Of a stretch of DNA of 64,000 bases, positions 1 through 64,000 are shown piece by piece. Under the pieces are notes generated by a model. That model ran no database searches. It saw nothing but the letters and a program-made list of their open reading frames with translations, and was not told the origin of the DNA. The stretch spans positions 12,038 through 76,037 of the forward strand of contig JBHLMQ010000012.1 of assembly GCA_048938005.1 (NCBI GenBank). Reading direction: 5' to 3'. Position numbers and translations under genes: made by a program. Numbering within the stretch: position 1 is the stretch's first letter; each line of letters starts with the position of its first letter. Origin of the DNA: Promethearchaeota archaeon. Lineage in GTDB: Archaea; Asgardarchaeota; Lokiarchaeia; Sigyniarchaeales; SOKP01.

Positions 1-3000
1 GCCTCCAATATAGCAAATGCTTCTATTTTACGATTTTCCAACAATTGTTTTATCTTTTCCTGTTTTTTGATTTCAATATTTTTTGCTCTTAATCTTTCTT
101 GTTCTATTTGCATATATTCAGAGATCTTTTTCTGAAATTGTTCTTCTTCCTTTTTATGTTGCTTTAATGATTCAATTTCAAATTTTTTCTCTCTTTCTAT
201 ATCTCTCTTCCTAGCTTTAATTGTATTTAAAGTATCTTGAAGTAATTTTAAATAATCACTTGTCCATCCAATCTCAGTTAAAATATTTATTGCATTTTGA
301 TAGTTATTTAACGCTTCATCATAATCCTTTTGGTAAAGTGAAGTATATCCATCATTAATGAGTTTAAAAGCTTCTTGTTGTTTTGCTAAATTTTGGGTGG
401 TAAGTAATTCTTTCTTTTGAATTATTTCTCTTTCCTCTAATGCTTGTACCCTTTCTATTTCCCTTAAATGTCTTATCCTTTCCATAAAAGTATAATTTTC
501 CTTCTCTTTTTCTATTGCTTCAGTGATCGATTTTTGTCTTAATAATTCTTTTTTTCTCTTCTTCTTTTTAATATCTTGTATTGCTTTATTTATAATTGGA
601 ATTTCATCTCCCCATTGAATCTGAGCAAAAATATTGGCGACATTGTGATAAAGTTCAATAGCATCATCAAATTTGCTTTGTGAAATGCAGGTTTGACCTT
701 TTTCTAATAGGCTAAATGCTTCTTCCTTCTTTCTTTCACGGTAAGCAAGTTCTTTGTCTCTTTCTCTAATTTTAATTTCTTCTCTCTTTAATTTTTCACG
801 TTGTATTCTCATTTCTCCGATTAGTTTTTCTTGAAACAATTTCTCTTGTTTTTCCTTTTCCATAGCAGATTGTAATTCCCGTTGTTTTCTTAATTCAGCT
901 TCTCGTTTTTTATCCTCAACAGCAATAATAGAATTTTGAATTAATTTTATTTCTTCATCCCATTTAATTTCTCTAAAAATTTCTGCTGCTTCATGATATA
1001 AATTAATTGCCTCATCAAATTTTCCTTGTTGAATATGTTTTTGAGCTATTTCCAACTTTTTAAATGCTTCTTCTTCCTTTTGTTCTTGAAAAATTCTTAA
1101 TTCTTCTTGTTTCTTCAATTTCTCTTGCTTTTCTATCATTTTTTGCTCTTCAAATCTAATTTTCTCTAAAATTTGCTTTTGAAATAGTAATTCTTCTTGT
1201 TCTCTTTTTATTCTTAACTCTAGTTCTTTAAACCGGTTTAAATCTTCTTCTCTTATTTTCTCTTGAATTTTTGAAATCATTTCTCCAATAACTCCTGTTG
1301 GGAAATTGATTTCATTTAATATCAATTCTGCTTGATGATATTTTTCAATTGATTTTACGTAATCTCCTTGAATTAAAAGAGTTTGAGCATCATCCATTAT
1401 TTTAAAAGCTTCTGATTTACGCAACTCTATTCTTTTTGCTAAATCTTCTCTTTTTTGTATTTCAATTTTTTTGTCTTTTAACTTTTTCTGCTCTTTAAGC
1501 ATATATTCGCTAATTTTCTTTTGGAATAAATCATCTTCTTTCTGTTGTTTTAATGATGCTTCAAATTCTATTTGTTTCTCTTTTTCCTTTTCCTTCCCTC
1601 TTAATTTAATTGTTTGAATAGTTTCATGTAATAATTTCAAATATTGTTCTCCCCACCCGATATCTTTTAGAATTTCTATGGCTTTATTGTAATTATTAAT
1701 AGTGTCATTGAAATTTTCTTCTTCAAAAAACTTATCTCCAATTTCTATTAAACTAAATACCTTTTGCTGTTTAACTAAGTTTTGGGCAGATAGCTGTTTC
1801 TGTTCTTCGATTGATTCTTTTTCTTTCAAGAGTTCTGCTTTTTCTCTCTCTCTTTGATACCTTATTCTTTCAATAAATGCTTTATCTTCAGTTTCTTTCC
1901 TAATTGCTTTATGTAAAAGCTTTTGTTTATTTAATTCATTCTCCCTCTTTCTATTTTCAATACTTTGAATCGCTTCTTGGATGATGGGGATTTCTTCAGT
2001 CCATTGAATCTGAGCAAAAATATTTATTACATTATAATAAATTTGAAGTGCTTCATCAAATTTTCTATGAGAAAGGAAATCTTGGGCCTTTTCTAATAAA
2101 CCAAATGCTTCCTCTTTCTTTCTTTCCCGATAAACAAGTTCATTTTCTCTTTCTCTTAGAATTATTTGTCTCTCTATTAATTTTTGATGTTGGGCTTTCA
2201 TTTCTTTTGCGATATGTTCTTGAAATGCTTTTTCTTGTTTTTCTCGTTCCAATTCTGCTTGAAATTTAATCTGATTTTGAATTTCAGCTTCTATTTTTCT
2301 ATTTTCAAGTTCAACTATAGCATTTTGTATGAGGTTGATTTCATTCTGCCATTGAATATCAGCAAAAAAATTTAGACTATATTGAAATATATCAATAGCC
2401 TTATCAAAATTTCCTTGTTTTACATTGTCTTGTGCTTCTTCGAGTAATTTGAAACCTGCTATTCTTCTTTCTTCACGAAATTTAGATTCTTTCTCACGTT
2501 CCATTAATTCAATTTTCTTTTTCTTTAGTTTTTCCCGTTCTTGTTGTAAGTATTTTGATATTTGCTTTTGAAACTCATCTTCTTTCTTTTGTCTTTTAAC
2601 AGAGTCCTGTAATTTCTTTTGTTTCAAGATATTTTGTTTTCTTTGTAACTCTTCAACTTCTCTTATTGAATCTTCAATTAAAGGAATTTCATCTGCCCAT
2701 TGAATTTCTGCAAATATATTTGCAGCATTTTGATAATTTGAAATTGTGTTATCATAATCCCCCTGTTTTAAGGAATTTATAGCGGAATCTAGAAATTCAA
2801 ATGCAACTTTTTTGCGTTGTTCAAAAAGTTTAATCTCCTCTTCACGATCTTTAATAATTATTTCCTTCTTTTTTAAACGGTCTCGTTCTTTATTTATTTC
2901 AATTGATATTTGCTTCTGAAATTCTAATTCTTCCCGTCTTCTCTCCTCTAATTTTTTTTGCTCCTCGTATTCCTTGGTAAATTGTGCGTGCTTTAGCAGT

Positions 3001-4330
3001 TCTACATTAGAGACTGTATTTTTTATTATAGATGCATAAGGTTCCCAACCAGCACCTAAATTTGTAAGAATTGATAAAGCTTTCTGATATTCATTTATAG
3101 CATCATCATAATTTTTTTCTTTTAAAATCTCATCCGCTTTATCTAATGTATTAAAGAGATCTTTTTCTTTCTGTATTTCATCCCTTCTGACTTCTTTATA
3201 TTCTATACTTTTTTTATCTAATTCCCTTGTTGATTCGATAATTTGGGTTTTCTGCTTTTTGTAAATTGAGTCCTGGAGTACTGCTAAATCTTTTTCTCTT
3301 TTTTCTTTTAATTGATCAGTTACTTTTTCACTTTTTTGTTTATTTTTTATGCTTTCAATTAAATTTGCAATAGGTTGGATATATGAATCCCATTTTATCG
3401 ATCTAAGAAGTTGAATTGCTTGATTTAATTTATTGAGTGCTTGATCATATTTTTTTTCTCTTTCAAGCCTATTTCCAATATCTATTAAATTAAATGCCTT
3501 AAGTTGAATATCTTCCTCATGTTTTTTATTAGTTTCAAATTCAATTAGTTTTTCCTTTTTTAATTCTGCTTCTTTTTCTAAAACAACTTTCTGTTCTTCA
3601 ATATCACCAGATAACCTTAATGCTTCTTTTTTTTGTTTTAATTGAAGAGATTCAAAATCTGCTTTATCTTTATTAAGTTTTTTAATTAATATTTGAATAT
3701 TTTTTGTCTGAGCATTCCAACCTATAGAATCTAATAACTCTATAGCTCTTTCATAATTCATTCTTGCATTATCGAATTTTTTATCTTTTTCAAACTTTTT
3801 AGCTGTGTCGATATGAACAAAAGCCTGGTTCTGGATATCCTCTTCATGTTTTTTCTTTGCCCTAAATCTTTCAATAACTTTTGCTTTTTCAACGCTACTT
3901 TTTTGTCCGAACATTCCAACAATTTCAGGTTTCACTTCTGGTATTATTTGAGTTTCTTGTTGCTTTAATTCAATTTCCTGCTGTTGAAGTACTTGAATAG
4001 ATTTTTTAACCTCTAAATCTTTTACAAGTTTATTGATTTTAGATCTTATATTTTCTAATTGTGTCTCAGACCAACCTGCTTGAGTTAATAGATTGATAGC
4101 AGATAAATTTTGTTGAATAGCCTCTTCAGTAAAACCGTCAAATTCCAACTTTTTTGCCCCCTCTAATAAGGAAAAAGCTTGATCTTGCAATTGTTCAATT
4201 TGGGCTTTTTCTTGAGCTCGTTGATATAAAGCGTCTTTTTTGATAAATTCTTTTAATTCACTAATTCTATCATAAATTTCTTGAATTCTATGCATCAAAA
4301 ATCCACTTTGTTTAAGAAAATCAGCTGCTT
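1..4330 (-). repeat. Coding tandem repeat array, period about 345-350 nt, with a higher-order unit of about 1390 nt (4 repeats)
   Basis: The conserved Trp-containing motif (IQW/IGW/IKW; plus-strand ccattgaat, ccatccaat and similar) recurs near 266, 613, 963, 1300 (degenerate INFPTG), 1657, 2002, 2350, 2698, 3048, 3392, 3718 and 4072. Copies at 612 and 2001 share the plus-strand 24-mer ccattgaatctgagcaaaaatatt, and overall identity across the super-repeat is roughly 80% by eye. Confidence 0.8.
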
Positions 4331-4436
4331 TTTGATAATGTGAAATTGCATTTTCTACCTTTTTCTCTTCTTCAAACTTTTGGGCAAGTTCTAAAAATTT
4401 TAAAGCTTCTTGTGCTAAAAATTCTGGATTTTGCAT
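1..4436 (-). CDS. Giant tandem-repeat all-alpha protein, 3' end runs off the window (at least 1478 codons). At least 13 repeats of about 115 aa, each an MIT/TPR-like helical module plus an E/K/Q/R-rich coiled-coil linker
   Basis: My manual minus-strand translation from ATG (complement 4434-4436) gives MQNPEFLAQEALKFLELAQKFEEEKKVENAISHYQKAADFLKQ... and stays open to base 1. Trp codons at 264-266, 612-614 and 2001-2003 are all in the same frame. It is absent from the ORF track, presumably because no stop lies inside the window. There is no N-terminal signal peptide or TM segment. Confidence 0.8.
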   Translation of the reverse strand, partial: MQNPEFLAQEALKFLELAQKFEEEKKVENAISHYQKAADFLKQSGFLMHRIQEIYDRISELKEFIKKDALYQRAQEKAQIEQLQDQAFSLLEGAKKLEFDGFTEEAIQQNLSAINLLTQAGWSETQLENIRSKINKLVKDLEVKKSIQVLQQQEIELKQQETQIIPEVKPEIVGMFGQKSSVEKAKVIERFRAKKKHEEDIQNQAFVHIDTAKKFEKDKKFDNARMNYERAIELLDSIGWNAQTKNIQILIKKLNKDKADFESLQLKQKKEALRLSGDIEEQKVVLEKEAELKKEKLIEFETNKKHEEDIQLKAFNLIDIGNRLEREKKYDQALNKLNQAIQLLRSIKWDSYIQPIANLIESIKNKQKSEKVTDQLKEKREKDLAVLQDSIYKKQKTQIIESTRELDKKSIEYKEVRRDEIQKEKDLFNTLDKADEILKEKNYDDAINEYQKALSILTNLGAGWEPYASIIKNTVSNVELLKHAQFTKEYEEQKKLEERRREELEFQKQISIEINKERDRLKKKEIIIKDREEEIKLFEQRKKVAFEFLDSAINSLKQGDYDNTISNYQNAANIFAEIQWADEIPLIEDSIREVEELQRKQNILKQKKLQDSVKRQKKEDEFQKQISKYLQQEREKLKKKKIELMEREKESKFREERRIAGFKLLEEAQDNVKQGNFDKAIDIFQYSLNFFADIQWQNEINLIQNAIVELENRKIEAEIQNQIKFQAELEREKQEKAFQEHIAKEMKAQHQKLIERQIILRERENELVYRERKKEEAFGLLEKAQDFLSHRKFDEALQIYYNVINIFAQIQWTEEIPIIQEAIQSIENRKRENELNKQKLLHKAIRKETEDKAFIERIRYQREREKAELLKEKESIEEQKQLSAQNLVKQQKVFSLIEIGDKFFEEENFNDTINNYNKAIEILKDIGWGEQYLKLLHETIQTIKLRGKEKEKEKQIEFEASLKQQKEDDLFQKKISEYMLKEQKKLKDKKIEIQKREDLAKRIELRKSEAFKIMDDAQTLLIQGDYVKSIEKYHQAELILNEINFPTGVIGEMISKIQEKIREEDLNRFKELELRIKREQEELLFQKQILEKIRFEEQKMIEKQEKLKKQEELRIFQEQKEEEAFKKLEIAQKHIQQGKFDEAINLYHEAAEIFREIKWDEEIKLIQNSIIAVEDKKREAELRKQRELQSAMEKEKQEKLFQEKLIGEMRIQREKLKREEIKIRERDKELAYRERKKEEAFSLLEKGQTCISQSKFDDAIELYHNVANIFAQIQWGDEIPIINKAIQDIKKKKRKKELLRQKSITEAIEKEKENYTFMERIRHLREIERVQALEEREIIQKKELLTTQNLAKQQEAFKLINDGYTSLYQKDYDEALNNYQNAINILTEIGWTSDYLKLLQDTLNTIKARKRDIEREKKFEIESLKQHKKEEEQFQKKISEYMQIEQERLRAKNIEIKKQEKIKQLLENRKIEAFAILE

Positions 4437-4644
4437 TTTAGGCAATTCTACTTAATCTTATTATGAAATAAAAAATATACAAACATTATTCTTACTTTAA
4501 TTTAACCACACCAAGTAATTAAACTTTTTATATTGTTATAATTATTTTAACTAGATTATTGAAAACGATAAATAAAATTGAATTTATAAGAATATTGAAC
4601 TCAAATTTTTCAAAAAAAACAATCCTCATTACTGAAACTAAGTT

Positions 4645-6600
4645 ATGGAAATAGAAAGCAAAAATATTATCATAGATTTTGAGCCCATTTCTAGGAGGGT
4701 ATATTTTTCAAATGACAATTCTCTTTATGAAATTCTAACAGAATTGAATATACCAATCAGATCCTTATGTGGAGGTTTAGGAACCTGTGGAAAATGCAAA
4801 ATTATGGTTCAAAGTGGAAAAGAGTATTTGATTTCTCCGACTAATGCTGAAAAAGAGTTTTTAAATAAGGAGGAACTTGAAAATGGGTGGCGATTGGCAT
4901 GTGAAACAAAAATAGATAATAAATATATACAACACTTAGAAAAAGTTAAAGCTCCTCAATTTCGAATTTTTTTACCAAGTGAATTATTGCTTGAAGATTT
5001 TAAAATCCTAACAACTGGTATAAGTAAAGGAGTAAATGTACAACCAAATATTCAAAAAATCTATCTTGAAGTAAAAAAGCCATCATTAGAGGAACCTAAT
5101 CCTGATTTTGAAAGAATTCAATCAAGCATTTTTTCTGCTATTCCGCATTTGAAGAGAAATGAACAATTTAATATTGATTTTAATGTTTTAAAAGAAATAC
5201 CCGATATGCTAAGAAAAAACGACCATAAAATTACATTAGTCTTGCGGAATAATACTAATATTATTGCTTCTGAACCTGGTAATACTACTGAAGAGAATTT
5301 TGGAATTGCTTTTGATATTGGGACCACAACAATAGTTGGTTATTTAATGAATCTGAATGATGGTAAGATATATTCAGTAGATTCTAAATTGAATAGTCAA
5401 ACTGCTTTTGGAGAGGATTTAATAACACGCTTAACTTTTATCAATGAGGAAAAAGATAATCTTCAAAAATTAAATGCTGCTGTAATCAACGATTTGAATG
5501 ATATCATTTCAAATACGACTAGTAGAGCTCATATTAACCCATCTCAGATTTATGAGGCAACTATGGTAGGCAATTCTGTCATGCATCATATATTCTTAGG
5601 ATTGAATCCAGTTTATATAGGATTAAGTCCATTTATTCCAGTTATTCAAAGAAATTTGAATGTTAAAGCAAGAAATTTAAATCTAAATATCTCTAAAAAT
5701 GGGAATGTTTATACCGCACCTGTTATAGCTGGCTTTGTTGGGGCGGATACTATAGGTGTAATACTCTCTTCACAAATTTATGCTGAAAAAGAGCTTACTT
5801 TAGCTATCGATATTGGAACAAATGGAGAGATAATAATTGGAAATCGTAAAATCTTGGCTGTAGGTTCATGTGCAGCAGGTTCTGCTCTGGAAGGGGCTCA
5901 TATTAGCGATGGAATGAGAGCTGCGGCAGGTGCTATAGAAAAAGTTAAAATTAACGCTAATAATCTTGATATATCTTATACCACAATCAAGAATAAGAAA
6001 CCAATAGGTATTTGTGGTTCTGGATTAGTTGATGCTATAGCAGAGATGTTAAGATCCAAAATTATTACAAGAAGTGGAAATTTTAATCAACAATTTATTG
6101 ATCATGAAAGATTTATCAAAAAAGATAAAAAAATAGAATTTATTATAGCTAAAAAAGAGGAAACTTCTTTAGGTAAGGAAATCACGATTAGCCAAAGCGA
6201 TATTAGGCAAATTCAAATGGCAAAAGCAGCTTTTTATTCTGGATCAAGGATTATTTTGAATCATTTAAAGAAAAATATTAAGATTGAACAAATTTTTTTA
6301 GCAGGAGCATTTGGTAATTATATCAATGCTCACAATGCAAAATTCATAGGAATGATTCCTGATATTCCTGATCATAAAATATTTCAAATAGGAAATGCTG
6401 CTGGAATTGGAGCACAGCACTTTTTATTAAATAAGAGTATACGAAAAAAAGCGCAACAATTATTAGATAAAGTTCAATATGTTGAAATTGCAATAGAAGA
6501 AGGATTTCAAAAAGAATACGCTGAAGCAATGTATTTTCCTCACTTAAATCTTGATTTTTTTCCTAGCTTGATAGAATACAACAAAATACCAAAAAGGTAA
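4645..6600 (+). CDS. RACo-like corrinoid activation/regeneration protein (N-terminal 2Fe-2S ferredoxin domain plus DUF4445/ASKHA ATPase domain)
   Basis: Plant-type ferredoxin Cys motif RSLCGGLGTCGKCKIMV. ASKHA phosphate motifs AFDIGTTTIVGY and AIDIGTNGEIIIG. Length 651 aa matches the COG3894 architecture. Confidence 0.75.
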   Translation: MEIESKNIIIDFEPISRRVYFSNDNSLYEILTELNIPIRSLCGGLGTCGKCKIMVQSGKEYLISPTNAEKEFLNKEELENGWRLACETKIDNKYIQHLEKVKAPQFRIFLPSELLLEDFKILTTGISKGVNVQPNIQKIYLEVKKPSLEEPNPDFERIQSSIFSAIPHLKRNEQFNIDFNVLKEIPDMLRKNDHKITLVLRNNTNIIASEPGNTTEENFGIAFDIGTTTIVGYLMNLNDGKIYSVDSKLNSQTAFGEDLITRLTFINEEKDNLQKLNAAVINDLNDIISNTTSRAHINPSQIYEATMVGNSVMHHIFLGLNPVYIGLSPFIPVIQRNLNVKARNLNLNISKNGNVYTAPVIAGFVGADTIGVILSSQIYAEKELTLAIDIGTNGEIIIGNRKILAVGSCAAGSALEGAHISDGMRAAAGAIEKVKINANNLDISYTTIKNKKPIGICGSGLVDAIAEMLRSKIITRSGNFNQQFIDHERFIKKDKKIEFIIAKKEETSLGKEITISQSDIRQIQMAKAAFYSGSRIILNHLKKNIKIEQIFLAGAFGNYINAHNAKFIGMIPDIPDHKIFQIGNAAGIGAQHFLLNKSIRKKAQQLLDKVQYVEIAIEEGFQKEYAEAMYFPHLNLDFFPSLIEYNKIPKR

Positions 6601-6845
6601 AATCAAATAATCAAATTTACTTCTGTAAAATTTAGCTGATTTATTCAATTAAATTTTTGTAGAAATGAATAAAAACAAAATTAAGTTTATGTAAAAATAT
6701 TTAAATTTATAATTTATTTTATCTTTAATTTAGTCCATATTAATAAACAAAATAAATTCTTAAATACCATTTACGATATTAATTTATATACATAACTAAA
6801 AAATTATGAAAAAATATTAAAAATAAACTTCATGAGTGAACCTTT

Positions 6846-7370
6846 ATGTCAAGTTTTAAACTGAAAGTATTACTTACTGGTGCTGCTGCTGTTGGAAAGA
6901 CTAGTCTTGTCCAACGATTCATCAAGAATAGGTTCCAAGCCAATTACAAGTTAACTGTAGGAGTTGATATTTTAACCAAAGATGTTGAATTTAGGCAAGG
7001 AGAGATTGCCACTTTAAGTATTTGGGATATAGGAGGACAACAACGATTCGAATTTATACGTAGTACATTCTATAAAGGTGCGGCAGGAGCATTATTAGTC
7101 TTTGACTTGACTAGAGAACAAACATATACTGAAACGAGAAAGTGGCTAACTGAGATAAGACAATTTGCTGGTGAGAATATCCCATTTGTTTTAATAGGAA
7201 ATAAAGCGGATTTAATGGAAGATGTTGGTATGGTCATAGATCGAAATGATGCTCGCTCATATGCTGAAAATGAGGGAAGTATTTATATAGAAACTTCTGC
7301 TAAAACGGGTGTTAATGTTGATGAAGCGTTTACTGAATTAACACGTCGTATTATTGATTCTAGAACTTAG
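6846..7370 (+). CDS. Rab/Ras-like small GTPase (174 aa, no C-terminal prenylation Cys)
   Basis: G1 LTGAAAVGKTSL, G3 WDIGGQQRF, G4 GNKADL, G5 ETSAKTG. Rab-like YKLTVGVD switch I region. The protein ends ...RRIIDSRT. Confidence 0.85.
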   Translation: MSSFKLKVLLTGAAAVGKTSLVQRFIKNRFQANYKLTVGVDILTKDVEFRQGEIATLSIWDIGGQQRFEFIRSTFYKGAAGALLVFDLTREQTYTETRKWLTEIRQFAGENIPFVLIGNKADLMEDVGMVIDRNDARSYAENEGSIYIETSAKTGVNVDEAFTELTRRIIDSRT

Positions 7371-7485
7371 TATTAACCAGATAAATTTATTTATCTAAAT
7401 TCTAATTCCATAATTTAGACCTTAATTTACACTTTTTGATTTTCTAAATCTTTTTGAAAAATAAATTGTGGAAATTTAGATAAAA

Positions 7486-8901
7486 TTAATTACCACCTTT
7501 AAATTCCTCATATAAATCGTCATGAATAATATTTATTGCATCAACTAATTTGTCTCTCTCAATAACTATTGATAAATTTAACTCATCATAGCTTTGGGAA
7601 ATAGCTTTAACCTTTATGTTTTTTTTATCTAGTGCGTTAAAAATTTCTGCTTTAGTTTTAGTTTCAAGAATTTTAAGACCAGTTATATTAATTACAGCAA
7701 CGTGCTCCCAATTAATCTTAAAGAAATCAGAAAAGAATTTTGAACTTCTTAAGGCAGCTATTGCTTTCTCAGAGTCTTCTTCTCTTATAATAAAAGATGT
7801 ACTTATTTCAGAGGAGCTTTGGGCTACTAACGAAACACTAATCTTATTTTTGCTCATAACTTTAAAAATTTTAGCCAAGACACCAGGGACATCCACCATA
7901 CTACCAGAAATTATAGTTATAATTGTAGCAAATTCAACAGCAGAAATTCCCTTAATTTGTTCCTTATCTGTTAATTCAGAGATCTCTGTAAAGTCCTTTT
8001 CTAATGGTTTATCAAAATTTCTTATTTCTAATGGGATTTTATGCTTTTCAATGGCCTCCAAACATTTCGGATGGAGTATTTTAGCGCCAAAATTAGCAAT
8101 ATGTTTAGCTTCATCATAATCCAAATTTTTTATCAGAGAAGAGTGAGCTAAATATTTTGGATCTATCGCTAATAGACCATCAACATTTTTCCATAAAATT
8201 ATTCTAATATTTTTATCATCTCCTACATCATATAAGGTTCGTGCTAAAATGGTCGCTGTATAATCAGAACCCCCTCTCCCGAGAGTTGTAATATATCCTA
8301 TTTTATTTCTTCCAATAAAACCAGTTAAACAAACTATAGTATTTTTATTGGGATTTTCTAAAAGTGGAACTAATAATCTTTTAATGCGAGAATTTGTTAA
8401 ACTATACAATGGATATGCGTTATTAAATTCATCATTAGTAATAATCAACTTATTTGCTGGAATGAATACAGAATCTAACCCATTGTTTAAAAGATATTGA
8501 TTTAATATATAGGTAGATATTATCTCTCCAAAACTCAATATATAATCTTTATAATAAGGTTCTAATCCAAATTCTTTAATATCTGAAAATGCATCCTCTA
8601 ACTCACTTAATTTATGATCGATCCAATCCTTTGCTTTAACATAATGTTCAGAATCTTCAGGAAATATTTGCTCAATTATATCTATATGCTTTTTTTCGAT
8701 TAATGCTATGTTTTTATCAGTTTCTTTGTCATCTTCTAAGGTGTAGGCTGTTTTTTGAAGTAAGTCTGTAATTCCACTCAGAGCGGAAGCAACATAAACT
8801 TTCTTTACTTCACTATAAATATTTGTAATATTTAAAATCTTTTTGAATGCATCTTCATCAATAAGACAAGAACCCCCGAATTTCATAATAATTATCGGCA
8901 T
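7486..8901 (-). CDS. lysC: Aspartate kinase with C-terminal ACT domains
   Basis: N-terminal MKFGGSCL and LGRGGSDYTATILA amino-acid-kinase motifs. The C-terminal region of about 130 aa is ACT-like (VAVINITGLKIL...). Confidence 0.85.
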   Translation of the reverse strand: MPIIIMKFGGSCLIDEDAFKKILNITNIYSEVKKVYVASALSGITDLLQKTAYTLEDDKETDKNIALIEKKHIDIIEQIFPEDSEHYVKAKDWIDHKLSELEDAFSDIKEFGLEPYYKDYILSFGEIISTYILNQYLLNNGLDSVFIPANKLIITNDEFNNAYPLYSLTNSRIKRLLVPLLENPNKNTIVCLTGFIGRNKIGYITTLGRGGSDYTATILARTLYDVGDDKNIRIILWKNVDGLLAIDPKYLAHSSLIKNLDYDEAKHIANFGAKILHPKCLEAIEKHKIPLEIRNFDKPLEKDFTEISELTDKEQIKGISAVEFATIITIISGSMVDVPGVLAKIFKVMSKNKISVSLVAQSSSEISTSFIIREEDSEKAIAALRSSKFFSDFFKINWEHVAVINITGLKILETKTKAEIFNALDKKNIKVKAISQSYDELNLSIVIERDKLVDAINIIHDDLYEEFKGGN

Positions 8902-9033
8902 AATACTCGTACCTTTCTTTTAAAGTTCTAATTGTTCTAAATATTAAATAATAATTATAGTTAATTGGTTAAATCTTATTCATTCATTTTTTTTTAAATA
9001 AAAATAAAATGATATTATTAATTCATAATAGTA

Positions 9034-9906
9034 ATGATCGATCTCCATCTACATTCAGCAGTTTCTGATGGTTCAGATACGCCTTCACAATTAATAGATT
9101 TAGCACTTGAACTGAATTTAACAGCAATTGCTTTAACAGACCATGATACAGTAGCGGGTATAGAACAATTTTTATCATATGGAGAATTGAACAAAATAAT
9201 TGTAATTCCTGGTATTGAGATTTCAATAAGACATGAGCCTAAAAGAGAATTAATAGATGTTCATATTATTGGACTTAACATCGATCATTCTTCTACAGGT
9301 TTGCTAAATGTGATTAATGATCAGATTAAAGGGAGATTAGAACAGAAAAAAACAATCTGTAAACGCTTAAAACAGGAACTTGGATATGATATTTCATTTG
9401 AAGATGTAAAAGATCTAGCAGGAGGTAAGATTATAGGTCGTCCTCATATTGTTGAGATTATGAAGAGAAATAATCCTAAGAAAGTTGAAGGAAAATCCAA
9501 AAATGATTTATTCAAATTGATTAGTATTGGTGGTGCAGCATATGTAGATCGAAAAGTTGAGTTAAACCTTGAAGAATCTATTGAGTTAATTAAATCTGCT
9601 GGTGGTATTCCAATTTTGGCGCATCCAGGAATTCATTTAGTTTTAGATAGAAAAAAATTTGTAGAATTGTGCATTGAAGCTGGGATTGAAGGCATTGAGG
9701 TAGAATATACATATGCTAAAAATAGACCTTTTTATGAAACAGAAAAAGAAATCTGGGCTCAGAATTACCTTCCTGATTACTATAGAAAAATTGCTGAAAA
9801 ATTTAATCTCATTAAATCTGGTGGTTCTGATTATCATGGAAGAAAAAAAAAGATTAAAATCGGAGAAGCAGGTGTACCAGATAGTTACTTAAAAAGTTTT
9901 ATTTGA
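9034..9906 (+). CDS. PHP-family metal-dependent phosphoesterase
   Basis: IDLHLHSAVSDGS, LTDHDTVAG, ILAHPG and GGSDYHG PHP motifs. Confidence 0.85.
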   Translation: MIDLHLHSAVSDGSDTPSQLIDLALELNLTAIALTDHDTVAGIEQFLSYGELNKIIVIPGIEISIRHEPKRELIDVHIIGLNIDHSSTGLLNVINDQIKGRLEQKKTICKRLKQELGYDISFEDVKDLAGGKIIGRPHIVEIMKRNNPKKVEGKSKNDLFKLISIGGAAYVDRKVELNLEESIELIKSAGGIPILAHPGIHLVLDRKKFVELCIEAGIEGIEVEYTYAKNRPFYETEKEIWAQNYLPDYYRKIAEKFNLIKSGGSDYHGRKKKIKIGEAGVPDSYLKSFI

Positions 9907-9923
9907 AGTAAGATTTCATTATC

Positions 9924-11762
9924 CTAATTATTTAAAAGTTTTTGTAATTTTTGAATTTGCTGCTCAATCTTTTTTACATATTCACTAACTTTTTCCTTTT
10001 TCTCTTTAAGTTCATCTTTAGTTATTTCTCCTGTAAGTTCTTTCATCTCAAAATCCAAAGACATCTTGGTAAGATTCGCTTTTTTAATTTTAAGTTCTAA
10101 TAACGACTTTTTTAAATCATCTTTTTGTTGAGTATCCATAATTATAGGTTCCTGTTTTACTTTGCTAATTACTTCAGAAGTGATTTTATCTACTGAATTT
10201 ACCGTTGTTTTTGGAATTTTCAATTTCTTAGATTCAGGTATACTTGTTTTAACTTTTTGTTCCATTAATCTAATTGGTGAAACTGGTACAGGTGCTTTAA
10301 ATTCATCAGTATTTTTTACCTGGCTGAATGGTGATATTTTTAATTTAGATTTTGCATCTTTTGGAACAAATTCTACTGATTTTGGTTTAATTTTTACCAT
10401 AAAATCTTCGGGATTTAATTTTAAACCAACATTTTCTTTAATAACTCCAGTTTCCTTAGGTTTAACAATTTCTTTAGTATCTTTAACACTTATTTCAGGC
10501 TGAAGTGAATTAATATCAGATTTTGGGATGTGAGGGGATTTATTTAATATAGGTGTTTCTACTGCTTTCTGTTCGGTCTTTAGTTCTTGATGTATTGATG
10601 GAGGTGATTGTGGTGTTATTGTTGATTTTGGTAGAGAAATTGACTTTTCTAATTCTTCTGCTTTTTTATGAAATACCGGAGCTTGTTGTTCTTCAGGTAT
10701 TATAGGTACTGCTGGTGTGGGCGGTGGAGCACCTACTTTTTTTAACATATCTTTTATTTTTTGAGATTTTTCAAAAAATTCTCTTCCCAACGAATCATCT
10801 CCTAATTCAATGCATAAATCGCTAATTTTATCGAATAAGAATGCAGCTTTATTGAAATCAGCATTCTTTAAGGCTTTAACTGCTTCCTCAGTTAATTTAT
10901 CTCTCTCAAGTAAAGGTTTTAAAAGAGGAGAGACTTCTGCACTCATCTCTAAAATATCTGCAATTATTTGAATCATTTTATCACGATTTTTAGGATCTAA
11001 TGCTATCATAGAATAAGCTTTTAAACCTAACAAATTCTCAATTTGAACGGGATTCATTGCGCTTTTTAAATCTTGTTTATTTCCTATTACAGCAGACTGA
11101 GCATATGGCGCTTGTTCTTTTATTAGTTCTAAGAAATATTTACTTTTTTCAACATTTTCTAGTGTAGAATCAGTAATCAAAAGAATTGCATCACTACCTT
11201 TAATGAAGTTATTCCATAAATAGCTAAATTGCTCTTGTCCTGCAAAATCCCATAAATGAAAATGTAATTTTCCAATTCTTATAGTTGCTATATCACCAGT
11301 AATTGTGGGAATATGTTGCATTGGAATCTCATCTGCTTTGATCAATCTAGTAATTGTAGTTTTTCCAACTCCAGAAAATCCAACTAAAGAAATTTTAGGA
11401 CGTAAATTTCTATGAATTGAATCTATAATAGGATCAAAAACTTCAAAAGTTTTTGCATCAAAACGATGTTGTAAAATATCTGCAAATAAATTTAAAAACT
11501 CAGTTTTACATTTAACTAATTCTTTTTTAATATTCTCGAATTTATCGGTCAAACTTGACACAAATAAAAAAATAAGGTTAGTTTCTTTTTCTGTTATGAA
11601 GGATACCCTATATTTATAATAATCATGAAAACCTAATTTAGATTCGCGACTAATCAATGCTTCGTCAATGATATCTTCTACTAGAAGATTTAAAGCTTCT
11701 TGCTTTAACGCTTTACCAAAATGTCTATAATATAGAAGTTCATTGCCTCTGTATATAAACAC
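9924..11762 (-). CDS. Multidomain small GTPase: N-terminal longin/roadblock-like domain, Arf/Rab-like GTPase domain, single TPR/MIT-like helical hairpin, Pro/Lys/Ser-rich disordered linker of about 200 aa, C-terminal coiled coil
   Basis: G1 LVGFSGVGKTTI, G3 LWDFAGQEQF, G4 IGNKQDL. About 120 aa of alpha/beta pattern precede G1 (NLIFLFVSSL...). EEAVKALKNADFNKAAFLFDKISDLCIELGDD follows the G domain. Next comes GAPPPTPAVPIIPEEQQAP and then low complexity. The tail is a heptad-like KDELKEKKEKVSEYVKKIEQQIQKLQKLL. Confidence 0.8.
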   Translation of the reverse strand: MFIYRGNELLYYRHFGKALKQEALNLLVEDIIDEALISRESKLGFHDYYKYRVSFITEKETNLIFLFVSSLTDKFENIKKELVKCKTEFLNLFADILQHRFDAKTFEVFDPIIDSIHRNLRPKISLVGFSGVGKTTITRLIKADEIPMQHIPTITGDIATIRIGKLHFHLWDFAGQEQFSYLWNNFIKGSDAILLITDSTLENVEKSKYFLELIKEQAPYAQSAVIGNKQDLKSAMNPVQIENLLGLKAYSMIALDPKNRDKMIQIIADILEMSAEVSPLLKPLLERDKLTEEAVKALKNADFNKAAFLFDKISDLCIELGDDSLGREFFEKSQKIKDMLKKVGAPPPTPAVPIIPEEQQAPVFHKKAEELEKSISLPKSTITPQSPPSIHQELKTEQKAVETPILNKSPHIPKSDINSLQPEISVKDTKEIVKPKETGVIKENVGLKLNPEDFMVKIKPKSVEFVPKDAKSKLKISPFSQVKNTDEFKAPVPVSPIRLMEQKVKTSIPESKKLKIPKTTVNSVDKITSEVISKVKQEPIIMDTQQKDDLKKSLLELKIKKANLTKMSLDFEMKELTGEITKDELKEKKEKVSEYVKKIEQQIQKLQKLLNN

Positions 11763-11813
11763 TTGTCTTAGAATAATTTTTCACCAAGATAATTAGGATT
11801 TATTTCTAAAAAA

Positions 11814-12305
11814 TTAATTTGAAATATGTTTCACTAAATGTTTAATAATTGAATATTTATCTTTTCTAACTTTTTCTCGCTCTAAAGTATCTTCTATTTT
11901 AGAAATTTCTTTTGAGAAATCGAAGATAGAAAACTCTTTTACTTCTCCTTCCTTACTACTCTCACTCAATTTCTTTAAAAAGACGCTAACGCTAGGCATA
12001 AATTTTGCTAAATTTACATTTAAATCTAATTTTGAAATTAATATCAATTCTTCACTGAAAGTAAACAAATAATTATATTTTTGGGCTTCCAGAGCAAAAG
12101 AATTTATCCTATTTAATTTTAATTCATTAGCAATTTCCTTAGAATTAGCAATTAGAGATAATATCCCTTGGGGAATAATTTTTCCTTTAGCAAATTCCTT
12201 AATTAACGATCCAAGTATAATTCCATATTTATTTGCTATAGCACACTCAGCATTTAAGTCAGATTTTAATTGGGAAATAATTTCCTCGTATTTAATTTGG
12301 TTCAT
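11814..12305 (-). CDS. Roadblock/LC7 (MglB-like) domain protein, co-directional and immediately upstream of the multidomain GTPase
   Basis: The hydrophobic pattern fits the Roadblock fold: AECAIANKYGIILGS, then ILSLIANSKEIANEL, then INSFALEAQKYNYLFTFSEELILISKLDLNVNL. The gap to the GTPase start is 51 nt. Confidence 0.5.
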   Translation of the reverse strand: MNQIKYEEIISQLKSDLNAECAIANKYGIILGSLIKEFAKGKIIPQGILSLIANSKEIANELKLNRINSFALEAQKYNYLFTFSEELILISKLDLNVNLAKFMPSVSVFLKKLSESSKEGEVKEFSIFDFSKEISKIEDTLEREKVRKDKYSIIKHLVKHISN

Positions 12306-12418
12306 AGTTAAGAGAAATTTTTTTTACATAAATAATGAAATGCTATTTATTTATATTTGTTTAGTTATTAGACTCATTATATTACAAATTTTTTAATGAT
12401 TCCAACATAATTATTGAT

Positions 12419-13216
12419 TTGAAAACTTACAAAACACGTTTTACAGAAAAAGAATCCGATATTACTATTATATCTGATTCAAAAAAAGCGATAATGAAGG
12501 CAAAAGAGAGTTTTTATTTCCACCGAAAAAATTTAGAGAGATATATAACAAAAGATACGCATTTTTTAACTTCCTTTTCTCCAGTTAAAGTAAAATCAGA
12601 CTTAAAAATCATTAATATTATGGCTGAAGTGGCAGAGATCTGTGATGTAGGACCAATGGCCTCTGTTGCAGGAGCATTAGCAGATCTTATGCTTGACGTG
12701 ATGATAGTTCAAACTAATAATCAAATTTCCGAATGGATCCCCTGTAAAATTGCTTTAGTAGAAAATGGAGGAGAAATTGCTATAGATTCTGAAGTACCGA
12801 TGAAGGTTGCATTATATGCAGGGGAAAATGAATTAAACTTAAATTTAGGTTTTTTAATAAAAAAAAAAGATTGCCCTATAGGTATTGGAACAAGTTCAGC
12901 AACAGTAGGTCATGCAATTAGTTTGGGACAAGCAGATGCGGTTACAATTTTCGCCAAAAATGCTGCTTTAGCAGATGCAGCGGCCACAAAAGTAGGCAAT
13001 TATGTTAAGGGAACGGATATTGAAAAATCTATAAAAGCAGGTTTAGACGTTATAGATGAAATAGATGGTATCATAGGAGCTTTTATTTCTAGGGAAAATA
13101 AAGTAGGTCAAACAGGTAAATTACCTCAATTAATAAAGATTGAAGGAGAAAAATATCAGATTATGAAAAGGACAAAACAGTTCTTATTCCCTGATGATTT
13201 TGAAATTTTTAAATAA
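12419..13216 (+). CDS. ApbE-like / UPF0280-family protein
   Basis: GPMASVAGALADLM and the later GIGTSSATVGHAISLGQADAVTI resemble ApbE-superfamily UPF0280 proteins. The start is TTG. Confidence 0.45.
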   Translation: MKTYKTRFTEKESDITIISDSKKAIMKAKESFYFHRKNLERYITKDTHFLTSFSPVKVKSDLKIINIMAEVAEICDVGPMASVAGALADLMLDVMIVQTNNQISEWIPCKIALVENGGEIAIDSEVPMKVALYAGENELNLNLGFLIKKKDCPIGIGTSSATVGHAISLGQADAVTIFAKNAALADAAATKVGNYVKGTDIEKSIKAGLDVIDEIDGIIGAFISRENKVGQTGKLPQLIKIEGEKYQIMKRTKQFLFPDDFEIFK

Positions 13217-13345
13217 TCCTATATAATTTTTTTCTTTTTCAGTTTTAGAAGAATTTAATAATTTAGACTATATTTCAGGTCCAAATTCAATAAAATAATT
13301 AGTTAAATTACTCCCAATATATCTAGTTGTGTCATTAATGTGGAA

Positions 13346-14458
13346 TTAATTTTGCATTACTTTATCTTTAATTATATTAACAATCCTTTGAGAAGTTTTT
13401 CCATCCCACTTCTCAATTTGTTGCCCTTTCTTATAAGAATTGGATAAGATCTCATCAAAATACATTTTTAATTTATTAAAATCACTACCTACTAAAGTGT
13501 TAGTTCCCATTTCAACTGTAATAGGTCTTTCAGTATTTTTCCTTAATGTTAAAATCGGGATTCTAAGATAAGATGCTTCCTCTTGAATACCCCCTGAGTC
13601 TGTTAAAATAAATTTTGCATTCATCATTAAATTTAGAAATTCCAAATAACCTAATGGTTTAATTAAAATTATGTTAGATTTATTAAGTTCATTTTCTAAA
13701 TTGAATTTTTCTAGATTTTTTTGAGTTCTTGGATGAACAGGAAAAACTATTTTGATTTTAGATTGGATATAATTCAAAATTTCGACAACTTTTTCTAGAT
13801 CTCTTTTATTATCTACATTTGATGGTCGATGAATAGTTATTAATCCATAAGAATCAAAGAATAAATCCAATTCTTTATAGTAATTGTTGTTTCGAGCCTT
13901 TTCTAGATTTCTAATTAAATTATCAATCATTATATTTCCAACAAAAAAAACTTTGCTTGAATCGATTCCTTCATTTTCTAAATTAAGTAGACCACTTCTT
14001 TCTGTTACAAATAAATAATCTGCTATCTGATCTGTTAACTTTCTGTTTATTTCTTCAGGCATTTTAAAATCAAAACTTCTTAATCCTGCTTCAATATGAG
14101 CTAATTCTATGAATTGCTTCTTGGCAACTAAGGCACAAGCAATAGTTGAGTTGACATCACCCACAACTATAACTAATTTTGGTTTTTCTTTCAAAGCAAC
14201 CTTCTCAAATTCAATCATTATCTTTGCAGTTTGAATTGCATGTGACCCTGAGCCTACATTAAGGAAATAATCTGGTTTTGGTATTCCTAAGTTATCAAAA
14301 AAGATTTTGGACATATTATAATCATAATGTTGCCCAGTATGAATTAATTTAAATCTAATTTTTTGTTTTTTAAATTCTTTAATTAAAGGAGCAATTTTCA
14401 TAAAGTTGGGTCTTGCACCTCCAATAATCAAAATGTCATTAGTCATTTTTAATATCAT
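13346..14458 (-). CDS. wecB: UDP-N-acetylglucosamine 2-epimerase (non-hydrolysing)
   Basis: IIGGARPNFMKIAPL, HTGQHYDYNMS, HIEAGLRSFD, VHPRT, TDSGGIQEEA. Confidence 0.85.
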   Translation of the reverse strand: MILKMTNDILIIGGARPNFMKIAPLIKEFKKQKIRFKLIHTGQHYDYNMSKIFFDNLGIPKPDYFLNVGSGSHAIQTAKIMIEFEKVALKEKPKLVIVVGDVNSTIACALVAKKQFIELAHIEAGLRSFDFKMPEEINRKLTDQIADYLFVTERSGLLNLENEGIDSSKVFFVGNIMIDNLIRNLEKARNNNYYKELDLFFDSYGLITIHRPSNVDNKRDLEKVVEILNYIQSKIKIVFPVHPRTQKNLEKFNLENELNKSNIILIKPLGYLEFLNLMMNAKFILTDSGGIQEEASYLRIPILTLRKNTERPITVEMGTNTLVGSDFNKLKMYFDEILSNSYKKGQQIEKWDGKTSQRIVNIIKDKVMQN

Positions 14459-14575
14459 AACTATATTCGATTATTTTTTAAAATCTTAGAAATGAAACTT
14501 TATAATTAGAATAACTTTAGTATTATCTATTATTAATTAAACATAAAAGTTTTTAATGATTCACTCGATTGGCAA

Positions 14576-15748
14576 ATGAAATATCTGCATTTTATGGGTG
14601 ACCAATTTTATTCAGGAGAGTTTATTGAGGAAATTCAATCTAATTTTAATGTTAAAGAACATCAATTCATTATAATTAATTATAAGAATAAAAAATTTAA
14701 CATAAATCCAGAAAAATATCAGAGAATTAAATTTTTTACTTATTCGGGCAATATATTGATTAGATTCTTTACTATTAAAAATATTAAGATAAAAAAATTG
14801 ATGAAAAAAGCTGAGTATATTTTTATTCATTATTTGACAGATGAAATATCTAGACTTTTATTCAAATTCAGGGGAAAAGCAAAAATAATATGGATAATTT
14901 GGGGTGCTGATTTATACGAATACATCCCATTAAAATTGTATGATCGACTTACAGCAGAAAAATTGGATTATAAAGTAATTTCGATGCTTAAAAGAATCTA
15001 TTATTCTTTTCATGATGAGATCCGAAAAATGGTAATAAAAAATCTTGATTATATTATTTCTCCATACAAAGGGGATATTCGATTATTTAAAAAATATTTT
15101 AAAAATAAGGCAGAAAGTTTTCCTCTAAATATTTATAAAAATCCAGTTGATTTTGAAGAGATTGATAAAGAAGCTGATTCCATTGATAAGAAGTTTAATT
15201 TTAAAAAAAGTGGCTATAAGCTACTGTTACTTGGCAATTCCGGAACACCAACAAATAATCATCTCGATACAATGATACGATTATCTAAAATGAAAGAACA
15301 AAATTTTAAAATTATCTGCCCACTCTCTTATGGCTCACCGTTTTATATCAAAAAGATTATCAAAAATGGTAAAAAGCTTTTTGGAGATCGATTTATTACT
15401 TTGCTGGAATTTTTAAGTCCAGATATTTATTACCATATCTTAAAACAGATTGATCTTGCGATTATGTACCATAATCGGCAACAAGGGATGGGAACCATAC
15501 AAATTCTTGTATATTTAGGGAAACCTATATGTATGAAAAAAACTTCAGCATTTTTTTATCTTAAAGAAAGAGGGATAATAGTTTTCTCAACTCAAGATTT
15601 AGAAAAATTAATTTTAAATGAAATTGAATTTACTGAAGATATGTCGAAAAATAATAAAAAAATCGCATCTAACTATTTTTCAAAAAAATCAGCGATATCA
15701 TCTATAAAAAACCTTTTAAATCTCATAGAAGCAAGAAACACTGGATGA
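14576..15748 (+). CDS. GT56-family 4-alpha-L-fucosyltransferase-like (WecF-like, TDP-Fuc4NAc transferase family)
   Basis: WIIWGADLYEY matches the WecF WHIWGADLYE block as I recall it. LLLGNSGTPTNNHLD matches the WecF GNSGD..N.H block. The length is similar. Confidence 0.6.
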   Translation: MKYLHFMGDQFYSGEFIEEIQSNFNVKEHQFIIINYKNKKFNINPEKYQRIKFFTYSGNILIRFFTIKNIKIKKLMKKAEYIFIHYLTDEISRLLFKFRGKAKIIWIIWGADLYEYIPLKLYDRLTAEKLDYKVISMLKRIYYSFHDEIRKMVIKNLDYIISPYKGDIRLFKKYFKNKAESFPLNIYKNPVDFEEIDKEADSIDKKFNFKKSGYKLLLLGNSGTPTNNHLDTMIRLSKMKEQNFKIICPLSYGSPFYIKKIIKNGKKLFGDRFITLLEFLSPDIYYHILKQIDLAIMYHNRQQGMGTIQILVYLGKPICMKKTSAFFYLKERGIIVFSTQDLEKLILNEIEFTEDMSKNNKKIASNYFSKKSAISSIKNLLNLIEARNTG

Positions 15749-15831
15749 GGTTTTGGAGGGGAAATTAAATAAAAAAATTAAAAGTAAACCGCGAAATAAT
15801 TAAATTAAACCTAAAAAACAATTAAATAATT

Positions 15832-16503
15832 ATGCTAAATAAACTTTATAAGAGGTTCCAAAAATTAGTTAATTTGTTTGGATATAACTTACTAATAAGC
15901 AGAATTAAAGTTAATTTTAATACAAATTTCGCACACCAAGTGAATTTATCTCAAAAAAATATTGAACATCTCAAAATAGTACTTAACAGAGATATATTAT
16001 TGAATTACCTCCCTAAAAATGGCATAATTGCCGAACTAGGCGTTGACAAAGGAGATTTTTCAAATAAAATTATAACTATCACACATCCAAAAAAACTCTA
16101 CTTAATAGATATATGGGATTCAGAAGTACATAATAGAAATAAAATGCTTTATGTTAAAAAAAGATTCAAAGAAGAAATAAATGCAGGGCAAGTTATAGTA
16201 ATCAGAGGTGCCTCCGAGAAAGAATTAGGGAAATTTGAAAATGGGTATTTTGACTGGGTGTATATCGATACATCTCATAATTACAAACAAACAATAAAAG
16301 AACTAGATTTATGTCGAATAAAAGTAAAAGATGGAGGAATAATAGCAGGTCATGATTATTGTCAAGGTAATATTAATGAAGCGCTAGCATATGGCGTTGT
16401 ACAAGCTGTAAATCAATTTTGTATAGAATATGATTGGGAACTTATTTATCTAACTCATGAAACTGATAGAACTTTGAGTTTCGCAATAAAAAAAATAAAT
16501 TGA
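15832..16503 (+). CDS. Class I SAM-dependent methyltransferase (Methyltransf_24-like)
   Basis: IIAELGVDKGDFS (motif I), YIDTSHNY, GGIIAGHDY. Confidence 0.55.
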   Translation: MLNKLYKRFQKLVNLFGYNLLISRIKVNFNTNFAHQVNLSQKNIEHLKIVLNRDILLNYLPKNGIIAELGVDKGDFSNKIITITHPKKLYLIDIWDSEVHNRNKMLYVKKRFKEEINAGQVIVIRGASEKELGKFENGYFDWVYIDTSHNYKQTIKELDLCRIKVKDGGIIAGHDYCQGNINEALAYGVVQAVNQFCIEYDWELIYLTHETDRTLSFAIKKIN

Positions 16504-16552
16504 AAAAAGGATTCAAGTTAATAAAAAAATTCTATATAAGAAAACAGAAATT

Positions 16553-17683
16553 ATGAAGCAAATAAAACCCTTTTATGAACCTATATATATTACAAGACCA
16601 TTACTAGCTCCACTTAGACAAATCAGGAAAAAAATTAAGGAGATCTGGAAATCCAAATGGCTAACAAATATGGGAATTCAGCATCAAAAATTAGAATCAA
16701 AATTATTGAAATACTTGGATGTTCAAAATTTAACTCTTTTTTGTAACGGAACATTGGCATTAGAAATAGCATGTAGGGCTCTAGAATTGAAAGGAGAAGT
16801 AATCACCACACCTTTCACATTTCCAGCGACAGTTAATTCGTTATATATTAACAGATTAAAACCCATTTTTTGTGATATTAAAATTAATGATTTTACTATA
16901 AATTCAGATGAAATCACAGAGTTAATAAATCCGAATACTTCAGCTATTATGCCGGTTCATGTTTTTGGAAATCCTTGTGATATTGAAAAAATTGCTAAGA
17001 TTGCTAGGAATAATAATTTACATGTTATTTATGATGCAGCACATTGCTTTGGAGTAGAATATAAAGGTAAAGGCATTGGAAATTTTGGAGATATTAGCAT
17101 GTTTAGTTTTCATGCCACAAAAATCTTCCATACATTAGAAGGCGGGGCCCTTACATATAATAATTCAGAATTAAAAGATACTTTTTATCTTCTGAAAAAT
17201 TTTGGGATTAATAAAAAAAATATAGAAGAAATTATATTACCAGGAACTAACGCTAAACTTAATGAGTTACAAGCAGCTATAGGACTAATAAATTTGAGTT
17301 TAATAAAAACGGAAATTGAAAAGCGAAAGTATTTATCATCTATTTATAGAGAAAACCTTAATGAAGTTGAAGGGATTAAACTTGTAAATGAAAAAAAGGA
17401 TGTAAAGTATAATTATCAATATTTTCCGATATTAATTGATGAGGGTCAATTTAAGTTTAATAGAGATCATGTTTTTGAGTATTTAAAGAAATTTAATATA
17501 TTCTCCCGCAAATATTTTTATCCATTATGTACCAATTATCAATTCTTAAAAGCTTTTATACCAAGCAACATTCCAAATGCTGAAAAGATATCAAATCAAA
17601 TCTTGTGTTTACCTTTATATGGAGAGCTAGCTCCACAAGATATAAAGCAAATCTGCGACATATTGAAGAGTATAAATAATTAA
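16553..17683 (+). CDS. DegT/DnrJ/EryC1/StrS-family PLP-dependent sugar aminotransferase (WecE-like)
   Basis: NGTLALEIA, DAAHCFG and FSFHATKIF (PLP lysine). Confidence 0.85.
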   Translation: MKQIKPFYEPIYITRPLLAPLRQIRKKIKEIWKSKWLTNMGIQHQKLESKLLKYLDVQNLTLFCNGTLALEIACRALELKGEVITTPFTFPATVNSLYINRLKPIFCDIKINDFTINSDEITELINPNTSAIMPVHVFGNPCDIEKIAKIARNNNLHVIYDAAHCFGVEYKGKGIGNFGDISMFSFHATKIFHTLEGGALTYNNSELKDTFYLLKNFGINKKNIEEIILPGTNAKLNELQAAIGLINLSLIKTEIEKRKYLSSIYRENLNEVEGIKLVNEKKDVKYNYQYFPILIDEGQFKFNRDHVFEYLKKFNIFSRKYFYPLCTNYQFLKAFIPSNIPNAEKISNQILCLPLYGELAPQDIKQICDILKSINN

Positions 17684-17726
17684 ATCATTAATTTTTAATA
17701 TTTTATCATAAATTTGAGGAAATCAA

Positions 17727-18305
17727 ATGCATCCTTTAATAAATAAAATAAAATCTTCCATTTCCTATGGAAGGAAACCTGAAAATCTACATATTTTTGA
17801 ATTTACTAAAATTATCAATCCTGAATTTTTATTTGTTGGAGATAATGTGATTATTGACGATTTTTGTTTGCTTTATCCAAAAGAAGATGCTGTAATAGAA
17901 ATAGGTTCATGGGTTCACATAGCAAGTTTTACATCTATTACAGGAGGGCCTGTTAAAATAGGTAATTTTTGTGCTATAGCTTCTGGTTCTCGAATTATTG
18001 CTGGATCTGACCATTATGCTAACGGAGCTTTAATGAATCCACCAATCCCTGAAAAGTTTAGAAATGTTTCAAGAGAAGGGTGCATAATGGAAGATTTCAG
18101 CTTTCTCAGTGTTAATACAATTGTTTTTCCGGGAGTTAAAATTAGTGAAGGCGCTGTAATTGGTGCAGGTTCAATTGTTAGAAAGGATGTTGATCCATGG
18201 GGGGTTTATATTATGAAAGATGGGAATATGGTAAAAATAAAGGAACGAGATAAAGCAAAAACCATCCAAAATTCGATAAAATTAAAACAGGAGTTAAATT
18301 TGTAA
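17727..18305 (+). CDS. Left-handed beta-helix (hexapeptide) sugar acetyltransferase
   Basis: Hexapeptide repeats IGNFCAIASGSRIIAGSDH and EGAVIGAGSIVRKDV. A GAGGA Shine-Dalgarno-like motif lies 7 nt upstream of the ATG. Confidence 0.7.
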   Translation: MHPLINKIKSSISYGRKPENLHIFEFTKIINPEFLFVGDNVIIDDFCLLYPKEDAVIEIGSWVHIASFTSITGGPVKIGNFCAIASGSRIIAGSDHYANGALMNPPIPEKFRNVSREGCIMEDFSFLSVNTIVFPGVKISEGAVIGAGSIVRKDVDPWGVYIMKDGNMVKIKERDKAKTIQNSIKLKQELNL

Positions 18306-18433
18306 AAATAAAAAAACGAGATTCGCTGTTAATTTATGAATAGAGATGATAGATACTCTCTTATAGAGGAAAATGTATTTATACTTTGTAAAAAAATTAT
18401 GAAATAATATTTTAATTCTTTATCACATTTATT

Positions 18434-19306
18434 ATGAAAGGAATTATATTAGCTGGTGGAAGTGGCTCAAGGCTTTATCCAATTACACATGCAATAAGTA
18501 AGCATCTAATTCCAATTTATGATAAACCGATGATATATTATCCCTTATCTGTCCTAATGCTTGCTGGTATTAGGGAAATTCTTATAATTTCAACACCGCA
18601 GCATGTAAATCTATATAAAACAATGTTAGGAGATGGTAGTAAGCTAGGTTTAAAATTTTTTTATATGATTCAAACTAAACCTCGCGGGTTGCCGGATGCT
18701 TTTATTGTTGGAGAAGAATTTATAGCGGGTGAAAAAGTTGCTCTTATTCTTGGGGATAATCTTTTTTTTGGTCAAGGGTTCACACCAGTTTTAAATGAAG
18801 CATCCTCGTTAAAAGAAGGAGCAGTAATCTTTGGTTATTATGTTAATAATCCTAAAGAATTTGGTGTTGTTGAATTTGATAAAAATGGTCAAATTATCTC
18901 AATACATGAAAAACCATTAAAACCAAAATCTAATTATGCCATTCCTGGACTTTATTTTTGCGATAATGACGTTGTAGATATGGCAAAGGCTTTAGAACAC
19001 TCACCGAGAGGAGAGCTTGAGATAACTGATTTGCTTAATGGATACCTTAAAATGGAGAAATTGCGAGTAAAACTTTTAGGAAGAGGATTCGCTTGGCTTG
19101 ACACGGGTACATATGACGGATTACTTGAGGCATCCAATTTTGTACGAACAATTCAGAAACGACAAGGACTATATATTGCATGTATCGAGGAGATTGCATA
19201 TAGGAAAAGATATATTACCCGACAAGATCTGAAAAAGATCGCAGATACCATGTTAAACACAGATTATGGGAAATACCTAAATAACATTTCCCAAGAAGAA
19301 CGATAA
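18434..19306 (+). CDS. rmlA: Glucose-1-phosphate thymidylyltransferase
   Basis: MKGIILAGGSGSRLYPIT, LGDNLFFG and the EITDL block. Confidence 0.9.
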   Translation: MKGIILAGGSGSRLYPITHAISKHLIPIYDKPMIYYPLSVLMLAGIREILIISTPQHVNLYKTMLGDGSKLGLKFFYMIQTKPRGLPDAFIVGEEFIAGEKVALILGDNLFFGQGFTPVLNEASSLKEGAVIFGYYVNNPKEFGVVEFDKNGQIISIHEKPLKPKSNYAIPGLYFCDNDVVDMAKALEHSPRGELEITDLLNGYLKMEKLRVKLLGRGFAWLDTGTYDGLLEASNFVRTIQKRQGLYIACIEEIAYRKRYITRQDLKKIADTMLNTDYGKYLNNISQEER

Positions 19307-19700
19307 GTAAAATATCATTCCAAATTTTTCTGCCCAATCCAACCTGATTTAGGCAAAATTGAAGAAATATGAAATTATTATGTTTTAAGAGGCCTATAAT
19401 ACTTCTTATCTAAAATTGAAAAATTGTATTGTGACTTTGCCAAGATTTTTGAAAAGAGAAAATGCATTATATAGAAGAATTCAAATATATTTAAGTGGAG
19501 GGAAGACATAAGAGAATAAAATATTCTGGAAAAACCTGAATCCAAAATAATATAACAAATGTTATATACAATTTCCAATTATTTCTTTAATTTTAAATTT
19601 CAAGATTAATTTTATATTTCACATTAACCAAAATAATTTTTAATTTATGAGAAAAATGGAAATTTTTTATATAAAAAATTTTAATGGGGATTTAGAATAG

Positions 19701-21308
19701 ATGGAAGAATTCTCGAGCTTTATCCGAAATACGAGAAATTTGATTATCGGAGAAATTATCAGTTTTGCATTATCCTTCGGGATTAATTTTTTCCTCATCA
19801 GATTCCTTTCAGTTAAGGATTATGGTAATTATAATTTAATCTTAACGGTTCCAGTGATCTTATTATATATCGCGGATTTTGGCCTTTATCATGGTTGTTC
19901 ATATTACGTTGCGCGGTTAGGCAAATTAAATAAGAAAGAGCAAGTACGAAATGTTATAAAGATTACATTGGTCACTAAATCCCTAATAGGGATCGGTTTG
20001 GCTATGACTATTTATTTCCTTGCTGAGAAATTTGTTCCTCTTCTATTAGGAACACAAAACCATGTACTAATTCCTCTTGTACAATTAGCCTCAATTCTTT
20101 TAGTGACTAAAAATTTATTGGAAGCAGTCAATTCCATTTTAATCGGCTCTATAAAAATGAATTTTTTCATCATATTGCTTGTAATTCAGAATGGTACAAT
20201 ATTTGTTATCACAATCTTTTTGGTACTGCTTGGTTGGAACCTTTTCGGTCCAGTCGTAGGATTAGTCATTGCAACTGGTATTGCAGGATTAATGGGACTC
20301 TTTTATATCCGGAAAAACCTTTTAAGGTATAATGGAAAAAAGCAAAGTATTGATTGGAAATGTCTGCCGAAAGTAGTGAAAAGAGGGTTCTCTTATTCCC
20401 TGATATCAGTAATACATAATGTTAGATATGAGGTTTTTATTATTTTTTTAGCAATATTTGGTTTTTATACTGAAGTTAGTTATCTCAAAGTTGGAGTTGG
20501 TATTTTCGCAATTTTCTACGTGATACTAAGACCTGTTATGATAAGTCTTTTCCCGATTTTCTCAAGGTATTCGTGGAAAATTCAAACAGAAAAAACTATT
20601 TTAAACCAAATTTTTCAATATTCCATTAAATTCTGCATTCTCTTCATTTCTCCATTGATAATATTTTGCATAATTTTTGCTTCTGAGTTAGTTCCTTTGG
20701 TCTTTGGTTTGAATTACTTGGCTGGTAGCCAATTCATATCCGTATTTTTAATTTATTTTCTACCACTCACTATTGGTATGGTGGCAGTACCATCTTTTTT
20801 TTTCAGTCAAGGTTACCAGAATCTCGCATTTTTAATAGAATTTTTTTCCTTTAGTGTAAGTATCCTTTTAGGTATTTGTTTTTCACTCTTCTTAGGAGGA
20901 GGTTTTGGATTTGCAATAGGAATCCCTCTCGGTGCTATTTTGGGGCTTATATTTGGAATTTTGATGACCAATCAAAAATTTGGGAAGGAGCTCTTTTCAA
21001 AAACTAAAGAATCAATTTTGATCATAGTTATTGCAGGATTATTATGTGGGCTTTTATTTGGCGGTTTTTATCTTTTCAACTTGATGATTGTGCTGGAGAA
21101 CCCTATTCTCAAATTACTGATAATCGGTGGAATATTCGTTTGTTTCTACATTTTGCTCTTAATTGTACTAATCCGGGTTAACCTTATTAGATACCAGGAA
21201 ATATCTTATCTCATTCAGGAGTTCCAAAATATTCCCATTTTCAATAGGATCCTACATTTTATCTTTATTATTGGGAAAAAATTGTGGAAAAAAAAAGATG
21301 ATTTTTAA
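19701..21308 (+). CDS. MOP-superfamily polysaccharide flippase (Wzx-like), multi-pass membrane protein
   Basis: 535 aa with about 12-14 hydrophobic segments, located inside a sugar-nucleotide cluster. Confidence 0.65.
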   Translation: MEEFSSFIRNTRNLIIGEIISFALSFGINFFLIRFLSVKDYGNYNLILTVPVILLYIADFGLYHGCSYYVARLGKLNKKEQVRNVIKITLVTKSLIGIGLAMTIYFLAEKFVPLLLGTQNHVLIPLVQLASILLVTKNLLEAVNSILIGSIKMNFFIILLVIQNGTIFVITIFLVLLGWNLFGPVVGLVIATGIAGLMGLFYIRKNLLRYNGKKQSIDWKCLPKVVKRGFSYSLISVIHNVRYEVFIIFLAIFGFYTEVSYLKVGVGIFAIFYVILRPVMISLFPIFSRYSWKIQTEKTILNQIFQYSIKFCILFISPLIIFCIIFASELVPLVFGLNYLAGSQFISVFLIYFLPLTIGMVAVPSFFFSQGYQNLAFLIEFFSFSVSILLGICFSLFLGGGFGFAIGIPLGAILGLIFGILMTNQKFGKELFSKTKESILIIVIAGLLCGLLFGGFYLFNLMIVLENPILKLLIIGGIFVCFYILLLIVLIRVNLIRYQEISYLIQEFQNIPIFNRILHFIFIIGKKLWKKKDDF

Positions 21309-21503
21309 ACTTTAATAAAATATAAAGTCCAGAAAAAGAAATTATTTTTTCAGATGTTGATTTTTTGTTCTTAAGGATGTTCTTTACTTGAATATGATAA
21401 CTTTTTTAGTGCAGATTCATTGTTAAAATTTGGGATTTTATCATAAAACTATATTTAAAGCGATATTAATCAAAAAAATTAAAATTAACTTTTAAATGGC
21501 ATT

Positions 21504-22526
21504 ATGAAAGTTTGTCTTGTTACTGGTGGGATGGGATTTATCGGAAGTAATTTTATAAGATATGTACTTGAATCTTATAACGATTTAAAAATTATTAATG
21601 TAGATAAATTAACTTATGCGGGAAATCCTGAAAATTTAAAAGATATTGATAAAAAGTATCCTAACAAATATGAATTCTATAAAATTGATATATGTGAATT
21701 TAACGCTGTTGATGAGATAATTCTTAAGAATGATATAGATTATATCATAAATTTTGCTGCAGAATCTCATGTTGATCGTTCAATTAATAATCCAACTTTG
21801 TTTTGTGATGCCAATATTTCTGGTACAATTAGTTTATTAAACTCTGCTAAAAAAAATAAAATCAAAAAATATCTTCAAATATCTACAGACGAGGTTTATG
21901 GGTCTTTAAGCTTCAGTGACGCTCCTTGTGACGAGAATCATAAATTGCTTCCTAACAGCCCTTATTCCGCAAGCAAAGCCTCTGCTGATCTTTTAGTAAG
22001 GGCATACCACAAGAGTTTTAATCTTCCTGTAAATATAACTCGGTGTTCTAATAACTATGGACCTTATCAATTTCCTGAAAAATTAATACCATTAATGATT
22101 AATAATGCACTAAACAACAAAGAACTACCCGTTTATGGTAAAGGAATAAATGTGAGAGATTGGATTTATGTAAAAGATCATTGCAAAGCTATTTTAAAAG
22201 TATTATTAGAAGGAAGAATTGGGGAGATTTATAATATAGGAGGAGACTCAGAGATTCCTAATATTGAATTAGTAGAACTATTGTTGAAACTTCTAGATAA
22301 ACCCAAATCATTAATAACATTTGTTAAAGATAGACCTGGTCATGATTTAAGATACGCAATAAATCACAATAAAATAACAAAAGAATTAAATTGGAGACCT
22401 GAAGTAGATTTTGAAAAAGGATTAAAAATGACTGTTGATTGGTATATTTCTAATAAAAATTGGTTAGAAAATGTGACAACTAAAGAGTATTTAAAGTTTT
22501 ATGAGAAACAATATAAATATAGATAA
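21504..22526 (+). CDS. rmlB: dTDP-glucose 4,6-dehydratase
   Basis: LVTGGMGFIGSNF, ISTDEVYG, YSASKASADLL, RCSNNYGPYQFPEKLIP. Confidence 0.9.
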   Translation: MKVCLVTGGMGFIGSNFIRYVLESYNDLKIINVDKLTYAGNPENLKDIDKKYPNKYEFYKIDICEFNAVDEIILKNDIDYIINFAAESHVDRSINNPTLFCDANISGTISLLNSAKKNKIKKYLQISTDEVYGSLSFSDAPCDENHKLLPNSPYSASKASADLLVRAYHKSFNLPVNITRCSNNYGPYQFPEKLIPLMINNALNNKELPVYGKGINVRDWIYVKDHCKAILKVLLEGRIGEIYNIGGDSEIPNIELVELLLKLLDKPKSLITFVKDRPGHDLRYAINHNKITKELNWRPEVDFEKGLKMTVDWYISNKNWLENVTTKEYLKFYEKQYKYR

Positions 22527-22618
22527 TTGTAAAATGAAAATATTAATAATAGGCATAATTTGATTTTTTTATGTACTTCTGTTTGATAATTTAAGCTCCC
22601 CTGTAATGATATTAATAT

Positions 22619-24904
22619 TTAAATAACCCAATAATACGGAGTACTCCTTCCATCTTCACTTTTTGAAACACAGATTCTATTTAAATAAGTTAAATTATAA
22701 TACATTTCAATCTCTTCATCGGTTAAATAACCAATTAATTCTGAACCTGATACTAAAAGATAACTATCGGTTACTATTAAGAAAACATCCTTTCCTGAAT
22801 CATTTTTTAATTCAACAAGGATATTTGTTCCATTTTGTATATGTAGCCTAGGATTTAGATAGTCTTCTGAAACTGTAAGAAAAAGTATAATGGAAGTAAG
22901 TGGGCGAGATGCATTATTTTCATCAAAAGGATAATCATAATAAATAAAAATGGGACCCCATCCAAATTCTGCTATTATAACATTTTGATTAGAAGTATAG
23001 TTAGAATACCATTGAACAGTGCTTACCTCTCGTCTTTTTAAACTATAAAATTCAATTGAGGATTGAGCTTCGAAATAAGTAGCAAATAAAGAGAAAGTTA
23101 TTATAAATATCATAAAAAATTTTAATTTTATTTTCTGTATTGAGTTGGCTTTAACTAATTTATAGAAATACGATACAAATCCAATAGCAATTAATATAGA
23201 TGATAAATAAAATATTCTAGAAAAAAAAGTAAATGAGCCTGTAATGAAATCAAATAAAAAACCAGCAATTAAAATAATTCCTAATGCAAATCCCCATAAT
23301 AACAATGGTTTTCCCCTTGGTTTGTATTGGAGTATCCATAATCCCCAAATTGCAAACGCGCATATAATTAATATTTCAAATCCAGTAAAAACTACTACAA
23401 GGCTAAATTTAAACAACAATATATTAGTAATCGCGAAGATGAATGTAAATATTATACCAAAAGTAAAAATGAGAGGAAAAAGTAATTTTTCTTCTATTTT
23501 TTTTAATATTTTATGTTTTTTCCCTTTAATAATTAAAGAATATCTACCCCTCTCAAAGCTCATTGACTTACGATAATGTAAAAGTACGAATCCTTCCAAT
23601 ATTCCAAATATTATTACCCCAAATAAAATATAGTACCATGATATGGTGGTTAATCTATTAAAAACAATGAAATGTCCAGTACTAATATTTAAAAAATAAA
23701 AGATAAAAAAGATACATAAACAACCACATAATAAAATAAAATCATTACCTCTCCTATAACTTTTAAAAAAATAAATTAAATAAACCCATAAGAAAGAAAT
23801 TAAAAAAATCATAGCGATTAATGAATGAACCAAGAGACAACTAATAAAAATTATGATAAATAAAAAATATGTAAAAAACATGCCAGAGAAAATCTGCTCC
23901 TTACTTGGTTCTTTTTCTTTAATTAAACTTTGCAATCTTATATATAAAAGAAAAAATAATGTTATTCCTTGAATTAAGGCTAAACTAGAAGGCCAAAACT
24001 GAGACATCATACTTAAGAATCCTAATGATGAAAAAACTAAAATATAAATCCCAAATATTGCTAAATTCTTATTTCTAAAAATCCTCATAAAGAGATTATA
24101 TATAATTATAGAAGATAATGGAAACGTATAAAAAACAAAAAATTTGGGAATTAAAAAAATATCTATTCCTGAAAAAAAATGGAATATAGCCCCAAAAATG
24201 TGGAATCCAAAGGTGCCGAAATAATCAGTTAAAGGCAAATAATTTATATCTGTTATAAATTTAATAATTGAAATATGCATCCAAGGGTCTGTTCCTATAA
24301 ATATACTAGTCCCAAAAATTCCTAAGATACAAACCAAAAAAATAAAAATACTTAATAAAACAGAGGTTGAAAATCTAAACTTTTTAATAGAATTTAAAAT
24401 AGAAAAATTCTCAATAAAATTATTTTTATAATCAGAAGTAAATTTTAATTCAATTATATTAAATTTTCCTTTCTTCAAATCAATAATAAAAATCCATAAA
24501 ATAATTAATAAGTAAGTTATCAACAAAATAAAGAAGAAAAACAATCCAGTTAAAGCAAATCCTAAATAAAAGCCAAAAATTCCAACAAGTATATAAAAGG
24601 ATAAATTAGCTACAAAGGTAATAGCTAATCGTTCTAAAAAATTCAATTTTTTTTTTTTAAATATAATAAAAACAATCGGATAAAGAGGTAAAAATAAGAG
24701 TGTAAACCCTGTACTTATATAAACAATTAAATGAAAAAACCAATCTAAAAAAATAATTTGCGATAAACCAGAAACTATATTAAAATTTATAATTCTGAGA
24801 AATATAAATATTAAGGATATTATAGAGATTAATATTATAAATAGATGAATCCTTATTTTTATGAAAAAAATTATAGTATTAAATTTCAAATTTTGAATTT
24901 TCAT
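22619..24904 (-). CDS. Large polytopic membrane protein with C-terminal soluble domain (GT-C-like glycosyltransferase or polymerase candidate)
   Basis: 761 aa, about 18 hydrophobic segments, then a soluble tail of about 150 aa. The loop motif IGTDPWMHISII is reminiscent of the STT3/AglB first-loop DP(W/Y) motif, but no WWDYG was found. Confidence 0.4.
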   Translation of the reverse strand: MKIQNLKFNTIIFFIKIRIHLFIILISIISLIFIFLRIINFNIVSGLSQIIFLDWFFHLIVYISTGFTLLFLPLYPIVFIIFKKKKLNFLERLAITFVANLSFYILVGIFGFYLGFALTGLFFFFILLITYLLIILWIFIIDLKKGKFNIIELKFTSDYKNNFIENFSILNSIKKFRFSTSVLLSIFIFLVCILGIFGTSIFIGTDPWMHISIIKFITDINYLPLTDYFGTFGFHIFGAIFHFFSGIDIFLIPKFFVFYTFPLSSIIIYNLFMRIFRNKNLAIFGIYILVFSSLGFLSMMSQFWPSSLALIQGITLFFLLYIRLQSLIKEKEPSKEQIFSGMFFTYFLFIIIFISCLLVHSLIAMIFLISFLWVYLIYFFKSYRRGNDFILLCGCLCIFFIFYFLNISTGHFIVFNRLTTISWYYILFGVIIFGILEGFVLLHYRKSMSFERGRYSLIIKGKKHKILKKIEEKLLFPLIFTFGIIFTFIFAITNILLFKFSLVVVFTGFEILIICAFAIWGLWILQYKPRGKPLLLWGFALGIILIAGFLFDFITGSFTFFSRIFYLSSILIAIGFVSYFYKLVKANSIQKIKLKFFMIFIITFSLFATYFEAQSSIEFYSLKRREVSTVQWYSNYTSNQNVIIAEFGWGPIFIYYDYPFDENNASRPLTSIILFLTVSEDYLNPRLHIQNGTNILVELKNDSGKDVFLIVTDSYLLVSGSELIGYLTDEEIEMYYNLTYLNRICVSKSEDGRSTPYYWVI

Positions 24905-24918
24905 TATAATAAAATATT

Positions 24919-25113
24919 TTACTTAATTTTTAAATCAATTTTATAATTATTGCAATACCAATTTAAATAATCCTTTAGATCTTGCTCTTGATTATACTCG
25001 AGCTCGAATTTAATTAGATCTTTTGCTTTAGATATATCTAAAGTTTTTTTATTTTCAAAAGACAAAATCAAACAAATAAAATTATTTAAGTCATTATTAA
25101 AATTTGATGAATA
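24919..25113 (-). pseudogene. C-terminal remnant of an NAD-dependent sugar epimerase/dehydratase (no start, N-terminal roughly 250 aa missing)
   Basis: My minus-strand translation gives ...ENKKTLDISKAKDLIKFELEYNQEQDLKDYLNWYCNNYKIDLKIK*. This matches the typical SDR C-terminus pattern D.sKak..lg..p...l.egl....W. The frame opens just after a TAA and contains no ATG, GTG or TTG. Confidence 0.4.
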
Positions 25114-25269
25114 TTACATTTATTTTTTTATTTAATTAATATTAATTGTATTCGATTTTGAAATAATAAAAATACATTAAATAAATAAAATTATTAAAAG
25201 ATTTAATTTAGGTATCAATATTTTTCATTAAAAAAAAATTTATGATAATTTGAAATTTTTTCCTAAGTT

Positions 25270-26241
25270 ATGATTAAAAATAAAACCATTATAATAACGG
25301 GCGCTGCTGGTTTTATAGGGACTCATTTGACAGAATTATTATTGAAAAATAATAATTTTTTGTTATTAATTGACAACTTTAATGATTATTATTCAGGTAA
25401 AGAAGAACAGTTAAAAGAAATAACAAAAAATTATCAGAATAAAAAAGATTTTATTCTATTTAGAGAAGATCTTACAAATAAATCCTTGTACAAAAACATG
25501 GAATATGAAATTGATTATATTTTCCATCTTGCTGCTCAAGCAGGCGTAAGATACTCGATTATGCATGCTACTGAAGTTAGTAAAAACAATATTATAAGCA
25601 CCATTAACATATTCGAATATGCTCTTAAAATAAAGACAATTGAAAAAATTGTTTATGCATCATCTTCATCAGTATATGGGAATCCTATTTATACTCCTGT
25701 TGATGAAGATCATCCAAAAAATCCTATTTCACCATATGCAATATCAAAATTATGTGGAGAAATCTATGCAAATTATTATTATCAAGAATATAATTTACCA
25801 ATTACCTCATTAAGATTCTATAGTGTTTATGGACCAAGGGGTAGACCAGACATGGCTATAAGAAAATTTTTTAATCTAATGTTTAAAAATAAAGAAATAT
25901 CAATATATGGAACCGGTGAACAAATTAGAGATTTCACTTATATCTCAGACATTATAAATGGATTAATATTAGCTTGTGAAAGAGATGCATCTAATGGAGA
26001 AATTTTTAATTTAGGGTGTTCAAATCCCATAAGTATTAATGATTTAGTAAATAAAATGTACAAAATAACAAATAAACAAAGAAAAATTAATTATATCGAT
26101 AAACAACAAGGAGATGTTGATATTACCCATTCAAATATAAATAAGGCAAAAAATCTTTTAAACTACACTCCAAAAATTGGAATAGATGAAGGATTATTAT
26201 CTCAATATCAATGGCAGATTAAAATTTTATCAAAAAATTGA
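25270..26241 (+). CDS. NAD-dependent nucleotide-sugar epimerase (UDP-glucuronate/UDP-glucose 4-epimerase-like SDR)
   Basis: IIITGAAGFIGTHL, SSSSVYG, YAISKLCGE. Confidence 0.8.
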   Translation: MIKNKTIIITGAAGFIGTHLTELLLKNNNFLLLIDNFNDYYSGKEEQLKEITKNYQNKKDFILFREDLTNKSLYKNMEYEIDYIFHLAAQAGVRYSIMHATEVSKNNIISTINIFEYALKIKTIEKIVYASSSSVYGNPIYTPVDEDHPKNPISPYAISKLCGEIYANYYYQEYNLPITSLRFYSVYGPRGRPDMAIRKFFNLMFKNKEISIYGTGEQIRDFTYISDIINGLILACERDASNGEIFNLGCSNPISINDLVNKMYKITNKQRKINYIDKQQGDVDITHSNINKAKNLLNYTPKIGIDEGLLSQYQWQIKILSKN

Positions 26242-26443
26242 AAAATCTTTACATACTTACCACTTTAAAAAAATCTTTAACATTTCTTTTCAAATTAAGC
26301 GAAAATCAACTTTTTAATTTTATATATCTTACAAATTTAATAATTAAATAAATTTTAAATTGAATAATATTAATATTAATCCCAATAAAATTCCAAAAAA
26401 CTTAACTTGAAAAAGTAGAGAACTAATAAAAGGAGCCTTATTT

Positions 26444-27301
26444 TTGAAAACTTTAAGTTCAAAGAGGAAAACAAAAACCTTAAAAAATAGATCTGAAACA
26501 AAAGATGGTAATACAAAATACTTATATCAAGATTTATACGATTACATCAAAAATTTCAAAACTAAAGAAGGTCAGATCCTTATCTCAATTATTTTACCTA
26601 TGTATAATGAAGAAAAGACAATAAAAGTAGTTTTAGAGGAATTACCATATAATAACTCTATAGAGATTATCGTTGTTAATGATCATTCAACTGATAACAG
26701 TTTAAAAGAAATTGAAAAAGTTAAATTAAAAAGAGCGATTAAGGTAATAAATCATAAAAGAAATCGGGGTTATGGAGATGCGATAGTTTCAGGAATTTCA
26801 CATGCGAATGGTAATATTATTGTAACTATGGATTCAGATGGTCAACACAGTTCTGATGATATCTTTTTTTTAGTAAAACCAATATTCGATGGGGAAGCGG
26901 ATTATACAATAGGTTCAAGGTATAAAGGAACTTACTTTTATAAATTACCTGTGTTAACTAGATTAGGAGAAGTACTAGTAGAAAAATTAATACAAATATT
27001 TTTTGGTAAAAGAGTAATGAATAATCAGACGGGATTCCGCGCTTTTAGTAGAAAAGTTCTTCCTATTTTTGATAATATCAAATATCATAGATATGCTTTT
27101 TGTACAGAACAAATTTTAAAAGTTTCATTATCGGGATTTAAGATAAAAGAATGCCCAATCAAAGTTTATAGACGTGAATATGGATCCTCAAGTATTATAT
27201 TAACAACATTAGCTAGAAGAATTTTTTCTTGTTTATTTTATTATTATATTCAAAAATTGAAATTAATGATGAAAAAAAGAAATAAAAATCGAAAATTTTG
27301 A
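26444..27301 (+). CDS. GT2 glycosyltransferase (dolichyl-phosphate hexose synthase-like)
   Basis: ISIILPMYNEEKTI, VVNDHSTDNS, MDSDGQH. The TTG start is preceded by AAGGAG. Confidence 0.8.
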   Translation: MKTLSSKRKTKTLKNRSETKDGNTKYLYQDLYDYIKNFKTKEGQILISIILPMYNEEKTIKVVLEELPYNNSIEIIVVNDHSTDNSLKEIEKVKLKRAIKVINHKRNRGYGDAIVSGISHANGNIIVTMDSDGQHSSDDIFFLVKPIFDGEADYTIGSRYKGTYFYKLPVLTRLGEVLVEKLIQIFFGKRVMNNQTGFRAFSRKVLPIFDNIKYHRYAFCTEQILKVSLSGFKIKECPIKVYRREYGSSSIILTTLARRIFSCLFYYYIQKLKLMMKKRNKNRKF

Positions 27302-27400
27302 AATCCTAAAATTATATATACAATTTTAATTTGAAACTTTTAAAAATCAATTATTAATAAAAACAAAAAATTTTTGATATTTTAGTACTTCTAAGATACT

Positions 27401-28471
27401 ATGAGAAAAATTATTACGTGTATCGGAATTCGACCAGATATTATTCGTCTTTCCCAGATTATAAAAAAATTAGATTTCTATTTTGAGAACATCATTGTTG
27501 ATAGTGGACAACATTATGATTATAACTTAAATAAAATTTTTTATGATCAGCTCGGAGTTCGCATCCCTGAATACAATTTAAATATAAAAAGTGGTACTCA
27601 TGCTTCTCAAGTGGCCAAATTAATGATTGAGTTCGAAAATACTTTATTCAAGGAAAAACCATATTTTGTTGTAGTTTTAGGTGATAATAATAGTAGTTTG
27701 GGTTTTGCTTTAGCTACTTCTAAATTAAATATTCCATTAGTCCATATCGAAGCCGGAATGCGAAGTAAAAACTGGTCAATGCCTGAAGAAAAAAATCGTG
27801 TTATCATTGATCATCTAGCAGATTTGAATCTCTGTTATTTACCCGAACATAAAGAAAATTTATTAAAAGAAGGGATAAATCCTCGGCGATGTTGGGTAGT
27901 AGGGAATCCCATTATAGAAGTTGTTCATGCCGTAAAAACAGATTTTAAACAAGATTCTCCGTTTTATTTGGTGACTTGTCATCGTGCAGAAAATACTGAA
28001 AATGAGAAAAATCTAAGGACAATCATAACTTTTCTTGGAGAGCTTTATAAAAAAAAAAATATTGAGATAAAGTATATTTTAATGCCTAAAACAAAGCATA
28101 TGATGGAAAAATATGATTTAAAATTTCCAGAGGGTGTTAATTCAATCCCCCCACAAGGATTTTTAGAATTTTTAGGAATGGAGAAAGAAGCAGAATTAGT
28201 GATTTCTGATAGTGGAACCGTTGTTGAAGAATGTGCTATTTTAGGAACTCCTTGCATGACAATACGGGAAAGTACTGAAAGAATAGATTTGATTGAACTT
28301 GGTGTAAATGTTCTAGCGGGTATTGATATTAATCAGATGCTTGATTCAGCAGAATTAGCATTATCTCGCAAGATTGAACCAGTATCTCACTATGGCAAAA
28401 ATATCTCAGATAAGATCTGTAACATATTAATAGGAAATTCTTTGAATTTCTATAAAAATCTTGAGAGATAA
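27401..28471 (+). CDS. UDP-N-acetylglucosamine 2-epimerase paralogue
   Basis: GIRPDIIRLSQI, DSGQHYDYNL, HIEAGMRS, SDSGTVVEEC. Confidence 0.8.
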   Translation: MRKIITCIGIRPDIIRLSQIIKKLDFYFENIIVDSGQHYDYNLNKIFYDQLGVRIPEYNLNIKSGTHASQVAKLMIEFENTLFKEKPYFVVVLGDNNSSLGFALATSKLNIPLVHIEAGMRSKNWSMPEEKNRVIIDHLADLNLCYLPEHKENLLKEGINPRRCWVVGNPIIEVVHAVKTDFKQDSPFYLVTCHRAENTENEKNLRTIITFLGELYKKKNIEIKYILMPKTKHMMEKYDLKFPEGVNSIPPQGFLEFLGMEKEAELVISDSGTVVEECAILGTPCMTIRESTERIDLIELGVNVLAGIDINQMLDSAELALSRKIEPVSHYGKNISDKICNILIGNSLNFYKNLER

Positions 28472-28497
28472 TTTCTTTAGAAATTATTGAATAATTG

Positions 28498-29394
28498 TTA
28501 GGATAAGTCCCTGTTTATTATATAATTTTTAAGTTCTAAGATGACTGTTTTCATATCTTTTTTTTCTATGATTTTTTCTAGATTAGAATATTTTGTAGAA
28601 AGCGATCGATCTATTTTTTCTTCTGGTTTATTAACTCTATTGATTTTTAAGTTCTTTTCAAATATATCATTGAAGATATGCATTAATTGATATTTATTGA
28701 CTGTATTGTTTGGTATGTAATGATGTATGTAGGATATTTGTAATAATTGATTATAAATATTAGATGATATTATCTGTTCACATAATTGAGCGAATTGAAG
28801 TGTAGTTACCCCATTCCATATATGGTGCTCAAAACCTCCGATAGTACCTCCTTTAGGTTGACTTAAAAACCATTCAAGTAAGAAATTTGTTCCTTTTTTG
28901 AATTCAGGACCAATTATAGAGCATCTTATTATTAACATTGAACCATCAAATACTTCACCAAGACTTTTTGATTTCCCATAAACATCTAACGGATCATGTG
29001 GATCGGTTTCAATATATTTACCTCTTTTACCAGAATATACACAATCGGTACCAATCTGAATTAATTTAATATTATGTTTTTTAGCATAACTAGCTAATTT
29101 CCATGGAAAATCTGAATTTATAAGGATTGCTCTTTTAACTCCTTCAGGATCATCATCTTTGGAGAAAGGTTTAGTAATCCCTATACAATTAATAATGTAA
29201 TCTAATTTTAGATCAAGAAATTGTTGGTCTTCTAACTGAGAAATTTCATAAGCATCAAAAAGAAACATTTTATCTTTTAAAAAATTAGAATTTCTCACAG
29301 TTCCATAAACTTTAAAATTAGGATTTTTCGAAAGGTAATCAAAAACCATTGAACCTAACATTCCGCTAACACCTAGAACTAAAATGCCTGTAAT
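28498..29394 (-). CDS. RmlD-like NAD(P)-dependent sugar reductase/epimerase; true start probably a non-AUG codon upstream of the track ATG at 29361
   Basis: YGKSKSLGE (YxxxK). The Rossmann motif ILVLGVSGMLGS is only complete if the frame is extended 5' of the track start. The frame is open to 29409 and has no ATG, GTG or TTG. ATT lies at 29392-29394 behind a GAGAGG SD-like motif. Confidence 0.65.
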   Translation of the reverse strand: MTGILVLGVSGMLGSMVFDYLSKNPNFKVYGTVRNSNFLKDKMFLFDAYEISQLEDQQFLDLKLDYIINCIGITKPFSKDDDPEGVKRAILINSDFPWKLASYAKKHNIKLIQIGTDCVYSGKRGKYIETDPHDPLDVYGKSKSLGEVFDGSMLIIRCSIIGPEFKKGTNFLLEWFLSQPKGGTIGGFEHHIWNGVTTLQFAQLCEQIISSNIYNQLLQISYIHHYIPNNTVNKYQLMHIFNDIFEKNLKINRVNKPEEKIDRSLSTKYSNLEKIIEKKDMKTVILELKNYIINRDLS

Positions 29395-29424
29395 TCTGAT
29401 TACCTCTCTTTACTTATTGAAATA

Positions 29425-30867
29425 TTAACGATTTTCTACATCCCATATTTCTTTTCCCCAGTAATCTGCAGGAAAGCGGTAGTCATCTCCCTTACTTTCT
29501 TCGAGAGAACTTGTAGAAAAGAAAATAATGCGTGTATCTTCTTCTAATGACCTAAATCCATTAGCATAATTAGGTGGTATAAATAAAACTTGTGGATGTC
29601 TATCAGACAAAATATAACGATTAACCTCTTGATTTTTTGAAGGTGATTTAATATCTTCAAGTTTTACGGCAGCAACAATAGCGGAACCTTTTGAAACATA
29701 GATATATTTAGCTTCATTCATGTGTCCATGAAATGCGCGAATAGTTGAGGTTGAAAAATTATGAACTTGGTAGAAGCGTTTAACACCATAAAAAGTGAAA
29801 TCATTAGCAAAATTTAAACTGCCTCTATCATCAACAGCAATTCCTCCCTCAATTAATTGTAATTCTTTTCTGCCGATAGTCTGTGTTATTTTTACTCTTT
29901 CAGCTAATTTTAGATTAGAATATATTCCTTTATGAAAATTCAATATAGTTGGAGATTTAATAATTTCTCTTACTGCATCTTCAATATTATACTTAAATTC
30001 GAAGCCAGTATTCATTAATTTACTGCTATCTACCATATAGCTTCTCTTATCTACAATATTCTTATCTATTTCAATTTCACAACTCGTAATTTCCTTTACA
30101 ATTTCACCTAATCGTAATAAACTTAGATTTTCACCCCTTACATTGTAAACTCCAAGTAAATTATTTTTAATAACATGCACTATAGCTCGAGCTATATCAC
30201 GAATATGAACAAATGGGCGTTCTTGTTCACCACCAAAAATAGTTATTTTATTAAATTTTACAGCCCTCGCTGCAAAGGTATTTACAACTAAATCATAACG
30301 CATTCTTGGACTTAGTCCATAAGCTGTACCTAACCTTAGAATACAATGATTATCACCACATATCTCTCTTATAAGACGTTCTTGAGTATATTTAGTTTGA
30401 CCATAAAAATCAATAGGAAATCCCTCATCTTCTTCCTTTACAATAACATTTGGTTCACTCCCATAAATACTGCATGTGCTAATATGGACAACAAATTTTT
30501 TCATCTTCTTACATATATCAGCAATATTTCTCGCACCTATGCAGTTTATATCAATAGCTAAATTAGTGTCTATTAAGCAAGCAGGATCGCCAACAATTGC
30601 CGCTAGATTTACTACAATATCATAATTCTTAACAATGCTCTCAATTTGATCTTTATTTCGTACATCTGCTTCAATAAATGGATTTGGAGGGTGAAGATCT
30701 CGATAAAGATGATTATCTAAAATTTCAACTTCCCATCCCTCTTGTTTCATAATATCGTATAAAACACTTCCAATATATCCAAGTCCACCCAAAATCAAAA
30801 CTTTATTTGGCATAGTTCTTTCTATTTGGTTTTTATTCAAGAGATTTTTCTCTAAATCATATTTCAC
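29425..30867 (-). CDS. Fusion protein: N-terminal SDR nucleotide-sugar epimerase/dehydratase plus C-terminal cupin sugar epimerase/isomerase domain (RmlC/FdtA/WxcM-like)
   Basis: N-terminal half: VLILGGLGYIGSVL and YGQTKYTQE. C-terminal roughly 140 aa: DDRGSLNFAN, IRAFHGHMNEAKYIYVSKGSA, LFIPPNYANGF. Confidence 0.75.
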   Translation of the reverse strand: MKYDLEKNLLNKNQIERTMPNKVLILGGLGYIGSVLYDIMKQEGWEVEILDNHLYRDLHPPNPFIEADVRNKDQIESIVKNYDIVVNLAAIVGDPACLIDTNLAIDINCIGARNIADICKKMKKFVVHISTCSIYGSEPNVIVKEEDEGFPIDFYGQTKYTQERLIREICGDNHCILRLGTAYGLSPRMRYDLVVNTFAARAVKFNKITIFGGEQERPFVHIRDIARAIVHVIKNNLLGVYNVRGENLSLLRLGEIVKEITSCEIEIDKNIVDKRSYMVDSSKLMNTGFEFKYNIEDAVREIIKSPTILNFHKGIYSNLKLAERVKITQTIGRKELQLIEGGIAVDDRGSLNFANDFTFYGVKRFYQVHNFSTSTIRAFHGHMNEAKYIYVSKGSAIVAAVKLEDIKSPSKNQEVNRYILSDRHPQVLFIPPNYANGFRSLEEDTRIIFFSTSSLEESKGDDYRFPADYWGKEIWDVENR

Positions 30868-31177
30868 TATTTATTACTAATGTAAATTTAACTAATAATA
30901 AAAATTAATTTAATTTTCGTCATTTATGAAAGTTTTAGAATTCTCTTATCAAAATATAAAATAACTGAAATAGTAAATTCAGAATAATAATTTACTCCCT
31001 GATATTACATTTGAATAATTAAGTTTTTAATTAAGAATCTCAGATTTTTTAATCCGAATAGCTTTTTTTCTCATTTATTATATCAAATTTTATATTTATT
31101 GCAAATATTTTTAATATTATACGAAAAATTTTGAGTATTTTTTAAGATTTTAAAATAAATCTACTGATAAGAGTTAT

Positions 31178-32395
31178 TTGATGAATATTCTTGTTCTCCA
31201 AGAAACAGATTGGCTTACTCGAGGGCCAAATACACAACATCACATTTTCGAGAGAATTTCAAAAAATCCTAATATTAAAGTTACTGTATTTGATTATGAT
31301 ATTGATAAAACAATGCGTTCTAAATCAATTTTCATAAAAAAGCAGATTTTTACTAATATTCATCGGGCAGTGGAACATTCAAACGTACAAATTTTTCGAA
31401 CAGCTCACATACAAGTTCCTTATCTTAGAAGAATATCTTCTTTAATAACAAATTTTTTTGAAATGCTTAACTTAATAAGAAAAAATCACCCTGATGTTAT
31501 TATAGGATTCTCCTTGACTAATGGAACAATTGGTTTACTTTTATCTAAATTATTTAGAATTCCTTTTGTATTCTATTATATAGATAAGTTACATACATTA
31601 GTACCTATTCAATATGTTAGAAAAATTGCTATGATTCTTTCAAGGTTTTTATTTAAATATTCAGATAAGGTTATTGTTGTGACAAAGTCTCTTCAAAAAT
31701 ATATTCTAAATGAGGGAATTAAACCAGAAAAGGTTAAAATTCTTTTAAATGGAATCTCTTTAGAAAATACACTAGTAAATGAGATAAAACTTAAAAAATT
31801 GAAAGTAAAATATTCAATAAAAGAAAATAATTTTGTTTTATTTTTTATGGGATATTTATATGATTTTGCTGGATTAAAGGAAATTATTGATTATTATAAC
31901 ACAGATGTCAAAAATGGTAAATTAAAATTTAGATTTATAATAATAGGGGATGGTGGAATATTTAACAATTTAGTCAAATATGTTGAAGAAATTAAGGCAG
32001 ATTGGGTAGTTCTTACAGGTAGAATTCCATTTTTTGAAATCACTGAATATATTGAATTAGCTGACCTATGCCTCATGAGTTTTGCTTTAAATAATGTTAC
32101 GAGAGAAATAACTCCAGTCAAAATCATGGAATATATGGCAATGAAAAAACCAGTTTTATCTAATAGTTTACCAGGGGTTATACGTGAGATCGGAAAAAAT
32201 AGTGGAGTAATTTTTGCTAAAAATCAAGGTGAGCTTATAAAGAAAATTGAATCATTATCCTATAATAAGGAAAGTTTAAAGGAAATTGGACAGAAAGGTT
32301 TTAGCTTAATCAAAAAATCTTATGTTTGGCCAAAGATCTTAAAAGATTTTAAAAGAATTTTATTGAATGTAATAAAAAATAAACGTAAAGAGTAA
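31178..32395 (+). CDS. GT4 glycosyltransferase
   Basis: GT-B C-terminal block FIIIGDGGIFNNL and the E-x7-E region ITPVKIMEYMAMKKPVLS. An ATG at 31181 is the likely start. Confidence 0.75.
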   Translation: MMNILVLQETDWLTRGPNTQHHIFERISKNPNIKVTVFDYDIDKTMRSKSIFIKKQIFTNIHRAVEHSNVQIFRTAHIQVPYLRRISSLITNFFEMLNLIRKNHPDVIIGFSLTNGTIGLLLSKLFRIPFVFYYIDKLHTLVPIQYVRKIAMILSRFLFKYSDKVIVVTKSLQKYILNEGIKPEKVKILLNGISLENTLVNEIKLKKLKVKYSIKENNFVLFFMGYLYDFAGLKEIIDYYNTDVKNGKLKFRFIIIGDGGIFNNLVKYVEEIKADWVVLTGRIPFFEITEYIELADLCLMSFALNNVTREITPVKIMEYMAMKKPVLSNSLPGVIREIGKNSGVIFAKNQGELIKKIESLSYNKESLKEIGQKGFSLIKKSYVWPKILKDFKRILLNVIKNKRKE

Positions 32396-32412
32396 TCTGG
32401 GTATAAATATTC

Positions 32413-33192
32413 ATGAATAAAAATATAAATTATGAAGATCAAAAAAGAAGAGAATTAGAATGGTGGGAGCATAGAAAAAAAGGAAAAGTTTCAATTAGTA
32501 AATTCTTTAGTTCAAGACTTTTTTATGATCCTTTAAGGAGTGGTTTTAGTTATATTCTTTCTAAAAAAAGGTTGAAAAATATTGTTCAACAACATTTGAA
32601 AAGTGATAAACTTAAGAAAATATTAATAGCTCCCTGTGGTGAAGGAGACGACTATAAATATCTAAAAGATTTTTCTCATGAAATTTATGGAATTGATCTC
32701 TCCTCTATTTGTATTAAAAACTGTCCAGCTAAAATGATTACTAAAACAGGTGATATCTTAAGATCTGGTTATTCGGATGAAACTTTTGATCTTATAGCAA
32801 GTACTTTATTCTTCCACCACCTAATAAAAATTGGATTTCAACCTTTTTTAAAAGAATTTTATAGAATTTTGAAACCAGGTGGAAAAATTGTAATTTTAGA
32901 TTTTTCTGTTTTTTATCCTTTAAATGCAATTACTAGACCTTTAAAAACAATTTTTCGAAATCCTTTTGGGGAAATAGAAGAGGAGGGCCCTTTTCGTCCA
33001 AAATATATGATTAACTCCTTAAGTCAAGTAGGATTTAAAAATCTAGAGTTGTATGGTGGAACTTTTAGTCATTGTTCTTTTTACGTTCCTTTAGCTAAAT
33101 TAATTCACTTTATTACAACACCTTTATTAAATAGGTGGCCGTTTAAATTATTTACATGGACAGTAATTTTTTGGGCGCAAAAGCCAATGTAA
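32413..33192 (+). CDS. Class I SAM-dependent methyltransferase (Methyltransf_11-like)
   Basis: ILIAPCGEGDDY (motif I), FDLIASTLFFHH, LKPGGKIVILDF. Confidence 0.75.
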   Translation: MNKNINYEDQKRRELEWWEHRKKGKVSISKFFSSRLFYDPLRSGFSYILSKKRLKNIVQQHLKSDKLKKILIAPCGEGDDYKYLKDFSHEIYGIDLSSICIKNCPAKMITKTGDILRSGYSDETFDLIASTLFFHHLIKIGFQPFLKEFYRILKPGGKIVILDFSVFYPLNAITRPLKTIFRNPFGEIEEEGPFRPKYMINSLSQVGFKNLELYGGTFSHCSFYVPLAKLIHFITTPLLNRWPFKLFTWTVIFWAQKPM

Positions 33193-33289
33193 TTAGGGAA
33201 TTTTTTAATAATCCTTTTACTGAAAACAACCTGTTTACTTATAATTAATTATATAAATTATGTAATTTTGCTAAATAATAGAAATAAGT

Positions 33290-34432
33290 ATGAAAAAGAA
33301 TAGTGCTAAACAAAGAGTAATTTTTTGTACATTTTCGGATTTCGAAGCTGGAAATCAAGGAGATTCTGTAAATGATAGAAAGTTATTTAGGGCAATCCCT
33401 TCAGCTTATGAGAAAATTGCTCTTTATCCTAAATATAAGGAAGTTAATAAAATAGAAATAAAATCTCTGTTCAAATATTTTATAAAATATCTCAATGAAA
33501 TTGTATCCTCAAATAGGATTTTTATTACTCGAGCACCAAAATTAGCTCTTTTTCCAATTATATTGAAAAAACTCTTCAATAATAAAGTCATTATACGAAT
33601 GGGATGTACACCTGTAGTTTTTATTGAAAGAAGAGCATTTGCACGAAATCCAGAATTTCAATATAGTAAAAATTTATTCAAAAGACTTTTCTATTTTCTC
33701 GAACCCCATCTAGAGTTGTATGCCATCCGTCACGCTGATAGATTTATTATAGAAAATGAACGGGCAAAAAATATGGCCATCTTTTATGGTGCTGATCTTG
33801 AGAAAATCAAAATTATTCCATATTTTGTTCAAGATTATTTCCTTAAAACTATCACTCTTAATTTTGAAAAAAAAAAAGACATTTTTAAAATAGGTTATAC
33901 TGGAAGGTTTAGTCTATATGATTTATTAAATCCCGTCATTGATGCAGTTTATTTACTAAAGGAACAAGGATATAAAATTAAATTATTTTTAATAGGTGAT
34001 GGAATTACAAGAAAAAGTATGGAAAATTATGTAAAAACAAGGGATTTAGAAGAAAACATTATATTTTTAGGCTCAAAACCTCATAGAGAAGTTTCAGATT
34101 TAATAAATCAATATCATTGTCTCGTTTTGCCAATGTTAAATAATATTTGCCCTTCAGCAGTAGCAATTAAAATATTAGAAGGTGTGATGAAAGGAAAAAT
34201 TATTATTACAACTGAGAGTGGTAATAATGTCTCATTATTTTTAGGGAACAACGATTTAATCTTAAAAGAGTGCACAAGTAATTTAATAGCTGAAAAAATA
34301 AAACTAGTTTATGAGAACTATGATAAATATAAAGATATTTCAATAAATATTAGCAAATATCATAGGAAAAATCGTTCAAAACAGATTTATAGAGAAAAAA
34401 TTAAAGCTTTATTAAATGAATTATCTTTTTGA
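33290..34432 (+). CDS. GT4-like glycosyltransferase
   Basis: IGYTGRFSLYD, FLIGDGITRKSMENYV, AVAIKILEGVMKGKIIITT. Confidence 0.6.
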   Translation: MKKNSAKQRVIFCTFSDFEAGNQGDSVNDRKLFRAIPSAYEKIALYPKYKEVNKIEIKSLFKYFIKYLNEIVSSNRIFITRAPKLALFPIILKKLFNNKVIIRMGCTPVVFIERRAFARNPEFQYSKNLFKRLFYFLEPHLELYAIRHADRFIIENERAKNMAIFYGADLEKIKIIPYFVQDYFLKTITLNFEKKKDIFKIGYTGRFSLYDLLNPVIDAVYLLKEQGYKIKLFLIGDGITRKSMENYVKTRDLEENIIFLGSKPHREVSDLINQYHCLVLPMLNNICPSAVAIKILEGVMKGKIIITTESGNNVSLFLGNNDLILKECTSNLIAEKIKLVYENYDKYKDISINISKYHRKNRSKQIYREKIKALLNELSF

Positions 34433-34713
34433 AGATAAAGATCATGAATATCTACTAGAATTAAATCCTAGCTTCTTAATAATAGATAATCAATTAATTT
34501 ATCCATCTTAGCACAATTTAGATGGTTCTAATATATTAAAGAATTTGCAGTTATTTATAATATAAAATATTAAAACAATTTTTTTGGCAATCTTAAAAAA
34601 CAACTAAATAAATCTGCAAACTATTTTATTTTTAGGATGTTTTATAAATATTTTTAAGTAGAAAGTCTATTTTTTATTATAGATAGAAAAAACAAAAATA
34701 CAACCGTGAAATA

Positions 34714-36387
34714 ATGGATAAACAGAGAATTTTGAAAGAAGCTCAACGTATTGCTAAGGAATTTTCTTTTTGGATGGTTTCGGGAAATATATCTCATTTA
34801 TATGGTTATATATATGAAACTCCGGAAAAAAAATATGAATTGGAAATCAAGTTTGATGAAAATTTTCCGAATAGTCCCCCTCAAATGATTTATAATAATG
34901 AGATTAAAGAATTATTAGGAAATTTTCAGTTAAATAATCTTATTAATTGGACACCTGAGTCTAGCGTAGTTAATATTATTTATGAGCTTAAAACAAAAAT
35001 TGAAGATGTTTTGAAATCACTTAAAGAAATAACAGAAAAAAGATTAATTCCAATTGAAGAAGAACACACTATTGATAGTACTTCCAAAAGTGAAGAATAT
35101 ATTACACCTGATCTAAATGTTTACCCACCAGATTTTCAATATGATGAATATATTACTACTTCAGCTTCTCCTGATGATTTATTTTATAGCGAACAGCCAT
35201 TTATGAGCCCATCAAGTGATTTTGATTCATCTCTTATCGACAAATCTGAAAATGAATCCAAAATATCAATTCAAGAAAATATTATAGAGGAGAATAACCA
35301 ATTAAGTGTTTTAATTAATACTGAATTAGGTTTAATTCAACAAGAATATGCTTATGATCAACTAGGATCCAAGAGAGCAGATATTAATGTTTATATTACA
35401 ATAACTCTTACAAAAACATTTATAATTTCAATAAATTTCATGAGTTACCCTAAACGACCAATTATAACCTTTCCTGATGAGTTGAACAAAATATTAAGGG
35501 ATCCTTACAAAACCTTGAGCACTTTGAGAGAATGGAATTCTAAAACACCATTACACATTGTAGATATCATCCATGAATTAGAGAAAAAATTATTTTTTAT
35601 TAGAGAAATAGAACTTCAATCTAAAAAAATTTCAGGCGAATATCAATGTGAAAAAGTTCCTGCTAGTATCACAGCACTACAAGTTCATTTATTAACTTAT
35701 GGTTTTAAGAAATATAATATGAGTATTGATCTTGAGTCTTATCCAAATCCCCCTATTCTTGATTTATCCTCTGAATTGGAGGAAATTATCCAGATCCCCA
35801 TTACAGAATTAAACGCCTATAAAAATTGGATAGAAAAAGAATCTGAACCAGTCGAAATTATAAGAGAAATTTCTTGGTTAGTTGATAAGAATTCGAGAAT
35901 TAATTTTGAAATTGATTTATTAAAAGACCATTATCAAAATATAAAATATGAACCATCAACAGCAACTATAAATATAGAAATGAAAGGTAAAATGAAAACT
36001 GAAGATTTAACGTTTGAATTTCAAATTAATTTACCTATTGAATATCCAATGAAAATGCCCGAAGTTAAAGTTATAAACGAATTTGAACTTGAAGCTCATG
36101 AGAAAATAAAAAATAACTTACATGCCTCATTTAATGACTTTTTTAATGAATGGACACCATTTAGTTATCTTGTAGATTTATTTAATTTAATTTCTAAGAA
36201 AATTTTTGAAGTATCAGTAGTATCGTGTGTCATCTGCCACAAAATTGAATGTCCAAGTTGTACTAAAAAAATTGCAGGTGAAGATAATTGTCATTCAGAA
36301 TGTCCCCATTGTAATAGAGTATATCATAAACATTGTTGGGAACAAACTATTAAATCATTTGGTAAATGTGGTTTCTGCTTAAGATAG
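34714..36387 (+). CDS. Four tandem UBC-fold E2-variant (UEV/RWD-like, no catalytic Cys) domains plus C-terminal RING-H2-like zinc finger
   Basis: Each domain has a YPxxP(P) flap followed by a W..(T)P helix. D1: FDENFPNSPPQMIY...GNFQLNNLINWTPESSVVNIIYEL. D2: MSYPKRPIITF...LREWNSKTPLHIVDIIHEL. D3: ESYPNPPILDL...YKNWIEKESEPVEIIREI. D4: IEYPMKMPEVKV...FNEWTPFSYLVDLFNLI. The finger is CVICHKIECPSCTKKIAGEDNCHSECPHCNRVYHKHCWEQTIKSFGKCGFC. Confidence 0.6.
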   Translation: MDKQRILKEAQRIAKEFSFWMVSGNISHLYGYIYETPEKKYELEIKFDENFPNSPPQMIYNNEIKELLGNFQLNNLINWTPESSVVNIIYELKTKIEDVLKSLKEITEKRLIPIEEEHTIDSTSKSEEYITPDLNVYPPDFQYDEYITTSASPDDLFYSEQPFMSPSSDFDSSLIDKSENESKISIQENIIEENNQLSVLINTELGLIQQEYAYDQLGSKRADINVYITITLTKTFIISINFMSYPKRPIITFPDELNKILRDPYKTLSTLREWNSKTPLHIVDIIHELEKKLFFIREIELQSKKISGEYQCEKVPASITALQVHLLTYGFKKYNMSIDLESYPNPPILDLSSELEEIIQIPITELNAYKNWIEKESEPVEIIREISWLVDKNSRINFEIDLLKDHYQNIKYEPSTATINIEMKGKMKTEDLTFEFQINLPIEYPMKMPEVKVINEFELEAHEKIKNNLHASFNDFFNEWTPFSYLVDLFNLISKKIFEVSVVSCVICHKIECPSCTKKIAGEDNCHSECPHCNRVYHKHCWEQTIKSFGKCGFCLR

Positions 36388-36692
36388 ATTTGAACTTCTA
36401 TATACCTTTCATAAATCAATACTATTAGATATTTTAACTTTAAATAAAAAGTTTTCAACAATTACTTTTTTATTTTAACATTGTTCAGCTTTTAAAAACC
36501 TTAAAATAATTAAAAATGGATTTTGTTCAAGGCTTTTCTAGCTTGAAATAATGCCCAATTTAAAGATTGAACCTCAATTTGAATGATTTTATGTTGTTGT
36601 TAAATTGAAAATTCACATATATAAGTTTTTAGGTGAATTAATTAAATTTTTTAATCTGAACTTCTTATTATAAACATTCATAATTTTACGAG

Positions 36693-39600
36693 ATGGTTTT
36701 CTTGGAAGTATTGGATAAGAAGTTGAATTTAATAGAATTAGAAGAAAAAGTATTAGAATTCTGGAAAGATCAAGATATATATTCATTGATAAGAAAAAAG
36801 GAAGAAGGAAAAAAAGTTTGGAGATTTATTGATGGCCCACCTTATACTACAGGTTCAATTCATATTGGAACAGCATGGAATAAAGTTTTAAAAGATTATT
36901 TAATAAAATATAAACGGATGAGAGGTTTTAAAGTTACGGATACACCGGGTTATGATACTCATGGATTGCCAATCGAGGTTCAAATGGAAAAGGAATTAGG
37001 CATTACAAATAAACAGGAAATTCAAGAATATGGTATAGATAAATTTATTAAGAACTGTAAAGAATTTGCACAAAAGAACCTTAAGATAATGAATGAACAG
37101 TTTAAAAGATTAGGATGTTACTTCTGGGATTGGGATAACCCCTATATTACTTTTAAAAATAGTTATCTTGAAGGCATCTGGTGGACTTTAAAGAAAGCCT
37201 GGAAAAACGATTTGTTATATCAATTTTATCGACCTTTAAATTGTTGTCCGAGATGTGCAACTGCTTTAGCTAAGCATGAGCATGAGTATAAAAATATTAA
37301 GGATACAAGTCTATTTTTAAAGATAAAGGCTGTGGATATGGAAAATACATATTTTATAATCTGGACAACAACACCTTGGACATTAGTTGCTAATGAAGCT
37401 ATTATGGCGAATCCATTTGCTGAATATAGTAAAGTGTATATTGAACAAATTGATGAGTATTGGATACTTTCAAAAGCATCAATAACCCATCTTATTTCGG
37501 GAGAATTAGGATATAAATATAAGATTGTAAAGGATTATACAGGTGAGGAGCTAGAAGGGATGAAGTATATTCATCCATTATCAGAAGAAATACCATTTCA
37601 AAAGGAATTGGCAAAACAAAGTGATACCGTTCATTCTATTATATTATCTGATGAATATGTTTCAGCTTCAGAAGGGGTTGGGTTAGTTCATTCTGCTCCA
37701 GGACATGGTCCTGAAGATTTTGAGGTAGGAGTTGCCAATAATATTCCTGTGTTTACACCCGTAAATATAAGAGGTATATATACAAAAGAAGCAGGAAAAT
37801 TTGAAGGAAAATTTGTATTTGACGCAAATGAAGAGATTTTGGAGTTATTAAAGGAAAAAGGAACCTTAATATTAACAAATGAAATAGAACACGAGTATGC
37901 TCATTGTTGGCGATGTGATTCAAAATTAGTATATAGAGCAACAAATCAATGGTTTTTTAAAACAGAAAGTCTTGTCCCTGAATTACTTAAAAAGAATGAA
38001 GAAATTTATTGGGTTCCAGATTGGGCAGGTAATAGATGGTTTAAAAGTTGGTTATCTAGTTTGAAAGATTGGTGTATATCAAGACAACGTTTTTGGGGTA
38101 TACCTTTAAGTGTATGGATTTGTGATAATGAAGAATGTAAAGATATCACTGTAATAGGTTCAGCTAAAGAATTAAAAGAGATCGCTGGAGAATGTCCTGA
38201 AGATTTGCATCGTCCATGGATCGATAAAGTCACTTGGAAATGTAAAAAATGTAATCAAGGTACAAAAAAGAGAATTCCCGATATTCTAGATGTTTGGTTA
38301 GATTCCGGTTCTGTAATATGGGCTGCTCAAGAAATTTATGATGGGAAAAGTCATTTTGACACATGGATTCCTGCGGATTTTATACTTGAAGGTAAAGATC
38401 AAATAAGAGGATGGTTTAATACTCTTTTATGTAGTGCAATGGTTTCATCTCGACGTAAAAACTATGATGCCTGTTATATGCACGGCTGGACTTTAAGAGA
38501 AAAATTAAAAATGAGTAAATCAAGAGGAACTCAAATTTATCCTGAAGATCTTATTGATGGAACTTTAGAAGAGCTTAAAAAGAATAAAGCTTATTCAAAT
38601 ATAAAAGGAATTGAGACTTTCCGTTTCTATTCGATGGGTGTAACACAACCAGGTCGGGATTTCAATTTTGTTGCAAAAGAATATGCTGATACTTATAAAA
38701 TTATTAACACTATCTGGAATGTCTATGTATATGCTAATGAAAAATTTAATTTAGCAGAATTTAACCCTTCAAAGGTAAAATGGGATGAAAAATCTCTTAG
38801 TAAATTAGACATATGGATACTTTCAAGATTAAATTCTGTAATAAAAAAAATTACTGAATTGGCAGATAATTATGAATTACCATGGATTACTGGCGAATTA
38901 AGAGATTTAATTGTAAATGATATTAGTAGATGGTATATAATGTTAAATCGAGAGAAACTTGATATTTATTCCGAAGATCCTAATAAATTATTAATAATGA
39001 AAGTTCTCTATCACATCCTATATGAAGTCCTATTGCTATTAGCACCAGTTAATCCAATGATAAGCGAAACAATTTTTCTCAAAATGTATAAATCACAATT
39101 AAAATCAATTGATTTAGAAGAAACAGAAAGCATTCATTTACAAAAATGGCCTAAATATGATGAGAGAAAGATTAATTCAGAATTAGAAGAACAAATGCAT
39201 TTTACGCGAGAATTGATAGAAATTGTTAGAGCTATAAAGGATGAAAATAGAATAAGATTACGATGGCCAAACAAAAAGATAATTATAGAGGCAAAAGAGG
39301 GTATGCCAAAAATAGAGTTTCCTGAGATAATTAAGAAAATTGGAAATGTAAAAGAATTAGAAATAGTCAAATCGGTCAAACCCTCAGATAATTTAATAAA
39401 AGCTGAATCTAAATTCTGTAATGTTTATTTAGATATATCGATTGATAATGATCTATTATCTGAACGTCTAGTAAATGATTTAATAAGAAATATTCAGTTT
39501 ATTCGTAAAAAAAATGGATTTAAAGTTGGAGAAAAAATATTCCTAAAGATTGGCACGAAAATAAAATATCTGAAAGATTTTCTTGAAAGAAATAGAAATA

Positions 39601-39839
39601 CAATTAAAGATAAAATAAATGTTGAAAATCTTGAAATCGCTTCTGTAGATCTTACAGAAGAAAAAGATAAAATTTTTGGAAGTTTAAATATATGTCCAAA
39701 TCGAGATTGTTCTGCCGCATTAAAAGATAATATAATTTCGAGATTAAAGAAAAGATTAGAATTAAAATGTCCACATTGTAAATCTAATATAAGTGAGAAT
39801 ACAATTAAAACAATTACATTTAGTTTTAAGAAAAAATAG
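36693..39839 (+). CDS. ileS: Isoleucyl-tRNA synthetase
   Basis: PPYTTGSIHIGTAWNK (HIGH), LKMSKSRG (KMSKS), CCPRCATAL and CWRCDSKL zinc motifs. Length 1048 aa. Confidence 0.95.
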   Translation: MVFLEVLDKKLNLIELEEKVLEFWKDQDIYSLIRKKEEGKKVWRFIDGPPYTTGSIHIGTAWNKVLKDYLIKYKRMRGFKVTDTPGYDTHGLPIEVQMEKELGITNKQEIQEYGIDKFIKNCKEFAQKNLKIMNEQFKRLGCYFWDWDNPYITFKNSYLEGIWWTLKKAWKNDLLYQFYRPLNCCPRCATALAKHEHEYKNIKDTSLFLKIKAVDMENTYFIIWTTTPWTLVANEAIMANPFAEYSKVYIEQIDEYWILSKASITHLISGELGYKYKIVKDYTGEELEGMKYIHPLSEEIPFQKELAKQSDTVHSIILSDEYVSASEGVGLVHSAPGHGPEDFEVGVANNIPVFTPVNIRGIYTKEAGKFEGKFVFDANEEILELLKEKGTLILTNEIEHEYAHCWRCDSKLVYRATNQWFFKTESLVPELLKKNEEIYWVPDWAGNRWFKSWLSSLKDWCISRQRFWGIPLSVWICDNEECKDITVIGSAKELKEIAGECPEDLHRPWIDKVTWKCKKCNQGTKKRIPDILDVWLDSGSVIWAAQEIYDGKSHFDTWIPADFILEGKDQIRGWFNTLLCSAMVSSRRKNYDACYMHGWTLREKLKMSKSRGTQIYPEDLIDGTLEELKKNKAYSNIKGIETFRFYSMGVTQPGRDFNFVAKEYADTYKIINTIWNVYVYANEKFNLAEFNPSKVKWDEKSLSKLDIWILSRLNSVIKKITELADNYELPWITGELRDLIVNDISRWYIMLNREKLDIYSEDPNKLLIMKVLYHILYEVLLLLAPVNPMISETIFLKMYKSQLKSIDLEETESIHLQKWPKYDERKINSELEEQMHFTRELIEIVRAIKDENRIRLRWPNKKIIIEAKEGMPKIEFPEIIKKIGNVKELEIVKSVKPSDNLIKAESKFCNVYLDISIDNDLLSERLVNDLIRNIQFIRKKNGFKVGEKIFLKIGTKIKYLKDFLERNRNTIKDKINVENLEIASVDLTEEKDKIFGSLNICPNRDCSAALKDNIISRLKKRLELKCPHCKSNISENTIKTITFSFKKK

Positions 39840-39932
39840 TATTGTTATTATACCAATCTTTTTCTATTTTTATAATAATTCTTTAAGCTCCATATTTTTT
39901 ATAATAATCCCGCCAATAATCGAATATATCTT

Positions 39933-40079
39933 TTAGGGTTTCTTATATTGAATTAAATTCTGTAAGGGGCGATCAGGAAGATCTATACCATAAACTTCTT
40001 TACCTTTATTAATACAGAGATCAGTTAAATGGGATCCTAAAAAACCATTTGCTCCAGAAATAAGAATTTTTTCGCATAT
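39933..40079 (-). pseudogene. N-terminal remnant of an SDR nucleotide-sugar epimerase/dehydratase (frameshifted start, truncated after about 47 aa)
   Basis: My minus-strand translation gives CEKILISGANGFLGSHLTDLCINKGKEVYGIDLPDRPLQNLIQYKKP*, which includes a Rossmann GxxGxxG. The only ATG (complement 40075-40077) is out of frame by one base. Removing one A from the A6 run would give MRKILISGANGF. Confidence 0.5.
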
Positions 40080-40110
40080 TAAACTTAAAATTATTAATAT
40101 TAAATCTGAT

Positions 40111-41244
40111 TTATTTTAATAATCCTTTTTCTTTTAATTCTTGTATAGCTTTTTGTGAAGGTTTTTGAATATCATTTTTTTGTGTCTTGATCCAATTAAT
40201 TAAATCATCTATCCCTTCTTTAAAAGTAAGTGTTGGGGAATAACCTAATTTATTTTTTATTTTTGAAATATCTGCTACACTATGCCTTATATCACCAATT
40301 CTATATTGTTGATTATAGACTGGCTTTAATTCAGGATTAATTTTTTCAGTAATTAAATCTGCTACTTCCTTTATTGTTACTGGTATGCCAGTACCCACGT
40401 TAAAAATTTCACCGTTAGCAGCGTTTTTTTCCATAGCAAGAATCAAAGCTTGACAAACATCTTTTACATTCACAAAATCGCGTGATTGCATTCCATCTTC
40501 AAATATAATTGGAGGTTTTCCATAAAGTGCTTTAGTACTAAATATTGCACAAACACCTGTGTAGGGGTTTGAAAGAGCTTGTCTTGTGCCATAAACTAGA
40601 AAAAATCTTAACACAGTTGTATTTATTCCATAGGTATTACCAATCATCAAACTCATTTTTTCTTGAGCTTGCTTTGAGAACGCATAAATTGAACTAGGAT
40701 TACATGGTGAATTCTCATCTGTTAAAAGAGGTTTAACCTTAGATCTGCAATATGGGCAATCAAGTTCCCAATCTTTACGTTCCAATTGATCTTGTAGTCT
40801 TACTCGAGGGAAAACAACACCACATGTATTACACTGAGCTCTTCCCTCACCATACACGGTGTTAGATGATGCTATAACAACCTTTTTCACATTATGTTTA
40901 CTATTAACTAATATATCAAGTAAATTTGCTAAGCCAAGTATATTATTTTCTATATATTTTTCTACTTGATACATAGATTGGCTTACACCAACTATAGCTG
41001 CCAAATGGAAAATAATATCATTCTCTCCTACTAAATGTTCCAATTTTTTATAATCAGTTACAGAACCTAGAAAAAATTTCGAATTTTTATTTAAATAATC
41101 TGGAGGGTGATTGACATTTCCATGAACTTGTTCTTCTAAGATATCAAGAATAGAAACTTCATACCCTTTTTGATCAATTAATTTATCAACCAAATGGGAA
41201 CCAATAAAACCTGCTCCTCCAGTAACTAATACTTTTTTGGTCAT
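40111..41244 (-). CDS. NAD-dependent nucleotide-sugar epimerase/dehydratase carrying an internal Cys4 zinc-ribbon insertion
   Basis: VLVTGGAGFIGSHL, SSNTVYGEG, YAFSKQAQE. The insertion CNTCGVVFPRVRLQDQLERKDWELDCPYCRS lies between the SxxxYG and YxxxK blocks. Confidence 0.8.
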   Translation of the reverse strand: MTKKVLVTGGAGFIGSHLVDKLIDQKGYEVSILDILEEQVHGNVNHPPDYLNKNSKFFLGSVTDYKKLEHLVGENDIIFHLAAIVGVSQSMYQVEKYIENNILGLANLLDILVNSKHNVKKVVIASSNTVYGEGRAQCNTCGVVFPRVRLQDQLERKDWELDCPYCRSKVKPLLTDENSPCNPSSIYAFSKQAQEKMSLMIGNTYGINTTVLRFFLVYGTRQALSNPYTGVCAIFSTKALYGKPPIIFEDGMQSRDFVNVKDVCQALILAMEKNAANGEIFNVGTGIPVTIKEVADLITEKINPELKPVYNQQYRIGDIRHSVADISKIKNKLGYSPTLTFKEGIDDLINWIKTQKNDIQKPSQKAIQELKEKGLLK

Positions 41245-41418
41245 TTAATATTCTTAAGACTTATTTTAGATATTTTAATAGTTCATAAGTAATTATTTAA
41301 ATTAAAGAATATGATAAACTAATACTAAAAGTATATTTTTGTGTGATAGTAAAACTAATCAAATTTTTTAATGATTTATCACGAAAAAATTTGATATTTA
41401 AATAATTTTCCAATAACG

Positions 41419-42438
41419 GTGATTAATATGATAATTCGTTCAAAAGCACCATTCAGAGTGAGCTTTGGAGGAGGAGGAACAGATATGGCTCCCTATTGTA
41501 TTGAACATGGGGGCTGTGTGATAAACACTACAATTGATCGTCATATTTATATTACTTTAAAACCAAGAAAGGATAAAAATATCCATGTTTTTTCAATTAA
41601 TCTCAATAAAGAAGCAACTTTTAAAATTGGAGATAGAGACTACTCTAATGAATTTGAATTAATTAAAGGTATTATTCATGTTTTAGAAGTAAAAGATGGG
41701 TTTGATATCACGATATATTCGGAACTTCCTGCTGGTTCTGGAATGGGAGGTTCATCTTCTTTAACAGTCGCAATAATAGGAGCATTTAATAAATATTATA
41801 GATTAGGAATGCCTAAACATAAAATTGCACAAAAAGCATATGATATTGAACGTATCGAATTAAAACAGAAAGGTGGATATCAAGATCAATTTGCTGCCGC
41901 ATATGGGGGTCTAAATTTTATAGAATTCACCGAGGATGTAAAAGTAATTCCTATAATTGCTAGTGAAGAAATGTTAAATGAGCTCCAATTTCGTTTAATT
42001 TTATGTTATGTGGGAGGTTCTCATTTTTCTTCTAATATACAAGATGAAGTATTAAAAGGTTATGAAATTGAAAAGAAATCATATATAGAAGCAATGCAGG
42101 ATCTAAAAGATGTAGCCCATTATATGAGAAATATTGTAGAATCCAATAAAATAAATAAATTAAATGAATTTGGAGAACTATTACATAAAGGTTGGTTAGC
42201 AAAAAAGAGTTTAAGTACAAAAATCTCAAACAAAAAGATTGAGAATTTTTATTTAACTTCAAGGAAGTTTGGTGTTCTTGGAGGAAAATTACTTGGCGCA
42301 GGAGGAGGGGGCCATTTATTACTTTTTTCAGATTATGGTAAGAAATTTAAAATAATTCAAGAACTAGAAAAAATTGGTGGAAAAATTATAAATTTTCATT
42401 TTAACCCAAAAGGACTTGAAGTATGGGAAATAAAATAA
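41419..42438 (+). CDS. hddA: GHMP-family D-glycero-alpha-D-manno-heptose 7-phosphate kinase (HddA-like)
   Basis: KAPFRVSFGGGGTDMAPY (COG2605 signature), LPAGSGMGGSSSL (GHMP motif II), GAGGGGHLLLF. Confidence 0.75.
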   Translation: MINMIIRSKAPFRVSFGGGGTDMAPYCIEHGGCVINTTIDRHIYITLKPRKDKNIHVFSINLNKEATFKIGDRDYSNEFELIKGIIHVLEVKDGFDITIYSELPAGSGMGGSSSLTVAIIGAFNKYYRLGMPKHKIAQKAYDIERIELKQKGGYQDQFAAAYGGLNFIEFTEDVKVIPIIASEEMLNELQFRLILCYVGGSHFSSNIQDEVLKGYEIEKKSYIEAMQDLKDVAHYMRNIVESNKINKLNEFGELLHKGWLAKKSLSTKISNKKIENFYLTSRKFGVLGGKLLGAGGGGHLLLFSDYGKKFKIIQELEKIGGKIINFHFNPKGLEVWEIK

Positions 42439-42468
42439 TTAAAAGATAATTAAAAAAGAGAATATATT

Positions 42469-43035
42469 ATGGAAAATGAAATAATTTCAATTTTGGATGA
42501 AAATATCAAAATAAAAGAAGCTACAAAAGCTTTAACACCGACTATAGCAAAGATTTCTGAAAAAATAATAAATGCCTATAAGAATAGGAAAAAAGTTGTA
42601 CTTTTCGGAAATGGAGGAAGTGCAGCTGATGCTCAACACATAGCAGCTGAGTTTGTAGGAAAATTTTATCATGATCGTGATTCACTTCCTTCTTTAGCAT
42701 TTCATACGAATACCTCTATTCTTACTGCAATAGCTAATGATTTTGGCTATGAATTTGTGTTTGAAAGACAAGTGTCCTCGTTTGTGGATGAAGGAGATGT
42801 AGTTATTGGAATTAGCACATCAGGTAATTCTCCAAACGTAATAAAAGGTTTGATAAAAGCTAAAGAAAAAGGAGCAATTACAGTAGGCTTCACTGGCGAA
42901 AAAAAAAGTAAAGTTGAAGAAATTGCTGATATCTGTCTAAAGATACCTTCATCCGATACTCCAAGAATTCAGGAAGGCCATATAACTGTTGGACATATTA
43001 TTTGTTATTTAGTCGAAAAAGAATTTTTTGGATAA
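42469..43035 (+). CDS. gmhA: Phosphoheptose (sedoheptulose-7-phosphate) isomerase
   Basis: LFGNGGSAADAQHIAAEF, GISTSGNSPNV, QEGHITVGH. Confidence 0.9.
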   Translation: MENEIISILDENIKIKEATKALTPTIAKISEKIINAYKNRKKVVLFGNGGSAADAQHIAAEFVGKFYHDRDSLPSLAFHTNTSILTAIANDFGYEFVFERQVSSFVDEGDVVIGISTSGNSPNVIKGLIKAKEKGAITVGFTGEKKSKVEEIADICLKIPSSDTPRIQEGHITVGHIICYLVEKEFFG

Positions 43036-43045
43036 GCGACAATTT

Positions 43046-43681
43046 ATGAAAAAAATCGCAATTTCTATTCATGCAATAGAAGATTTTACACTAAATATTA
43101 TTAAGGGCCTAAAAGGTTTTGATTATATACATGTAGATGTCATGGATGGTAAATTTGTAAATAGCATTAATAATAATTTAAATGTTTTCCACCCTTTAAA
43201 AGAAACTTATAATACTCCAATAATTGCTCATTTAATGGTAATTAATCCATTTGATTATATTAAAAAAATTATTAAAAATATTGATATATTTTTATTTCAT
43301 CTTGAAGTATTAAATAATATTCGGGCAATAATAGAAGAAATCAGAAATAGTAAAAAAAAGGTTGGTCTTGCTATAAATCCAGAGACAAAAACTTCTGAAA
43401 TTATACCATATTTAAAAGAAATTGATCTTGTCTTGGTAATGAGTGTAAATCCTGGCTTGTCCGGTCAGGAATTCATTCCAAATTCTGTAAAAAAAGTAAA
43501 TAAGTTGGCTGAATTTAAAAAACATTATAATTTTGTTATCGATGTTGATGGTGGGATTAATTTAATAAACGCAAAACTATTAAAAAATGCAGATATATTA
43601 ACAAGCTCAAGCACTATTTTAAAAGCTAAGGATCCAAATAAAATACTTAAATTACTTAAAAAATCTGGTGAAAATGACTAA
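43046..43681 (+). CDS. rpe: Ribulose-phosphate 3-epimerase-like
   Basis: IHVDVMDGKFV, MSVNPGLSGQEF, IDVDGGIN. The ATG at 43046 is preferred over the track TTG at 43028. Confidence 0.75.
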   Translation: MKKIAISIHAIEDFTLNIIKGLKGFDYIHVDVMDGKFVNSINNNLNVFHPLKETYNTPIIAHLMVINPFDYIKKIIKNIDIFLFHLEVLNNIRAIIEEIRNSKKKVGLAINPETKTSEIIPYLKEIDLVLVMSVNPGLSGQEFIPNSVKKVNKLAEFKKHYNFVIDVDGGINLINAKLLKNADILTSSSTILKAKDPNKILKLLKKSGEND

Positions 43682-44216
43682 AAAAAGGAAGGCTATTTTT
43701 TTAGATAGAGATGGTGTGATAAATAAAGAAGTTAATTATCTTTCCAAACCCAATGATTTTGAATTTATTGAAGGATCAATTGACGCTTTAAAAATTCTGA
43801 AACAAAAAGGATACCTAATTATTGTTATTACTAATCAAGCTGGTATAGCAAAGGGATTTTTTACAGAAGAGACCCTTGAATCTATTCACAGTAAAATGAC
43901 AAGGATTTTAAAGCAAAATAATATAGAATTAGATGGTATTTATTATTGTCCCCACCATCCTGAATTTACTGGTCCATGCGATTGTAGGAAACCAAAACCC
44001 GGTATGATTCTGAAAGCACAATTAAAGTATAATATTGATTTAAATAATTCTTATATGGTTGGAGATACATTGAATGATATTGAAACAGGCAAATCAGCGA
44101 GATGCAAAACTATTTTAGTTTTAACTGGTTATGGAAAGGAAGAACAGAAAAAAAAAAGCTCGATAATACCAGACATGATATTTAAAAACTTAAAAGAATT
44201 TGCTATAAATATATAA
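43668..44216 (+). CDS. gmhB: D-glycero-D-manno-heptose 1,7-bisphosphate phosphatase (HAD)
   Basis: AIFLDRDGVINKE, ITNQAG, CDCRKPKPGM, MVGDTLNDIE. It overlaps rpe by 14 nt. Confidence 0.9.
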   Translation: MKMTKKRKAIFLDRDGVINKEVNYLSKPNDFEFIEGSIDALKILKQKGYLIIVITNQAGIAKGFFTEETLESIHSKMTRILKQNNIELDGIYYCPHHPEFTGPCDCRKPKPGMILKAQLKYNIDLNNSYMVGDTLNDIETGKSARCKTILVLTGYGKEEQKKKSSIIPDMIFKNLKEFAINI

Positions 44217-44260
44217 AACTAATAATTATTATAATCATCAAAATGTAATAGTGAAGTAGT

Positions 44261-44914
44261 ATGAAATTTTTCATAGATACCGCTAATTTAGAACAAATAA
44301 AAGAAATGCAAGAACTAGGTATAATCGATGGAGTTACTACAAATCCTACTTTATTAGCAAAAGAAGGAGCTGAACCTATAGAACAATTAAGAAAAATATG
44401 TGAACTGGTTGATGGACCTGTAAGTGGAGAAGTGATAGGATTAACTACTGAAGAAATGGTGAAAGAAGCTCGTGAATTAGCCAAAATTGCTCCTAATATA
44501 GTTGTTAAGATTCCCTTTACTAAGGATGGGATTAAAGCAGTTAAAATACTTGAACCTGAGGGAATAAAGACGAATGTTACACTCGTATTTTCACAGAATC
44601 AAATTTTAATTGCAGCAAAAGCAGGAGCTTCTTATATAAGTCCTTTTATAGGAAGATTAATGGATAATGGCCAAAATGAAATTGATATGTTATGGGAATC
44701 AATGGATATAATCCGGGCATATGATTTTAAATCTGAAATAATAGTTGCTTCTGTTAGAAACACTAGACATATTATTGAGGCTGCAAAGATGGGGGCGCAT
44801 ATTGCTACAATTCCTTTTTCTGTGCTTGAAAAAATGTTCAAACATCCAAATACAGATCAAGGGTTGAAAGCATTTCTCAAAGATTGGGAAAAATTACAAA
44901 GCGAATTAAAATAA
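44261..44914 (+). CDS. Short transaldolase / fructose-6-phosphate aldolase family (TalC/Fsa type)
   Basis: [34 protein letters not shown] (Schiff-base Lys), ISPFIGR. Confidence 0.9.
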
Positions 44915-44926
44915 CAATCTAATAAA

Positions 44927-45925
44927 ATGTCTCTTATTGATGAGATTTCCAAATGGAATAAAGAAAAAGTATTAATAATTGGAGATGCTTTAATAGATAA
45001 GTATATTTTCGGATATACCGATAAAATTTCTCCTGATGCACCAGTTCCAAATGTAAAAATAGAGAATAGTAATCTTTACATAGGTGCAATTGGATTAGTT
45101 TTACAATATATACAATCTTTAGGGGGAATTCCGGAAATTTGTACTATTATTGGTAGCGATTTTGAGGGAGATTTTTTTTTAAAAAAGGTTAAGGAGTTAA
45201 AATTAGATCCTTCAGGAATTCTCGTAGATGATAGTTTAAAAACACCTCAAATAACTCGAATAAAAGCAATGAATCAACATCTTTTACGTTTAGAAACTGA
45301 TTATAATAGTGATATATCTCAACCTATTATAGACAAGTTTAAAGATCGCATACTAAATATGTCTCAAGATATTGGCGCAATACTAATTTTAGACTATGGT
45401 TTAGAAGGAATATTCAAGGATATATTTATTCAGAAATTATTACGTTTTTTAAAAGAAAACTATAAAAACGCCCCTATTATTGTCCGTCCTACAAAATTCA
45501 ATTACTATCTCTATGAAAATGTAGAATTAATTAAGATGAATCTTCAGAAAGCTTTAGATACATTTTCAATCGATTGTTGCAATGAAACTAGTATAACAAT
45601 TGCGGGAAAAAGAATTTTAAACTCTTCAAAATGTAATAATGTTCTACTGAATTATTTAGAATTAGAATCTTTTCTCTTTTCAAAAGAAAATGAAAAAGTA
45701 GAAAAATTTAGTCCAATTTTGCAACAACCTGTAAGAAGTTATGTAGCTGTTGGTAGTGTTATAATGGCAGTACTGGGATTATCATTTGCTTCGGGAATTT
45801 CAGTTTTAAATGCAGTAAGAATTGCACTTTTTGCTGCTGCTTTTACGGCAACGCTTCCTCCTGTCGAATTTTATAAAATTGAGAAGCTTCATAATTATAT
45901 TTTAACTAAAATGAATAAATTATAA
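44927..45925 (+). CDS. HldE/RfaE domain-I-like PfkB-fold protein with degenerate active site (probable pseudokinase)
   Basis: The N-terminus VLIIGDALIDKYIFGYTDKISPDAPVP matches the RfaE kinase signature VVGD.mlD.Y..G...RiSPEAPVP. The position of the PfkB D-x-T-G-A-G-D motif reads SYVAVGS, and the GG loop reads IGAIG. Confidence 0.6.
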   Translation: MSLIDEISKWNKEKVLIIGDALIDKYIFGYTDKISPDAPVPNVKIENSNLYIGAIGLVLQYIQSLGGIPEICTIIGSDFEGDFFLKKVKELKLDPSGILVDDSLKTPQITRIKAMNQHLLRLETDYNSDISQPIIDKFKDRILNMSQDIGAILILDYGLEGIFKDIFIQKLLRFLKENYKNAPIIVRPTKFNYYLYENVELIKMNLQKALDTFSIDCCNETSITIAGKRILNSSKCNNVLLNYLELESFLFSKENEKVEKFSPILQQPVRSYVAVGSVIMAVLGLSFASGISVLNAVRIALFAAAFTATLPPVEFYKIEKLHNYILTKMNKL

Positions 45926-45946
45926 TTTACTCATTTAAATACTAGA

Positions 45947-46813
45947 ATGGAATTGTCTAAAGCTGATGAACAGAAAATCTTAATTGATATTCTGGATATC
46001 AAAAAAGATATTTTGATGATGATATATAAAGCCCAATCGGGTCATCCGGGAGGCTCATTATCGTGTGCTAATATCATATATCTCCTTTATAACTATATTA
46101 TGAGAATAAATCCTGAAAATCCTACATGGGAAGAAAGAGATATATTTATCTTAAGTAAAGGACATGCTGCACCTGCTTTATATGCTGTCTTATCAAATTT
46201 TGGTTTTATAAATAGGGGGGAATTATTTACTTTAAGGCAATTTGGTTCTAACTTACAAGGCCATCCTGTTAAAAATCCAGAATTCGGAATAGAAATATCT
46301 ACTGGATCTTTAGGAATGGGATTATCAATCGGTGTTGGGTGTGCATTAGCTGCTAAATTAGATTCTAAAAATAAATTAATTTATGTTTTATTAGGAGATG
46401 GAGAATTAAATGAAGGTGCTATATGGGAAGCAGCAATGTCAGCTAGTCATTATAAGTTAGATAATTTAATAGCAATTGTAGACCGAAACGGGCTACAAAT
46501 AGATGGATCTACAGAAGAGATAATGGCTTTAGAACCTTTAGCAGAAAAATGGAAAGCATTTGGTTGGGAAGTTATTGAAGTTGATGGTTCAAATCTAACA
46601 GAAATAATACATGGATTTGAAAGATTAAAAACTATAATTGGTAAACCTAAAGTAATCATATCTTATCTAATTAAAGGATCTGATGTATCATTTATGCAAC
46701 ATACTAAAAAATATCATGGACGAGCGCCAAACAAAGAGGAATATGAAATCGCGCTTAAAGAACTTGAAGATATCAAGGCGGAATTAATAAGAGGTGATAA
46801 ATCAAATGTCTGA
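45947..46813 (+). CDS. Transketolase, N-terminal (TPP-binding) subunit
   Basis: GHPGGSLS, LSKGHAAPALYA, GDGELNEG. Confidence 0.9.
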   Translation: MELSKADEQKILIDILDIKKDILMMIYKAQSGHPGGSLSCANIIYLLYNYIMRINPENPTWEERDIFILSKGHAAPALYAVLSNFGFINRGELFTLRQFGSNLQGHPVKNPEFGIEISTGSLGMGLSIGVGCALAAKLDSKNKLIYVLLGDGELNEGAIWEAAMSASHYKLDNLIAIVDRNGLQIDGSTEEIMALEPLAEKWKAFGWEVIEVDGSNLTEIIHGFERLKTIIGKPKVIISYLIKGSDVSFMQHTKKYHGRAPNKEEYEIALKELEDIKAELIRGDKSNV

Positions 46814-47729
46814 ATTACCTCTTAGAGATACATTTGGAACTTTTTTAGTTGAAAAAGGTAAAATATATAAAGATATGGTTGTTTTAGATGCTGATACGTC
46901 TTTTTCTACGAAAACCGTTAAATTTTCTAAAGCATTCCCCGATAAATTCTTTAATATGGGAATTGCTGAACAAAATATGTTAGGAACAGCATTAGGTTTT
47001 GCAATCTCAGGAAAAATTCCTATAGTTAGTGGTTTTTCTATATTTACGACAGGGAGAGCATGGGAATTTATAAGATTTGCTTGCCATGATAATTTAAATG
47101 TAAAAATAGTAACTACGCATGGCGGATTTGTTGGAGAAGATGGAAGCACTCATAATGCTTTAGAAGATTTAAGCTTAATGGCATCTCTTCCAAATTTAAA
47201 TGTTTTAATCCCTTCAGATAATATTGAATTACTTCAAATATTAGAATATTCTCTCAATCATAATGGTCCTTTTTATATAAGGCTACCAAGAGGAGCTTTT
47301 CCTAAAATTCATAATCAAATTTATAAATTTTCTATTGGAGAACCTGATATAATTAAAGAAGGAGAAGATATTTGCTTGATTGGAGTTGGATATGGGAGTA
47401 TTGTAGCATTAAAATCAGCACCGAAAATTGAAAAAAAACTTAAAATTTCTATTAAAGTAATTAATTTTCCAAGTATTAAACCAATTGATAATGCATTATT
47501 ATTAAAAGAGATTAAATCAGTAAAAGGAATTATTATAATAGAGGAGCATAATATTTACTGTGGCTTTGGAAGTATAATTGCAAGGATCATCTCTGAGAAT
47601 TATCCAAAAATCATGAAATTTATTGGAATCAATAATTCATTCGGTCAATCAGGTAAGAGAGAAATTTTATTAGACTCATATGGTTTAAATGAAAAAAAAA
47701 TAATTGAGCAAATAAAAAAAATTATTTAA
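46806..47729 (+). CDS. Transketolase, C-terminal (pyrimidine-binding) subunit
   Basis: FFNMGIAEQNMLG, GEDGSTHNALEDL. The ATG at 46806 follows GAGGTGA; the track GTG at 46794 is an alternative. It overlaps the upstream subunit gene. Confidence 0.9.
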   Translation: MSELPLRDTFGTFLVEKGKIYKDMVVLDADTSFSTKTVKFSKAFPDKFFNMGIAEQNMLGTALGFAISGKIPIVSGFSIFTTGRAWEFIRFACHDNLNVKIVTTHGGFVGEDGSTHNALEDLSLMASLPNLNVLIPSDNIELLQILEYSLNHNGPFYIRLPRGAFPKIHNQIYKFSIGEPDIIKEGEDICLIGVGYGSIVALKSAPKIEKKLKISIKVINFPSIKPIDNALLLKEIKSVKGIIIIEEHNIYCGFGSIIARIISENYPKIMKFIGINNSFGQSGKREILLDSYGLNEKKIIEQIKKII

Positions 47730-47761
47730 TTCTTAGTTTATTTAGCTAATAGATTTTTAGA

Positions 47762-48295
47762 TCAGTTTGGTAGGTATCCCTTTGAATCTAATGCGTCTAA
47801 TATTATTGCTTTACATTCTTCTAAAGTTTGTTTATCAGTTTCGACAACAATATCTACATTATCCGGCTCTTCAAAGGGATGATTAATTCCAGTAAAATCC
47901 TTTATTTCTCCTGCTCTTGCTTTGGCATACATCCCTTTTACATCACGTTTCTCACACTCTTCAAGACTACATTTTACATAAACTAGAATATAATTCCCGA
48001 TTTCTTTCCGAGAGTACGCTCTAATTTTATTGTATGGTGATACAAAAGAAGCAAGAACAACAACTCCATTCCGTGTTAGAAGCTTGGCTACAAATGTAAC
48101 TCTTTCAATATTCATATTTCTGTCCTCTTCACTAAATCCCAAATCTTTTGTTAGACTTTTTCTAACAATATCCCCATCAAGTCTTTCTACTTTCATTCCT
48201 TTCTCCTTTAAAGTTTCTGCAACTGCATCTGCTAATACTGATTTCCCAGAACAAGGGAGTCCTGTAAACCATAATGTAAATCCTTTATGTTCCAT
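47762..48295 (-). CDS. cysC: Adenylylsulfate (APS) kinase
   Basis: LWFTGLPCSGKS P-loop, LDGDIVR, FVSPY. Confidence 0.9.
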   Translation of the reverse strand: MEHKGFTLWFTGLPCSGKSVLADAVAETLKEKGMKVERLDGDIVRKSLTKDLGFSEEDRNMNIERVTFVAKLLTRNGVVVLASFVSPYNKIRAYSRKEIGNYILVYVKCSLEECEKRDVKGMYAKARAGEIKDFTGINHPFEEPDNVDIVVETDKQTLEECKAIILDALDSKGYLPN

Positions 48296-48314
48296 CTTTT
48301 TTATTTTACTTATT

Positions 48315-49703
48315 TTAAAAATTTATTATATTTCCTTCCATATCATTAGGAATATTTACTCCTAGAATTTTCAGAGATGTTGGAGCAATATCTAAAATGC
48401 TTTTAATTCCTAAATTTTTTCCTATCTTTTTTATAGGATCATAAATAACATAAATCCCAAACCAATCGTGTACGGCATCATCAGGACCAGTATCATTTTC
48501 GTCTAAATACATTGAGTCATACCCAACTGTCCCTGCGGATCTCCAATTTAGATCATCAAAATAAACAAATAAATCTGGTGGGTCTCCCCTTATAACTTTA
48601 AATAATTCCTCAGGTTTAAAGATTTTTGTGTTCATTGAATTACCATTATTATCTTTTATGGATTTTAGTTTTTCAATGATTTGATCTCTTACTTCCTCAT
48701 ACTTTTCTTGTTTAATAATCCCATGAGGCTCTCTTCCTTCGATATTAAGAAATATTCTAGCATAATAACCACCCCACCCCCATGCATAAGTATTATCCCA
48801 ATCAACATCAGCATCTGCTAATCTTGTTTTAGGTTTTGGTTTGGTTTTAAATTTTAGTAATCCTAAATTTTCAAGTGCCATATTGACACACACTAATCCT
48901 TTCATTGCTTTAGCACCATGGTCTGACACAATCATCATAATTGTATTTTCATCCACTAAATCCAATATCTCTCCAATTTTTTTATCTAAATATTGATAAT
49001 ATTTTCTCATTTCTCCTTCAAATTTATTTCCCGGTTCATATTTATGGTGACTTTTATCATAGAATTTCCAAAATGCATGGTGGAATCTATCTAAACCAAT
49101 AATTACAAAATTAAAATAATCCCACTCCTTATTTCGCATAATATATTTAACTGTTTTTAATTGAACTTTTGTCATTTCGTAAATCTCTTTCAATAAAACA
49201 TTTTTATCTTCCACTCTAAAGTTAACATCTATGATATAATCTCCTACATTTTCTTTAATTTCTTCTTTTAATTCTCGAGGATATGTATAATCTGAGGTTA
49301 TATCGGGAGTAATGAAACCAGAAACTAGACACCCATTAATTGGTTGAACAGGATAGGTTGGGGGAATTCCTACTATGCAAGATCTTAAACCATTTCTCGA
49401 AATTATGTCCCATACTTTTGGATCTTTAATATTATAAGACGTAGCAATCCAAAAATCATCATATGAATTTCCTTTTCTATGTCTAAATCCATATAATCCT
49501 AATGTTCCAGCTTTCTTACCAGTAGACATCACCATCCAAGCAGGAATGGTAATTGGTGGATCACATGATCTCAATTTTCCATAAACACCATATTCTACCA
49601 TCTTTTTTATGTTAGGGCAATCATCTAAGAAATCTTCAAACAATGTTTTGGGTGTTGCACAATCTAATCCTATGATAACTAATTTTTTTTTATTTTTATT
49701 CAT
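48315..49703 (-). CDS. Alkaline-phosphatase-superfamily phosphodiesterase/nucleotide pyrophosphatase-like protein (COG3379 type), located between sat and cysC
   Basis: VIIGLDCATP, PPITIPAWMVMSTG (Thr nucleophile region), VSDHGA. Confidence 0.7.
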   Translation of the reverse strand: MNKNKKKLVIIGLDCATPKTLFEDFLDDCPNIKKMVEYGVYGKLRSCDPPITIPAWMVMSTGKKAGTLGLYGFRHRKGNSYDDFWIATSYNIKDPKVWDIISRNGLRSCIVGIPPTYPVQPINGCLVSGFITPDITSDYTYPRELKEEIKENVGDYIIDVNFRVEDKNVLLKEIYEMTKVQLKTVKYIMRNKEWDYFNFVIIGLDRFHHAFWKFYDKSHHKYEPGNKFEGEMRKYYQYLDKKIGEILDLVDENTIMMIVSDHGAKAMKGLVCVNMALENLGLLKFKTKPKPKTRLADADVDWDNTYAWGWGGYYARIFLNIEGREPHGIIKQEKYEEVRDQIIEKLKSIKDNNGNSMNTKIFKPEELFKVIRGDPPDLFVYFDDLNWRSAGTVGYDSMYLDENDTGPDDAVHDWFGIYVIYDPIKKIGKNLGIKSILDIAPTSLKILGVNIPNDMEGNIINF

Positions 49704-49747
49704 GATTTATTTTATCTTGCATTTCTATTGATAAATAAAAATTTTAC

Positions 49748-50896
49748 TTAGGAAACAAATGGATTTTGATACTCTAGAATAACTTCTGCTACCTCTGGAC
49801 GCATAACTTCGGGATCTGGGGCTTTTCCTGATTGTAATGTATTACGAATTTCCCTTCCAGCAAAGTAATTCTGCATCTCTGGAGGATGAGGACAAATTTT
49901 ATCATTAACTATTGAATTACATTTGCTGCATTTTGAAAATGATCTGAATTTTATTGGTTCTATTCCTAAATCTGGAAAATAATCAAAAATCTCATGAGCA
50001 TCATATGGTCCATAATAATTACCTACACCTGCATGATCTCTGCCTATAATTATGTGATCACATCCAAAGTTTTTTCTTGCTATTGCATGAAAAATTGCCT
50101 CTTTAGGTCCCGCATATCTCATTTCAGTTTCAAATGTACTTAAAACTACCCTATCTTTTGGATAGTATTCTTTTATCAGAACTTGATATGTACGTATAAT
50201 AACCTCATCTAAAAAATCCCCAATTTTCTTCTTACCAATTACAGGATTTATAAAAAGCCCATCTACATAGGTTAAACCTGCTTTTTGTACATATTCATGG
50301 CCTAAATGAGGTGGATTTCTTGTTTGAAAAGCTACAACTTTGTTCCACTTTTTTTCTTTAAAAAGAACTCTTGTTTCTATTGGTTTAAGGTCCAATTCCG
50401 GAAAAACTGATTTAGGTTCATTTATTAAAAAAATCTCACCTCCAACTAGTTTATCTTTCATTTTGAAAACTGAACTAACACCCGGATGGTTATTATCAAG
50501 TGTGCCATACACTTTTTCTGCTAATTCCTTTTTATCATAATCATATATCTCTTCAACTGCCATCAGAGCAATTATGGTTTCTTCTGAATCAACCAACAGC
50601 ACTCTGTCATCAGTGCTAAAAGATCTCGCCTTTTCTTCAGTAATATCCAACACTATAGGAATTGGCCATGCTAAATTGTTCTCCAAATACATATGTTCTA
50701 AAACATATTTATAATCATTCTTATTCATAAATCCTTCCAAAGGGCTGAAGACTCCATGTGCAATATTTTTAATCACCTTTACAGTTGGTTGATTTACTGA
50801 TATTTTTTCAAATTCATGTATTTCATCTAAAATTCTATTTTTTTCAATTTTTGGTAATTCCTTATTTATTAAACTACCACCATGAGGCTGAATCAT
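49748..50896 (-). CDS. sat: Sulfate adenylyltransferase (ATP sulfurylase)
   Basis: FQTRNPPHLGHEY, IIGRDHAGVG, and PUA-like N-terminal domain. Confidence 0.9.
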   Translation of the reverse strand: MIQPHGGSLINKELPKIEKNRILDEIHEFEKISVNQPTVKVIKNIAHGVFSPLEGFMNKNDYKYVLEHMYLENNLAWPIPIVLDITEEKARSFSTDDRVLLVDSEETIIALMAVEEIYDYDKKELAEKVYGTLDNNHPGVSSVFKMKDKLVGGEIFLINEPKSVFPELDLKPIETRVLFKEKKWNKVVAFQTRNPPHLGHEYVQKAGLTYVDGLFINPVIGKKKIGDFLDEVIIRTYQVLIKEYYPKDRVVLSTFETEMRYAGPKEAIFHAIARKNFGCDHIIIGRDHAGVGNYYGPYDAHEIFDYFPDLGIEPIKFRSFSKCSKCNSIVNDKICPHPPEMQNYFAGREIRNTLQSGKAPDPEVMRPEVAEVILEYQNPFVS

Positions 50897-50950
50897 CTTT
50901 ATATACTCCGATTATTTATTAAAATTCTATATATTATTACTACTTGTTTT

Positions 50951-51190
50951 TCAATCGATATAACCTAAATCTCTAAGGCGTTGTTTAACTTTTTCTTCTT
51001 CTTCCTTAGTAAATGCTTGCTTGGATCGCTCATCTTCCTCTATGGAAGATATTACTTGTCTAAGTACATATGTCACATAACTAGAAACAGATGAAAACCC
51101 AGTTCCTTTCATACGTTGCTTAATCTTTTCCACAAGGGGTTTAGGTATTGAAACTGTAGTGTATTCAACTTTTAGGTCATCTTCTGACAT
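50951..51190 (-). CDS. Ribbon-helix-helix (CopG-like) DNA-binding protein upstream of the sat operon
   Basis: The beta-strand plus helix pattern YTTVSIPKPLVEKIKQRMKGTGFSSVSSYVTYVLRQV. Length 79 aa. Confidence 0.55.
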   Translation of the reverse strand: MSEDDLKVEYTTVSIPKPLVEKIKQRMKGTGFSSVSSYVTYVLRQVISSIEEDERSKQAFTKEEEEKVKQRLRDLGYID

Positions 51191-51727
51191 AAGCTTTACC
51201 TAAAATTTATTTAAATTATTATAATTAAATTTAATGGTATATAATTAAAAATAATTAAAAAAGCTTTTTAAAAATTCTGCTTTGGATTTTACATCTTAAA
51301 TTAAACTTATTTGGTATTTTTTATTTATTTTATTTAATTATTATTAGTGTTATAATTCATTTTGGAATTAAACTAAAAATTTTGTACGAAAAGCTCTTTA
51401 GCATTACAGCTTGCTAGTTTAGGATATAAAATCACAGGAATTGATCAAAAAAAAGGTTAAAGATTTTCTTTCAGAGAAGTAATTTTCTAATAAAGTTTCT
51501 TTAAATTTTATCTATAAATTTAGAAATTAAGATTCTGATATTTCTGTTGATTTTTTGTCCTTCAATATTATAATCAAAAGCTCCAAATAATGTAATTAAT
51601 AAATTTAAAGCGATTAAATAATCTATTTAACGTAATCTGTTTTAAAATGATAATTTTTTCATCAATTAGTATTTTAAAGTATTTAATATTCATTAAAATG
51701 TTATTTAGATATCAAAATTTCTAAAAG

Positions 51728-52630
51728 ATGAGTAAAACATTGAATCTTAAAAGCATTAAAACACTTTTAAAAAAGATAAAAAACCCATTAACTTTTCGGA
51801 ATGCTCTTCTATATAAATTCTGTTCATTTTTATACCGTAAAAACAACGGTTTCTATATTTTTAATGAATCATGGGACAATTTAATCATCTTGGATGCATG
51901 TAGATATGATGTTTTTAAAGAGCAATATTTAAAAAGAAATATGAAAGGGGAGCTATTTAAAAAAGTTTCAAGAGGAGCTCATACAATCTCTTTTCTTTTT
52001 GAAAATTTCACAAAGAATTATTATGATGATATTATATATATAACAGCTAATCCTTATGTTAATAAATTTCTCAAAGGTAAATTTTATAAGATTATTTCAG
52101 TATGGAAAGACAATTGGGATGAAAAACATCACACAGTTTTACCAGAAACTATGTATGATTATGCTATTAAGACTTTATTAAAGTATCCTAATAAAAAATA
52201 TATAATCCATTTCATGCAACCACATTTTCCATATATTGGTTATAAATTAGAAAAGAATATTCCGAATAAATCTTTTTTTTCGTTATATGCTGCAGAAATA
52301 TATACTCATATAGAATATTATACTCATATTAAAATTTATAAAAAAAATTTACAAATAGCCCTAACTTATATTGAAAAGCTTATCAATGTATTACCAGGTA
52401 TAACCATAGTTTCTGCGGATCATGGAGAAGCATTTAAAGAAAAATTACATACATTAATACCATTCACATTTTCTGGTCATAGAAGAGGAATTCGTATGCC
52501 CTCTTTAGTAAATGTTCCCTGGCTTATAATTAGACCAGAAGAAAAAGATCATAGCATCAGAAATAACTTATTAGAAGAATTTATAATTTCAGATCAAGTA
52601 AATAAACTAAAAAATAAGAAAGTTATTTAA
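51728..52630 (+). CDS. Small alkaline-phosphatase-superfamily (sulfatase-fold) protein
   Basis: LIILDACRYD (metal Asp), GAHTISF (possible Thr nucleophile), VSADHGEAF. Confidence 0.5.
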   Translation: MSKTLNLKSIKTLLKKIKNPLTFRNALLYKFCSFLYRKNNGFYIFNESWDNLIILDACRYDVFKEQYLKRNMKGELFKKVSRGAHTISFLFENFTKNYYDDIIYITANPYVNKFLKGKFYKIISVWKDNWDEKHHTVLPETMYDYAIKTLLKYPNKKYIIHFMQPHFPYIGYKLEKNIPNKSFFSLYAAEIYTHIEYYTHIKIYKKNLQIALTYIEKLINVLPGITIVSADHGEAFKEKLHTLIPFTFSGHRRGIRMPSLVNVPWLIIRPEEKDHSIRNNLLEEFIISDQVNKLKNKKVI

Positions 52631-52693
52631 GCCTTTAATTTAATTATTTAACTCAAACTAATTTTAACTCTATTCTTGCTAAATACTTTTATT

Positions 52694-53538
52694 TTATTGA
52701 ATTGATCTTATTTTTTGGAGACAAAAAGTTAAAAAAGTAAAATCAAAATTAAATCTTTTCCATTTAACTGCTTTTTCTTGGCAATTTAGATCAATTTCTG
52801 GATCAAATAATTTAAATCCTTTAAGGTATACTTTTTTTAATAATTTGCTTAATGCTTCCCTATTATAAACATAAACAGGTTTATGATATGCGATCAAGCC
52901 TCTAGTATCCACATCCTCTTCCCAGTAGTCTGTAGATGTAATTAAGAGATCGTCTTTTTTTAAAATTCTGTTCATTTCATTAAAATATTGGTCTTCATTT
53001 ACATCATGCTCAATTACACCGATGCAGGTTATAATATTGAATCAATTATCCGGAAAGGGAGATTTTGTTAAATTTCCAGGAAAAAAATTAATTTTACCTA
53101 TTCTAAATCTTTTTTTATAAGTTAAATTTATACAATATAGATTATAATAACCAAATTGATACAACCAATTAAGTATAAGAGAGGATTTTATTCCTCCAGC
53201 GTCTAAAATTTTTACTGATTTATTTGAATTCTTAAGAATTATATCTAAAGCGATTAATGAATCCCAATTTTTCGCTAAACTATTGGGATGAAGATTTAAA
53301 TTAGACTTATGAATAATTTCTATTGATTTATAGATGTCTTTTTTTGTTTTTAATGTGGTGTTTCTCCAAGTTACAGATTTTGGTATTTTAGGCGAAAAAG
53401 TATAGCTCTTTAGGATTTTTAAAGAGTTTTTATAAACAAAATGAGATTCTAATAACTTATTTTATATTTTATATAATTTACAATTGAATTACGAACGATT
53501 GGGGAACTAATTTTTTTAATTATTTTTCTTAACTTCAT
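52694..53538 (-). pseudogene. Class I SAM-dependent methyltransferase disrupted by an in-frame TGA and an N-terminal frameshift
   Basis: My minus-strand translation gives MKLRKIIKKISSPIVRNSIVNYIKYKISY*. After a frame change it continues ...KILDAGGIKSSLILNWL...FPGNLTKSPFPDN*FNIITCIGVIEHDVNEDQYFNEMNRILKKDDLLITST.... The TGA is at complement 53042-53044. Track ORF 52694..52975 is only the C-terminal piece. Confidence 0.65.
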
Positions 53539-53703
53539 CACAAGAATGTAAGATTTCATTTTTTAAATTCTTATATATAGTAAAATTTTTATTTAAGATT
53601 ATCAAGAAAAGTTATTTGATTATTTTAGATTACTTTCTATAAAGATTAATTAAACTAGTCAAACTATATTAAATAATTCGAATATTAAGAAAATTTAAAT
53701 ATT

Positions 53704-54462
53704 ATGGTCATAATCTCTCATAAGCATAAATTTATATATATCAAAACAAGAAAGACAGCAAGTACATCTCTTCAAGTCTTATTAGCAAATTATTGTGGAA
53801 AAGAAGATATTATTACCCCAATAAAAGATCCTTCAACAGAAGATGGTATTCTATATAATAAAAAAGCAAAAAATTATAGAGGTCTTCTAAGTTATTTATT
53901 CCTTCTTAAATACAGGTTTTTAAATTTTGTTTCTACAACAAATCATAAAGTTTTTTTTAATAAAATCAAAAATTTCCTTGTAAATAGGCATTATTTAGAG
54001 AATTTAAAAGGATTTTTCAGTAATTTCACTAGTCATATGAGTGCTAGAAAAGTGAAAATGAAAGTGGGTGAAGGTTTATGGAATAAATATTTTAAATTTA
54101 CTTTTGAAAGAAATCCTTGGGATAAATTAGTTTCATTTTATATGCATCGTAAACCAGGGATACCATTTGATGATTGGGTTCGAACAGTGAAATTAAGTCC
54201 TTATAGTCAACCTCTTAATTATCCGTTATATACTATAAATGGAAAAATAGTTTTAAATTTTATAGGAACCTATGAAAACTTGGAAAAAGATTTAAAATTA
54301 ATATTTAATACATTAAAACTTCCTTTAAAAGAACTCCCTTCTGAGAGAACTAATTATCGAAAGGAAAAATCTAATTATAGAAAATATTATAATAACCAAT
54401 CTAAAAAAATTGTAGAAAGAAATTATAATAAAGAGATAAAATTATTTGGATATACATTTTAA
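53704..54462 (+). CDS. PAPS-dependent carbohydrate-type sulfotransferase (Sulfotransfer_2-like)
   Basis: The 5'-PSB motif is IKTRKTASTSL and the 3'-PB motif is ERNPWDKLVSFY. These compare with the CHST-type P-K-x-x-x-T-S and R-x-P-x-x-R-L-V-S-x-Y patterns. Confidence 0.7.
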   Translation: MVIISHKHKFIYIKTRKTASTSLQVLLANYCGKEDIITPIKDPSTEDGILYNKKAKNYRGLLSYLFLLKYRFLNFVSTTNHKVFFNKIKNFLVNRHYLENLKGFFSNFTSHMSARKVKMKVGEGLWNKYFKFTFERNPWDKLVSFYMHRKPGIPFDDWVRTVKLSPYSQPLNYPLYTINGKIVLNFIGTYENLEKDLKLIFNTLKLPLKELPSERTNYRKEKSNYRKYYNNQSKKIVERNYNKEIKLFGYTF

Positions 54463-54652
54463 TAATAATTTATTTTTTTAATAAAACATATAGAGATTTA
54501 GTGCTGTTTTTTTTTATGAAAATGTTGTCAAAGGAACACTTTCCATAAATATTTTCTTAAAAACAAAATTTGTATAATAAAATCCTTAATTCCTTATTTA
54601 TGAATTTTCCAAATTTATATTTTTTCTAATAAATATTTAGGATAATATTATA

Positions 54653-56338
54653 TTAATCTCGTATAATTTTTTTAAGAAATCTTAACATTTTTCTAATTAT
54701 TTTATGGAGAAATGTATCTTTTTCAAAAAATCTTTCTATACTCTCAACATCAGACTTTGAGAAAATCTTAAAAATATAATTTAAGAATAAAAAGGTTAAC
54801 AAGAAAGTCATCAAAGAGAAAAAATTAAGATTTTGAAATATTAATAAATTTAAAGCTTCAAGCACCATATAATTGATTTGACTTAAATATAAAATTTCCA
54901 GAATTATAGCAAATCCTAATGAGATAAAAAAGATTATATATTGAAGAAATGACTTTTTTATATTTAATTTAATATTAAAGATCTTGAAATTTAATATTGC
55001 AATTAAAATAAAGTAAATAACATTTGCGATAAAAAGAGCAATAATAGCTCCAATTAATCCATATAGAATTAAACCTAACAAGAAAGCAGGCATTTTTATT
55101 AATGCTGACATTAAGGAAATTGGAATGATATATTTATATTTAGGACTGGATCTAAGCATACTAAAGAAGAGGCTATTTTGAACGCTAAAAATTATTGTAA
55201 TTATCATTAACTTTAATATTATTGAAAATTTTAGGAAACTTTTTCCATAAATAATTCGTAGGAAAAAATCGATAAAAAAATATACTATCCCAGTTATTAT
55301 CAAAATTAAAAAAGTAAAATAGTAAAATGCAATCTTAAAAAATTTTTTAAGTTGTTCTTTTTGATCCTTAGCATATAAACTTGAAAAACTTATAATTAAC
55401 GGGCTATTTAACGATTTAACACTCTCAAGAGATATGTTTCGATAGTGGACCGAAATATTATAACCTGTGACCATTTCAAGACTCTCAAAATATCCAACAC
55501 TCTGAATTCTAAATTCATTAAATGTGCTATCAATAAAACTCTGAAAACTTAATTGATATCCATAAGCATATAAATTTTTAAGAATTTCCTTAAATTTTAA
55601 TGGTATTTCTGAAGTTTTTTTAATCTTAAAATTTAAAACAAAGAAGAGGATGATGATATTAATTACAAAAGGGATTAAATTTGCAAAAAGTGATATATAA
55701 GCAATAAAACTTACCTCAATGACTCCATCAAAAAAGAATAAAAATATTAAACCTACAGTATATATTAAATATCTTATCGCAACCATAATAAATACAGTTT
55801 TAAACATGTTTAGTGGTCGAAAAATATTAAGAAGAATTTTATCAATTCCAAGGATTAAAATAAGTGGTGATAATATAAAAAAGAGATATGAATAATTACC
55901 CAAATTAATATTAAATATTCCAGTAAAAAATAGATATATAAGAATTGCAATAATAAAAACGACAAGGACAAAAAACAATCTAATAATTAACGAATATTTA
56001 ATAAATGATTTCAATTTATTATTTTGATTTAATGTTATAAATCGGGGTAAATAATAATGATAAGTAGGTCCCACACTAGGAGGAAAGAAATTTAAAATAA
56101 GTATAAAGATATTTACATAAGATTGAGAAATTATTAAAAGCCCCCATAAACTTTTGGAAATCAATCTTGCTGTAAAAAAAGAAGTTACTAATGAAAAAAA
56201 AATTACAGTATAACTATTTAAGAAGTTATAAAATGAATTCTTAGCTAATTTTCTATACTCATTCTTTAATTCTTTTTTTTGATTTAACTTATTCTTATTC
56301 TTATTATTATTATTCATTTTATTAGTAGTAATTAACAA
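54653..56338 (-). CDS. MOP-superfamily polysaccharide flippase (Wzx-like), second copy
   Basis: 561 aa with about 14 hydrophobic segments, in a glycan-cluster context. Confidence 0.6.
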   Translation of the reverse strand: MLITTNKMNNNNKNKNKLNQKKELKNEYRKLAKNSFYNFLNSYTVIFFSLVTSFFTARLISKSLWGLLIISQSYVNIFILILNFFPPSVGPTYHYYLPRFITLNQNNKLKSFIKYSLIIRLFFVLVVFIIAILIYLFFTGIFNINLGNYSYLFFILSPLILILGIDKILLNIFRPLNMFKTVFIMVAIRYLIYTVGLIFLFFFDGVIEVSFIAYISLFANLIPFVINIIILFFVLNFKIKKTSEIPLKFKEILKNLYAYGYQLSFQSFIDSTFNEFRIQSVGYFESLEMVTGYNISVHYRNISLESVKSLNSPLIISFSSLYAKDQKEQLKKFFKIAFYYFTFLILIITGIVYFFIDFFLRIIYGKSFLKFSIILKLMIITIIFSVQNSLFFSMLRSSPKYKYIIPISLMSALIKMPAFLLGLILYGLIGAIIALFIANVIYFILIAILNFKIFNIKLNIKKSFLQYIIFFISLGFAIILEILYLSQINYMVLEALNLLIFQNLNFFSLMTFLLTFLFLNYIFKIFSKSDVESIERFFEKDTFLHKIIRKMLRFLKKIIRD

Positions 56339-56603
56339 TTCTATTTGTCTAATTATTTCTTATAAATTTTTTTTTAGTATTTTAATTTTGATATTTATTA
56401 TGATATTCGTTTAAGATGTCTTTAATTTCATATTAACCATTAGAAGATTCTTAAAAACGATGAAATTTATTTTTTATTAAAAATTACTCATATGAATGGC
56501 TGTATATGAATATTGCTTACATTAATTTAATCAATTAGAAAAAAAGTCAAGCTTAAAATTTATATAAAAAGATATATTTAATATTGTTTTAAGGTTAAGT
56601 AAA

Positions 56604-57683
56604 ATGTACAATATTTTAGTAGCAATTCCAGATCCAAACAAAACACCACAAAAAGATTATTATTTGATTAATCTGGAAAAAAGCCTAATAGAAAAAAATA
56701 TTAAACTAATATACCTTCACAAAAGTTACAAAATAATTCCAATATCTAGGAATCTGATAGCGAGTAAAGCCAGATTAATTCATTTTCACTGGATCAAAAA
56801 TTTTACAAATTTTTCTCTTCATAAATTTAAAATGATTGAGAGTTCCCTCAAATTTTTTCTGGATCTTGTACTAGTAAAATATATCTTAAGGAGAAAAGTT
56901 TTATGGACAGTTCATAACATCCTCAGCCATGAATTAATTTATCCTAAATTTGAAATTTTAATACGAAAATTGTTTGTTCAATTTGTAGATCATTTTCTTG
57001 TTCATTGTGAGTCTGCAAAAAAAATTCTTGTAAAGGAATATGGTATAAGAAAAAAAAGAATTTCTGTAATACCCCATGGTAATTATATAAATAATTACCA
57101 TAATCAAATCTCAAAGAAAGAAGCCAGAAGATTATTAGATCTAGATAATAAGGACTTTATTTTTTTATATTTTGGAAGAATACGACCTCATAAAGATATA
57201 GAACTTTTAGTACAAGCTTTTAAACAACTAAAACATTTTAATCGAATTAAATTAATGGTAATTGGAAATCCAATAAAAACATATAAAGAAAGAATCACAA
57301 AATTGTTAAAAAATGTTCCAAATATTCTCTACAAGTTAGAATTTATTCCAGATAATGAAATTCAGGTATATATGAATGCAGCTGATGTAGTAACCCTTCC
57401 ATATAAACGAATCTTAACCTCTGGGGAAGCTCTATTAGCAATGACTTTTAAGAAGCCTATAATAGCCCCATTACTAGGATGTTTGAATGATATTTTAGAT
57501 AATGACAATGCTTTTCTTTATAAGGCTGGAGATATGAATGATCTTAAAAAAAAATTAGAGGAAGCAATAATTAATAAATATAAATTATCTAAAATGGCAA
57601 TAAATAGTCTAAATAAGGCAAAAAAATACGATTGGGATAGTATAGGAAAAAAAGTCAAAAAAGTATATAGATTATTAATCTAG
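56604..57683 (+). CDS. GT4 glycosyltransferase
   Basis: FLYFGRIRPHKDIELLVQAF, MVIGNP, TSGEALLAMTFKKPIIAP. Confidence 0.7.
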   Translation: MYNILVAIPDPNKTPQKDYYLINLEKSLIEKNIKLIYLHKSYKIIPISRNLIASKARLIHFHWIKNFTNFSLHKFKMIESSLKFFLDLVLVKYILRRKVLWTVHNILSHELIYPKFEILIRKLFVQFVDHFLVHCESAKKILVKEYGIRKKRISVIPHGNYINNYHNQISKKEARRLLDLDNKDFIFLYFGRIRPHKDIELLVQAFKQLKHFNRIKLMVIGNPIKTYKERITKLLKNVPNILYKLEFIPDNEIQVYMNAADVVTLPYKRILTSGEALLAMTFKKPIIAPLLGCLNDILDNDNAFLYKAGDMNDLKKKLEEAIINKYKLSKMAINSLNKAKKYDWDSIGKKVKKVYRLLI

Positions 57684-57817
57684 ATGATCCTATATAATGA
57701 ATATTTAATAAGAATCAAAATTTTCATTAAATATTTTATTTTTCTTTCAGAACTAATATTAACTCTTTTTGATCCTCAGATTTTATAATATCATAGAGTC
57801 GGTTCTGAGGTGAGCGT

Positions 57818-57859
57818 TAAAATTTCAGATAAATATAAATATAAAATTTCAGATAAATA
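57818..57859. repeat. Exact 18-nt direct repeat (taaaatttcagataaata) x2 with 24-nt spacing, upstream of the GT2 synthase gene
   Basis: Copies lie at 57818-57835 and 57842-57859. A third degenerate copy (aaaatcacagatttt) follows. A 7-bp inverted repeat cctcaga/tctgagg lies at 57774-57780 and 57804-57810. Confidence 0.6.
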
Positions 57860-57906
57860 AATAAAAATCACAGATTTTTATTGATAAAATTAGTTTATAA
57901 ATAGAT

Positions 57907-59106
57907 ATGGATTTAGTTAATCAAGTTAGAATTTTTATCGAAAATTTAATTGGTATTATATTTTCTGTTTATTTCATCATATTTTTACTATGTATGATTC
58001 TAATCTATCACATTTTGGCATATTTTATCAAAGATAAAAAATATATAGGAACAATTAAAAAAGGTAAAAATACTAAAGAAACTCAAATAAGTTCTCTTAC
58101 AGAATTTCCTTTAGTTAATATAATTATACCTGCTTGGAATGAAGGAGAGATCTTTAGAGGATGTTTAAAGTGTATTAAAAATTTAACTTATCCAAATTTA
58201 AAAGTACTTATAAATGCTGGTGGTTCTGAAAAAACAATAGAGATAGCAGAGTCTTATAAAAATTTCGAAAATTTCAAAATTTTATATCAAAAAAAGGGTG
58301 AAGGGAAGATTAAAGCTATAAACGATTGCCTTGCTCATATATCAGAAGGATTAGTTTATTTAATTGATGCTGATACATATCTAGATGATGAAATATTCTT
58401 AAAAACAATTCATCCTCTAATTAATGAGAATAATAATGTTATAGTGGTTAGAGTTAAACCACATAAATCACTTAAAAGTAATAATTTAGTAAAATATCTT
58501 GTTATTAATCGAAATATTAAATTTCGTGGATATATTTCAAATAAAATAAAATATGTTAGTCAAAATACAGGACTAAAATACGAAGTCATTAAAAAACTTA
58601 AAAAATTTTCTGAAAATAAATTATCAGATGATGGTTTAGCTATTGGATCAGATCTCATGTCCCAGGGCTTTAAAATTAAACTTCTGGATGATCAAGTTGA
58701 ATCTTTTAATTTTCCAACTAAAATAAAGGGGTATATCAAGCAAAATTTAAGATGGATAGAAAATAGTTTATTTGCTTCAAAAAGGAATCGAAAAGTTAGG
58801 ATTTTAAAATTTATAGGATTAGTGTGTATTTCATTTTATTTTTTTCTATCTTTCTTTTTAGCATTTTTGAATATATATTTATTTTTATTTGGCTTATTTT
58901 TACTTTTAAGTCTATATCTGAAAAGAATTAGAAAAATGGTTTTTTTTAAAAAAACCAAAGAGAATAGAAAAATATCTTTTCAGTTTTCTTTCTTTCTTTT
59001 TATGATTTATTTTATAATTGTTGATTTATTAATAAACATTATAGTCTTTTTAGAGATGATTTTTTTCAGAAAGGCTTATAAAAAGAGAAAAAATCTTTTA
59101 GATTAA
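57907..59106 (+). CDS. Membrane-embedded GT2 with processive-synthase motifs (NodC/PgaC/HAS-like)
   Basis: NIIIPAWNEGE, YLIDADTYLDD, LSDDGLAIG and QNLRWIEN (QxxRW). One N-terminal and several C-terminal TM segments. Confidence 0.7.
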   Translation: MDLVNQVRIFIENLIGIIFSVYFIIFLLCMILIYHILAYFIKDKKYIGTIKKGKNTKETQISSLTEFPLVNIIIPAWNEGEIFRGCLKCIKNLTYPNLKVLINAGGSEKTIEIAESYKNFENFKILYQKKGEGKIKAINDCLAHISEGLVYLIDADTYLDDEIFLKTIHPLINENNNVIVVRVKPHKSLKSNNLVKYLVINRNIKFRGYISNKIKYVSQNTGLKYEVIKKLKKFSENKLSDDGLAIGSDLMSQGFKIKLLDDQVESFNFPTKIKGYIKQNLRWIENSLFASKRNRKVRILKFIGLVCISFYFFLSFFLAFLNIYLFLFGLFLLLSLYLKRIRKMVFFKKTKENRKISFQFSFFLFMIYFIIVDLLINIIVFLEMIFFRKAYKKRKNLLD

Positions 59107-59143
59107 TTAACAAATTTAAAATGTCTATTAAGAGTGATATATA

Positions 59144-59878
59144 ATGAAATTACCTCCAGCTATGAGAAAATTGATCAATATATTTTATCGAAACATTTAT
59201 ATTAAATTAATTTACAAACATCTTGCTAAAAATAAAGATATAAGAAAGCAAATAATCGATAATTTTCACAAACTCTTCTATAAAACCGCTGCGTTTAAAG
59301 GTACTTGGCAGGACATGAAATGGTTAGGTGTAAAGATTCTTAAAAATCCTTTCGATTTATGGATATTTCAAGAAGTAATTTTTGATGTTAGACCAAGTAT
59401 TATTTTAGAATGTGGAACAAAATTTGGAGGGAGTGCTTTATATTTAGCATCTTTATGTGATTTAATCAATAAGGGAAAAATTATATCAATTGATATTGAA
59501 CATTATAATAATAGACCCCAACATAAAAGAATAAAATATTTACTCGGCTCATCTGTTTCTGAAGAAATATTCTTTCAAGTTAAAAATGAAATTAAAAAAA
59601 ATGATAATGTTTTAGTGATTTTAGATTCTGATCATCGGAAAGAGCATGTAATTAAAGAATTAAATTTATATGCTCCATTGGTCTCTCCAGGAAGTTATAT
59701 TATAGTTGAAGATACTCATTTAAATGGGCATCCTATAGATCCATTTTTTGGTCCTGGACCCATGGAAGCTGTTAAAGAATTCTTAAAACAGAATCAAGAT
59801 TTTGAAATAGACAAAACTAAAGAAAAATTTTATATGACATGGAACCCAAATGGGTATCTTAAAAAAAAAAACGTATAA
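59144..59878 (+). CDS. CmcI/cephalosporin-hydroxylase-family methyltransferase (sugar O-methyltransferase type)
   Basis: WLGVKILKNPFDLWIFQEVIFDVRPSIILECGTKFGGSALYLA, LDSDH, IVEDT. Confidence 0.75.
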   Translation: MKLPPAMRKLINIFYRNIYIKLIYKHLAKNKDIRKQIIDNFHKLFYKTAAFKGTWQDMKWLGVKILKNPFDLWIFQEVIFDVRPSIILECGTKFGGSALYLASLCDLINKGKIISIDIEHYNNRPQHKRIKYLLGSSVSEEIFFQVKNEIKKNDNVLVILDSDHRKEHVIKELNLYAPLVSPGSYIIVEDTHLNGHPIDPFFGPGPMEAVKEFLKQNQDFEIDKTKEKFYMTWNPNGYLKKKNV

Positions 59879-59925
59879 ATTTACTATTATAGAAATTTAA
59901 GAGTAAGAAGTTAAAAAATAAAATA

Positions 59926-60068
59926 GTTTTCCTAATTACAATCGATGCATTAAGGGCAGATCATTTAAAATCTTATGGTTATTATAGAAATCATGCTCCA
60001 AACCTAGAAAAATTTATAACCTTCGGGAAGATTTTTTCTCAATTCTGAATGTAACAATTCCGCCTGTT
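59926..60068 (+). pseudogene. Mosaic remnant: N-terminal fragment of a sulfatase-fold gene joined out of frame to an N-terminal fragment of a COG3379 AlkP gene
   Basis: VFLITIDALRADHLKSYGYYRNHAPNLEKF parallels residues 10-39 of ORF 60345..61817 (VFLITIDALRADHLRFYGYHRNTAPNLEKF). The following tgaatgtaacaattccgcctgt matches tgaatgtaacgattcctcctgt at 61949 at 20 of 22 positions. Confidence 0.7.
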
Positions 60069-60344
60069 ATGCTTCTATTATGGACTTTGGTGTATGCTTG
60101 TATCACAATTAGTTTTTATTTCTACAAAAAAAAGTATTAATGATATTTTTAATTGGTTCTTTAGAGCAAATTAATATTCCCAGGAGTTACTTAACATTCT
60201 GGATTTTAACCAGATAATGATAGCTCTTTAGATTATTATAATATTTCGAAAAAATTAAATAAATAAATTTAATTTGAAGTAAAAACATACTCTGTTTTTT
60301 TCTTCCCTAAAATTATTTAATTTTGTATAATTATAAATATAAGA

Positions 60345-61817
60345 ATGGAAAAGACTCCTAATGAAAAAGCAGTTTTCCTTATAACTATCGATGCTTTAAG
60401 AGCAGATCATTTGAGATTTTATGGATATCATAGAAATACAGCACCAAATTTAGAAAAATTTTCTGAAAACGGAACCACTTTTTTAAATACTATAACAAAT
60501 GGTCCAGAAACACCTTCTTCCTTTTCTACAATTTTTAGCTCCCAATTACCTTTTTCTGGTGGTGGTTATAGCCCTTTACCATTAAATAAAATCATTTTTC
60601 CTCAAATACTCAAAAAGAATGGAATATTCACATATGGAATTCATAGTAATCCGCATTTAGGGGAATTTTTTAATTACAATCGCGGTTTTGACATATTTTT
60701 AGATGGTGAGAGATATAAATCAGAATTTCATGGACCAAAAAGATATTCATTTAAAACTGTTTTAAGACTAAAAATAAGAAAAATATTAAACTATAGAAAT
60801 CTTTCGAGGAAACTTACTTATCGCATTAAAGGATTCAATAATATTAAATATTGGATACGGGAGAAATTTCCTTTTTTAACAGAGTTATTCCTACCTTTTT
60901 TATCAATTGCTTACAACGCGACATTTGTGACCAAGACCATTATCTCATTTCTTCAAAAATATGAAGGACCACTCTTTTTATGGGCACATTTTATGGATGT
61001 ACATAGTCCTTTCAATCCACCTTCTAAAAATATTTTAAATTTTAGAGATAAAGATATTAGATATTTAGAAAGAGAGTTCTTAAATGAACATATACGTTTA
61101 AGGCCAGAAGAATTCAACGTAACTGAGGAATTAGTTAACAATTTGAAAGATTTATATGATGGTGAGATCAATTTTTTAGATGAATCCTTAGATAATTTGC
61201 TCAAATTAATTAAAAAAAAGTACAAAAGGGAATGTTTAATAATAATAACTGCAGATCATGGTGAATCTTTTTATGAACATGGGTATTTTCATCATACAGG
61301 AAGCATTTACGATGAATTATTAAAGGTCCCATTATTTCTCGTGGAGATAGGTAAAAAACCTCAAGTAAAAAAAATAGAAAAATTAGTTCAACTAAAAGAT
61401 ATTCCTGTTACTATTCTAGATTACTTTAATATCAACATCCCTCAAGATTATCAGGGTAAAAGTCTTTTACCTCTACTCTCTGGAAACCAAATTGAAGATG
61501 AAAGGTATGTGATTTCAGAATGTTATCAGAAAAGCGGAAAAATAAAAAGGAATAATAAAGAGGGTTTTATTTTAATCTCGATAAGATCTAAAAAATGGAA
61601 ATATATCTATGATGAAGAGAAAAATTTAGAACATTTCTATGATCTTTTAACTGATCCAATGGAAAAAAATAATCTTATTGAGGATCCCCCCGAAGATTTA
61701 GAAGAATTTCGAGAGATTAAAGATCTTCATTTAAAAAGAGTAAGAGATTCACAAGAAAAACTTAAAATTTTAAAATCTATTAGTAAAATTAAATATGAGC
61801 AAAATCAAAATAATTAG
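60345..61817 (+). CDS. Sulfatase-fold (AlkP superfamily) protein lacking the C/S-x-P-x-R formylglycine motif
   Basis: ITIDALRADHL, ITADHGESFYEHGYFHH. The position of CxPxR reads E-T-P-S-S (NGPETPSSFSTIFSS). Confidence 0.7.
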   Translation: MEKTPNEKAVFLITIDALRADHLRFYGYHRNTAPNLEKFSENGTTFLNTITNGPETPSSFSTIFSSQLPFSGGGYSPLPLNKIIFPQILKKNGIFTYGIHSNPHLGEFFNYNRGFDIFLDGERYKSEFHGPKRYSFKTVLRLKIRKILNYRNLSRKLTYRIKGFNNIKYWIREKFPFLTELFLPFLSIAYNATFVTKTIISFLQKYEGPLFLWAHFMDVHSPFNPPSKNILNFRDKDIRYLEREFLNEHIRLRPEEFNVTEELVNNLKDLYDGEINFLDESLDNLLKLIKKKYKRECLIIITADHGESFYEHGYFHHTGSIYDELLKVPLFLVEIGKKPQVKKIEKLVQLKDIPVTILDYFNINIPQDYQGKSLLPLLSGNQIEDERYVISECYQKSGKIKRNNKEGFILISIRSKKWKYIYDEEKNLEHFYDLLTDPMEKNNLIEDPPEDLEEFREIKDLHLKRVRDSQEKLKILKSISKIKYEQNQNN

Positions 61818-61821
61818 GCGG

Positions 61822-63145
61822 ATGATTATATATAAGAAATATAATTCTCGGAATTGATGGTGGAACATTCAACCATATTATTCCATATATCAAGAAGAGG
61901 TTATTACCTAACTTTAAAAAACTATTTCGAGAGGGATTTTACTCCGATTTGAATGTAACGATTCCTCCTGTAACAATTCCTTCATTTCCTTGTCTTTTTA
62001 CTGGTCTGTCAGTTAAGGATCTTGGATATTGTACTTTTTATGATCCATCATTTGGTATTTTTTCTTCAAAATTATGGAGAGAATGGAGTATAATGAGTAA
62101 TACTAATCTACGTATATTTTGTTTAAATCTCCCATCCTCATATCCAGCTTGGAACTTTAACGGTGAAATGATAACAGGGATGATAACTCCCACATTGAAT
62201 GAAAAAATGTACTTTCCTAATGGGATTGGTAAAATAATTAGAAAGGACTGGATAATTGACGGATCCGATATTAATGAAATTTTTCAAGCCTTTAAAATTA
62301 AAAGTAAATTGTTTTTAGAAAAATTGAAAGAAGATTTTGAATTATTTATCTATATCATCCGCGTCCCGGACTGTATAACCCATCACCCTAAATATAGATT
62401 AAAACGTACTCAAGATATTATAAAAGAGGGATATAAAAGAATCGATAATTTTTTGGGAAAAATACTAAGTTCAATAAATTTTGACAATTTATTTATCATC
62501 AGCGATCATGGTTTAAAAATTTATCAATATGAATTTAATATCAAGCGTTTTCTAGAAAAAGAAAAAGTTTTATTCTATAATAATGATAAAATCTCTAAAT
62601 TTATGAGTATTTTCGTTAAAATATTTGGATTTTTTAATAGAACTCTATTTGATACAACTTTTTTTCATAATAACTTTAAAACGTTCTTAACAAAATTAAA
62701 AGCTAAAATTAATCCTTCGGGTTCTCAAAATAAAAAAATAAATATTCTAAATAAGTCAAGGTTTATACATTTCTATTCAAATTATGGAGGATTATATTTA
62801 AGTGAATATGATAAAAAATTCAAAAAAAAAATTAAAATTATATCAAAAAAATGTAAATATATTGAAGATGTCATAGAATTTGATTCAAAAACATTACCTG
62901 ATCTCATTTTTTGTTTAAAAAGTAATTACCTCTATAGTGTTAAGAGTTCTTTTTTCTTAAAAAACCGCTTCAATTCCTTTAATCATTCTGATAAAGGAAT
63001 TTTTATCGCGTATGGAAAAAATATTATACATGGACGTTCTAACGAAACTAATTATTTGGACTTTATTCCTACGCTTTTAAAATTATATGAAATCCCAATT
63101 CCTGCTCATATGAGAGGGAGAATTCTCAAAATAATCAATAAATAG
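61822..63145 (+). CDS. COG3379-type AlkP-superfamily phosphodiesterase-like protein; the 5' end requires a +1 frameshift or a non-canonical start
   Basis: Conserved N-terminal IILGIDGGTFNHIIPYIKKRLLPNF is encoded upstream of the track start (61949), in a frame that opens at 61826 without ATG, GTG or TTG. The ATG at 61822 is in the -1 frame. Skipping T61840 gives MIIYKKIILGIDGG. Also PPVTIPSFPCLFTG and IISDHGLK. Confidence 0.65.
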
Positions 63146-63179
63146 GAAATCATCATTAAGAATAGAACGATTTCTAAAG

Positions 63180-64000
63180 TTATGAAACTTTATCAATTAA
63201 GTTTCTAAACATTTTGATTTCTATTTCAGTTGAATAATTCTTAATTACAAATTCTTGTGCTTGGTTTTGCAGTTGATTGATTTTTTCGGGTGATTCTTTC
63301 CATAATTTATATACTTCATTTATTTTTTCACAAAAACCCTTGGGGTCTAATTTATCAATAAAAAATGCAAATTCTTTTCCCTTTAATAACTCAATAGAAC
63401 CTATTGTTTTACTACAAATAATTACCAATCTTGCTGCTAATGCTTCCATTAATACTCTAGGAAAGGGTTCTCTTCTAGAGGAAAATAGAAACACATCACT
63501 TTTTCCATAAAAATTAGCTATTTGATCATAGCTAATATATCCATTGAATTTAATATAATTTGGAAATCTTTTTTCTAATGCACAAATATCCGATTCTAAT
63601 GGTCCCATACCACAAAATTCAAAAATAACATCATTAGGATTGTTCTTTTCAATGAAGATTTCAATCCCTTTCAGTAAAACTTTTATCCCTTTATGAACAT
63701 CATCTAAATATCCAACATAGATGAATTTTAGTATTTCCTTTTTATTTTTAGAAAAATTTCTGGAAACATAATCTTTTAATTGGATTCCATGAGTTATATG
63801 CACAACTTTCTTAGGATCATAAAAATTATCTAAGAATTTTTTAGCATAACGAGATAATGCGTGATGGTAAATTCTTTTCCTAAATAAAGAAAATAGTAAT
63901 ATAGAAGCTCTATATCTTACGTTGTATAATGAAAATAATTTATTTGAATATAATGGTCTCCTATAACCTATTATAAATTTTGACTTTCGATTGATAATAC
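63180..64000 (-). CDS. GT4 glycosyltransferase, 5' end outside the window
   Basis: EPFPRVLMEALAARLVIICS (E-x7-E region). My translation stays open upstream of the track GTG (63803) to base 64000: ...RASILLFSLFRKRIYHHALSRYAKKFLDNFYDPKKVVHITHG. Confidence 0.7.
   Translation of the reverse strand, partial: IINRKSKFIIGYRRPLYSNKLFSLYNVRYRASILLFSLFRKRIYHHALSRYAKKFLDNFYDPKKVVHITHGIQLKDYVSRNFSKNKKEILKFIYVGYLDDVHKGIKVLLKGIEIFIEKNNPNDVIFEFCGMGPLESDICALEKRFPNYIKFNGYISYDQIANFYGKSDVFLFSSRREPFPRVLMEALAARLVIICSKTIGSIELLKGKEFAFFIDKLDPKGFCEKINEVYKLWKESPEKINQLQNQAQEFVIKNYSTEIEIKMFRNLIDKVS

Follow-up and report, generated by a model that had tools for sequence, protein, structure and literature searches.

A giant poly-MIT protein of Lokiarchaeial genomes: single MIT-like nodes chained on charged helices

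The window analysed here, a stretch of 64,000 nucleotides of DNA from a Promethearchaeota archaeon, opens within the gene of a giant protein in which MIT-like three-helix nodes alternate with charged helical connectors. The part inside the window (3..4436, minus strand) encodes 1478 aa from the N-terminus on, about 70% of the protein, or the first 13.5 of its 18 units. The protein probably serves as a long, semi-rigid, multivalent scaffold or spacer, with 18 MIT-like nodes carried on charged helices. A full-text literature search retrieved no description of a giant poly-MIT family, nor was an arrangement of single MIT-like nodes chained on continuous charged helices found described in the literature searched, and the protein thus appears to be undescribed so far.

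From an ATG at 4434-4436 the minus strand stays open up to the window edge, and the gene extends past window position 1. The preliminary description had proposed this continuous frame, and re-translation, in which in-frame stops were looked for, confirmed it: 1478 codons contain no stop, whereas the remaining five frames across positions 1-4436 hold 78-166 stops each. Moreover, the translation aligns without gaps to the orthologue P0001. Since the ORF lister omits frames that run off the source end, the list underlying the preliminary description would look empty in this region, provided that the same rule was applied. Full-length orthologues span 2113-2127 aa; the whole protein is put at about 2122 aa in 18 units (approximately 240 kDa), and the gene ranks among the largest in these Lokiarchaeial genomes. 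Sequence analysis revealed a hydrophilic N-terminus and no TM-like segment, by which the protein is predicted to be cytoplasmic, as had been suggested before.

Scanning with an HMM of the repeating unit resolved 13 complete units of about 116 aa, followed by 52 residues that open a 14th, in line with the at least 13 tandem repeats of about 115 aa initially reported. All array features lie on the minus strand. Node 1, an N-terminal MIT-like three-helix module recognised by Pfam MIT and an ortholog profile, spans aa 7-67 (4236..4418); it is followed by an irregular N-terminal array (2946..4235) of nodes 2-5 (aa 83-143, 201-261, 310-370 and 425-485) with unequal connectors, such that the first four units are uneven in length. 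The regular array with its 116-aa period (3..2945) encompasses units 6-13 and the start of unit 14, scores 108-143 bits per unit, and places nodes 6-13 at 2634-2816, 2286-2468, 1938-2120, 1590-1772, 1242-1424, 897-1079, 549-731 and 201-383, with charged connectors in between. A Trp anchors the nodes at aa 121, 239, 348, 463, 579, 695, 811, 927, 1158, 1274 and 1390 and follows a strict 115-116-aa period from aa 463 on. The near-invariance formerly ascribed to this residue applies to 11 of the 13 complete nodes, but nodes 1 and 10 carry Phe at the anchor position.

In addition, unit identities and the spacing of DNA repeats disclose a four-unit super-repeat, the first copy of which consists of units 7-10 (aa 614-1076; 1209..2597, minus strand; the segment modelled with AlphaFold), while the second, units 11-14 (3..1208, minus strand), is cut by the window edge. 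Corresponding units share 56% (8/12), 49% (10/14), 41% (9/13) and 35% (7/11) identity, and at the DNA level diverged direct repeats recur at spacings of 348 nt and 1389 nt with 61-76% identity. Given this low identity between DNA copies, together with the finding that TRF detected neither a near-identical nor a long-period tandem array in the DNA of the gene, the repeats are old, and a recent tandem array or an assembly artefact is ruled out.

Each unit starts with a node of about 60 aa that forms three helices, the third of which is opened by the conserved Trp; by sequence, the node amounts to one and a half TPR motifs. On the whole protein, Pfam MIT, TPR_2, TPR_12, TPR_1 and TPR_11 all reach about 1e-16. 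The MIT score of 60.0 bits (cut-off 30) is the sum of six partial matches within profile positions 2-36 of 66, and TPR_2, TPR_12 and TPR_1 score 60.2, 60.2 and 58.9 bits, respectively. Searched singly, 7 of 13 nodes match Pfam MIT with a best E-value of 4e-5, and node 6 alone obtains 19.6 bits, which is under the cut-off of 30. The best MIT stretch of the protein (aa 9-43) resides in node 1, whose ortholog profile matches the MIT domains of Vps4, calpain-7 and VPS4A (E 1e-3 to 6e-3), the alignments starting at the N-terminus. In shorter relatives MIT is the top Pfam family with 84-90 bits, in one case across profile positions 2-62 of 66. A profile search of the PDB with the node additionally returned consensus TPR, to which the segment AqkllkqkkfdeAinnYqkAini aligns, and the MIT domain of Sulfolobus Vps4.

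The AlphaFold model of node 8 with short flanks (aa 768-838; 1923..2135, minus strand) corroborates this assignment, with a pLDDT of 95.9, a pTM of 0.82 and helices at residues 2-22, 26-42 and 46-70 (21, 17 and 25 residues). In a Foldseek comparison with the PDB, the top 11 matches were all MIT domains at TM-scores of 0.45-0.76, among them those of Vps4, MITD1, NRBF2, katanin and archaeal Vps4; E-values were 0.2-1.5 (0.2-0.5 for the top 11) for this short domain of 71 aa, and the argument rests on ranking and TM-scores, not on significance. The model superposes on solved MIT domains as an up-down-up three-helix bundle. The MIT/TPR-like module originally proposed is hence upheld, and the node is predicted to fold as a helical bundle, not as a plain coiled coil.

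The nodes are separated by helical connectors of 46-55 aa, 43-61% of which is charged. The linker motif noted in the preliminary description recurs as F-x-x-x-[I/L] (FQKQI, FQEHI, FIERI, FQKKI, FQEKL or FMERI) in every regular connector of the window, i.e., the eight aligned ones and the one before node 14. That these linkers are helical, conserved and charged was borne out as well, but their designation as coiled coils was not: hydrophobic occupancy of heptad positions a and d in the best register amounts to 0.31-0.54 in the eight regular connectors, and a canonical two-stranded coiled coil was rejected on this ground. Of the two core positions, a single one is steadily hydrophobic, and a hydrophobic position thus recurs every 7 residues. 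Opposite-charge pairs at i+3/i+4 are enriched (126 vs a shuffle mean of 98.0; z=+3.71) and like-charge pairs depleted (63 vs 91.8; z=-3.90), a pattern resembling an ER/K single helix rather than a heptad coiled coil.

The AlphaFold model of units 7-10 (pLDDT 82.7) displays continuous helices of 93 residues, and its helices 84-176 and 317-410 each unite helix 3 of a node, the connector and helix 1 of the next node; at a pTM of 0.30, the model fixes neither how the nodes are oriented to one another nor, accordingly, that the rod is straight. A putative break or hinge precedes node 9 (aa 872-884, EKESIEEQKQLSA; 1785..1823, minus strand), where model residues 259-271 are non-helical with a pLDDT below 50, and the equivalent stretch of unit 13 maps to 396-434 on the minus strand. 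Another non-helical motif, PEIVGMFGQKSS (aa 170-181; 3894..3929, minus strand), is situated in the connector that joins node 2 to node 3, and in 48 orthologues its V, F, G and K reach a conservation of at least 90%. A fold search with the four-unit model gave no match at E<=1e-3 and TM-scores of 0.09-0.14, including those to TPR solenoids; it is uninformative because an extended rod has no global analogue.

Conservation in related genomes, the lack of which was to count as a refutation of the preliminary description, proved extensive. Scanning of GTDB species genomes yielded 113 matching stretches, 80 of which were kept and assigned to 78 loci, so that no fewer than 78 species genomes of Lokiarchaeia (Promethearchaeia) carry an orthologue; the titles of these loci nearly all read Promethearchaeota/Promethearchaeia or 'uncultured archaeon'. 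The cultured strains Prometheoarchaeum syntrophicum and Lokiarchaeum ossiferum are not among the 80 stretches kept. Among 1.84 billion proteins, 133 cluster representatives match, and of ten clusters sampled from these, the five that are named all belong to Lokiarchaeota/Promethearchaeota. The family is confined to Loki-type Asgard archaea. Some orthologues bear the JGI label 'TPR repeat protein'. With Pfam and NCBIfam no other domain was detected in any member examined, shorter and longer relatives being pure poly-MIT arrays; NCBIfam gave nothing above noise level on the giant protein, and a fused PUB domain in relatives was discarded on account of weak matches of 24-29 bits, below the cut-off of 34.

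The 48 orthologues of 2108-2127 aa align nearly without gaps in 2130 columns and exhibit invariant core residues as well as conserved residues specific to individual units: nodes differ from neighbouring nodes, yet each one is kept among orthologues. Against P0001, over the gapless 1478-aa alignment, overall dN/dS amounts to 0.285, with values of 0.25 for the connectors and 0.28 for the nodes; the overall value falls within the range of neighbouring genes, and the gene is under purifying selection. Ortholog conservation scores are 0.66 for connectors vs 0.73 for nodes. Copy number varies among same-locus orthologues, which possess 10, 14, 18, 20 or 25 units, a 17-unit relative having been counted besides, and it always changes by whole units. 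For instance, a block of 463 aa (aa 1036-1498 of the orthologue P0002), the length of one super-repeat, is absent from 14-unit orthologues.

The gene retains a single locus throughout the Loki lineage, and in the loci examined it is always found near genes for E1-like and E2-like proteins and a Ras-like GTPase. A RACo gene is oriented divergently from it across an intergenic spacer, in which the block TAATTATAACAATATAAAAAGTTTAATTA (4516..4544) constitutes the best-conserved stretch, most columns being identical in the five loci compared, even where identity of the giant protein falls to 42%; this block probably acts as a shared promoter or regulator site. A strict operon with the downstream E1 gene is not supported, as opposite-strand genes intervene in some lineages, namely an S8 peptidase gene (L004, L086) or two small genes (L084). 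The giant protein diverges faster than its neighbours, with 37% identity where the adjacent E1 shows 79%, and because such E1 identity implies genomes that are not very distant, synteny is weakened as a proof of function.

Regarding the role as a multivalent scaffold or spacer, helix 3 of each node is predicted to pass unbroken through the connector and to continue as helix 1 of the following node, which would generate a segmented rod. By analogy with MIT and TPR domains, the nodes may act as peptide-docking sites, while the ER/K-like connectors would set the spacing between them. From helix lengths we infer a rise of about 11 nm per unit and, if the rod is extended, a total of about 0.2 micrometre. 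On the other hand, connectors and nodes are equally conserved, and the hydrophobic seam and invariant Phe of the former are more than a passive spacer would need. A bolder version, quite unlikely as it stands, envisages a Lokiarchaeia-specific cytoskeletal ruler or tether of about 0.2 micrometre, whose 10-25 nodes, about 11 nm apart, would dock on a polymer (ESCRT-III, Lokiactin or tubulin) or on ubiquitin-system or small-GTPase partners encoded nearby, and thereby organise membrane remodelling or protrusions. If true, this would represent an Asgard invention, with the MIT module built into an architecture of spectrin or nebulin type that eukaryotes are not known to have.

A more specific assignment would make the protein an ESCRT-III adaptor, in which the nodes bind MIM-type tails of Asgard ESCRT-III paralogues and the rod decorates, bundles, measures or recruits the polymer. 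This reading, conceivable but rather unlikely, draws on the proximity of the node fold to MIT domains with ESCRT-III MIM ligands (Vps4, MITD1, archaeal Vps4, calpain-7 and spartin), on the rank of MIT in shorter relatives, and on the conserved E1-like and E2-like neighbours, ubiquitin and ESCRT genes being functionally linked in Asgard archaea (PMC9192718). However, the sequence likeness to MIT mainly concerns helices 1-2, which make up a generic TPR hairpin, and neither the window nor the loci of 20-26 kb examined contain an ESCRT gene. Furthermore, the 18 node surfaces are unlike one another and thus fit poorly to a single repeated ligand, and the MIT domains of NRBF2 and katanin have partners outside ESCRT.

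Doubtful, too, is a self-assembling cytoskeletal element, whose chains would pair or polymerise via the hydrophobic seam and invariant Phe of the connectors, possibly with docking of nodes onto connectors, to yield a spectrin-, nebulin- or intermediate-filament-like lattice or ruler. The constraint on connectors, which equals that on nodes in both conservation score and dN/dS, is consistent with it, and so are the seven-residue hydrophobic periodicity with its F-x-x-x-[I/L] motif, the length that is constant in each clade and shifts by whole units or the four-unit super-repeat, as in ruler proteins, and the spectrin-like continuous helix that the model places between successive three-helix bundles. 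Conversely, the occupancy of a and d is too sparse for two-stranded pairing and the charge order fits a monomeric ER/K helix. Spectrin homology, which the preliminary description had offered as a spectrin-like rod, is absent: there was no PF00435 match at E<=1, the 50 best fold matches included no spectrin chain, and node helices measure 17-25 residues instead of about 30.

An ordinary TPR solenoid with mis-segmented repeats, such as a co-chaperone-like peptide clamp, could account for the TPR family scores, for consensus designed TPR proteins as the best PDB sequence matches and for the JGI name, and the 34-aa TPR consensus is indeed matched. Nevertheless, it is very improbable, as there is but one motif per 116 aa (profile positions 12-34) plus a capping helix, AlphaFold depicts isolated 1.5-TPR nodes on 93-residue helices instead of three or more adjacent motifs stacked in a right-handed superhelix, and the four-unit model attains only the low TM-scores to TPR solenoids given above. 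Finally, that a spurious or decaying low-complexity ORF, i.e., fast-evolving charged filler devoid of function, underlies these data, as the composition (E, K, R, D and Q make up about half of it) and the rapid divergence might suggest, has a negligible chance in view of the stop-free frame, the same-locus orthologues, in which neither frameshifts nor stops were seen, their gapless alignment with invariant core residues, a dN/dS like that of neighbouring genes and the very confident node model.

The MIT/TPR module is a hallmark of ESCRT and microtubule-associated regulators, and its occurrence in the present arrangement bears on how Asgard cells build protrusions, cytoskeleton and membrane-remodelling systems. 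Should the protein be a multivalent rod, it would be a concrete candidate for a hitherto unrecognised component that structures or organises the Asgard cell and, at the same time, a natural protein ruler of nodes on single alpha helices (SAH); should it be a generic scaffold only, this assignment still replaces the labels 'hypothetical protein' and 'TPR repeat protein' on more than 100 database entries.

Compared with known systems, the node resembles the MIT domains (PF04212) of Vps4, MITD1, Vta1, calpain-7, katanin and spastin, up-down-up bundles of about 60-70 aa equivalent to 1.5 TPR motifs, but single nodes stay under the Pfam MIT threshold and helix 3 carries a TPR-type Trp. To our knowledge, MIT domains occur once or twice per protein together with an effector; they are fused to an AAA ATPase, protease, kinase or DUB, whereas 10-25 nodes and no effector are present here. 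NRBF2/Atg38 provides the best fold match of a single node (2crb, TM-score 0.76, rmsd 1.8 A over 72 columns; 4zey, 0.75) and the same unit logic, in which a long helix comes after an MIT-like bundle, yet NRBF2 combines one MIT domain with one dimerising coiled coil, functions in the PI3K-III complex and shares only 12% identity with the node; nothing points to orthology. Spectrin, alpha-actinin and dystrophin (PF00435) are alike in their tandem three-helix bundles of about 106-116 aa with a conserved Trp, in a helix running from one repeat into the next and in the long rod that would result. This is an analogy, the continuous helix of the giant protein being a prediction, and its short bundles are parted by about 50 exposed helical residues instead of abutting. 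Nebulin, although unrelated in fold and sequence, likewise arranges simple units within a super-repeat, of four units here, with a clade-fixed length and changes by whole units. The ER/K SAH spacers of myosin VI, myosin X, caldesmon and a Kelch-motif family protein share with the connectors, 43-61% charged and predicted to be isolated helices, the i+3/i+4 pairing of opposite charges, but the connectors retain a hydrophobic seam and an invariant Phe and are conserved like the folded nodes, which is unusual for an SAH.

Translation of window 1-4436 on the minus strand yielded 1478 sense codons and not a single stop from the ATG at 4436, in agreement with the continuous frame claimed by the preliminary description, while the remaining five frames contain 78-166 stops apiece. 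In view of this length and of the G+C content of the stretch (28%), a chance ORF of 1478 codons is impossible, and a spurious ORF is effectively excluded for this giant gene, whose N-terminal part (window 3-4436) runs off the window edge, with the remaining third of the gene lying outside. In addition, GC and AT skews are both strongly negative across window 1-4000, which fits a purine-rich coding minus strand and the high E, K, Q and R content of the protein. An alignment of 48 orthologues reveals a common N-terminus, MQNPE.LAQEALKFLE, and the ATG at 4436 is a credible start. The ORF lister, which by its stated rule omits ORFs crossing the source end, gave none for 1-4436; the empty track would be explained thereby if the earlier track used the same rule. 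Sequence analysis of the window part detected neither a signal peptide nor a TM segment, bearing out the cytoplasmic location proposed before. On the sequence evidence, the giant protein is hence real, conserved and cytoplasmic.

The concern that the gene might lack conservation in related genomes is dispelled by its distribution. The giant protein is matched by 206 database proteins and by 113 stretches in GTDB species genomes, 80 of which were kept, representing 78 loci with orthologues. Nearly all titles of these loci read Promethearchaeota/Promethearchaeia or 'uncultured archaeon', and the few labels of Hermod-, Hod- or Odinarchaeota are the submitters' own. According to the NCBI taxonomy, the phylum Promethearchaeota belongs to the kingdom Promethearchaeati and includes the class Promethearchaeia; we take it to be the Loki lineage of Asgard archaea, as backed by Lokiarchaeota labels on matches. 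When 1.84 billion cluster representatives were searched exhaustively with HMMER, only 133 relatives emerged, and among ten of these sampled, all five named clusters were Lokiarchaeota/Promethearchaeota.

A unit HMM built from eight 116-aa slices of the protein resolves 13 complete units in the window part, plus a 14th of which the initial 52 residues are present, consistent with the at least 13 tandem repeats of about 115 aa reported earlier. In the full-length orthologue P0001 (2122 aa, 87% identical to the window protein), the same HMM resolves 18 units, and these are followed by a charged tail whose last residues are KKKK; P0002 likewise has a polybasic C-terminal tail. Each unit comprises a node, i.e. 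a helical module of about 60 aa, and a charged connector. The anchor Trp of the nodes, replaced by Phe in nodes 1 and 10, recurs at a spacing of strictly 115-116 aa from aa 463 to 1390, and connectors 1-4 are irregular. The connector between nodes 2 and 3 harbors PEIVGMFGQKSS (3894-3929, minus strand; aa 170-181), a motif conserved in the ortholog alignment. It is the only conserved element of the window part that is clearly non-helical, and it may act as a short linear site of docking or modification. Moreover, a super-repeat of four units is evident in the correspondence of units 7-10 to units 11-14, with identities of 56% (8/12), 49% (10/14), 41% (9/13) and 35% (7/11) compared to 18-40% for most other pairs; its trace in the DNA consists of repeats 1389 nt apart with 74% identity. 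Since TRF detects no long-period array in the gene, the repeats are old.

The 48 orthologues (2108-2127 aa) align within 2130 columns and exhibit conserved residues specific to each unit. Forms of 14 units (1652-1662 aa) in other lineages are devoid of exactly aa 1036-1498, corresponding to four units; further forms comprise 17, 20 and 25 units (the last of 2927 aa), and a 10-unit, 1188-aa form occupies the same locus. Judging by the forms compared, length changes by whole units only. The shorter relatives are all pure poly-MIT arrays with MIT as top Pfam family (84-90 bits) and no effector domain detectable by Pfam. One relative of 1143 aa (P0150), which sits elsewhere in its genome, is probably a paralogue of the giant protein. 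In L085 (1002-3635), P0150 has a further large, TPR-like protein of 877 aa as a neighbour. Owing to this separate context of both proteins, some Lokiarchaeia may possess more than one poly-MIT/TPR rod gene. With respect to rate, dN/dS of the giant gene against the orthologous locus L002 is 0.285, compared to 0.03 to 0.25 for neighbour genes, and at larger distances the giant outpaces its neighbours in divergence, e.g. 37% identity where the adjacent E1 retains 79%. By these measures the gene is under purifying selection, yet relatively plastic.

The structure of node 8 (aa 768-838), predicted from the 48 orthologues, comprises three helices of 21, 17 and 25 residues (pLDDT 95.9, pTM 0.82). Its best PDB fold matches are nearly all MIT domains, including those of yeast Vps4 (4niq, 2v6x, 5fvl), MITD1 (4a5x), spartin and USP8, as well as NRBF2 (2crb, TM-score 0.76, rmsd 1.8 A; 4zey, 0.75), katanin p60 (5nbt, 0.66) and Sulfolobus Vps4 (2w2u, 0.62); the E-values of 0.2-1.5 are those expected for a 71-residue helical domain, and the case rests on ranking and TM-scores rather than on significance. 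Likewise, Pfam TPR_2, TPR_12, MIT, TPR_1 and TPR_11 match the giant protein at about 1e-16, and MIT is matched by 7 of the 13 isolated nodes, every one under the Pfam cut-off. In a 13-node profile, positions 12-34 align as a single TPR motif with consensus TPR proteins; this profile also matched the MIT domain of Sulfolobus Vps4 (E about 2e-4). With the ortholog profile of node 1, alignments beginning at the N-terminus were obtained to the MIT domains of calpain-7, archaeal Vps4 and human VPS4A (1e-3 to 6e-3). Therefore, the node constitutes a 1.5-TPR, MIT-like bundle, in line with the MIT or TPR resemblance noted in the preliminary description; its Trp opens helix 3 and corresponds to the TPR helix-A Trp. 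The alternative of a spectrin-like rod is not sustained as homology, no spectrin repeat being present among the top 50 fold matches of node 8; a spectrin homologue and an ordinary TPR solenoid are both effectively excluded.

The connectors, previously described as a conserved coiled-coil linker, are indeed conserved, helical and charged (43-61% charged residues), but a canonical coiled coil is ruled out by a heptad a/d hydrophobic occupancy of 0.31-0.54, with only one position per heptad consistently hydrophobic. Opposite-charge pairs at i+3/i+4 are enriched (126 vs 98.0 expected from shuffles, z=+3.7) and like-charge pairs depleted (63 vs 91.8, z=-3.9), an ordering that, as a residue pattern, is characteristic of ER/K single alpha-helices. 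A model of units 7-10 (aa 614-1076; pLDDT 82.7) is all helical and features two helices of 93-94 residues (84-176 and 317-410), each uniting helix 3 of a node and the entire connector with helix 1 of the following node, and a low-confidence break in the unit-9 connector (model residues 259-271). The low pTM of 0.30 leaves the orientation between nodes unestablished. Judging by the helix lengths, with 0.15 nm per residue, 93 residues leading forward and 17 leading back, each unit would advance the chain by a net 11 nm or so; four units would thus measure about 45 nm, and 18 units would span about 0.2 micrometre if extended.

The giant gene is flanked by a divergent RACo-type corrinoid activase gene (4645-6600), followed by genes for a 174-aa Ras-like GTPase (6846-7370, plus strand), an aspartate kinase, a PHP-domain protein and a 612-aa protein with an Arf/Roc-like GTPase domain (9924-11762, minus strand). 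The Ras-like gene lies beside the giant in every locus examined, its product retaining 82-99% identity where the giant drops to 37%, and the Arf-like gene is present in loci reaching far enough upstream. Downstream, on the same strand, genes for a 527-aa ThiF/E1-like protein, a HAD hydrolase and a UQ_con (E2-like) protein follow in every orthologous locus examined (L001-L005, L084, L086), from 10-unit to 25-unit forms, and the trio of Ras-like GTPase, giant and E1-HAD-E2 is retained even where RACo is not adjacent. Since opposite-strand genes intervene between giant and E1 in three lineages (an S8 peptidase in L004 and L086, two small genes in L084), the two do not form an obligate operon. This neighbourhood is a lead rather than evidence of function, the compared genomes being not very distant. 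Neither the window nor any of the loci inspected contains an ESCRT gene. Within the 208-bp spacer upstream of the giant gene, a five-locus comparison identified a 29-nt block, TAATTATAACAATATAAAAAGTTTAATTA (4516-4544), as the best-conserved stretch, most columns being identical down to 42% giant-protein identity. The block, in which two palindromic TAATTA sites enclose a TATA-like core, is probably a shared, bidirectional promoter or a transcription-factor site.

Elsewhere, window 13346-34432 holds a large cluster for the biosynthesis of glycans or nucleotide sugars, encoding UDP-GlcNAc 2-epimerases, a DegT aminotransferase, a hexapeptide transferase, a nucleotidyl transferase, a flippase-like Polysacc_synt protein and several dehydratases/epimerases and glycosyltransferases. 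G+C falls to 22-26% at about 22-28 kb and is likewise low (22-24%) at 52-58 kb. A 557-aa protein (34714-36387, plus strand) whose UQ_con/UEV-like domain is partial and degenerate (aa 38-93; E 4e-9, no single stretch passing) is probably the 'UEV' protein mentioned earlier. ORFs at 22619-24904 (761 aa, minus), 51728-52630 (300 aa, plus) and 54653-56338 (561 aa, minus) lack a Pfam match at E<=1e-5.

Taken together, the giant protein consists of MIT-like nodes on continuous charged helices, and no other domain was found in it. Its most likely role, favoured with some confidence, would be that of a long multivalent scaffold or spacer, in which partners would dock on the nodes, whose conserved surfaces differ from one node to the next, and the connectors would fix the spacing. 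Among more specific readings, a function of the MIT-like nodes as an ESCRT-III/MIM-binding adaptor appears rather unlikely. Conservation among orthologues is almost as high in the connectors as in the nodes (0.66 vs 0.73; dN/dS 0.25 vs 0.28), and F-x-x-x-[I/L] is kept in every regular connector visible in the window; due to both features, they probably make specific contacts, in trans or with partners. Self-assembly via the connector seam into a spectrin- or nebulin-like element, the other specific reading, appears about equally unlikely. Database matches are named 'hypothetical protein' or 'TPR repeat protein', and a full-text literature search, ESCRT and Asgard papers included, retrieved no description of the family. 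The MIT domain itself is already known; the architecture, in which ER/K-like helices join 10-25 single MIT-like nodes into a chain, appears to be undescribed.

Follow-up and report, generated by a model that had tools for sequence, protein, structure and literature searches.

Clusters of genes for sulfate activation have already been described in the Thermococcales. In Pyrococcus yayanosii, PYCH_17520-17560 encode a CopG protein, ATP sulfurylase, a PAP phosphatase of the DHH type (DHH pApase), a type I phosphodiesterase/nucleotide pyrophosphatase and APS kinase, and neither a sulfotransferase nor a sulfite-forming enzyme was found in this organism (Jin et al. 2021, PMC8268124). In Thermococcus onnurineus, TON_1704-1707 have been assigned to APS kinase, a pyrophosphatase, a PAP phosphatase and ATP sulfurylase (Lee et al. 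2009, J Bacteriol 191:3415, as cited in PMC4463584). TON_1706 and PYCH_17540 are pApases according to the experiments reported in PMC4463584 and PMC8268124, and TON_1705 is listed in Table 1 of PMC9653972 as an inorganic pyrophosphatase with a kcat of 2.1 s-1, a Km of 18.8 uM and a pH optimum of 9.5, the kcat given in that source for Ton1914 of the same organism being about 10,000-fold higher. The M. thermolithotrophicus locus contains a standalone ATP sulfurylase and APS kinase together with a DHH-type PAP phosphatase, and the term 'alkaline phosphatase' does not occur in the text of the paper describing it (Jespersen et al. 2023, PMC10322725). Some eukaryotes have a family I pyrophosphatase (PPase) that is fused to ATP sulfurylase/APS kinase or occurs in association with it (Bradley et al. 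2009, as cited in PMC11210485).

The window analysed here, a 64,000-nucleotide stretch of a Promethearchaeota genome, contains a cassette of four co-directional ORFs separated by gaps of 19, 44 and 54 nt (Table 1). The ORF coordinates placed the four genes where the first-pass annotation had located them, with the same gaps. The sat product also scored 494.5 bits against NCBIfam NF003166, above the cut-off of 387.

Table 1. Features of the PAPS cassette and of the nearby sulfotransferase gene (positions in the window)
Feature	Position	Strand	Length and evidence
cysC, APS kinase	47762..48295	-	177 aa; Pfam APS_kinase 2.6e-60; NCBIfam TIGR00455 (apsK) 229.8 bits, cut-off 138.7
AlkP/NPP-fold enzyme	48315..49703	-	462 aa; Phosphodiest PF01663 8.3e-44
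sat, ATP sulfurylase	49748..50896	-	382 aa; Pfam PUA_2 4.2e-50 and ATP-sulfurylase 1.8e-84
CopG/RHH-like regulator (putative)	50951..51190	-	79 aa; heads cassette
Candidate operator/promoter	51220..51257	-	TAATTAT-like repeats and TATA-like TTATATA
Sulfotransfer_2-family protein	53704..54462	+	252 aa; PF03567 8.5e-10, 39.6 bits, cut-off 22

Genes and gene order were the same as in the Thermococcales cluster (copG-like, ATP sulfurylase, NPP-family, APS kinase), and the P. yayanosii and Promethearchaeota genomes were alike in having no sulfite-forming pathway. In contrast, the DHH pApase gene located between sat and the NPP gene in the Thermococcales was absent here, where only the 44-nt gap separates sat from the gene of the alkaline phosphatase-like protein (AlkP); moreover, the cassette here belongs to an Asgard archaeon and lies within a heptose/glycan island, with a Sulfotransfer_2 gene nearby. 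The PAPS cassette is an Asgard copy of the published archaeal sulfate-activation cluster without the DHH pApase gene, that is, mostly known biology in a new lineage. By synteny, and by its 53% identity to the product of the syntenic gene in a Thermococcus MAG (locus L089, where the identities of Sat and CysC were 54 and 50%), AlkP would be the counterpart of TON_1705 and PYCH_17550.

Because the same cassette recurred in all 30 of the best Asgard loci, its gene arrangement is far beyond chance. The linkage of sat, AlkP and cysC outlasted rearrangement in distant Asgard families, and sat was present in 55 of the 56 Asgard genomes with an AlkP orthologue. A search for related loci with alignment A2 revealed the cassette in most of 80 non-Asgard loci of Archaea and Bacteria, the hosts being Bathyarchaeia, Hadarchaeota, Thermococcus, Archaeoglobaceae, Thermoplasmatota and Nitrososphaerota as well as Aminicenantes, Eubacteriales, Chloroflexota and others. 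Among 60 AlkP loci with full flanks, sat or cysC adjoined AlkP in 49 (both genes were found in 39 loci, cysC only in 7, sat only in 3 and neither in 11). In all, at least 593 stretches in Archaea and Bacteria matched, identity across the two domains being about 50%. Over the domains of life AlkP equals Sat and CysC in its degree of conservation, which suggests an invariant small substrate and disfavours the earlier proposal of a sulfo- or phosphotransferase acting on the glycan.

The DHH pApase is a variable member of the cassette, missing from many copies. Other Asgard families and other archaea have the DHH gene between sat and AlkP. Cassettes in which the DHH gene adjoins AlkP came from f19, an Asgard family, as well as from Methanomethylicota, Hadarchaeota, Thermoplasmatota, Thermococcus and Archaeoglobaceae; the f19 protein matched 8A8K, the M. 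thermolithotrophicus PAP phosphatase of solved structure, with E = 3.4e-39, the enzyme of that species being homologous to those of the sister cassettes. In Archaeoglobaceae and other loci the set RHH-pApase-AlkP-cysC was retained without sat.

The AlkP protein matched PF01663 and, weakly, PF00884 in Pfam, and no model in NCBIfam. An AF2 model built on the alignment reached a pLDDT of 96.8. The nucleophile is Thr52 (PPITIPAW) and the metal ligands are Asp14, Asp205/His209, Asp261/His262 and His412; in both A1 and A2 these seven positions were either invariant or conserved to at least 90%. A PDB sequence search with the single protein gave no match, whereas the structures nearest to the model were ENPP4 (Z 30.5), Xac NPP (Z 30.4), ENPP6 and ENPP7, the four together spanning Z 30.2-30.5 and an rmsd of 3.2-3.4 A with 339-348 residues aligned, and Foldseek retrieved ENPP1 with E of about 1e-18. 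The fold, the Thr nucleophile and the six metal ligands are common to AlkP and these NPPs, but identity was only 14-16% and AlkP bears large insertions (462 aa vs about 380). In addition, the characterised NPPs are typically secreted or ecto-enzymes, whereas AlkP is operonic with Sat and CysC, and the modelled core leaves no room for a signal peptide because its first beta-strand, leading to Asp14, begins at residue 7. The absence of a signal peptide noted at first pass was thus borne out, and the model predicts a cytoplasmic enzyme. The substrates differ as well: PPi is reported for the AlkP counterpart and a nucleotide diester for the NPPs. AlkP has no Inositol_P (PF00459) fold and matched no CysQ/HAL2 model and no sulfotransferase family model in Pfam. 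It belongs to the AP superfamily and lies outside the family I (PF00719) and DHH/DHHA2 PPase folds, so that a PPase-like activity would make it no member of the known PPase families. Haloferax Agl7 (HVO_2046) was considered as an AP-fold sulfation enzyme and dropped, the published papers giving no domain annotation for it.

According to Pfam and NCBIfam the window is a glycan island with heptose genes, glycosyltransferases, flippases and sugar-nucleotide enzymes, and sugar-nucleotide and glycosyltransferase genes were also the commonest neighbours of the cassette elsewhere (93 loci). The earlier view that PAPS serves here as a sulfuryl donor and not for assimilation held in the whole genome, which had been proposed for a cysH/cysI search: neither the PAPS reductase family PF01507 nor sulfite reductase PF01077 had a match anywhere in the 95%-complete genome, and the sole match to Sulfotransfer_1/_2/_3 was the Sulfotransfer_2 gene, at a distance of 2.5 kb from the cassette. 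The operon in this genome marks a capacity for sulfation and not sulfur assimilation, unlike the assimilatory pathway of M. thermolithotrophicus, which goes on to PAPS reductase and Fsr (PMC10322725). The Sulfotransfer_2 protein is the probable PAPS consumer of the genome. The statement that no CysQ-type PAP phosphatase is visible held for the window; elsewhere in the genome, contig C89 carries a HAL2/CysQ-like gene (TIGR01330 1.9e-43, TIGR01331 1.4e-32, both below the cut-offs).

On balance, we favour with modest confidence the explanation that AlkP is a PPi remover within a sulfation-directed PAPS cassette. The Sat reaction, in which ATP and sulfate give APS and PPi, is strongly unfavourable, and the cytoplasmic NPP-fold enzyme would pull it forward by hydrolysing PPi at low concentration. 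CysC would turn APS into PAPS with release of ADP, the Sulfotransfer_2 enzyme would spend PAPS on sulfating a glycan built by the island, and PAP would be cleared by the HAL2/CysQ-like enzyme from the other contig. The role of PPi remover is supported by the fusion of AlkP to two unrelated PPi-releasing enzymes, namely Sat (seven Chloroflexota MAGs with single frames of 863-970 aa, and also P0136) and a MobA-like nucleotidyltransferase (P0146). AlkP-CysC fusions occurred in both orders; together with the Sat-AlkP frames they seem to follow the same logic as the eukaryotic fusions as cited in PMC11210485, a PPi remover tied to sulfate activation, although the eukaryotic family I PPase is an OB-fold unrelated to the AP superfamily. 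In Asgard archaea and many other genomes, the gene intervening between sat and cysC should be annotated as a TON_1705-type AP-fold pyrophosphatase, and not as a PAP phosphatase or a sulfatase. Fusions of AlkP to PK and to PK-Sat were also seen, each as a singleton; none of the 80 loci contained a PK gene when queried with pyruvate kinase.

Several points stand against the PPi role: the slow turnover listed for TON_1705, the ordinary PPases, cassette-bearing genomes without a recognisable sulfotransferase, and Verrucomicrobiota loci that have AlkP with no sat or cysC nearby. The Promethearchaeota genome encodes a family I soluble PPase (contig C29) and two membrane PPases, and these, like Ton1914 in T. 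onnurineus, imply that a PPase role of AlkP would be redundant or specialised. The sat-less cassettes and the excess of cysC-only over sat-only loci imply that AlkP is tied to the PAPS side at least as much as to the PPi side.

These points leave some room, though we judge it unlikely, for AlkP as the cassette's own consumer of PAPS or APS, acting by a non-canonical sulfuryl transfer via Thr or as a phosphosulfate-directed enzyme on one conserved acceptor, the measured PPase turnover then being incidental to an AP-superfamily active site. A match to Sulfotransfer_1/_2/_3 was missing from 29 of the 56 cassette-bearing Asgard genomes, in at least nine families, many of these genomes being 75-90% complete and related ones not counting as independent, whereas such a match was present in 34 of the 36 sat-positive genomes lacking AlkP. 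The negative genomes included the closed G038 and the 100%-complete G147. The counts refer to these three Pfam models, which divergent sulfotransferases may evade; the Sulfotransfer_4/_5 models were uninformative, having no match in the controls, and a P-loop pattern for sulfotransferases, which was too strict, matched none of the neighbouring ORFs. PF01507 matches in G038, G007 and G066 were not taken as evidence of CysH, being 610-670 aa long, far from the cassette and from a family that matches every control genome. Consumption of PAPS by AlkP would also agree with the findings of Jin et al. in P. yayanosii (PMC8268124), with the low kcat of TON_1705 beside canonical PPases in the values listed in PMC9653972, with the pApase inside many cassettes, which implies local production of PAP, and with the retention of AlkP, cysC and pApase where sat is lost. 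However, the nucleotidyltransferase fusion and the heptose-gene loci without sat and cysC fit PPi better than PAPS, and an ordinary sulfotransferase lies near the cassette in the Promethearchaeota genome. To our knowledge, no enzyme of the AP superfamily uses PAPS as donor.

The complete bimetal phosphatase site of AlkP, the lack of any CysQ-type or DHH pApase gene in the window, and a DHH pApase query without match in the genome would suit a PAP 3'-phosphatase standing in for CysQ, as would the cassette of G147, which has no DHH gene in a genome with no HAL2-like match. Such a substitution is nevertheless highly unlikely, with adjacent DHH and AlkP genes in f19 and other archaeal cassettes, the counterparts TON_1706 and TON_1705 reported as pApase and PPase, respectively, in the sources cited above, and the HAL2/CysQ-like gene on C89; the same evidence tells against the first-pass suggestion of a missing CysQ-type or PAPS/APS-processing enzyme. 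Also quite improbable is a role for AlkP in the metabolism of sugar phosphates or nucleotide sugars, as a phosphatase or phosphodiesterase that acts for example on a heptose bisphosphate and is linked to PAPS genes only through a common glycan. GHMP kinase was the second commonest non-cassette neighbour (16 loci), AlkP was fused to GT2 and to a methyltransferase, and the Verrucomicrobiota orthologues, about 49% identical, stood beside SIS and GHMP-kinase heptose genes in the order SIS, GT2, AlkP, GHMP kinase, AlkP paralogue, GT4. In the window the heptose cluster directly adjoins cysC, but its genes already include the GmhB phosphatase, and both the translational fusions to Sat and CysC and the prevailing adjacency of sat or cysC in the full-flank loci point to sulfate-activation enzymes.

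As for the regulator, the 79-aa protein was found at the position given by the first-pass annotation, whereas its ribbon-helix-helix (RHH) identity is likely but unproven, because it had no match in Pfam or NCBIfam and rests on the copG name in the literature and on a weak match of the profile of 24 orthologues to the NikR RHH domain (2BJ1, E = 0.011; H. pylori NikR, 0.4). Residues 11-50 form a putative strand-helix-helix; after it come an acidic linker and, at the C-terminus, a conserved tail of 20 residues (KEEEEKVKQRLRDLGYID, about 50954-51013; consensus …EEEEKVKxRLxxLGY). In 28 of the 30 Asgard loci, and in the majority of the loci outside this set, the regulator was the first gene of the cassette, and the tail motif was present in 57 of 58 orthologues; next to the only tail-less one (L087, Thermodesulfobacteriota), the adjoining AlkP orthologue bears the tail at its own C-terminus, and longer paralogues bear it in cis. 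A tentative and rather doubtful reading takes the cassette as a self-contained unit in which regulator and AlkP pair via this tail; the tail could then couple the state of the enzyme to transcription, or else AlkP could be the missing PAPS consumer of the many cassette carriers without a canonical sulfotransferase. If these loose ends were true, the cassette would hide a new enzyme-repressor regulatory pair, or the fate of PAPS in organisms like P. yayanosii.

Upstream of the regulator ATG, at 30-67 nt, there are three to four TAATTAT-like repeats about 10-11 bp apart, overlapping TTATATA, at which the small CopG/RHH protein may repress the operon, 5' of its own gene. When 12 orthologous upstream regions were aligned, no columns other than these repeats were invariant, and the pattern TAATTATN{3,5}TAATTAT occurs 2 times in the window, where 0.19 occurrences would be expected.

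The four co-directional genes and their spacing were as described in the first-pass annotation: the ORFs of cysC, the 462-aa NPP/alkaline-phosphatase-fold protein (AlkP), sat and a 79-aa regulator-like protein occupied 47762-51190, with gaps of 19, 44 and 54 nt. The window came from an Asgard MAG of 3.72 Mb (95% complete, GC about 28%), and the closest homologues of AlkP were found in Promethearchaeota and in Thor-, Hermod-, Odin- and Hodarchaeota. The cassette was surrounded by a large glycan island, which on the cysC side held a GHMP kinase, a SIS isomerase, GmhB, an RfaE-like kinase, a transaldolase and a split transketolase, a gene set that looks like a heptose pathway, and on the opposite side a Sulfotransfer_2 gene, a flippase, glycosyltransferases, a methyltransferase and further AP-fold paralogues. 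The split transketolase and the transaldolase, together with a ribulose-phosphate epimerase of the same cluster, presumably supply sedoheptulose-7-phosphate to the glycan pathway. Eukaryote-like Asgard genes were also present in the window.

Features of the window and of related loci (L, loci outside the window)
Feature	Position	Strand	Remarks
cysC, APS kinase, 177 aa	47762-48295	minus	strong Pfam and NCBIfam scores
AlkP, PF01663 NPP/AlkP family, 462 aa	48315-49703	minus	strong family-model score
sat, ATP sulfurylase, 382 aa	49748-50896	minus	strong Pfam and NCBIfam scores
Small regulator-like protein, 79 aa	50951-51190	minus	no match to family models (Pfam, NCBIfam)
TAATTAT-like repeats	51220-51257		upstream of regulator
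Second paired TAATTAT copy	42435-42452		30-nt GHMP kinase/SIS isomerase junction
GHMP kinase	41419-42438		heptose cluster
SIS isomerase	42469-43035		heptose cluster
Split transketolase (N-, C-terminal halves)	45947-46813, 46794-47729		overlapping ORFs, heptose cluster
AP-superfamily paralogue, 300 aa	51728-52630		weak sulfatase match
Sulfotransfer_2 gene	53704-54462		
Sulfatase-like AP-superfamily paralogue, 490 aa	60345-61817		SGSH_C domain; no CxPxR formylglycine motif seen near start
AP-superfamily paralogue, 398 aa	61949-63145		Phosphodiest family
Protein >1481 aa	3-4445		eukaryote-like; MIT and TPR matches
Ras-family GTPase, 174 aa	6846-7370		eukaryote-like
Arf/Roc-type GTPase, 612 aa	9924-11762		eukaryote-like
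557-aa protein	34714-36387		eukaryote-like; UBC/E2-like and RWD-like matches
Longer AlkP paralogues	L033:13704-15281, L033:15694-17280; L067; L096-L116		L033 in closed genome G038
Tail-less regulator, 60 aa	L087:7655-7834		upstream of AlkP orthologue
AlkP orthologue with tail	L087:7995-9461		

An AlkP orthologue was found in 56 of the 201 sampled Asgard genomes, and five additional genomes had a longer AlkP paralogue alone. The sat and cysC genes flanked AlkP in 30/30 of the best Asgard loci, the small regulator gene being visible too in 28 of them, and in distant Asgard families the cassette genes remained clustered with their order shuffled. When prokaryotes were scanned with one genome for each species, at least 593 stretches matched AlkP; the best 80 loci came from many archaeal and bacterial phyla, were 47-55% identical to the window's AlkP and in most cases showed the RHH-sat-AlkP-cysC arrangement. 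When the neighbour tally was limited to the 60 loci in which AlkP had 3.5 kb or more of sequence to either side, both sat and cysC adjoined it in 39, cysC only in seven, sat only in three and neither in 11. The conservation of AlkP was similar to that of Sat and CysC, which points to an invariant small molecule as substrate, not a variable glycan.

Counterparts of this cassette have been published for Thermococcales. The PYCH_17520-17560 genes of Pyrococcus yayanosii encode CopG, ATP sulfurylase, a DHH PAP phosphatase (pApase), a 'type I phosphodiesterase/nucleotide pyrophosphatase' and APS kinase (Jin et al. 2021, PMC8268124); the DHH pApase has been characterised, several Euryarchaeota and Crenarchaeota share a cluster of this type, and PPi degradation by the NPP gene was the authors' speculation. 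In T. onnurineus, TON_1704 to TON_1707 are given as APS kinase, pyrophosphatase, PAP phosphatase and ATP sulfurylase, respectively (PMC4463584, citing Lee et al. 2009), and a table in PMC9653972 lists for TON_1705 a kcat of 2.1 s-1, a Km of 18.8 uM and a pH optimum of 9.5, against about 3x10^4 s-1 and 1.1 mM reported there for the canonical Ton1914. Unlike these clusters, the cassette in the window had no pApase gene; it is the Asgard version, without pApase, of an already known cassette.

The proposal that the operon makes PAPS for glycan sulfation, not for assimilation, was supported. No match to PF01507 or PF01077 was found in the window's genome (95% complete), whose sole Sulfotransfer_1, _2 or _3 match was the gene in the island. 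When the extra neighbours of the cassette were ranked over 93 loci, the commonest included NAD-dependent sugar epimerases/dehydratases (29/93), GHMP kinases (16/93), GT2 (13/93) and UDP-glucose dehydrogenase (11/93), as well as GT4 and DegT aminotransferases.

The first-pass annotation had also offered AlkP as a candidate PAP/APS/PAPS-processing enzyme replacing CysQ, and this was not supported. In the closed genome G038 (Asgard family f19) the gene order was RHH, sat, a 349-aa DHH protein, AlkP and cysC, and the DHH protein matched a PAP phosphatase of known structure from M. thermolithotrophicus (8A8K) with E = 3.4e-39. The same five-gene cassette was present in Methanomethylicota, Hadarchaeota, Thermoplasmatota and Thermococcus, and a DHH-containing one without sat in Archaeoglobaceae. 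A pApase role for AlkP is therefore unlikely, since one cassette can hold both it and a dedicated pApase. The DHH gene had no match in the window's genome; of the genes that the annotation had suggested searching for, the assimilatory reductases had no family match but a CysQ candidate was present, as contig C89 encoded a 308-aa HAL2/CysQ-like protein (TIGR01330, 1.9e-43; TIGR01331, 1.4e-32, each score below the model cut-off). Its orthologues occurred in 28/40 genomes of the window's own family and otherwise only in G165, of a neighbouring family in the same order.

The AF2 model of AlkP, built on 91 sequences, had a pLDDT of 96.8, and its nearest solved structures were ENPP4, Xac NPP, ENPP6 and ENPP7 (Z 30.2-30.5), which share its fold although sequence identity was only 14-16%; phosphonoacetate hydrolase, PafA/SPAP phosphatases and sulfatases came next. 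Thr52, six metal ligands and many Arg and His residues were conserved in the alignments. The core began at residue 7 in the model, which predicts a cytoplasmic protein and agrees with the absence of a signal peptide noted earlier.

Gene fusions backed a role of AlkP on PPi. Seven Chloroflexota MAGs encoded Sat and AlkP in a single frame of 863-970 aa, P0136 was a further Sat-AlkP fusion, AlkP and CysC were fused in either order (P0141, L092, L069), and P0146 joined a MobA-like nucleotidyltransferase to AlkP; the sole feature common to Sat and nucleotidyltransferases is PPi release, thus favouring this role. The last step of the GDP-heptose pathway also releases PPi, so a Verrucomicrobiota orthologue (49% identical) whose neighbours were of heptose type (SIS, GHMP kinase), with neither sat nor cysC nearby, fits it as well. 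However, the PPi role was kept in question by the family I PPase and two membrane PPases encoded in the window's genome, by the slowness of TON_1705, by the surplus of cysC-only over sat-only cassettes (7 vs 3 of the 60 full-flank loci) and by a lopsided sulfotransferase tally. Matches to Sulfotransfer_1, _2 or _3 were found in 27/56 Asgard genomes with an AlkP orthologue and in 34/36 with sat and without AlkP, a lead and not a test, because related genomes are non-independent counts and many are incomplete. The 29 AlkP-bearing genomes without such a match spanned at least nine families and included G038 (closed) and G147 (100% complete); the same puzzle, a sulfate-activation cluster without sulfotransferase, was remarked in P. 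yayanosii (Jin et al., PMC8268124).

P0157 (1151 aa) and P0217 (786 aa), each a singleton cluster, combined the AlkP domain with a pyruvate-kinase barrel, P0157 including Sat as well; the pyruvate kinase would remake ATP from the ADP of CysC. In families f5 and f14 and in G165, where the AlkP orthologue was absent, the sat frame was usually about 580 aa, by length alone a candidate Sat-CysC fusion, and the genomes had many Sulfotransfer_3 genes (up to nine each).

The N-terminal half of the 79-aa protein aligned as strand, helix, helix, and its profile weakly matched the RHH domain of NikR. Its most conserved part was the last 20 residues, and a C-terminal …RLxxLGY(I/L)(D/E) was present in 57/58 regulator orthologues of both domains. 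The single tail-less regulator lay upstream of an AlkP orthologue in L087 that bore the tail at its own C-terminus (…EEEEKIKKRLKDLGYIE). The cassette or the orthologue often had beside it a longer AlkP paralogue (518-571 aa; 22-30% identity to the query). The same tail was carried in cis by longer paralogues of 565-644 aa, and 571-aa Verrucomicrobiota paralogues terminated in …ERLQALGYLE; it was absent from the 518-528-aa paralogues in L033 and L067, and the LGY tail from all three island AP paralogues. Because the L087 orthologue and longer paralogues carry the tail themselves, it would belong functionally with the enzyme fold. When 12 orthologous promoters were aligned, only the columns of the TAATTAT-like repeats upstream of the regulator were invariant, and the paired pattern matched twice in the window (0.19 matches expected). 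The second pair, in the heptose cluster, may be a shared operator or may have arisen by chance in AT-rich DNA.
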